A stretch of 32,000 nucleotides of DNA. Source: Alkanindiges sp. WGS2144. GTDB lineage: Bacteria; Pseudomonadota; Gammaproteobacteria; Pseudomonadales; Moraxellaceae. Location of the stretch: assembly GCF_043950625.1 (NCBI RefSeq), contig NZ_CP171007.1; one strand, 5' to 3'. Shown here piece after piece: positions 1 to 32,000 of this stretch (positions are counted from its first letter, which is position 1; the number at the start of each line of letters is the position of its first letter). A model generated the notes under the pieces. It had not been told where the DNA came from. It made no database searches and was given only the letters and a program-made list of their open reading frames with translations. Position numbers and translations under genes: made by a program.

Positions 1-38
1 TTGGTCTCCAGCGCATCGGGATCCTGATAAAACGCCAT
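1..38 (-). CDS. 5' end (12 codons) of an unidentified CDS that runs off the left edge of the window
   Basis: The reverse complement reads AAGGAGAAAAAAC-ATG GCG TTT TAT CAG GAT CCC GAT GCG CTG GAG ACC. There is a strong Shine-Dalgarno (plus-strand ctcctt, 46-51) 7 nt upstream of the ATG (36-38). The fragment is too short to assign a product. Confidence 0.45.
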   Translation of the reverse strand, partial: MAFYQDPDALET

Positions 39-185
39 GTTTTTTCTCCTTGCTTGCCACTGCTTTGTTTTTAGCTTCACAACCAAGCATAGCCATATTT
101 AAGGCTTAATGAATCAAAGAATTGCAAAATAATGTATGCCAGCGCTGCCAGCATCATTACCCGGCAGGCCATTAACCCCTTTTAG

Positions 186-213
186 GCAAAAAAATACCCG
201 GCACAGGCCGGGC
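186..213 (-). terminator. Rho-independent terminator downstream of the M23 peptidase gene
   Basis: Stem CCCGGC (197-202) / GCCGGG (207-212) with a 4-nt loop. On the minus strand it is followed by a T-run (plus-strand A-run 188-194). Confidence 0.7.
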
Positions 214-268
214 AGTTTATGAAGAGGGGTTTTATTAGACACTCATTCAGCTGGAAACCAGCTCAATT

Positions 269-1105
269 TTAAAATTCGCGTTTTGGTGCCAAAGCCAGAT
301 AAGTGGCGGGGTTTTCACGCTTACCATCTTTAAGTACTTCATAGTGCAGGTGCGGGCCAGTACAGCGGCCTGTACAACCCACTGCTGCAATATTCTGGTT
401 GGCTTTGACCTGATCACCCACCGATACATACAAACGTGATGCATGACCATAGCGGGTCACATAACCATTGCCATGATCAATTTCCACATAGTTGCCATAA
501 CCACGACCCCAGCCAGAGTGAGTCACCACGCCATCACCGGTCGCATAAATAGGTGTGCCAGTGGGCGCTGCCAGATCAATGCCGGAGTGGTAGGCTGTTT
601 TACCAAACAGATGACGATAACCAAATGTTGAAGACACCCGGGCATTGGCGATTGGTTCGATGGCCAAAATAGAATTGCTCACATTCACACTATAAGGTGA
701 TGGATCATTACTATTGCGGTAAGAGCGGGTTACTGTTAGCGATTCGGTTAGACGATCCAGATTTTCCTGACGGGTTTGTGCCTGACGGGAGATCTGGTCA
801 ATTTGTTGCTGAATCCCATCGTTATGATCCTGGGATAAAATACTGAGTTCACCGCCATATTCGCCACCCACGCCAGCGCCATGGTCAAAATAATGGTCGT
901 GCTGTTCAGTCGCATCAATTAGGCCATGTGAGGCCAGTGAATCAACCAGCTGCTGCTGGGTAGTCCACATCTGGCTGACATATTGATCCAGAGAGGTAGT
1001 GTTGGCAGCACTAGAAGCACTGATTAAAGTTTGTGGATCAGCAAATGATGATGACGCAATCCATGCAGTAAAAGATAAGGCTAAAAAAATACGGCGCTTA
1101 CTCAT
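269..1105 (-). CDS. Secreted M23/LytM-family metallopeptidase (murein endopeptidase-like)
   Basis: From ORF 269..1147, trimmed to the ATG at 1105, which is preceded by AGGAAAGAG. The N-terminus MSKRRIFLALSFTAWIASSSFA is a signal peptide. The C-terminus carries M23 motifs (YHSGIDLAAPTGTPIYA ... GPHLHYEV). Confidence 0.85.
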   Translation of the reverse strand: MSKRRIFLALSFTAWIASSSFADPQTLISASSAANTTSLDQYVSQMWTTQQQLVDSLASHGLIDATEQHDHYFDHGAGVGGEYGGELSILSQDHNDGIQQQIDQISRQAQTRQENLDRLTESLTVTRSYRNSNDPSPYSVNVSNSILAIEPIANARVSSTFGYRHLFGKTAYHSGIDLAAPTGTPIYATGDGVVTHSGWGRGYGNYVEIDHGNGYVTRYGHASRLYVSVGDQVKANQNIAAVGCTGRCTGPHLHYEVLKDGKRENPATYLALAPKREF

Positions 1106-1215
1106 AAATAATCTCTTTCCTGTCCTGCGGCCTGACCTCACTGGCAATTAACCCTTGCTGCGTCGTTAAAAAATCGTTTAAGGTAACCCGGCTTTTTTAA
1201 CACAAAGACTATGCC

Positions 1216-1653
1216 ATGAAGCGTCCAATTCACGCCTTTTTTAATCACTCAGGGGAATCAACCACAGGGAGTTTGCAGTCTCTCCAGTCGCAAATGCAGT
1301 ACCTGGAAAAACTTACGCAACTGACCAAACCAGTCTTGCCACCTAATCAAACCTGGCAAGTGGTTTCCTTTCAAGAAGGGATCTTATGTATTGCCACAGA
1401 CAATTATGCAGCAATGAGTCAATTACGATACTTACAAACACATTACATTAAGCAGCTTCAGTACATTGCCGAGTTTAGGAATTTACGTTCCATTAAAGTG
1501 ATTGTGGAAGCCCGGCCAGTCCCAAAAACTATGCCTCAAATACCACCACCTGCACTGAACGATCAAACCCGACAAGCCATTTTAGAAGCTGCCACCCTCA
1601 TTCATGACCGCGAGCTTAGCCAAGCTCTACAGCGTTTGGCAAGCAAAAAATGA
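1216..1653 (+). CDS. DUF721/DciA-like protein (tentative family assignment)
   Basis: 145-aa ORF divergent from the M23 peptidase and convergent with lpxC. The central segment WQVVSFQEGILCIATDNYAAMSQLRYLQTHYIKQLQ...IKVIV resembles the DUF721 core pattern as I remember it. The family call was not verified by any search. Confidence 0.5.
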   Translation: MKRPIHAFFNHSGESTTGSLQSLQSQMQYLEKLTQLTKPVLPPNQTWQVVSFQEGILCIATDNYAAMSQLRYLQTHYIKQLQYIAEFRNLRSIKVIVEARPVPKTMPQIPPPALNDQTRQAILEAATLIHDRELSQALQRLASKK

Positions 1654-1691
1654 TCGAAAATTGAACTCAAAAAGGATTTTGATCGTTTTTT
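1652..1691 (+). terminator. Weak A/U-rich hairpin plus T-run after the DUF721-like gene
   Basis: GATCGAAA (1652-1659) pairs with TTTTGATC (1677-1684; one G-U pair, 17-nt loop) and is followed by TTTTTT (1686-1691). Confidence 0.35.
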
Positions 1692-1754
1692 AAGCAACAA
1701 AAAAATACATTTCCCTATGCAATGTTACATTATAACCTTAGCGATATAAGGAAG

Positions 1755-2657
1755 TTAACTGGCTTTTACATAAGAGATTGGGCAATTTACATCGTCATCA
1801 AATGTAACAATCTCATAACAATTTGGTGTGGTCAAAATTTTGCGTAAAAGCTGGTTATTGAGCGCATGGCCGGATTTATACCCCTCAAAGCGACCAATAA
1901 TACTGTGACCAATCAGATATAAGTCGCCAATAGCGTCCAGCATCTTATGCCGCACAAACTCGTCGCTAAAGCGCAGGCCTTCGCTATTGACAATCCCATG
2001 TTCATCCACCGCAATAGCATTTTCCAGGCTTGCCCCCAACGCCAGGTTATGCTGACGCAGATACTCCAGGTCACGCATAAAGCCAAATGTACGCGCCTGG
2101 CTAATTTCCTCAATAAACGAGGTCGTGGAAAAATCCACTTCTGCGGTTTTGTACTCATCACTAAATGCAGGGTGATCAAAATCGATGGTAAAGCGCACCA
2201 CAAAGCCGTTATGCGGTAAAAAAGCAGCCCGTTTATCATCCACCGTTACTTCTACTGGCTGGATGATGCGGATGTATTTCTTGGCGGCTTCCTGCTCCTG
2301 TAAGCCAGCCTGTTGCAGCAAATAAATAAACGGCCCGGCGCTGCCATCCATAATAGGGATTTCCGGGGCAGATACCTCAATAATAATATTATCAATGCCC
2401 ATACCGGCCAGGGCACTCATCAGATGCTCAACCGTGCCAATACGCACCTCGCCTTGCACCAGGTTGGAGGACATCATGGTTTCCTGCACCAGCAGAGCAC
2501 TGGCAGGAATCTCTACTGGTGGCATCAGGTCAATACGGCGAAATACAATGCCCCCATCAATATCGTGGGGTAAAAAGTTAATAAATACGTCTTTACCACT
2601 GTGCAAGCCTGTACCGCTTGCCCGAATGATTTTTTTAATCGTACGCTGCTTCAGCAT
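1755..2657 (-). CDS. lpxC: UDP-3-O-acyl-N-acetylglucosamine deacetylase
   Basis: From ORF 1755..2687, trimmed to the ATG at 2657. [21 protein letters not shown] matches the canonical LpxC N-terminus (E. coli [21 protein letters not shown]). The gene sits directly downstream of ftsZ, as in dcw clusters. Confidence 0.95.
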
Positions 2658-2803
2658 AAAAATAGTTCTTTCAATAGACAAACTCATATTAGCCTATTGT
2701 TGCCAGCTATATAAACTTATCTAACAGGATAATGGGCTATCAGAAACAGGCCTGCACACGCAATGTGTACAAGCCCGCAAGATTAGCAGTATAGCAAACA
2801 GGT

Positions 2804-4006
2804 TTATTTCTTTTGCTGGTTTTTTAAATAGTCCTGAATGCTCATTGGTGCTGGTCGTGCTGCCGGGGCTGGTTGTGGCGCAGCAGCAGGTACTGCCGGG
2901 CTGGCAGTCGGTGCACGGCGGCTGATCGCTGGCGCATCATCTTCATCCTGCACAGGTGCTGCCGTTGCCTGATTTTGCTGAGTGGCAGCTACCGGTTGCT
3001 GCCGGGTAACCTGACCAGAAAAATCAATCGGGTCACGGGTCAGGCCGGTTGCAATGACGGTAACACGCAACTCATCACGTGCGTCCGGATCAAATACCGT
3101 ACCGTAGAAAATATCACCTTCATCCAGGTCGGCAATCTGGCTGACCACATCAGAGATTGCCTGAATTTCACGCGGCTTCACATCATCAGCACTGGTAATA
3201 TTGATCAGTACACCCTTGGCATTTTCCAGACGCACCTGATCCAGTAACGGACTACGAATCGCCTGCTCGGCGGCCTGACGGGCACGGTCTTCGCCACGCC
3301 CCATGCCAATCCCCATCATGGCATAACCACGAGTACTCATGGCAGTTTTCAGGTCGGCAAAGTCAAGGTTAATATGGCCATGATTCACCACCAGATCAAA
3401 AATACTGCGCACCGCATTAAGCAATACATCATCTGCCTTTTTAAAGGCTTCTTTCATGGATAAATCGCCGTATACCGTAAGCAGCTTTTCATTTGGAATA
3501 ATAATGAGGGAATCTACATGTTTTTCCAGCTCATCAATGCCTTTTTCGGCAGATTTCTGGCGCTTACGGCCCTCAAAGCCAAACGGCGTGGTCACCACAC
3601 CGACCGTCAGGATTCCCATTTCCTTGGCCACTTCAGCCACGACTGGCGCAGCGCCGGTACCCGTACCACCACCCATGCCGGCAGTCACAAACACCATATC
3701 GGTGCCTTCCAGTTGTTCACGGATCTGGTCACGGGCTTCTTCTGCCGAAGTACGTCCTACCTCCGGATTTGCACCAGCGCCCAGGCCGCGGGTACTTTGC
3801 TGACCCAGCTGCACGTTAAAGGGCGCTTTCATACGATCCAGTGCCTGCTTGTCAGTGTTGGCGCAAATAAACTTTACACCATTAATTTCTGACTCCACCA
3901 TGTGCTGCACGGCATTACCACCACCGCCACCCACACCAAAAACGGTAAAACGGGCCTGCCCATTGTTGTCGATTACTTCATCTTCAATTAGCGTAAATGA
4001 GGACAT
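2804..4006 (-). CDS. ftsZ: Cell division GTPase FtsZ
   Basis: 400 aa. It has the tubulin signature GGGTGTGAAPVVAE, the N-terminal GVGGGGGNAV motif, a Pro/Ala/Gln-rich linker and a conserved C-terminal peptide (SIQDYLKNQ). Confidence 0.97.
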   Translation of the reverse strand: MSSFTLIEDEVIDNNGQARFTVFGVGGGGGNAVQHMVESEINGVKFICANTDKQALDRMKAPFNVQLGQQSTRGLGAGANPEVGRTSAEEARDQIREQLEGTDMVFVTAGMGGGTGTGAAPVVAEVAKEMGILTVGVVTTPFGFEGRKRQKSAEKGIDELEKHVDSLIIIPNEKLLTVYGDLSMKEAFKKADDVLLNAVRSIFDLVVNHGHINLDFADLKTAMSTRGYAMMGIGMGRGEDRARQAAEQAIRSPLLDQVRLENAKGVLINITSADDVKPREIQAISDVVSQIADLDEGDIFYGTVFDPDARDELRVTVIATGLTRDPIDFSGQVTRQQPVAATQQNQATAAPVQDEDDAPAISRRAPTASPAVPAAAPQPAPAARPAPMSIQDYLKNQQKK

Positions 4007-4170
4007 GACCTTTTGGTCTCCAAGATTAGTATGGCAGCTGTTATGCCCGTAGCACTGCCTTGATTAGTAAATGAATTAGCATGCGTTGCCATATGCTGAC
4101 TGTCAAGTGAAAATGGATATTCAACAACAAAGTTACAGCACAAGGGCAACGCCTTTTGTCCTGCTACCTA

Positions 4171-5451
4171 CTAAACCAGCTGACGCAGCTTTTCCAGCAG
4201 GGTTTGTGCTGGCTGAACCAGATATTGCTGCAACCAGTTACCTTGATGCGCTGCTTCTACGCCTACTTCACTGGCGCGTTGCTGCTCATTCTGGCTATAC
4301 ATTAAAAGGCCGCTGACCGTCGCGTAAATGGAGCGGCGTAACAGCGGACGTTTTTCTTCACTGATATCCACACTTAACGGTGGATTGCCCAAATGTACAG
4401 ACACACCCAGCATGCGTCGTGCCAGCGCGACGGCACCTTCAATCTGGCAGGCATCACCAGTCAGTACTACCCCGTGCCGCAGCACGTTAATAGCACCGCT
4501 TTGCTCCAGTTGCTGACGCACTTCCTCAAAAATTTCTTCGTAACGCGCTACAATGATTTCTGCCAGTTCAATCCGGCTTTTTACCATACCTGGTGTGGTT
4601 CCAATGCCCGGAATCTGAATCATGTGATCCGGTTTGATTGCTGATAAATCCACACAGCCATAGCGGATTTTTAAGCTTTCAGCTTGCTCGGTTGAGGTTT
4701 GTAGCACTGAAGCAATATCACGGGTCACATGCTCACCGCCACGCTGCAAGGTATGGCTTAGAATAAGCCGGTTTTCCAGATAAACCGCAATATTAGTGGT
4801 ACCTGCACCAATATCGACCATGCACACGCCGTATTCTTTTTCATCCTTGAGCAGCACCGCTTCAGAAGTGGCCAGCGTTGAAATAATAGTACGCTCTACC
4901 CCAATACCTGCACTTTTCAGGGCCTTATCCAGATTCTGCATGGTATTGATCGGCAGCATCATCAGGTGGTAATGCCCGGTGATGAAATTACCCGACATAT
5001 TAATGGGATGGTCTACCCAGTCATCCTGATCATCAATGGCAACGCCCAGTGGCACCGCATTGGTCAGGTAATGATCCGGCATTAAATGGCTGCTTTTTGC
5101 CATTTCCAGTGTGCGTACAATCTCGGTGGTACTAATGGTCTGATTCATCACCGGTGTACGGCCAGAGGCATTAAAACTTTTGAGTTCAGCACTCGGGATA
5201 GCAACCCATGCTGTATGGATCCTGCAATCGGCCATATCCTCAGCCTGCGATACTGCATCCTTAATAGCAGCAACCACTTTATCCAGATTTTTAATGACGC
5301 CTTTACTCATGCCCCGGTTGGGCGCGTGCGCCATGCCAATCACTTCAATCTGGTCAGGACCATGGATTCTGCCAATCAGCACCGCAACCTTGTGTGTTCC
5401 AATATCAATTGCAACGACAGATGGAACCGCATCATTCATGATATTTACCAT
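4171..5451 (-). CDS. ftsA: Cell division protein FtsA (actin-like ATPase)
   Basis: 426 aa. VVAIDIGTHKV is the phosphate-1 motif and VDIGAGTTNIAVY the phosphate-2 motif. The gene lies between ftsQ and ftsZ. The start could instead be the ATG at 5439 (MNDAVP); neither candidate has a strong SD. Confidence 0.93.
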   Translation of the reverse strand: MVNIMNDAVPSVVAIDIGTHKVAVLIGRIHGPDQIEVIGMAHAPNRGMSKGVIKNLDKVVAAIKDAVSQAEDMADCRIHTAWVAIPSAELKSFNASGRTPVMNQTISTTEIVRTLEMAKSSHLMPDHYLTNAVPLGVAIDDQDDWVDHPINMSGNFITGHYHLMMLPINTMQNLDKALKSAGIGVERTIISTLATSEAVLLKDEKEYGVCMVDIGAGTTNIAVYLENRLILSHTLQRGGEHVTRDIASVLQTSTEQAESLKIRYGCVDLSAIKPDHMIQIPGIGTTPGMVKSRIELAEIIVARYEEIFEEVRQQLEQSGAINVLRHGVVLTGDACQIEGAVALARRMLGVSVHLGNPPLSVDISEEKRPLLRRSIYATVSGLLMYSQNEQQRASEVGVEAAHQGNWLQQYLVQPAQTLLEKLRQLV

Positions 5452-5484
5452 TGTTTATTTTTTCAGTTTTCATCAATTGGCTAC

Positions 5485-6348
5485 TCAGTTCTTGATGAGG
5501 GAGTGGTTTAACGCAACTCCCGCTACAGGGTCAGCCAGCACTGGTTCAACCACAAATTTGTTCGCTACAATTTTAGGTGGCTGAGCATTTTTCCATTGCA
5601 GAGCCAGACCATTACGATAACGTAAATCGGCTGCCACAATATTGGGCCACTGTACTTTTAACTCCGTTAAGCCTAACTGGCTTAAGCGCTGCAATTTGGT
5701 CAAGGTTTGATCCTGATCCACAATGACCCGCATGCCAGTATTAAACTGCATAAACCAGGTCATGCGGTCAGTCAGGTGCAACTCTTTAAGTTGCATGCCC
5801 AATGGCGCGAACCACTGGTTAATTTGTCGATACTGTTGCATCAGCTGCACTGAATATATCGACGGGCCATGTAGCAAAGGCAAATCCCGGCGATCCACAT
5901 AGCTGGCTTCAACAAAAATATGCCCACTATCACTAAGCAAACGGCCACTGCCCCAGCGTGCAATGGGATGGCGCGGCGTGGCACGAATTACAATGCCATT
6001 TGGCCAGTGCCGGGTAACCACCACGCGGTCAACCCATGGCAACTCCAGGGCTTCGTCCCGCAGTGCCTCCAGGTCAGTGGTGAAAAATCCCTCATTCACC
6101 AGTGGTTGCAGTTTATTGTGTAACAGCTGCTGTTGGAGGGTGTTTAGATCACCCACCACTTCCACAGTCGCTGCGGGCGCCTGCCGGATGGTATTGAGGG
6201 TCGCCCAGATTCCCACACCACACAGCACCACTGCCAAGGCAACCAGCAACCAGCTTCCCCACCAGGATGCACGCTCCCACTTACCCGTACTTTTGGCAGT
6301 ACGGACAGGCGCTGCTTTACGACGCATGGAAATGGGAAGCTCTGCCAT
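5485..6348 (-). CDS. ftsQ: Cell division protein FtsQ
   Basis: 287 aa with a basic N-terminus, a single TM helix (WWGSWLLVALAVVLCGVGIWA) and a POTRA-like segment. The position between ddl and ftsA supports the call. Confidence 0.88.
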   Translation of the reverse strand: MAELPISMRRKAAPVRTAKSTGKWERASWWGSWLLVALAVVLCGVGIWATLNTIRQAPAATVEVVGDLNTLQQQLLHNKLQPLVNEGFFTTDLEALRDEALELPWVDRVVVTRHWPNGIVIRATPRHPIARWGSGRLLSDSGHIFVEASYVDRRDLPLLHGPSIYSVQLMQQYRQINQWFAPLGMQLKELHLTDRMTWFMQFNTGMRVIVDQDQTLTKLQRLSQLGLTELKVQWPNIVAADLRYRNGLALQWKNAQPPKIVANKFVVEPVLADPVAGVALNHSLIKN

Positions 6349-6353
6349 AGGGT

Positions 6354-7292
6354 CTAGCCTGCCTTGGCTGCTGTCAGGGTTTGCTGCAAAATCAGCTCAC
6401 ACAACTCATCAAAACTATACCCCACTGCTTTGGCTGCCATCGGTACCAGCGAATGATCCGTCATACCGGGTACGGTGTTAATTTCCAGTAACCAAAAATT
6501 CCCCTGCTCATCCTGCATGGCATCTATTCTGCCCCAGCCACTTGCACCCACAGCATGAAAAGCACGTAACGCCAGATCCTGTAGCCGTTGTTCTTCTGTA
6601 TTACTTAAACCGCAGGGAATGCCATACTGCGTATCATTACGCTGATATTTGGCTTCATAATCATAAAAGGCCGCGTCGCTTGGCGGTTGCAGGCGAATCA
6701 CCGGCAGCGCCTGACCGTTTAGGATCACTACTGTAAACTCACGACCAGTAATCCATTGCTCTGCCATGACCACGGCATCATGCTGGGCAGCCTGCTCATA
6801 AGCCGGCTGCAACTGCGCCAGGCTTTCTACCTTGCTCATACCAATACTGGAACCTTCATGTACCGGCTTGATAATCAACGGTAAGCCCAGTTCAGTAACT
6901 ATCTGTGCAAAATCGGTTTCCTGGTTGAGCAGGCGATATGGGGCCGTTGGAAAACCCATACCTTGCCATAATTGTTTGGTTTTAGCCTTATCCATGCCCA
7001 GCGCTGAAGCCAATACACCACTGCCTGTATAGGGAACATTCAGCCATTCCAGCACACCCTGAATCTGCCCATCCTCACCACCACGCCCATGCAGCACAAT
7101 AAACGCGCGGTCAAAGTCAGTAATTTCAGTGACTGAACGTACTGCCGGGTCAAAGGCATAGGCATCAATCCCCCGACGCAGCAAGGCATCCAGTACGGCC
7201 TGACCACTGTTGATTGAAACTTCCCGCTCCGCTGAGTGCCCCCCGAACAGTACTGCAACTTTGCCAAAATCCGTGTGTTGATGCTGTGACAC
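6354..7292 (-). CDS. ddl: D-alanine--D-alanine ligase
   Basis: 312 aa. [20 protein letters not shown], the ATP-grasp core and the [10 protein letters not shown] motif are all present. Its stop lies 5 nt before the ftsQ start. Confidence 0.95.
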
Positions 7293-7508
7293 GTTATACG
7301 TCCATTTTCAAACTTTGTTTCACGATCCAGCCCGGTCAGGCTTAATCGCACCATAAAAGCATTTTAATCTAGCATGAGCCTACGCTTGCAGCAGCCCGCC
7401 ATGTTAGACAAATCCGTGCAAATGACCAAATTTGTTGTTCATCGTCATTTCAGTGTTTAAGCGTTAAATCATCTATATGGCTGATCATTTAACCGTGCCT
7501 CAAAATGG

Positions 7509-8963
7509 CTATTTTGCCTTTAAATACAAGCCTTGCTGCGCCAGTTCCACCGAGATGCTACCCACATTTCCAGCGCCCTGAGTCAGCAACAGGTCATTGG
7601 GCTGTAACACATTTTGTAACACTACAGCCAGCTGGGTTTCCACCGGATCAACCAGAATTGGTTCCACATGCCCTCGCAGGCGCAAACTGCGTGCCAGACT
7701 ACGGCTATCGGCACCAACAATTGGCTTTTCACCTGCCGGATAAACTTCCAATAGCAGCAGTTCATCCACCTGTGATAACACCTCAACAAAGTCATCAAAA
7801 CAGTCACGGGTTCGTGTAAAGCGATGCGGCTGAAACAGCATGACCAAACGACGCTCCGGGTGGCTTTGCCGTGCCGCCTTAATGGTGGCTTCTACCTCTT
7901 TGGGGTGATGTCCATAATCATCAATCAGTTTGACATTGCCCTGCCCATGCGTAAACTCACCCTGAACCTGAAAGCGACGTCCCACCCCGGAAAACCCTTC
8001 CAGTGCCCGGCTGATGGCAGCATCGGATACCCCTTCATCAGTAGCCACGCCAATGGCAGCCAGTGCATTCAATACATTATGCAAACCCGGCTGATTAATG
8101 GTTAAACGCAGTGGCGCACGGTCTTTACGCAGTACCGTAAAATGAGTCTGCATGCCGGCCTGCTCCACCTCAACCGCCCGGATATCATTTTCTTCACCAA
8201 AGCCATAGGTCAGCAGCGGGCGACCAATTCGCGGCAGTAATTCGCGAATGACTGGATCATCACCACATACCACCGCCAGCCCATAAAACGGTAACTTTTG
8301 CAAAAACTGGATAAAGGTATCTTTTAGTACTTCGAAGCTGCCACCATAAGTTTCCATATGGTCGGCATCAATATTAGTCACAATGGCAGCCATCGGATGC
8401 AAGTATAAAAACGAGGCATCGCTTTCATCGGCTTCTGCTACCAGATAGCGGCTGGCACCCAATGCTGCATTGACGCCGCTACGGTTAAGCAAGCCACCAA
8501 TGACATACGTCGGATCGAGGTTTTCTTCAGCCAGCATACAGGTCAGCAAGCTGGTGGTGGTGGTTTTGCCATGCGTGCCGGCCACAGCAATGCCATGCCG
8601 GTAACGCATTAGCTCACCCAGCATTTCAGCACGGCGCACCACAGGAATACGCTGGCTAATGGCCTGTTTGATCTCGGGATTTTCGGGATCAATTGCGGTA
8701 GACACCACCAGTACATTTGCGCCTGCAATATTTTCCGCCTGATGTCCAAAGTAAATACTAATCCCCTGTGCGTTTAAACGTTCAGTGGTTTTGCTGGGTT
8801 TTAAATCCGAGCCAGAAATTTTATAGCCCTGATTATTGAGCACCTCTGCAATGCCACACATGCCAGCGCCGCCAATCCCGACAAAGTGAATATGCCGGAT
8901 ACGCCGCATTTCCGGAATCTTGATCAATTGCTTGCTTTGGGCAGAAGTAAAGGAGGGCGTCAT
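7509..8963 (-). CDS. murC: UDP-N-acetylmuramate--L-alanine ligase
   Basis: 484 aa. [17 protein letters not shown] is the Rossmann motif and [14 protein letters not shown] the Mur-ligase P-loop. Confidence 0.96.
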
Positions 8964-8982
8964 CTTGGGCTCAACAATAAAA

Positions 8983-10098
8983 TTAACGGATTAAAGACAG
9001 CAATAATTCTGTCACCTGCTGTGTAGCCTGCGGATGAGCTTGCTGTCTGGCTTTGATTGCCATGGCTTTCAACACAGGGCGACTCATGAGCGGTGCCAAT
9101 GCCTGACTTAAACTTTGTGAGGTCAGTGTACTCTGGGGGCAGATAATGGCTGCCCCACAATCGGCCAGATAACCTGCATTGGCAGTCTGGTGATCATCCA
9201 CTGCACTAGGTAAGGGCACAAAAACGGCTGCCACACCCGCAGTTGCTACCTCAGTGACGGTGAGCGCACCTGCACGACAAATCATCAGGTCAGCCTGGGC
9301 ATAGGCAGCAGCCATATCCTCAACAAAGGGCACCACCTGTACCTTAAGCACAGCATTGGCCAAAGCCGTGTAGCGCTGTTGGGTAGACTCTACCTGTTGC
9401 TGTCCACACTGATGAATAATATGCAAAGGAATATTCAGTGACGCCAGTGCCTCAGGCACGCGCTCATTCAAGGCCTGTGCCCCAAGCGACCCACCCACAA
9501 TTAAAATATTCAGGGGCGCAACGTCCCGGGCATCGTAGCGGTGCTCTGGGGCAACCAGGCTAGCGATATCGGCACGCACCGGATTTCCTGTGGTTTTGAC
9601 CTTGGCTGACTCGGGAAACGCCTGCGGAAATGCCTGTAATACCAGCGTAGCCAAGCGTGCCAGCTGAGTATTGGTAAACCCGGCAATGGCATTTTGTTCA
9701 TGAATCACCAGCGGCAAACCCAAAAGCCGCGCTGCAAGCCCGCCCGGCCCGGCCACATAGCCACCAAAGCCAATCACAGCGTCTACTTTGAGTTGACGCA
9801 TCAGGCGCATAGCCGCAAAAGTTGCCGCCACGATTTTAAATGGCGCAGCCAGTAAGCGCTTTAAACCATTGCCACGCAAGCCCTGAATATCAATAGGATG
9901 CAGCGGGATATTTCTGGCACCCACCAGACGATGTTCCATGCCTATGCGCGTTGCCAGCCAATGTACTTCAATACCTTGGACGCGCAGGCTTTCTGCCACG
10001 GCCAGCGCAGGAAACACATGACCGCCAGTACCAGCTGCCATCACCATTACGGTTTTAGTCATGCCGGTTTTAATTTGTTTGACCTGCCCCTGAACCAC
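8983..10098 (-). CDS. murG: UDP-N-acetylglucosamine--N-acetylmuramyl-(pentapeptide) pyrophosphoryl-undecaprenol GlcNAc transferase
   Basis: [20 protein letters not shown] matches the MurG N-terminus (E. coli [19 protein letters not shown]). The ORF begins at the GTG at 10098; an alternative ATG at 10062 (MTKTVMVM) is equally plausible. Confidence 0.93.
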
Positions 10099-10247
10099 AA
10101 ACCACCTGTATTTATGTTTTTACCTAGTAAATCCTATTGCTACTTCGCACATATCCCTATGCCAAGTTAACCGCTTATTCTAGCCGTAATTGCGCCCAAG
10201 CTTAAACAGGCCTGCGCACAATTTGCCGACATTTTTGTATGACAATC

Positions 10248-11330
10248 TTATTTTTTGATAAAACGTGCCGGATCACCTGCGCGTAACTGCCCCACAGGAC
10301 GCCACGGATTATTTTTCCAGTGCCGTTTTTCCAGTTCATCCAGTATCCACCAGTATAATGGAATGATTTTATGGTTTAAAAATGGCAAGCTCAGAGGGTC
10401 AAGGCCTGTCCATAGTAAAAACGGATTACGTCGTGCATACGCCCACACTTCAATCCGGGTAGAAGGTCTCACACTTTTACCTCGTGCATGGAAGCCAAAA
10501 GTATCAGCCACCACCAGCGTATTTTTTGGTACGGCAAATGCCTGCGGTTTTGGCAGGCCTAGTGCGGCCAGCTCAGCCTCCTGAATACGAAACGAACCCC
10601 GTGCACTCATACGATCTGCACTGGCTGCGCCAATTGAGCGTTGATGCTCCCAGGCCAACCGCTCCGGAGTTAAGCGATGCGAACCGGGCACATAGACAAA
10701 TGGCCCTTCATCAATCGCCACATCGGTTAAAAACAGCCATGCCTTTACACTGGAATGAAAAGTATCGCTATGCAGGCTGGTTTGCGGGTCGGGGTTGGCT
10801 TTACGCACCTGGGACAAAATGCTTTGAATATACCAAAGTGGCTGCACCTTGAAGCTGCCAACATAATTAATGAGTTGGTGAAAGTAGGGCTGATTAATGA
10901 GTTGCCGCGCCTGCGGTAGCTTTGCCAGCGCCTGCTCATCCAGCGCAATACGACGGGTGACCGTGTTGCCTTGCAGGGTTTCACGGGCTGGCAGTACCGT
11001 ATTGACTAGTTCGTGTTCGAGCTGTTTAAACTGCTCGGCCGGTAAAAAATTTTCCTTAATAATAAATCCGTTATGCTGGAAAAACCTAGCATCCTCGGGG
11101 CTTAGGTGTTTCGCCAAGCGTGCACGCCGCCTACTGGCCAGATAGGCCGCCAGTTTGACTCGACGCGTATGTAAGCCCGCCTGATTAAACAGCGAATTGC
11201 CAATAACAGGATTATCTAAAAAGGACTTGGCACCAGTAATCACAGCCAGTGTCCATAACGGAGTTTTAAACCAGCCTTTGTCCTGCCGAATGATTTTTTT
11301 ATATTCCTGAACCAGCACGTTAAACTTCAT
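10248..11330 (-). CDS. PhyH-like Fe(II)/2-oxoglutarate-dependent dioxygenase family protein, substrate unknown
   Basis: 360 aa. It has a candidate HxD triad element (SLHSDTF), the GPFVYVPGSHRL motif typical of phytanoyl-CoA-dioxygenase-like proteins, and a distal His (FGFHARG). Its ATG overlaps the gshB stop (TAATG at 11328-11332). Confidence 0.6.
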   Translation of the reverse strand: MKFNVLVQEYKKIIRQDKGWFKTPLWTLAVITGAKSFLDNPVIGNSLFNQAGLHTRRVKLAAYLASRRRARLAKHLSPEDARFFQHNGFIIKENFLPAEQFKQLEHELVNTVLPARETLQGNTVTRRIALDEQALAKLPQARQLINQPYFHQLINYVGSFKVQPLWYIQSILSQVRKANPDPQTSLHSDTFHSSVKAWLFLTDVAIDEGPFVYVPGSHRLTPERLAWEHQRSIGAASADRMSARGSFRIQEAELAALGLPKPQAFAVPKNTLVVADTFGFHARGKSVRPSTRIEVWAYARRNPFLLWTGLDPLSLPFLNHKIIPLYWWILDELEKRHWKNNPWRPVGQLRAGDPARFIKK

Positions 11331-12283
11331 TAACCGCGTCCCTGTTCTAAAACCTTAAACAGCTCATCGGCGATACAAGTACCAAACTGATCATCAATCT
11401 CGCGGATGCAGGTCGGGCTGGTGACGTTTATTTCAGTCACGTATTCGCCAATCACATCCAGCCCAACAAAAATAAGACCTTTTTCACGTAGCACCGGACC
11501 AATTCTGGCAGCTAATTGTTTATCTTTTTCGGTTAACGGTCGTGCTTCACCACGGCCACCGGCTGCCAGATTACCGCGGGTTTCACCAGCTTGTGGAATA
11601 CGCGCCAGACAATACGGTACAGGCTCACCGTTAATCATTAAAATACGCTTGTCGCCATGCACAATTTCGGGAATATAACGCTGCGCCATAATTGGTTGTG
11701 TACCCAGTATGGTCAGCATCTCCAGCGTTGAGCCAACATTAGGGCTGCCTTGCTGCAAACGAAAAATCCCCGTGCCACCCATGCCATCCAGGGGTTTTAC
11801 AATAATATCCTGATGCTGGGCTAAAAACTCACGAATTAGGCGTTGCTGCGAGGTGACCAACGTCGGTACCTGTAGCTCAGGAAACTGGGTGGCAAATAGC
11901 TTTTCATTGCAATCACGTAAAGATTGCGGCTTGTTGACCACCCATGCGCCTTCACGCTCGGCCTGCTCTAAAATATAAGTGGTATATAAAAAGTTCATGT
12001 CAAACGGCGGGTCTTTGCGCATCAAAATGACGTCATAGCTGGCCAGTGATTCACGCTGTTTTTCGCCCAGCGTATAATATTCACCACCACGCTCGGCATA
12101 ATCCTCAAACACATCCAGCGCGGCAATGTTGCCAAAGGCTCTACCCTGATCAATAAATAAATCGGTTTGCAGGGCATAGCCCAAGGTATGTCCACGACGC
12201 TTGGCCGTCCACAGCATGGCCATGGTGGAATCTTTTTTCAGGTTGACGGATTCAATGGGATCCATCACAACAAGAACGCGCAT
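11330..12283 (-). CDS. gshB: Glutathione synthetase (ATP-grasp)
   Basis: From ORF 11330..12364, trimmed to the ATG at 12283. MRVLVVMDPIESVNLKKDSTMAMLW aligns with E. coli GshB MIKLGIVMDPIANINIKKDSSFAMLLE. The upstream 27 codons look like non-coding read-in. Confidence 0.92.
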   Translation of the reverse strand: MRVLVVMDPIESVNLKKDSTMAMLWTAKRRGHTLGYALQTDLFIDQGRAFGNIAALDVFEDYAERGGEYYTLGEKQRESLASYDVILMRKDPPFDMNFLYTTYILEQAEREGAWVVNKPQSLRDCNEKLFATQFPELQVPTLVTSQQRLIREFLAQHQDIIVKPLDGMGGTGIFRLQQGSPNVGSTLEMLTILGTQPIMAQRYIPEIVHGDKRILMINGEPVPYCLARIPQAGETRGNLAAGGRGEARPLTEKDKQLAARIGPVLREKGLIFVGLDVIGEYVTEINVTSPTCIREIDDQFGTCIADELFKVLEQGRG

Positions 12284-12501
12284 TGTTTTTAAACTTAAAT
12301 TTTGAAGATAATGCAGTATAGCTGAGCTTAAGTGTTTTTTTGTTGGGAAGTTTTTATTGTTCAAGTGTCAGGCTAATGAGTAACTTCTTAAAAAAGTATT
12401 TAGGAACCAACTTTTGCTATAGACCCAGCTGGCTGTGGTTCTGTGAAAAGAGCCACTCATGCAGCAGCTCTAGAATTCATTTTTTGAAAAGGTAGACGAC
12501 T

Positions 12502-13149
12502 TTAAACCCCATACTTCTCGCGATAATCCTGCATCCGCGCCAGATCATCACTCCGATTATTTTCCTTTAAATACTCCATCAAATCCTGCATAGTAATTAG
12601 CGCATGTACCGGAATCCTATACTGTTTTTCTACCTCCTGAATGGCTGACAGCTCACCCTTGCCTTTTTCCTGCCGATCCAGCGCCACGAGCACCCCAGCA
12701 ATGGTGGCACCTGCGTTTTGCAAAATATTCACCACTTCACGAATGGCCGTGCCAGCGGTAATTACATCATCCACAATCCACACCTGCTTACCTTTCACAT
12801 CTGCGCCTACCAGCATGCCGCCCTCACCATGATCCTTGGCTTCCTTGCGATTAAAACCCCACGGCACACTCACGCCATGTTGCTGCCATAATGCTGAAGC
12901 AGTTGCCGCAACAAACGGAATACCTTTATACGCTGGGCCAAAAATCACACTCACGCCCTCGCAGCGCATCAGCTTGTCGGCATAACCATTGGCCAGCAGT
13001 GATAACGCCTCACCATCGTTTAATAATCCGGCATTAAAAAAATAAGGGCTAACTCGACCAGATTTTAAAGTAAACTCCCCAAACTTGAGCACGCCACGTT
13101 TTAGTGCCAACTCAATTAAGGCTTGCGGGCTAAAGGGTTGAATCGACAT
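12502..13149 (-). CDS. pyrE: Orotate phosphoribosyltransferase
   Basis: 215 aa. [18 protein letters not shown] and the PRPP-binding motif [16 protein letters not shown] are present. Confidence 0.95.
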
Positions 13150-13265
13150 GGCGGTTTCCTGTTAAAACTGAGAGTTAAGGTAAATTAAGGCGCATGATAG
13201 CAAAGCATTTAAACCCAGGTGAGCCAAAAGTGAGTACTCAGCTAAAAATAAGTGCTGAGACAACA

Positions 13266-14048
13266 ATGCTTCGCGTGGTTTCCATTAACTTAAACGGCAT
13301 GCGTTCGGCGGCCAGCAAAGGGTTTTTTGACTGGCTGGAAACTTCGGGCGCTGACATTGTATGCATGCAGGAAACCCGAATCCAGCCGCATCAATGGCTG
13401 GATGAACACAAGCCCGAAGGTTGGCACATGCACCTGCATCCGGCGGAAAAGCCCGGTTATGCTGGCACGGCCATTTATAGCCGCCATCCATTTAGCGGTA
13501 TTAATACTGGCTTGGGCTTTGATATTTGTGATACACAAGGGCGGTTTACTACGGCCGAGTTTGAGACCAATGACGGTAAAAACTTTGTGGTGGCCTCCCT
13601 GTACTTGCCATCCGGTTCTAGTGGCGAAGATGCTCAGGCACGCAAGGATTTATTTTTACAAGAAATGCTGGTGCATTTAAGGCAATGGCGCGAGCAGGGC
13701 AAATCCATCATTATATGTGGTGATTACAACATCGTGCATAAAGAGATTGACATTAAAAACTGGAAAGGTAACCAGAAAAACTCCGGCGTGCTGCCACATG
13801 AGCGGGCTTGGCTGGATACCATTTATGATGCACTGGGCTATGTTGATGCGTTTCGGGTAAAAAACCAAAATGCGCATGAATATTCCTGGTGGTCGAACCG
13901 TGGTCAGGCCTGGGCAAAAAACGTCGGCTGGCGGATTGATTACCACGTAGTATCACCGGATTGGCATGATCGCATCGCTAACGTGAGTATTTACCGGGAT
14001 CAACGCTTTAGTGATCATGCACCGGTAATTATTGATTATTTGTTATAA
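13266..14048 (+). CDS. xthA: Exodeoxyribonuclease III (AP endonuclease family 1)
   Basis: From ORF 13194..14048, trimmed to the ATG at 13266. MLRVVSINLNGMRSA is the canonical family start. Also present are CMQETR, GDYNIVH and the C-terminal SDHAPV. Confidence 0.9.
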   Translation: MLRVVSINLNGMRSAASKGFFDWLETSGADIVCMQETRIQPHQWLDEHKPEGWHMHLHPAEKPGYAGTAIYSRHPFSGINTGLGFDICDTQGRFTTAEFETNDGKNFVVASLYLPSGSSGEDAQARKDLFLQEMLVHLRQWREQGKSIIICGDYNIVHKEIDIKNWKGNQKNSGVLPHERAWLDTIYDALGYVDAFRVKNQNAHEYSWWSNRGQAWAKNVGWRIDYHVVSPDWHDRIANVSIYRDQRFSDHAPVIIDYLL

Positions 14049-14080
14049 CCTGAGCAATAAAGCATGCTTATTTACATCTT

Positions 14081-14098
14081 GTAAGCTTAGGCTTACAA
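14081..14098. promoter_or_regulatory. GacA/UvrY-type upstream activating sequence (TGTAAG-N6-CTTACA)
   Basis: TGTAAGCTTAGGCTTACA is an exact match to both half-sites of the published GacA-box palindrome. It lies about 20 bp upstream of a sigma70-like -35 TTGCAA (14120-14125) and -10 CATTAT (14142-14147). Confidence 0.75.
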
Positions 14099-14151
14099 AG
14101 CGTGACGTTAATTTACTCTTTGCAAACAAACTGAAATATCGCATTATTCTC

Positions 14152-14311
14152 TTACGGCACAGGGAAGTCGGTCAGGATGACCAAAAGGGAAGGACTGCCG
14201 TAGGATGAAAAGGTATTGTAGTGTAGGACATTACAATATTGTATGGAAGCATGACAGGACGTTGCAATTGAGACCCGCACTATCAGGATGATATTAGTGC
14301 GGGTTTTCTCT
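14152..14311 (+). ncRNA. Csr/Rsm-family (RsmY/RsmZ/CsrB-like) CsrA/RsmA-sequestering small RNA; the 5' end is approximate
   Basis: There are nine GGA triplets in about 126 nt (starting at 14163, 14175, 14188, 14192, 14203, 14226, 14245, 14257 and 14286), mostly in an A(N)GGA context. Three of them sit in hairpin loops: GGUC-AGGAU-GACC (14170-14182); a 9-10 bp stem at 14214-14238 with loop UAGGA; and the terminator loop. An outer stem forms at 14153-14159/14196-14202. The segment has no credible ORF, follows the GacA box and promoter, and ends in an intrinsic terminator. Confidence 0.72.
14274..14310 (+). terminator. Intrinsic terminator of the Rsm-like sRNA
   Basis: A 9-bp stem CCCGCACTA (14274-14282) / TAGTGCGGG (14295-14303) has a loop containing AGGA and is followed by TTTTCTC. 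Confidence 0.8.
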
Positions 14312-14365
14312 ATTTATATCCCCCATAATACCTTGTCTTAATCAGCTTGAGATTTTGTTATTGCC

Positions 14366-14713
14366 ATGCTCAAAATTTATGGGATAAAAAACTGCAATAC
14401 CATGAAAAAAGCCTTTGATGCCTTAACCCAGCTCGGCTTGCCTTTTGAATTTCACGATTATAAAAAACAAGGTATTGATTTGGACACCTTACAGCACTGG
14501 GCGGATCAGGTTGGCCTTGATCTATTACTCAATAAAAAAGGAACCACCTGGTGTAAATTTAGCCCCGAACAGCAGGCAGACATTTTATCCAGTTCGGAAA
14601 ACACTTTACAGGCATTAAAAGATAACACCAGCATGATTAAGCGGCCGGTGTTGGTAAAAGATAAACAAATACTGGTGGGTTTTAATGAAGAGGCCTATAC
14701 CAAGCTGGCTTAA
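14366..14713 (+). CDS. yffB: ArsC-family (YffB-like) thioredoxin-fold protein
   Basis: 115 aa. MLKIYGIKNCNTMKKA...FHDYKK...LLNKKGTTW...MIKRPVL parallels E. coli YffB (TLYGIKNCDTIKKA...FHDYR...LLNTRGTTW...IIKRPLL). Confidence 0.85.
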   Translation: MLKIYGIKNCNTMKKAFDALTQLGLPFEFHDYKKQGIDLDTLQHWADQVGLDLLLNKKGTTWCKFSPEQQADILSSSENTLQALKDNTSMIKRPVLVKDKQILVGFNEEAYTKLA

Positions 14714-15606
14714 GCTAGAAAATGCCTTAACTCTCGAATAAATTTAACCGGCTCATCCAGCAGCAATCCATGCCCGGATTTTTCAAACTCGACTACTGTG
14801 GAAGGCTGCATCTTCTCAGCCACCAAACGCTGACCATTGGCATGATATAGCGGCGATTTTTTACCAATAAATACCGTAGCAGGAACCTGCCAGTGCCCTA
14901 ACACCTGCCGGTAATCGTGCTGCCCCCGCATATAGCTCTCAAGGTATAGACGAATATCTTCCAACCGGGATAAGGACACCACATAAGGCATCAGCACCGG
15001 CCAGTACGCCGATAATTTAAATATCTGCCTGATCAACGGTTTGCCAAGCATTTTTTCAAAAATACCGCCTAGAAGTGCGCTAGCCTGCAAACGTACTTCT
15101 AATGGTAACTGTGACAAGGACAAATGATTTTCAAAAGGCGAAATCACGTCAAGCAGCTGCTGAAACCCACTAAACAGTGCAGCTTGCTGCTCACCAAACA
15201 AACCATATGTCCAGTCTGCCCGGTTACCTACGCAAGGTGACTGGTCAATATGCAAATAGCGGCGCACCCTGTTAAATTCCGGGCTACGCTGCAAGTGCAA
15301 CGCAGTGGTGGCTCCCAGCGAATATCCCACTAAATCAAAATTCTTCAGGTCAAAATGCCGTATGACATCTTCAATATCCTGCGCATGGTTTTCAAATACA
15401 TCGATCTGATTAAAACGAATACTGGCTGATTTGCCAGACCCCCGAAAATCCGGCATATAAAACTTAAAATGCCGGATAAATGGCAAAATAAATGGCAACC
15501 ACTGGCTGCTTTGCATACCCAAACCATGCAGCATCAAAACTGGCTGCCCCTGCCCAATAACCCGGACGTATAATTGTTGCTGATCACGTGTACTTATCCG
15601 TGGCAT
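14710..15606 (-). CDS. Alpha/beta-fold hydrolase, substrate unknown
   Basis: 298 aa. PVLMLHGLG is the oxyanion region, GYSLGA the nucleophile elbow (GxSxG), and there is a C-terminal His (KSGHGLLLDEP). The SD AGGGA precedes the ATG at 15606. Confidence 0.8.
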   Translation of the reverse strand: MPRISTRDQQQLYVRVIGQGQPVLMLHGLGMQSSQWLPFILPFIRHFKFYMPDFRGSGKSASIRFNQIDVFENHAQDIEDVIRHFDLKNFDLVGYSLGATTALHLQRSPEFNRVRRYLHIDQSPCVGNRADWTYGLFGEQQAALFSGFQQLLDVISPFENHLSLSQLPLEVRLQASALLGGIFEKMLGKPLIRQIFKLSAYWPVLMPYVVSLSRLEDIRLYLESYMRGQHDYRQVLGHWQVPATVFIGKKSPLYHANGQRLVAEKMQPSTVVEFEKSGHGLLLDEPVKFIRELRHFLA

Positions 15607-15666
15607 TATTTTTTCCCTAAAACTTATTAAGCCTTTGCTTCATTAAGGCCTGATTTTATAAAACAA

Positions 15667-16740
15667 TTATTTGGCCCGATGCAATAAATACGCCCCAATA
15701 CCAAAACAGATCACAATGGGCAACATCACAAACCATACGGGTGACGGTGAATAGACCAGACTGGCATAGCTTAAAAAATCCTGCAAGTAGCGAAAACCCA
15801 GACCAATAAACAAGGCAATGACCAGGCGAAAGCCCATGGATTGCTGACGCAGCGGGCCAAAAATAAACGAGCAGGCAATCACTACTAGCGAGATCAGAGC
15901 AAATGGCGCTGCTATTTTTTGCCAGAATGCCAAAATATAAGGCTTGGGCAATTGCGCATGTTCAGATAGATACTGCATGTATTCCACCAGCTGGCTGGGT
16001 GCGAGATCCTCTGGAGCAACCGTGACAATGCGCACAAAACGTGGCTGTAGGGCCAGATCCATATCTACCGTTTGCTGCTGCATGGCTGTGGCACTACCGT
16101 CTGGATTAATGATGCTTTGCTGCACCTGACTTAACTGCCAATGCTGCCTGTCCGTGTATTCTCCGGTCTGAGCCGTCAGGGTTTGATTGATCCGGTACTT
16201 TTCATCCAGATCAATCATACGGACATGCTTAAGCTGACCCAATGAATTGGCATAGTCCACATAAATATAGCGATTACCTTCACGCGTCCAGTAACCATAT
16301 ACCTCACCAATTTTGGCAGCCTTGCCACTTTGCTTTTGAATAAACTTAGCCTGATCATTAGTATAAGGCAGTACCCACTGGCTCAGCGCGAACGATAGTA
16401 CAATAAGCAGCAAGGCTGGCATGAGCACCCAGCCAACAATACGCCATAGGCTCACGCCCACCGAGCGCATCACAATAATTTCACTATTTGAAGCCAGTGA
16501 ACCCAGACCAATCACGGCCCCCATCAAACCAGCAATCGGCAAGGTGTCATATAAAAATTTGGGCGCTTGCCACAAAATATAGGTCAATGCCTGATATGCC
16601 CCATAACCAGGTTTTAGTTCACCCAGCTCGGCAATATAGGAAAACAGCATTTGTAACAAAAGCAGCAAAAAAGCCGCACCAAGCATGGCAAGGCCTGCGG
16701 TTTTGATCACATGACGGGGCAATAAATTAACATGCATCAT
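15667..16740 (-). CDS. lptG: LPS export ABC transporter permease LptG
   Basis: 357 aa. It is a 6-TM YjgP/YjgQ-family permease with a periplasmic beta-jellyroll middle. Its start overlaps the lptF stop by 4 nt (ATGA), and the paired arrangement is divergent from pepA, as in many gammaproteobacteria. Confidence 0.9.
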   Translation of the reverse strand: MMHVNLLPRHVIKTAGLAMLGAAFLLLLLQMLFSYIAELGELKPGYGAYQALTYILWQAPKFLYDTLPIAGLMGAVIGLGSLASNSEIIVMRSVGVSLWRIVGWVLMPALLLIVLSFALSQWVLPYTNDQAKFIQKQSGKAAKIGEVYGYWTREGNRYIYVDYANSLGQLKHVRMIDLDEKYRINQTLTAQTGEYTDRQHWQLSQVQQSIINPDGSATAMQQQTVDMDLALQPRFVRIVTVAPEDLAPSQLVEYMQYLSEHAQLPKPYILAFWQKIAAPFALISLVVIACSFIFGPLRQQSMGFRLVIALFIGLGFRYLQDFLSYASLVYSPSPVWFVMLPIVICFGIGAYLLHRAK

Positions 16741-17840
16741 GATCTGGCAGCCTCTTTAATCCGCTTGGCAGCCTGCGGGGACAAACGCTGGCGACGCGAC
16801 AATGCCAGCCCAACCACCAGATAAATCGCCAGCACCATGGGATAGCCCCATAAACCCAGTTTGTCCTTGGTAATTCGGGTTTTTACTGCCATCAAGGCCA
16901 CAATCAGGCTGGCAAAAATCATAATAGCCGGAAACAATCGGTAATAACGACCCTGCCGAGGATTCACCTGTGATAGCGGCAAGGCCAGTATAAGCGCCAG
17001 TGCCACCACCCATGGAGCGCTCAGCCGCCAGCCCAGTTCACTTTTAATCACTGGCTCATCCATGCGTTTTTTAAGGGCTGCCATGCTCATGGCTTCTACC
17101 CGCTGGGTCGCCAGCTCCGGGTCACTCTGATGCTCAATACGCAGCCGGTATGTGGCAAATTCGGCATGACTATAAGCCGGCTTGCCAGGAAAAATCTCAT
17201 AACGGCGGCCATTCACCAGATCAACAATACTGGCTGTGTTACTGGGATCAACCACACGGGAGGCACGTTGTGCCAGAATTAAGGTATCAGGCTTGCCGGG
17301 TTTTTCGGCTCGCTCATAAAAGAAAATATCCTGTAGATCACGCCGGTCTTCAGACAGAGAACCAGCATAAATGGTATAACGGCCACTAGACACAAACTCA
17401 CGAGGCTTGACCAGATCAAAGCCGCTACGAATCGCCTGAGTCGCTGTCACCTGATCAAACTTGCGATTGCCCCACGGTGCCAGCTGAATCACCAAAATAG
17501 CCTCAGCCACGACCAGTAGTACCGTCATGGGGATGAGCAATATACCCAAACGGTCACGACTAATCCCGCTACTGTTTAGCACGGCCATTTCATGATCAAC
17601 ATACAGGCGGCCAAACACCAGCATTAAGCCTACAAAAAAGCCCAGCGGCACAATTAAGGTCAAAAACTCCGGCAGGCGAAAAGCGATAATAGTGAATAGC
17701 ACACTGGCATCCAGCCGCCCCTGCGCCGCCACACCAAAGTATTTGATCAGCCGGCCGCCCAGCATAATCAGGGTAAGCAGACCCACTACCACAGCACTCG
17801 TGGACAATACTTGGCGAACCAGATAACGACGTATGATCAA
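16737..17840 (-). CDS. lptF: LPS export ABC transporter permease LptF
   Basis: YjgP/YjgQ-family permease. The ORF track begins at the TTG at 17879. I prefer the TTG at 17840 ((M)IIRRYLVRQVL, compare E. coli MIIIRYLVRE), which has GGATG 6 nt upstream. The start remains uncertain. Confidence 0.85.
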   Translation of the reverse strand: MIIRRYLVRQVLSTSAVVVGLLTLIMLGGRLIKYFGVAAQGRLDASVLFTIIAFRLPEFLTLIVPLGFFVGLMLVFGRLYVDHEMAVLNSSGISRDRLGILLIPMTVLLVVAEAILVIQLAPWGNRKFDQVTATQAIRSGFDLVKPREFVSSGRYTIYAGSLSEDRRDLQDIFFYERAEKPGKPDTLILAQRASRVVDPSNTASIVDLVNGRRYEIFPGKPAYSHAEFATYRLRIEHQSDPELATQRVEAMSMAALKKRMDEPVIKSELGWRLSAPWVVALALILALPLSQVNPRQGRYYRLFPAIMIFASLIVALMAVKTRITKDKLGLWGYPMVLAIYLVVGLALSRRQRLSPQAAKRIKEAARS

Positions 17841-18023
17841 AAGCAGGCATCCACAGTGGCTAGTACAGTATTTAGGCAAACCGCAACACTATTACAAAAC
17901 ACGCAAGTTTAAGGGCTTATCCATTAAAAAAATAGCAGGCAACGTACTAAAATGGTCTATTCAGTCTAGCAGGACAATGGTTTAATGGAAGACTGCTTGA
18001 GCACAATGATATAAGGTTGTTAC

Positions 18024-19502
18024 ATGAAACTGAATCTACAAAACAAACTTTTACCCAGTCAGGACAGTAGTGATGTACTGGTGCTTATTCTGGATCAAAA
18101 CGCCCTGACCCAGGCTCATGACTACCTGCCTGCGTCCATACAAGAACAGCTAAATACAAATATCGCACGGGCGCAGTTTAAGGCAAAACTTGGTGATAGC
18201 CTGCCCATTTATCAGCTACAGGGTGCTGACTTCAATCAGGTTTTGCTCGTGGGCGCGGGAGAGCTGGATAAACTGAACGCAGGGCAAAGCCAGACACTCG
18301 CTAATACCATTTATAAGGCCTTAAGTAATCGTGTTAAAAATGCAGTGATCTCACTGGACGCCCTGAATGACCAGAACATTGAGCCTTTTGTACTTGCCTT
18401 AAGTAACGCCGCTTATCGCTTTGAGGTATATAAAAGCAAAAAAAGCGAAACTGTTCTGGAACATATTACCCTGCATAGTACCCGCGCCGATGAACTGCGT
18501 AGCCGTATTGACTACTTGCAGGCGGTGTACAAAGGCCAGTCGCTGGCGCGGGACGTTGCCAACCACCCCGGCAATATCTGTCATCCTGAATATATGGCCG
18601 AGCAGGCACAGCAACTGGCAGCACAATATCCTGAATTGCTCAAAGTGACTGTGCTGGATGAAGCCGCCATGCAGGAACTGGGCATGAACGCCTTGCTGGC
18701 AGTCAGCCGTGGCTCTGAACGTGAGGCACGTCTGGTATTGCTGGAATACGCTGGTAAGAAGGGTCAGGGCAAGCAGGACCAATCCAAACCGGTGGTGCTG
18801 GTGGGCAAAGGCATTACCTTTGATACCGGTGGTATTTCCATTAAACCTGCTGCCGGCATGGACGAAATGAAATTTGACATGGGCGGAGCTGCCTCAGTGC
18901 TTGGCACCCTACAAGCCCTGTGCGAAGCCAGATTACCGGTCAACGTGGTCGGCACCATGGTTTGTGCCGAAAATATGCCTTCAGGCCGGGCGACTCGTCC
19001 CGGTGATGTTGTCACCACCATGAGTGGTCAGACTGTTGAAATTTTAAACACCGATGCTGAAGGTCGTCTGGTGCTGTGCGATGCGCTGACTTATATCAAG
19101 CGCTTTGAACCCGACACCGTCATTGATATTGCCACCTTAACCGGTGCCTGCGTGGTTGCACTGGGTAAGGTAGTAGCAGGTCTATTTAGCCCGGATGATG
19201 AGCTGGCCAATCAACTGCTACAGGCCGGTCAAACTGCACACGACCGGGTGTGGCGTATGCCGGTGCTGGATGACTATCAGGAACTACTGGACTCACCAAT
19301 TGCCGATATGGGTAATATTGGCGGGCCTTATGGTGGTGCCATTACCGCAGCCTGTTTCCTGCAACGTTTTACCAAGGAATACCGTTGGGCACATCTGGAC
19401 ATTGCCGGTGTTGCCTGGATTTCTGGCAGTAACAAAGGCGCGACTGGCCGCCCGGTTCCCCTGCTCATGCAATTTTTACGCGATCGGGCACACACTGCCT
19501 AG
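18024..19502 (+). CDS. pepA: Leucyl aminopeptidase (M17)
   Basis: 492 aa. VGKGITFDTGGISIKP and the NTDAEGRLVLCDAL signature are present. Confidence 0.95.
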   Translation: MKLNLQNKLLPSQDSSDVLVLILDQNALTQAHDYLPASIQEQLNTNIARAQFKAKLGDSLPIYQLQGADFNQVLLVGAGELDKLNAGQSQTLANTIYKALSNRVKNAVISLDALNDQNIEPFVLALSNAAYRFEVYKSKKSETVLEHITLHSTRADELRSRIDYLQAVYKGQSLARDVANHPGNICHPEYMAEQAQQLAAQYPELLKVTVLDEAAMQELGMNALLAVSRGSEREARLVLLEYAGKKGQGKQDQSKPVVLVGKGITFDTGGISIKPAAGMDEMKFDMGGAASVLGTLQALCEARLPVNVVGTMVCAENMPSGRATRPGDVVTTMSGQTVEILNTDAEGRLVLCDALTYIKRFEPDTVIDIATLTGACVVALGKVVAGLFSPDDELANQLLQAGQTAHDRVWRMPVLDDYQELLDSPIADMGNIGGPYGGAITAACFLQRFTKEYRWAHLDIAGVAWISGSNKGATGRPVPLLMQFLRDRAHTA

Positions 19503-19505
19503 GGT

Positions 19506-19910
19506 ATGGCAGCAGTCAGCTTTTATTTGATTCAACAGCAGATTGGGCAGCTAGAACTGGCTTGCCGGATCTGCCGCAAAAGTGCGATGACAGGCAGGCA
19601 ATCTCTGCTGGTCAAATTTGATCAGCAGGACGTGCTGCAACAATTTGATGACTTACTGTGGCAGTTTGACCCCAGTAGTTTTATTCCACATGATATTGAT
19701 GACCCCAGCAGCCCGATCTGCCTGAGTTTGCAGATACCAGATAACTTTAGCGGGATTTGTCTTAATCTGGGTGAAGGCATTGTTGACCCTAAGCGCTTTG
19801 AGCATGTGCTGGAGATTGTGGAAAATGATGAACCTGCACGTGCCCATAGCCGCATGCGCTTTAGGGCGTATCGGGAACAGGGCATTGAGCCGGTAGTGCA
19901 TCAGGTATAG
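19506..19910 (+). CDS. holC: DNA polymerase III subunit chi
   Basis: 134 aa. SFYLI..., LLWQFDPSSFIPH (compare E. coli ALWARPAESFVPH) and the position immediately after pepA support the call. Confidence 0.85.
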   Translation: MAAVSFYLIQQQIGQLELACRICRKSAMTGRQSLLVKFDQQDVLQQFDDLLWQFDPSSFIPHDIDDPSSPICLSLQIPDNFSGICLNLGEGIVDPKRFEHVLEIVENDEPARAHSRMRFRAYREQGIEPVVHQV

Positions 19911-19956
19911 GCATATACGTTATGGTTAAGCTTTTATATTCATTTGGGGACAAAAT

Positions 19957-20655
19957 ATGGCACTCAATGTAGGCCGGGATTTTCAATCACGCTGGCTGGC
20001 CGCGCCCGAAGCCATACGTCAGCAAGTGTTTAGTGAATTAAACAGCATTTGCCACCTGCTGGAGCAGGATACCGATTTTGCCCAGTGGCAGGCAAAAGAC
20101 CATGAACGTGACCAGCAACAGCAGGCCTTGGTCAAAGCCGCACTGGAAGAACAGCAGCGTCAAGAAGCACTGCAACAGCAACAGGCACGTGAAAAAGCTA
20201 AAGCTGAAGAACAGGAACGCCTGCGGCAGGCACAGCTTGTCCGTGAGCAGGCCGAAGCCGAACAACAGCGTGAGCAGGAAAGACTTGCCAGACAACAGGC
20301 AGAAGAAGCAGCGCGGCTGGAACAGCAACGGCTGGCTGAGCAGGAAGAATTGCAACGACTAGAACAGGAACAGCGCGAACTGGAAGAAAAGCAGCTGGCA
20401 GAACAACAGGCCGCACAGCTGAGACAGCAACAGCTTGCCCAAGAGCAAGTTACCCAAAAACAGTTAGCTCAGAAACACGAGCAGCCAGCCCCACCCAGCA
20501 GCCTTATCCAGCAGCTTGAGGATGCGCTATGGCTGGAAGCTGAAATCTATATTGAAGAAACCCTGCAACAGCTTAGCGAGCGCTTAAGGCAGCAGGCTAA
20601 AATTGAAATTAAGCAGATTGTGAATCAACAAATGGATGAGTTAAAACCGGAATAA
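19957..20655 (+). CDS. Gln/Glu-rich coiled-coil protein of unknown function
   Basis: 232 aa. A roughly 45-aa N-terminal segment and a roughly 55-aa C-terminal segment flank a low-complexity Q/E/A/R/L core of about 130 aa (EEQQRQEALQQQQAREKAKAEEQERLRQAQ...). The SD GGGGA lies 7 nt upstream of the ATG. Confidence 0.65.
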   Translation: MALNVGRDFQSRWLAAPEAIRQQVFSELNSICHLLEQDTDFAQWQAKDHERDQQQQALVKAALEEQQRQEALQQQQAREKAKAEEQERLRQAQLVREQAEAEQQREQERLARQQAEEAARLEQQRLAEQEELQRLEQEQRELEEKQLAEQQAAQLRQQQLAQEQVTQKQLAQKHEQPAPPSSLIQQLEDALWLEAEIYIEETLQQLSERLRQQAKIEIKQIVNQQMDELKPE

Positions 20656-20703
20656 ACGGATTGCACATATCCTAAATTGAGCAAAACCTCTACTTAGCCT
20701 CAC

Positions 20704-21369
20704 CTAGCGCAAAAAGCCATTGCTGGCTAGAAAATCCATATCAATACTGCTATTTTTGGCGGTGGCCTGTGCTGCCTTATCGTCCAGTAGTAAGCGCTCC
20801 AGATAACGTGCCAATACATCTACTTCCAGATTCACCTGAGTACCTACCTGCCAATCGCCAATGGTAGTGTGAGCCGCCGTATGCGGTACCAGATTCAGAC
20901 TAAACAGGGCACCATTTAAATGATTAATGGTCAGGCTAATGCCATCCACGGTAATGGAGCCTTTTTCAGCCAGATATTTAGCCAGTGCATCGGGTGCCCT
21001 GACTTCAAAATACAACGAGCGGGCATCTTTACGCGCCAGCATAATCTCGCCCAGGGCATCCACATGGCCACTGACCAGATGACCACCCAGCCGCGTCGTG
21101 GGCAACAGAGCTTTTTCCAGATTAACCCGGCTACCGGTTTTCCACTGCTTTAAGGTGCTACGGCTAATGGTTTCCAGAGACACATCCGCAGTGTACCAGC
21201 CCTTACCAAAATCAGTCACGGTCAGGCAAACCCCACTGGTGGCAATGGAATCGCCCAGCTTGACATCATCCATATCCAGAGTGCCCGCATCAATACGCAA
21301 ATGCACATCGCCTGCACTGTGCTGAATGGAGGCTACTTTTCCCACTGCTTCAATAATGCCCGTAAACAT
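20704..21369 (-). CDS. ribE: Riboflavin synthase (alpha chain)
   Basis: 221 aa. MFTGIIEAVGKV, the duplicated lumazine-binding repeats (GDSIATSGVCLTV / GSITVDGISLTI) and GGHLVSGHVD are present. The gene is called ribC in E. coli nomenclature. Confidence 0.95.
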   Translation of the reverse strand: MFTGIIEAVGKVASIQHSAGDVHLRIDAGTLDMDDVKLGDSIATSGVCLTVTDFGKGWYTADVSLETISRSTLKQWKTGSRVNLEKALLPTTRLGGHLVSGHVDALGEIMLARKDARSLYFEVRAPDALAKYLAEKGSITVDGISLTINHLNGALFSLNLVPHTAAHTTIGDWQVGTQVNLEVDVLARYLERLLLDDKAAQATAKNSSIDMDFLASNGFLR

Positions 21370-21450
21370 TGCGCTATTGTTTTAACCTGTCAAAAACCTG
21401 CTTAAGTTAAGACTATTATATCCTCTTCACTCACAAAAGGTATGCAATGC

Positions 21451-21771
21451 TTAACGCGCCGCCTGATTGCACTGAGCCAGCTCAGTCGATTTTGCCGGCC
21501 ACATCTTGCCAGCGCTATTTTTGTAATAACTGATTTTACCAACACGCATGACCAGGTTCTGGCAGGAATCCATGGACAAGTCATCACCCCAGGGGCCGGT
21601 CAGGCTACAGGCTTTGCCATTGCACTGCCAGCTAATTACCGGGCCGCCCTCAATGGGAACAGTTACCTTGCCTTGATGACTGCTGCCCGCTGTCCAGGTA
21701 GTGGCAAAACTAAACGATGACAGTAAAAGTAATCCAGTCAATAGGCCAGTCTTTTTCAGCTGCTTTTGCAT
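21451..21771 (-). CDS. Small secreted/periplasmic protein with four Cys, unknown function
   Basis: 106 aa. The signal peptide is MQKQLKKTGLLTGLLLLSSFSFA|TT. The mature part of about 83 aa has 4 Cys (WQCNGKAC...DSC...AQC). The SD AAGGA lies 6 nt upstream of the ATG. Confidence 0.7.
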   Translation of the reverse strand: MQKQLKKTGLLTGLLLLSSFSFATTWTAGSSHQGKVTVPIEGGPVISWQCNGKACSLTGPWGDDLSMDSCQNLVMRVGKISYYKNSAGKMWPAKSTELAQCNQAAR

Positions 21772-21794
21772 GATTTTTCCTTATTGTTACTGCA

Positions 21795-21822
21795 ATATTA
21801 TCAATAAATGAGCAACAGGCAA
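21795..21822 (-). promoter_or_regulatory. Candidate sigma70 promoter for the small secreted protein (and possibly ribE)
   Basis: On the minus strand, TTGCCT (21822-21817), a 16-nt spacer and TAATAT (21800-21795) lie about 25 nt upstream of the ATG at 21771. Confidence 0.4.
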
Positions 21823-21917
21823 CACTATTATGCTCATGGCTCCCGCCTAGCTTAAAGCAAGTTTGGCCGGGCTGACTGGCAAAAGTGTGAATAATTGTTT
21901 TTTAACTAATGGACTAT

Positions 21918-23210
21918 CTACCACAATGCCAGCTGGGTACTAGGGCCAGAAGTGTCTACCCCGCCAAGCTCGGCAAAATGGTACAACTGACCCAAAAGCT
22001 GGTTTAATGGCGGCCCGGACTTGGCTTGGGTATCAGTAATCACAATAAATTCAAGGGTACGCGCCCGCTCGGACTGGCGTTGTTTGCTTACGCGGTAACG
22101 TGGCACGTCCTGAGTTAATAAAGAAACCCGGCCACGCTCCAGATTGGCCTTAAGCAAGTCCTTGGGTGCAATATTGCCATCAGTGCTATAACTGGTAAGA
22201 ATAAAACGCGAATTAATGGTCGCCACCAGTTCCTGATAGGCTTCGGTGGCATATTTGGCGGAGTTATAGGGGCTGGGGCGTTCTTTACGCCATGCCCGAT
22301 CAATTCCGCTTTTATAGCCCGGTGTATCTGGCGTAGGCAAATCCACCTGATCCCACAAGGTTAGGGCATTTAGCACGTGATAATTACTGCTGTAGGCATG
22401 CTGGTTATAAGGCGGGTCAAGGTAGGTCACATCCACTTTAAATGAGGCCATTTGTTTTGCCAGATAGTGTGCGTCCACACACCACATTTCTGCGGCCAGC
22501 TGGTTCGGGTTGCCAATAGGACAAAATCGGCTGGGACTAAGCCACAGCAACGAATCAATCCGTTCCAGTGCCGTTTGGGTTCTGCCACCCCAGCCCTGAT
22601 GAAAACTCTTAAATACACCACTGGTGTTACTGACAAAGCTGGCCGAATATAAAAGCGGTGCCAACAGGGCGCTCATTTCAATGGGGTCGATCAAGCCCTG
22701 AAGCTGCCACTGGCTAATCTGGTTACGAATGGCATCAATGCGCATCCCATTACGGCGCTTAAAAAACAGGCGATCCAGCGCAGGATCATAATAGTCATCA
22801 TCTCGCGGGCACAGGTTACGGGTAACCCAGCCGGCCTGCTCCGGCAAGCTATTCAGCTGGTCGATAGCGGCCTGGTAACCACCCAGCCCGGCAAAATCAG
22901 GTGCCTCCACACAGGCCAAGAGCGCATGGTTCAGGGCATGACTATAAGGCTCCCAGTCATTGGCAATCACCCGGTAGCCATTTTGCCGGGCCAGCCGTGA
23001 CACCACCCCACTGCCGGCAAACAGGTCGGCAAAAATCGGTGCCTTTTTGCTTTTTTTATTGAGGGTGCCGGTTTGTTCCAGTGCAGCCAGAATCAGGTGA
23101 AGTAGACGACGCTTGTTGCCCAGATAAGGCACTAACTGATGAAACAGATAATCATCAGTGGTTCGCGCAGCGTGGCGACGCTTGTGATACACATTGACTT
23201 CAGTATTCAT
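21918..23210 (-). CDS. Site-specific DNA N6-adenine methyltransferase, alpha class (D12/Dam-like superfamily); no partner endonuclease in the window
   Basis: 430 aa. PYLGNKRRLL is at aa 28-37. The AdoMet motif I FADLFAGSGVV is at aa 60-70 and the catalytic motif IV DPPY at aa 265-268 (nt 22407-22418). Motif I upstream of motif IV with a long intervening region gives the alpha-class order. Confidence 0.85.
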   Translation of the reverse strand: MNTEVNVYHKRRHAARTTDDYLFHQLVPYLGNKRRLLHLILAALEQTGTLNKKSKKAPIFADLFAGSGVVSRLARQNGYRVIANDWEPYSHALNHALLACVEAPDFAGLGGYQAAIDQLNSLPEQAGWVTRNLCPRDDDYYDPALDRLFFKRRNGMRIDAIRNQISQWQLQGLIDPIEMSALLAPLLYSASFVSNTSGVFKSFHQGWGGRTQTALERIDSLLWLSPSRFCPIGNPNQLAAEMWCVDAHYLAKQMASFKVDVTYLDPPYNQHAYSSNYHVLNALTLWDQVDLPTPDTPGYKSGIDRAWRKERPSPYNSAKYATEAYQELVATINSRFILTSYSTDGNIAPKDLLKANLERGRVSLLTQDVPRYRVSKQRQSERARTLEFIVITDTQAKSGPPLNQLLGQLYHFAELGGVDTSGPSTQLALW

Positions 23211-23250
23211 CGCTCTACGCTATTGAAAAATAAATGGTTGCAGCAACATG

Positions 23251-24312
23251 TCAAACCTCAGGTTTCAGGATCAAACGAATATCCGCTCCAACCTGAGTAA
23301 GCCCCTGCAATTCTAACCGATATTGCTCGCACATTTGCGTCAAAGACAAATTAAACATGGGGCGAGCCTGACTGCCCAGCAAGGTAGGCGCCAGATACAC
23401 AATGAGCTCATCGACCAGATTTTGTCGCAGGAATTCTCCTGCCAGTGTCGGGCCTGCCTCCACCAGCACATCATAGACCTGTTTTTGTTGCTTGAGCTGA
23501 TCCAGAAGGCTGGCAAGGCTCATATCCGGCCAGTGCTCCACATGCGGAGCAATTTCTGGCAGCGTACCAACCAGAAGTAAATGCGCTGGTTGTTGCAGCA
23601 GTTGAGCCTCTAGCGGAAACCGGCTGTTACGATCCAGCACCACGCGCAGCGGCTGTACCACCTGCTCAACGGGGAAGTTGCCTGCTAACTGGCGTACATT
23701 TAAGGACGGATCATCAGCCAGCACAGTATTAATTCCCGTAATGACCGCACCACTCATAGCTCGCCAATGTTGTACGTCCAGCCGCGCCTCACTTCCAGTA
23801 ATCCACTTGGACTCACCAGAGGCCATTGCTGTACGTCCATCCAGACTGGCTGCCATTTTTAAGCGCACAAATGGCCTGCCACCTGCCATCACCTGCAAAA
23901 AACCCTTGTTTAAGGCTCGTGCCTCATGCTCCAGAACCCCTACTGTGGTGGCAATACCAGCCGCTTCCAGCATAGCTCTGCCCTGCCCGGCAACCAGAGG
24001 ATTGGGGTCGAGACTAGCCATCACTACCCGGCTGACACCTGCATCAATCAGCGCCTGGGCACAGGGCGGAGTTTTACCATAATGCGCACAGGGCTCTAAA
24101 GTGACATAAGCCGTGGCACCCCTGGCTGCTTCGCCGGCCTGTCTTAAGGCAAATACCTCAGCATGCGGCTGACCAGCCTGTGGATGAAACCCTTCACCTA
24201 TAACCCGTCCATCCTTAACGATCACACAGCCCACACACGGATTGGGACGCGTGCTGTATTGACCATGTCTGGCCAGTACTATGGCCTGCTGCATCAACTG
24301 CTGGTCATTCAT
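23251..24312 (-). CDS. ribD: Bifunctional diaminohydroxyphosphoribosylaminopyrimidine deaminase / 5-amino-6-(5-phosphoribosylamino)uracil reductase
   Basis: 353 aa. The CMP/dCMP deaminase zinc motifs (HAEVFAL ... TLEPCAHYGKTPPC) and the C-terminal reductase domain are present. The gene follows nrdR. Confidence 0.95.
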   Translation of the reverse strand: MNDQQLMQQAIVLARHGQYSTRPNPCVGCVIVKDGRVIGEGFHPQAGQPHAEVFALRQAGEAARGATAYVTLEPCAHYGKTPPCAQALIDAGVSRVVMASLDPNPLVAGQGRAMLEAAGIATTVGVLEHEARALNKGFLQVMAGGRPFVRLKMAASLDGRTAMASGESKWITGSEARLDVQHWRAMSGAVITGINTVLADDPSLNVRQLAGNFPVEQVVQPLRVVLDRNSRFPLEAQLLQQPAHLLLVGTLPEIAPHVEHWPDMSLASLLDQLKQQKQVYDVLVEAGPTLAGEFLRQNLVDELIVYLAPTLLGSQARPMFNLSLTQMCEQYRLELQGLTQVGADIRLILKPEV

Positions 24313-24317
24313 ACGCT

Positions 24318-24845
24318 TTATCGTTCGTTGCTTTTATCAATTTCACTACTATTTAAGGGAGCCGGAACATTTATTTTGTCACTGGTGAGGCTGCTGGACT
24401 TACCCATTTGTTCAATTTCACGCTTAAAGGCGTCTACATCCTGAAAGTCACGATACACCGAGGCAAAGCGCACGTAAGCCACATGATCCAGCTCATACAG
24501 CGCCTGCATTACAATTTCACCAATAGTCCGCGAGGTGACATCACGCTCACCCAGGCGGCGCAGGTGCTGGCCAATATCCAGTAAGGTGGCTTCAATCTGA
24601 TCCTGGCTTACTGGACGCTTTTGCAAGGCCAGTGTCAGCGAGTGACGCAGTTTATCGTCATCAAATGGCTCATTGCGGCCATTTGATTTAATCACGCGCG
24701 GCATGACCACATCGTAGGATTCAAACGTGGTAAAGCGATCACCGCAGGCCACACATTCCCGGCGCCGACGAATTTGCCGACCTTCTGCGGCCAGCCGCGA
24801 ATCAATGACTTTACTGTCTGGTGCATTACAAAATGGGCAGTGCAT
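24318..24845 (-). CDS. nrdR: Transcriptional repressor NrdR
   Basis: The N-terminal zinc ribbon is [17 protein letters not shown]...[12 protein letters not shown], followed by an ATP-cone. At 175 aa it includes a Ser/Asn-rich C-terminal tail. Confidence 0.95.
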
Positions 24846-24953
24846 GTCAGCCGGTTTTATTGAACAATGATAAAGCAGTGTAGCAAAAATCCCGTGCCAG
24901 ATTAAGTAGCACTGTCAAACCGGCCGTAGATACAGGCAAAAGGAGAGCTATGC

Positions 24954-25358
24954 ATGATTTATTGCAAGCGAGTGTATGAGGCCGCTCATCCCAATGATGG
25001 CAAGCGCATTCTGGTAGATCGTCTATGGCCGCGCGGCCTGCGTAAAGACCAGCTGATTATGGATCAGTGGCTTAAGGAAGTCGCACCCTCTACAGCGTTG
25101 CGACAATGGTTTCATGCACACATGGAACAAACTGAAGAATTTCGGACTCGCTACCGCAATGAGCTGGCAGGGCATCCAGAACACTGGCTAGCCCTGCTGG
25201 ACATCGCACGGGCTGAACCTCTAACCCTGCTGTATGCAGCACGTCAGATGGAGCACAGCCATGCATCTGTACTGGCTGAATTCCTGGAAGATGAACTGGA
25301 CAAGTGGCAGGACAACACCTCTCCAGTCTGCTATGCACATCTGCATTCCCAGCCTTAG
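24954..25358 (+). CDS. DUF488 (YeaO-like) protein
   Basis: 134 aa. KRVYE...DGKRILVDRLWPRGLRKD...WLKEVAPSTALRQWF is the DUF488 signature. The SD AGGAG lies 8 nt upstream. Confidence 0.8.
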   Translation: MIYCKRVYEAAHPNDGKRILVDRLWPRGLRKDQLIMDQWLKEVAPSTALRQWFHAHMEQTEEFRTRYRNELAGHPEHWLALLDIARAEPLTLLYAARQMEHSHASVLAEFLEDELDKWQDNTSPVCYAHLHSQP

Positions 25359-25383
25359 CATCAGCAGGGCAGGCTAAGGCTGG
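25349..25383. terminator. Perfect 11-bp GC-rich inverted repeat between the convergent DUF488 and glnK genes (terminator-like hairpin)
   Basis: CCAGCCTTAGC (25349-25359) pairs with GCTAAGGCTGG (25373-25383) around a 13-nt loop. The left arm contains the DUF488 TAG stop (25356-25358). Only a short TTT follows on the plus strand. Confidence 0.5.
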
Positions 25384-25411
25384 TTTAGCAAATACTGGTC
25401 GTGGGTCGTCT

Positions 25412-25786
<375 letters not shown>

Positions 25787-25874
25787 TTAAAAGCATCTCA
25801 GCACCAGGTCTTGCAAAGAATAACTACCCTGCCAGCCTGCTTACTTTATAACGTATTTAAGCCCTAAATTATAC

Positions 25875-26660
25875 TTAGAATGCTTTACTTACACTCAACT
25901 GTAAACTGTTTTTACAGGTTTGCGCGTCAGCACAGCGACTGGTGCTTAAGGTATTACCCACCCAGGCCAGCTCCGCATTTAGACCCTGTACACCAAAAGT
26001 GGTGCCCAATTTATAGTCCGTATAGTGATCATCATTCCCGGTTGCATTTAAGGCACGGTTTAGCATACGGGCATTCTTAAACTGGTTATAGCCCAGGCTA
26101 GCCACCAACCCAAAGCCCGTCTCAGCCAGAGGCACGGCATAGCTGGCACTTAAATACCAAAAATCATCAGAATGCTGATAGTAACTACTGGAATAATTGA
26201 CTCCCAATCCCAGGGTATCGTTTGTAACCAGTGCCTGCGCAAAACCTAAACGAGCAAATAGCTCATTAAAATCTGGCTGATTACTGTCCACTGCGCTATT
26301 GCCCGAACCGGCAAAAATATAACGGATATACCCTACGTCCAGCCGGGATTCTACATTACGCAGCAAAGAAAGCCGGGTGGCATAGCCCAGTACTGCATCA
26401 AGCTCGGCACTACTTGGCTCACTCACGTTTGAACCCCATAGGCTGGCATACGCACCTGATTCATGGTTAAAGTTTATAGCACCCTGAATGGCCGGATTAT
26501 TACTGGTTCTGGAAACGCCACGAAAGCGGTAATCTGTACTAAGGCTAATATTTCCTGTGGTGCTAAGTCCTGGTAGTGTTAATACATCTGCCGCCTGCAC
26601 GGCCTGAGTAGTCAATATACCAACGCTGAGGAATGCCGCTGTTATTGTTAATGCTTTCAT
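25875..26660 (-). CDS. Outer-membrane beta-barrel protein, TorF/TIGR02001 (Gcw_chp)-like putative porin (paralogue 1)
   Basis: The ORF track starts at the TTG at 26672; I trimmed to the ATG at 26660. The signal peptide is MKALTITAAFLSVGILTTQAVQA|AD. It has the conserved TDYRFRGVS.TSNNPAIQG..N and a C-terminal aromatic residue (SVSKAF). It is clearly homologous to 28712..29458. Confidence 0.8.
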   Translation of the reverse strand: MKALTITAAFLSVGILTTQAVQAADVLTLPGLSTTGNISLSTDYRFRGVSRTSNNPAIQGAINFNHESGAYASLWGSNVSEPSSAELDAVLGYATRLSLLRNVESRLDVGYIRYIFAGSGNSAVDSNQPDFNELFARLGFAQALVTNDTLGLGVNYSSSYYQHSDDFWYLSASYAVPLAETGFGLVASLGYNQFKNARMLNRALNATGNDDHYTDYKLGTTFGVQGLNAELAWVGNTLSTSRCADAQTCKNSLQLSVSKAF

Positions 26661-26885
26661 TCTTGACCCCAAATCATTTAAGCTATTGTGCCTGTTATAA
26701 TGCCGCTGTTTTTATGCCCGGCATTACGGTGCCAGAATTGTATCAAAATGCAACAACAAAAAGAGGCGCAGTTTTTTATTTCTTCGTTTAAGCTTGGGCA
26801 GCAACATCAGCAATTATAAATATAGTATAACCTGCCTCAGCCATAAAAACGGCACACCGCCTTCACCAGGGAGTATCGATTTATC

Positions 26886-27128
26886 ATGATTGAACAATTA
26901 TTACAGGCAATAATGCAGCAGCTTCAAGAGCCAAAGGCTGACCTGGAGAAAAACCTGCGTGCGCTGCTGTCCGAAATGATTAGCAAAATGGATCTGGTCA
27001 GTCAGGAAGAATTTTTACGCCAGCAACAGGTTTTACTCAATGCACAACAGGACATTCAGGTGCTGTTAAAACAAGTTGCAGCGCTTGAACAGCAGATTGC
27101 CCAGCTGGAAACACCTGCTGCTCCCTGA
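26886..27128 (+). CDS. ubiK: Ubiquinone biosynthesis accessory factor UbiK (YqiC/BMFP family)
   Basis: 80 aa coiled coil. MDLVSQEEFLRQQQVLLNAQQDI parallels E. coli UbiK [23 protein letters not shown]. Confidence 0.8.
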   Translation: MIEQLLQAIMQQLQEPKADLEKNLRALLSEMISKMDLVSQEEFLRQQQVLLNAQQDIQVLLKQVAALEQQIAQLETPAAP

Positions 27129-27168
27129 GCACTCATCAAAACTTTTAAAATAACAATAAGGACAGACT

Positions 27169-28644
27169 ATGTCATTTGCTGTAGTAACCTCACGGGCTGC
27201 GCTTGGTTTGCAGGCACCTGAAGTTCAGGTTGAGGTTCATTTAAGTCAGGGACTACCCGCCCTCACTATTGTTGGTTTGCCCGAGGCAGCCGTCAGAGAA
27301 AGTAAAGACCGGGTACGCTCAGCCATTATCAATAGTGGTTTTGAGTTTCCCAACCGGCGCTTAACCATTAATCTGGCACCTGCTGACTTGCCCAAAGAGG
27401 GGGCTCGTCTCGACTTGCCTATTGCTTTGGGTATTTTGGCGGCCAGCGGACAATTACGGCCAGATGACCTGCAAGACAAGGAGTTTGTTGGCGAGTTGGC
27501 GCTAAATGGTGACTTGAGGCCAATCCTGGGTGTGCTGGCAGTCGCGCGAGCCAGCCATTTGGCTAAACGGCCATTGCTGGTGCCTCAGGCCAATGGTCAT
27601 GAGGCTGCTAAAATCCCCAATGCCCAGATATATGCTGCTGGCACCCTAAAGCAGATTTGTGCCCATCTGCAACACACAGAACGCCTGCCACAGGTGAGCT
27701 ACCAACCGGAATCCCTGCAAGCCAACCTGCCGGACATGGCGGATGTCAAAGGGCAACATCGTGCCCGTCGTGCGCTGGAGATTGCTGCGGCCGGTAGTCA
27801 CTCGCTATTGTTTTCCGGTTCACCGGGTACTGGCAAAACCCTGCTGGCCTCACGCCTGCCCGGTATTTTGCCACCATTGACTGATGAGGAAAATCTGGAA
27901 GTCGCTAGTGTTTATTCCATTGCCAATCAGCCAATTCAATTTGGCGAGCGGCCTTTTCGCGCCCCGCATCATACTGCATCTGCCGTGGCATTGGTGGGCG
28001 GTGGCTCACAACCCCGGCCCGGCGAGATTAGTCTGGCACACCACGGCGTATTATTTCTGGACGAGTTACCCGAATTTGACCGTAAGGTACTAGAGGTATT
28101 GCGCCAGCCGCTGGAATCGCGTCAAGTGGTCATTTCACGTGCGGCCCGGCAGCTTAGCTTTCCCGCCAACTTCCAGTTAATTGCTGCCATGAATCCCTGT
28201 CCCTGTGGCTATGCTACCGATCCAGCCCATCGCTGTAAATGCACACCGGATATGGTAAGTCGCTACCGTGGGCGCCTGTCAGGCCCTTTAATGGATCGTA
28301 TTGACCTGCATATTGAAGTACCTGCCCTGCCAGTGGCTGATCTGCAAGCCAAAGCCTGTGGAGAAAGCTCTGCCACGATTCGCGAGCGGGTCATTGCAGC
28401 ACGGCAGCGACAGATTAAACGGCAAGGCCTAGCCAATGCTGACTTGGCACCGCAGCAACTGGAGCAATTTGCCAGCCTGGGAGGCGCTGAACAGCAGATT
28501 ATTGCCATGGCTCAGCAGCGCTTAAACCTGTCAGCCCGTGCTTATCACCGGGTATTACGGGTTGCCCGTACCATTGCTGATCTGGCTGGTGCGGAACAGA
28601 TCGGCAGTAGTCATCTAACCGAAGCACTTAGCTATCGTGGCTAA
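27169..28644 (+). CDS. comM: YifB/ComM family Mg-chelatase-like AAA+ ATPase
   Basis: 491 aa. It has an N-terminal Lon-protease-like domain, Walker A GSPGTGKT, Walker B GVLFLDELPEF, and the C-terminal SARAYHRVLRVARTIADL. Confidence 0.93.
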   Translation: MSFAVVTSRAALGLQAPEVQVEVHLSQGLPALTIVGLPEAAVRESKDRVRSAIINSGFEFPNRRLTINLAPADLPKEGARLDLPIALGILAASGQLRPDDLQDKEFVGELALNGDLRPILGVLAVARASHLAKRPLLVPQANGHEAAKIPNAQIYAAGTLKQICAHLQHTERLPQVSYQPESLQANLPDMADVKGQHRARRALEIAAAGSHSLLFSGSPGTGKTLLASRLPGILPPLTDEENLEVASVYSIANQPIQFGERPFRAPHHTASAVALVGGGSQPRPGEISLAHHGVLFLDELPEFDRKVLEVLRQPLESRQVVISRAARQLSFPANFQLIAAMNPCPCGYATDPAHRCKCTPDMVSRYRGRLSGPLMDRIDLHIEVPALPVADLQAKACGESSATIRERVIAARQRQIKRQGLANADLAPQQLEQFASLGGAEQQIIAMAQQRLNLSARAYHRVLRVARTIADLAGAEQIGSSHLTEALSYRG

Positions 28645-28661
28645 CATAAAATAATTAACGT

Positions 28662-28697
28662 AAAAAGGCCCTGCCAACCCTTGGCAAGGCCTTTTTT
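28662..28697. terminator. Bidirectional intrinsic terminator between comM (+) and porin paralogue 2 (-)
   Basis: AAAAA-GGCCCTGCCAA-CCC-TTGGCAAGGCC-TTTTTT. The stem has one bulge. It is flanked by an A-run (28662-28666) and a T-run (28692-28697). Confidence 0.85.
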
Positions 28698-28711
28698 AAA
28701 GTTCTACAGTA

Positions 28712-29458
28712 TTAAAAGAATTTACTTAAGCTAAAGACCACGCCATTGTCATAATCTTTTGCCCCACCATTAATTGTCGTGCCAATCCAGGACAGTTCTG
28801 CAGTCAGGCCCTGTATACCAAAGGTTGTGCCCAGCTTGTAGTCAACATAAGTGTCTTCTTCGCCGTCACCACCAGACGCCGTTGCCATAACTGCTTCATG
28901 CTTGAACTTGTTGTAGCCTACGCTGGCGACCACACCAAAGCCCGTATCAGCTAGGGGTACCGCATAACTGGCACTGAGATACCAAAAGTGATCCGTTTGT
29001 GCAAAATAATCCGGTGAATAATTGACAGCACCTGTCAGACTATCATCCTTCATCAATAAGCCGGAATAACTCAGCTTGCCAAAAAATTCATTAAAATCAG
29101 GTTGTGGCGATCCACTGCCTTCATAGCCATAACGAATATAGCCGACATCCAGCGTCGTGGCATCATTTAGCGCAGTGGCAAAACCCAAGGTGGCATCACC
29201 TTCAATACTACCTGCAAAACTTACATTAGAACCCCACAAGCTTAAATACACGCCTGAATCATGCTTAAAGTTAATACCACCCTGAATAGCCGGGTTATTG
29301 CTGGTTTGTGAAACACCGCGAAAACGGTAATCAGTGGCCAAGGTGACATTGCCTGTTGTGGTAATCCCCGGAATATTGATGACATCAGCTGCAAATGCAC
29401 CATCCATTGCGCCTAATAAAGCCATTGCAGCAACTACAGTTTTTAAAGTAAGTTTCAT
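28712..29458 (-). CDS. Outer-membrane beta-barrel protein, TorF/TIGR02001 (Gcw_chp)-like putative porin (paralogue 2)
   Basis: 248 aa. The signal peptide is MKLTLKTVVAAMALLGAMDGAFA|AD. It shares TDYRFRGVSQTSNNPAIQGGINF, FWYLSASYAVPLADTGFG and YKLGTTFGIQGLTAEL with the 25875..26660 protein, and ends in Phe. Confidence 0.85.
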   Translation of the reverse strand: MKLTLKTVVAAMALLGAMDGAFAADVINIPGITTTGNVTLATDYRFRGVSQTSNNPAIQGGINFKHDSGVYLSLWGSNVSFAGSIEGDATLGFATALNDATTLDVGYIRYGYEGSGSPQPDFNEFFGKLSYSGLLMKDDSLTGAVNYSPDYFAQTDHFWYLSASYAVPLADTGFGVVASVGYNKFKHEAVMATASGGDGEEDTYVDYKLGTTFGIQGLTAELSWIGTTINGGAKDYDNGVVFSLSKFF

Positions 29459-29554
29459 TTGGATGTGACCCTAAAAAATAATATTAATTTCCAGACTGAC
29501 AACTCTGTCATCTCTACCTAATACAATAGGCATGCCAATTTTCTTAAATAACTG

Positions 29555-29573
29555 TAAATTATAAAATAATTTA
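29555..29573. promoter_or_regulatory. Perfect AT-rich palindrome (candidate operator) about 100 bp upstream of porin paralogue 2
   Basis: TAAATTAT-AAA-ATAATTTA consists of 8-bp arms with a 3-bp spacer. It lies in the AT-rich promoter region of the 28712..29458 gene. Confidence 0.35.
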
Positions 29574-29626
29574 TATTTTTCTAAAAAAGCCAGTGTAGCT
29601 ATTCGTCTTGCTTTGGTGCATAGTCC

Positions 29627-29668
29627 AGCTTGCCTGTAGGGAATGCGCTGTCACAGGGCAAGCTTTTT
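29627..29668 (+). terminator. Strong plus-strand-oriented intrinsic-terminator-like hairpin with no annotated plus-strand gene upstream
   Basis: AGCTTGCCTGT (29627-29637) pairs with ACAGGGCAAGCT (29653-29664) over 11 bp with one bulged G. It is followed by TTTT on the plus strand only; on the minus strand the hairpin is followed by GGACTATG. Confidence 0.5.
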
Positions 29669-29681
29669 AAAAAACGGCACC

Positions 29682-29712
29682 ATAAAAAATCCGCCAGCAA
29701 TGTGACGGATTT
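29682..29712 (-). terminator. Rho-independent terminator of ppa
   Basis: The minus strand reads AAATCCG-12 nt-CGGATTT followed by TTTATGG. It lies 22 nt after the ppa stop. Confidence 0.75.
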
Positions 29713-29733
29713 GATACATCGTGATATGGCTGA

Positions 29734-30270
29734 TTATTTGGCAGCCTCAATGGATTTTAAAATTTCCTGTTTGGCCACTTCACTGCCTTCCCAGCCACTG
29801 ATTTTGACCCATTTGCCTGGCTCAAGTTCTTTATAGCGGGTAAAGAAATGTTCAATTTGCTTGATGAGCAATTCTGGCAGATCGGTATATTCCTGCACGT
29901 TTTTATACAGCGGGGTCAGCTTGTCATGTGGTACTGCAATCAGCTTGGCATCAATACCGCTTTCATCTTCCATACTGAGCTTGCCTACCGGACGGCAGCG
30001 AATTACAGAACCCGCAACAACTGGATATGGCGTAACGACCAAAACATCCAGTGGGTCACCATCTTCAGACAAGGTGTTTGGAATATAGCCATAATTTGCC
30101 GGATAAAACATGGGTGTCCCCATGAAACGGTCTACAAACAAAGCATCAGACTCTTTGTCCACTTCATACTTGATTGGGTCATTGTTTGCAGGAATTTCAA
30201 TGATTACATAAATATCATTGGGTGCATCTTTGCCGGGTGGAATGTTGTTGTAGCTCATAGGATCACTCAT
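29734..30270 (-). CDS. ppa: Inorganic pyrophosphatase (family I)
   Basis: [60 protein letters not shown] is nearly collinear with E. coli Ppa. The start may instead be the ATG at 30258 ([10 protein letters not shown], compare E. coli MSLLNVPAGK). Confidence 0.95.
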
Positions 30271-30378
30271 TCAAAATATCTAAAAACAGGGGATGTGAAA
30301 ATAGGGTGTTCAAAAAGTGTGGCGTATTATAACTGCACTTGCGCCGCGAGGCGATTTATTGCAGGGATTAAATGACTG

Positions 30379-30774
30379 TTATATTCGGGCTGCCAGTAAC
30401 AATAGCAATACCGGACACACCATGGACAGCAGCCATAACATACTACGCAAGGTTGCCAGATTGGCCAGATAAGCCAAACCATACAATAGTCTTAGTATCA
30501 GATACGCCACACCTAAATTAAAGGTTAAAAAAGCCGGGGTAACCAGATACTCTGCGATCAGTACACTGGTTAAAAATAACGGCAGGCTTTCAAAACTGTT
30601 TTGCTGTACCGCATGGGCACGAGCGGCAAGGCCTGTGGTTTGTGCCAGAAACTCACGCGGGTTTTGATTATCTCTGGGCTTGAAACCACCCGCCAGCTTG
30701 GCAATCATGGTAAATACATAGGGCAGCAAGCAGGCTGTCAAAATAATATAAATGACTAAATGAAAGGAACTCAT
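30379..30774 (-). CDS. MAPEG-family membrane protein
   Basis: From ORF 30379..30816, trimmed to the ATG at 30774 (MSSFHLVIYIIL...). It has four predicted TM segments and the motif RAHAVQQNSFESLPLF (the RAHxN..E..P.F pattern of bacterial MAPEG proteins). Confidence 0.7.
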   Translation of the reverse strand: MSSFHLVIYIILTACLLPYVFTMIAKLAGGFKPRDNQNPREFLAQTTGLAARAHAVQQNSFESLPLFLTSVLIAEYLVTPAFLTFNLGVAYLILRLLYGLAYLANLATLRSMLWLLSMVCPVLLLLLAARI

Positions 30775-30892
30775 TGGCTTTTTGAATTTTGAAAAAACAG
30801 CACAACCATAGCACAAGAATTTCTATAATGATGTGATTTTTTATCCACTCTGGTATTTTTGGTCTTTCATCTGAAATGGCAGGACATTTGGC

Positions 30893-31300
30893 GTGACTGA
30901 TTTATCTCCTTCTCAGGCTCCTGAACCCTCGTTACAACAGGCGTTATTGCAAAGTCGTGCACAACAAAAACGCCTTAATAAAATTACTGTGATTACGGCG
31001 GTAATTATGGCGCTGCTGTTAAGCATGATCACTGCCAACCAGAATCTGTATTCTATTGTGGCAACGTTTGTGGTGGCCAGTGGCTGCTTTATTGCCGGCA
31101 GCGTTTATGGGCGCTCGCTGATGTTGCTCATCCCATTGATTATGATTTATTGTGTGCTGGATAATTATTTAAGCCATGATCTAATTTTTCATCACAAACG
31201 CTTTTTATTGCAGTTTGCTACGCTAATGATTTTCACTGCTATTTTTCATTTATCACGGCCTTATTTGCTCAACCTGCTGCGCAGCTTGCTGTCTAAATAA
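30893..31300 (+). CDS. Small integral membrane protein, unknown function
   Basis: 135 aa. It starts at a GTG with AGGA 8 nt upstream, has 3-4 hydrophobic segments, and is divergent from the MAPEG gene. Confidence 0.55.
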   Translation: MTDLSPSQAPEPSLQQALLQSRAQQKRLNKITVITAVIMALLLSMITANQNLYSIVATFVVASGCFIAGSVYGRSLMLLIPLIMIYCVLDNYLSHDLIFHHKRFLLQFATLMIFTAIFHLSRPYLLNLLRSLLSK

Positions 31301-31312
31301 TTCATCATTGAA

Positions 31313-31348
31313 TAAAAAACAGCCCATGTAAAGATGGGCTATTTTCTT
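31313..31348. terminator. Bidirectional intrinsic terminator between the membrane protein gene (+) and fadD (-)
   Basis: AAAAAAC-AGCCCAT-GTAAAG-ATGGGCT-ATTTTCTT. Confidence 0.8.
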
Positions 31349-31368
31349 AGGCTTCATTCAGTCAGGGA

Positions 31369-32000
31369 TTATTTACGCAGATCCTTACGCAGAATTTTAC
31401 CCACGTTGGATTTTGGCAGTTCATCCATAAATTCAACGTATTTAGGACGCTTATAACCGGTCAGATTGTCTCTGGCATATGCCAGTACTTCTTCTTCGGT
31501 AAGGCTCGGGTCTTTCTTCACCACAAATAGCTTGGGCACTTCGCCACTCTTAGGATCAGCCACGCCAATGGCTGCTGCTTCCAGTACCTTTGGATGCTGG
31601 GTAACTACTTCCTCAATTTCGCTAGGATACACATTAAACCCGGACACTAAAATCATGTCTTTTTTGCGATCTACGATCTTGATGTAGCCGTTTTCATCCA
31701 TGACACCAATGTCACCGGTACGGAAAAAACCATCGCTAGTCATCACCTTGGCGGTTTCATCCGGGCGCTGCCAGTAACCACGCATTACCTGCGGGCCACG
31801 AATGGAAATTTCACCCTGCTCGCCAATGGCCAAATGGTTGCCGTCGTCATCCAGAATCGCCACATCAGTAGAAGACAACGGAATACCAATAGAACCACTG
31901 TAATCGGTATTGGTTGGCGGGTTAAAGGTTGCCACTGGTGAGGTCTCAGACAAGCCATAGCCTTCAATAATAGGTTTACCGGTAATACGCTTCCATGCTT
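31369..32000 (-). CDS. fadD: Long-chain-fatty-acid--CoA ligase (acyl-CoA synthetase), C-terminal part; the gene continues beyond the window
   Basis: The frame stays open to nt 32000: the reverse complement reads [22 protein letters not shown]..., the AMP-binding-enzyme EGYGLTE motif. The M at 31953 in the ORF track is an internal TTG (Leu). The C-terminus reads [27 protein letters not shown]. Confidence 0.88.

Follow-up and report, generated by a model that had tools for sequence, protein, structure and literature searches.

Positions 14154-14311 of the window, by which we mean the whole 32-kb stretch of DNA analysed, are a conserved non-coding RNA, and several lines of evidence make it quite probable that they form an independently transcribed gene for a ~156-nt sponge RNA of the Csr/Rsm type that is activated by GacA and sequesters CsrA. 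This kind of regulator is known and an Acinetobacter counterpart has already been detected experimentally; what is new is the member in this lineage rather than any mechanism. The locus offers a testable entry point into the GacS/GacA-CsrA circuit of this Moraxellaceae genome, a circuit that in the related pathogen A. baumannii governs metabolism, desiccation tolerance and a virulence switch.

A conserved and structured RNA between xth and an ArsC-family gene

The element lies in a 317-bp gap between two genes (Table 1). The true start of the upstream gene, xth, is probably downstream of position 13194, and its homologs are 62-87% identical, the best named ones (68%) being in Acinetobacter and Moraxella; an exact-sequence look-up of the ArsC-family protein gave no record. 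The G+C content of the window is ~49%. No credible ORF was found in the gap, which agrees with what the sequence-only reading had claimed, and no reading frame on either strand is conserved across 40 relatives; a coding reading of the segment was therefore rejected.

Table 1 Positions in the window of the RNA element, its predicted structures, its upstream signals and the flanking genes
Feature	Position	Strand	Basis or remark
xth, exodeoxyribonuclease III (crc in Acinetobacter literature)	13194-14048	+	NCBIfam TIGR00633, 231 bits
GacA/UvrY-type upstream activating palindrome TGTAAGCTTAGGCTTACA	14080-14097	.	centre ~65 bp 5' of inferred RNA start
Spacer motif TGACGTTAATTTAC between box and -35 hexamer	14103-14116	+	kept in L081-L083
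-35-like hexamer TTGCAA	14120-14125	+	direct sequence reading; weakly conserved
-10 hexamer CATTAT	14142-14147	+	GCATTAT kept at -13 to -7 in both family clades
sRNA, ~156-158 nt	14154-14311	+	covariance models R1/R2; AB5075 counterpart annotated as 157 nt
Helix P1, CGGC 14155-14158 with GCCG 14197-14200	14155-14200	+	RNAalifold consensus; invariant
Hairpin SL1, GGUC-AGGAU-GACC	14170-14182	+	enclosed by P1; closing pair covaries (UA:18, GC:14, AU:2)
Hairpin SL2, 10-13 bp stem	14212-14240	+	sequence-variable; UAGGA in loop in the window's clade
Intrinsic terminator, stem 14273-14282/14295-14304	14270-14311	+	folds; tail UUUUCUCU
ArsC-family reductase (YffB-like)	14366-14713	+	NCBIfam PRK10853, TIGR01617

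The RNA is likely to start at A14154, a placement that rests on the onset of conservation, the position of the -10 hexamer and the C-A-C context, and that would make it 156-158 nt long. The segment holds nine GGA triplets (starting at 14163, 14175, 14188, 14192, 14203, 14226, 14245, 14257 and 14286), and all nine stand in an A(N)GGA context; the sequence-only reading had counted nine in ~155 nt, mostly in that context, with about two expected by chance. For 156 nt, 2.1 triplets would be expected from base composition and 1.46 from the + strand mean, the RNA segment being the only + strand stretch of the window with at least seven. Because the segment is purine-rich and its own dinucleotide shuffles are rich in GGA (mean 5.2, with nine reached in 71 of 5000), enrichment in the single sequence is moderate, and the strong evidence is conservation.

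We scanned metagenomes with a DNA pattern built on the 5' core, which yielded 115 stretches; five matches (L099, L134, L141, L154 and L184), with neither a downstream terminator nor family resemblance, were discarded as chance, leaving ~80 distinct elements. These relatives come from Acinetobacter and other Moraxellaceae and mostly occupy the xth/ArsC gap. Further relatives were sought through individual xth protein look-ups, and a search of a genome collection with an xth alignment gave at least five Moraxellaceae loci among the 80 matches listed. On the contigs with the closest xth proteins (L081-L083, 78-84% identical) the gene order gshB-pyrE/xth/ArsC is kept and the element lies downstream of xth; it is also found 3' of xth in A. 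calcoaceticus, A. ihumii, an Acinetobacter MAG and an A. johnsonii-type contig. The region 3' of xth lacks a copy in A. marinus, A. puyangensis, Moraxella lacunata and a Moraxellaceae MAG (L088), and a search of the same region in 75 non-Moraxellaceae loci among the matches listed gave none.

In a MAFFT alignment of a 40-sequence non-redundant set, identity between the window RNA and the other sequences runs from 62 to 88%, and for Acinetobacter copies from the xth/ArsC gap it is 62-69%. Of the nine GGA sites in the window RNA, eight occur in all 40 sequences; two of these eight are fixed by the retrieval pattern and six are independent of it, and seven loci that were reached only through their xth gene show them as well. 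A covariance model (R1) of the whole set finds a single copy in the window with 139.7 bits, and a second model (R2), built from 28 Acinetobacter-type sequences with the window and its clade left out, recovers the full length 14154-14311 with 112 bits (E = 2.3e-25) as the sole window match below E = 0.1. Absence of the box and GGA pattern from related genomes was among the outcomes that the sequence-only reading had named as refuting it; the GGA sites are conserved across the family and the box within the window's clade.

The consensus structure consists of P1, which encloses SL1 together with single-stranded AGGGA, AGGGA and AAGGA motifs, followed by SL2 and the terminator. SL2 could not be aligned across the family and was judged by individual folds; its position folds as a hairpin in 29 of 29 members with an extractable segment, each with a different sequence. 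The terminator has a 10-bp G+C-rich stem and a 12-nt loop with AUC-AGGAU-GAU, and its stem shows compensatory changes at three pairs, in 1, 9 and 12 of the 40 sequences; a generic terminator scan did not list it because the loop exceeds the scan maximum of 8 nt. Folding of 14152-14311 gives -47.3 kcal/mol (z = -3.2 versus shuffles). All nine GGA motifs of the window RNA are mostly unpaired, with mean unpaired probabilities of 0.58-1.0, and across the 40 members the mean is 0.78 for GGA against 0.42 for all trinucleotides. Standard pairs are formed in 99.5% of alignment cells of the 40 sequences, both-side pair changes occur in 38 cells against 11.4 in shuffles (0 of 500 shuffles reach the observed value), and pairing falls to 35-49% of cells in a control in which the 3' partners were slid by one to three columns, all of these statistics being read with the caveat that the structure was derived from the same 40-sequence alignment. 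The fold that the sequence-only reading had called for thus bears out its three hairpins at the places claimed, with GGA in the loops of SL1, SL2 and the terminator, and its intrinsic terminator, a covarying stem followed by the UUUUCUCU tail.

The upstream box and promoter

The palindrome TGTAAGCTTAGGCTTACA is the sole perfect match to TGTAAG-N6-CTTACA within the 32-kb window, and 0 of 100 dinucleotide-preserving shuffles give one. With two mismatches allowed the pattern occurs twice in the window against 1.45 expected, which is not unusual, so that only the perfect match has evidential weight. The box had been described as perfect from the start, which is correct, but had been placed at 14081-14098, one nucleotide off. 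The sigma70-like TTGCAA and CATTAT hexamers are where they had been claimed to be; they are separated by 16 nt and share 8 of 12 positions with the sigma-70 consensus, which is why the pair is absent from the output of a generic promoter scan with a threshold of 9 of 12. The weak conservation of TTGCAA is expected of an activator-dependent promoter.

We compared ungapped upstream regions, numbered relative to the conserved ACGGC: 19 distinct ones from the window's clade, some of them belonging to copies at other loci, and 79 distinct ones from the Acinetobacter clade. Most of the 19 carry TGTAAG-N6-C[GT]TACA at -74 (few at -73), and a few have a weaker box that matches at 7-9 of 12 positions. 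Conservation in this clade is confined to three features, TGTAAGCC.AAGC.TACA (-74 to -57), GCAT.AT (-13 to -7) and, around -37, a short CT motif, the remainder being largely unconserved. The box at -74 is kept also at tandem and paralogous copies, the paralogous loci having otherwise unrelated flanks. In the Acinetobacter clade the -10 hexamer is equally conserved and only the right half-site, (C)TTACA or CCTACA, is left at the box position; at the position equivalent to TGACGTTAATTTAC these copies have a TG[TA]CG motif and, after it, a T-rich tract. Loss of the left half-site in Acinetobacter proper suggests that GacA control is not universal across the RNA family. A distant Moraxellaceae MAG (L002) carries TGTCAGTAATTTCTTACA, which matches at 11 of 12 positions, 76 nt upstream of a weak homolog (28 bits), and this suggests that a full GacA-type box may be ancestral in the family.

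Proposed function and alternative readings

In the mechanism we propose, a phosphorylated response regulator of the GacA/UvrY family would bind the 18-bp palindrome centred ~65 bp upstream of the start and activate the weak sigma-70 promoter (TTGCAA, 16 nt, CATTAT). Transcription would run from near A14154 to the stem-loop with its U-tract, where it would terminate near 14309-14311. The RNA is predicted to display its nine A(N)GGA motifs as three in loops (SL1, SL2 and the terminator) and six in single-stranded linkers, and several CsrA/RsmA dimers could be held on each molecule and thereby kept off their mRNA targets, so that sequestration would relieve the control of those targets by CsrA. 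Two of the hairpin loops, those of SL1 and the terminator, contain UCAGGAUGA, which resembles the sequence RUACARGGAUGU, reportedly the consensus of high-affinity CsrA ligands (Dubey et al. 2005). Since no csrA, gacA or gacS gene was found in the 32-kb window, these partners are assumed from the phylogenetic position of the family.

The genes on both sides are co-oriented with the element and its terminator ends only ~55 nt before the ArsC-family start codon, so a cis-acting role might be considered, either as a leader or attenuator of the ArsC-family gene or as the 3' UTR of xth. Genomic context makes this highly improbable. Each of the 95 Acinetobacter-type metagenome loci is preceded by xth, followed by the ArsC-family gene, or both; in the window's clade xth is upstream at six loci and not at nine. 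Copies away from xth lie 3' of a tail-specific protease gene (prc), 3' of a 7TMR-DISM GGDEF gene, between BLUF sensor and methyltransferase genes, and adjoining a radical-SAM gene, and three loci have two copies each, ~320 nt apart. Between terminator and ArsC-family gene there are ~55 nt in the window and up to ~260 nt or more in other genomes, with an extra ORF inserted there in L083. The variable spacing, this insertion and the paralogs at loci without xth and ArsC argue for a free-standing gene, as do its own conserved -10 hexamer and upstream box, the tandem repeats, and the annotation of the AB5075 counterpart as a discrete 157-nt sRNA; the leader and 3' UTR readings were accordingly rejected.

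The element could also be a CsrA sponge for whose transcription GacA is at most a secondary driver, with another regulator on the palindrome or a largely constitutive promoter. This would fit the Acinetobacter orthologs, which have the right half-site only and yet include, in AB5075, one of the most abundant transcripts, as well as the ADP1 copy, which has no upstream site, as noted by Kulkarni et al. (PMC1488887); GacA-independent Rsm RNAs, RsmV and RsmW, do exist in Pseudomonas (PMC7911923). We nevertheless consider it unlikely, as the box in the window is perfect and stands at a fixed distance throughout its clade, paralogs included. Moreover, in P. brassicacearum an upstream activating sequence (UAS) whose left half is degenerate, TATAGCGAAACGCTTACA, nonetheless depends exclusively on GacA (PMC7911923), so that even the Acinetobacter half-site is compatible with GacA control there. 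A base-pairing sRNA of the Hfq type, in which the GGA motifs are incidental or serve as anti-Shine-Dalgarno seeds and no protein is sponged, has very little probability in our view. Its standard terminator could bind Hfq, and proximity ligation in AB5075 recovered chimeras of sRNA2 with mRNAs, though only in the non-induced control; the authors of that study ascribe these chimeras to abundance, sRNA2 is absent from the main text of the Hfq RIL-seq paper, and eight conserved GGA sites with two UCAGGAUGA loops are the signature of a CsrA ligand and not of a single seed. A functional link to Crc/Hfq was likewise set aside, the conserved motifs being GGA and not the A-rich motifs of Hfq/Crc; an A-rich stretch in Acinetobacter copies is a paired arm of SL2.

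The sequence-only reading had called the locus, if real, the output node of the GacS/GacA cascade, which overstates its place. Tandem and dispersed paralogs that carry this box are present in related genomes, so the window locus is probably one of several GacA outputs, and the genome from which the window comes may hold further copies of the gene.

Relation to known sponge RNAs

Rfam 15 at gathering thresholds gave no match in the whole window or in four related loci. In E-value mode the best Csr/Rsm model was rsmX, with 12.3 bits (E = 6.7) against a gathering score of 56, and the CsrB (RF00018) and CsrC (RF00084) models gave no window match at E up to 10; two weak CRISPR-DR matches on the - strand at 14221-14250, which are the reverse complement of SL2, and a weak Bacillaceae-1 match were dismissed as chance. 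The covariance search that the sequence-only reading had suggested, with the Rfam models for CsrB, CsrC, RsmX, RsmY and PrrB_RsmZ, therefore returned nothing significant, and by gathering score the RNA falls outside RsmX/RsmY/PrrB_RsmZ/CsrB/CsrC (clan CL00106). It probably belongs to the same functional class without being a member of these families, so that the original Csr/Rsm claim is supported as to functional class. As the family is absent from Rfam, protein-centred and Rfam-based annotation will go on missing the gene; a covariance model for it is supplied here.

By analogy, the proposed logic would be that of E. coli CsrB/CsrC, in which a BarA/UvrY-activated RNA with many GGA sites titrates CsrA. 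The E. coli RNAs are much longer (~245-370 nt) and have many more sites. Closer in size are the Pseudomonas RNAs RsmX, RsmY and RsmZ (RF02144, RF00195 and RF00166), which are ~110-160 nt long, are preceded by a UAS of the form TGTAAG-N6-CTTACA, and present GGA both in linkers and in the loops of hairpins, the terminator hairpin among them. Indeed, the UAS of Pseudomonas rsmY, TGTAAGCATTCTCTTACA, matches the form of the window box (PMC4353343), and tandem duplication is shared with Pseudomonas rsmX-1/rsmX-2 (PMC7911923). Unlike these RNAs, however, the window RNA has no significant sequence or structure similarity to them, and its helix layout and genomic context differ. The five sequence criteria given by Kulkarni et al. 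2006 for CsrA-regulating sRNAs (PMC1488887) are all seen at the window locus, namely an intergenic position, dense A(N)GGA, a terminator, exposed GGA and a GacA/UvrY-type site.

The nearest experimental record is sRNA2 of A. baumannii AB5075, placed in the Kröger/Hamrock annotation at 154783-154939 on the - strand (157 nt; PMC11472050 supplement); the 351-nt arsenate reductase gene ABUW_RS00695 follows it on that strand after 204 nt. Its mean TPM of 85,045 is the second-highest in the expression table of Hamrock et al. 2024, whose Hi-GRIL-seq study leaves it without an assigned function (PMC11472050). Like the window RNA (~156-158 nt), sRNA2 lies in a gap 5' of a 116-aa ArsC-family gene on the same strand, and its geometry agrees with the A. 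calcoaceticus copy, the match being made through position and through the A. calcoaceticus and other Acinetobacter copies rather than through the AB5075 sequence itself. CsrA sponges named CsrB, CsrC and CsrD are described in A. baumannii by Singh et al. 2025, as reported in PMC13516227, and CsrB is enriched in CsrA RIP-qPCR (PMC13643297); sRNA2 is probably one of the three, and a search of literature other than Singh et al. 2025 itself found no link between sRNA2 and any of them.

An earlier record is 'rsmB' of A. baylyi ADP1, a CsrA-binding sRNA predicted in the crc/ACIAD3528 gap (Kulkarni et al. 2006, Table 2, PMC1488887). It shares with the window locus the gene order and orientation (-> -> ->), a position 3' of an xth-like crc and, under the same prediction criteria, AGGA density, a terminator and GGA in loops; from this synteny we infer that ADP1 crc is the ortholog of the window xth. 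The perfect upstream site of the window copy has no equivalent in the ADP1 copy, and it was because of this absence that 'rsmB' was listed only as an additional prediction (PMC1488887).

Taken together, one RNA family apparently joins three records, the 2006 ADP1 prediction, AB5075 sRNA2 and the window locus. Its two clades differ in several respects. A GGA loop in SL2 is found only in the window's clade and not in Acinetobacter, and the third motif is AUGGAAG in the window RNA and CAAGGAUG in Acinetobacter. A further contrast is upstream, where the window's lineage has a full GacA palindrome and the sRNA2-type Acinetobacter copies have a half-site together with a different conserved palindrome, AGTGAACAnnTGTTCACT, ~21 bp further upstream of it. 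A tentative and rather doubtful reading of this contrast is that the locus may be an ancestral member of a Moraxellaceae-specific Csr sponge family without an Rfam model, within which control was rewired: the window's lineage and the distant MAG would have kept the full palindrome and multiplied the gene (in tandem and next to prc, GGDEF cyclase and BLUF sensor genes), whereas in Acinetobacter the gene would have stayed single, its box would have lost the left half and AGTGAACAnnTGTTCACT would have been gained ~21 bp upstream. If this were so, AGTGAACAnnTGTTCACT might recruit another regulator to an RNA that became one of the most abundant in the cell.

Duplicated sRNA genes and GGA-rich sequence

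The gene for the predicted Csr/Rsm-type sponge RNA is duplicated in relatives belonging to the window's clade of the sRNA family, where the copies lie either as tandem pairs with a spacing of about 320 nt or close to one another. A GacA-type box (TGTAAG-N6-CTTACA) is recognisable at most of the duplicated copies; in tandem pairs its right half is degraded at the downstream copy. Further copies have as neighbours a radical-SAM gene (L137), the gene for a tail-specific protease (L115) or for a GGDEF cyclase (L161 and L182), or two genes encoding a BLUF sensor and a methyltransferase (L204 and L096, the contig of the latter stopping short of the BLUF side).

The sole further site in the window to reach at least 7 GGA per 156 nt is at the 3' end of the pyrE coding sequence and contains 10 GGA. 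These triplets come from the sense-strand codon pairs Q-D, Q-E, K-E and M-E, and their density is probably due to chance. On the upstream side, this stretch is one gene away from the sponge RNA.

Sequence motifs flanking the promoter and xth

Close relatives of the window keep the spacer motif TGACGTTAATTTAC, and at the equivalent position Acinetobacter has TG[TA]CG with a T-rich tract after it. The TGACGTTAATTTAC motif may bind a second factor or mark a bend. A palindrome, AGTGAACAnnTGTTCACT, is conserved directly 3' of the xth stop codon, about -95 from the sRNA start, in nearly all Acinetobacter-type loci. Its compensatory variants are GTGTACA/TGTACAC and GTAAACA/TGTTTAC, and the window lacks it. 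This palindrome could serve as the terminator hairpin of xth or as a GAAC-N4-GTTC site for a regulator.

Apparent insertions in the window and in relatives

One close relative (L083) carries an insert encoding 73 aa, for which Pfam gave no match. Within the window, the D12-class methyltransferase gene and the unassigned 106-aa ORF together (21451-23210, minus strand) seem to have been inserted into the rib/nrdR cluster. The gshB-pyrE gap is short in the window and is apparently a small hot spot for insertions, because its cargo differs among related loci: a PIN/MazE toxin-antitoxin pair in two of them, and an ATPase gene with its partner in a third.

Coordinates of features in the window and in related loci from genomes and metagenomes (L-numbers)
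Feature	Locus	Position	Strand	Context
sRNA copies	L102	444-600; 765-922
sRNA copies	L105	2984; 3305
sRNA copies	L202	660-817; 996-1152
sRNA copies	L182	7162-7318; 4715-4871
GGA-dense stretch	window	12527-12682	-	pyrE
TGACGTTAATTTAC	window	14103-14116		between GacA box and -35 hexamer
AGTGAACAnnTGTTCACT	L001	about 3289-3306		about -95 from sRNA start
73-aa ORF	L083	4152-4373		between sRNA terminator and ArsC-family gene
PIN/MazE pair	L081/L082	1561-2255		gshB-pyrE gap
AAA_15/SMC_N ATPase gene, 190-aa partner	L084	425-2253		gshB-pyrE gap
Riboflavin synthase-like gene	window	20704-21369		one side of 106-aa ORF/methyltransferase
106-aa ORF	window	21451-21771	-
D12-class N6-adenine DNA methyltransferase	window	21918-23210	-
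ribD	window	23251-24312		other side of methyltransferase/106-aa ORF
Gcw_chp-family gene	window	25875-26672	-
Mg-chelatase-like (YifB/ComM-type) gene	window	27169-28644		between Gcw_chp-family paralogs
Gcw_chp-family gene	window	28712-29458	-	paralogous to 25875-26672 copy
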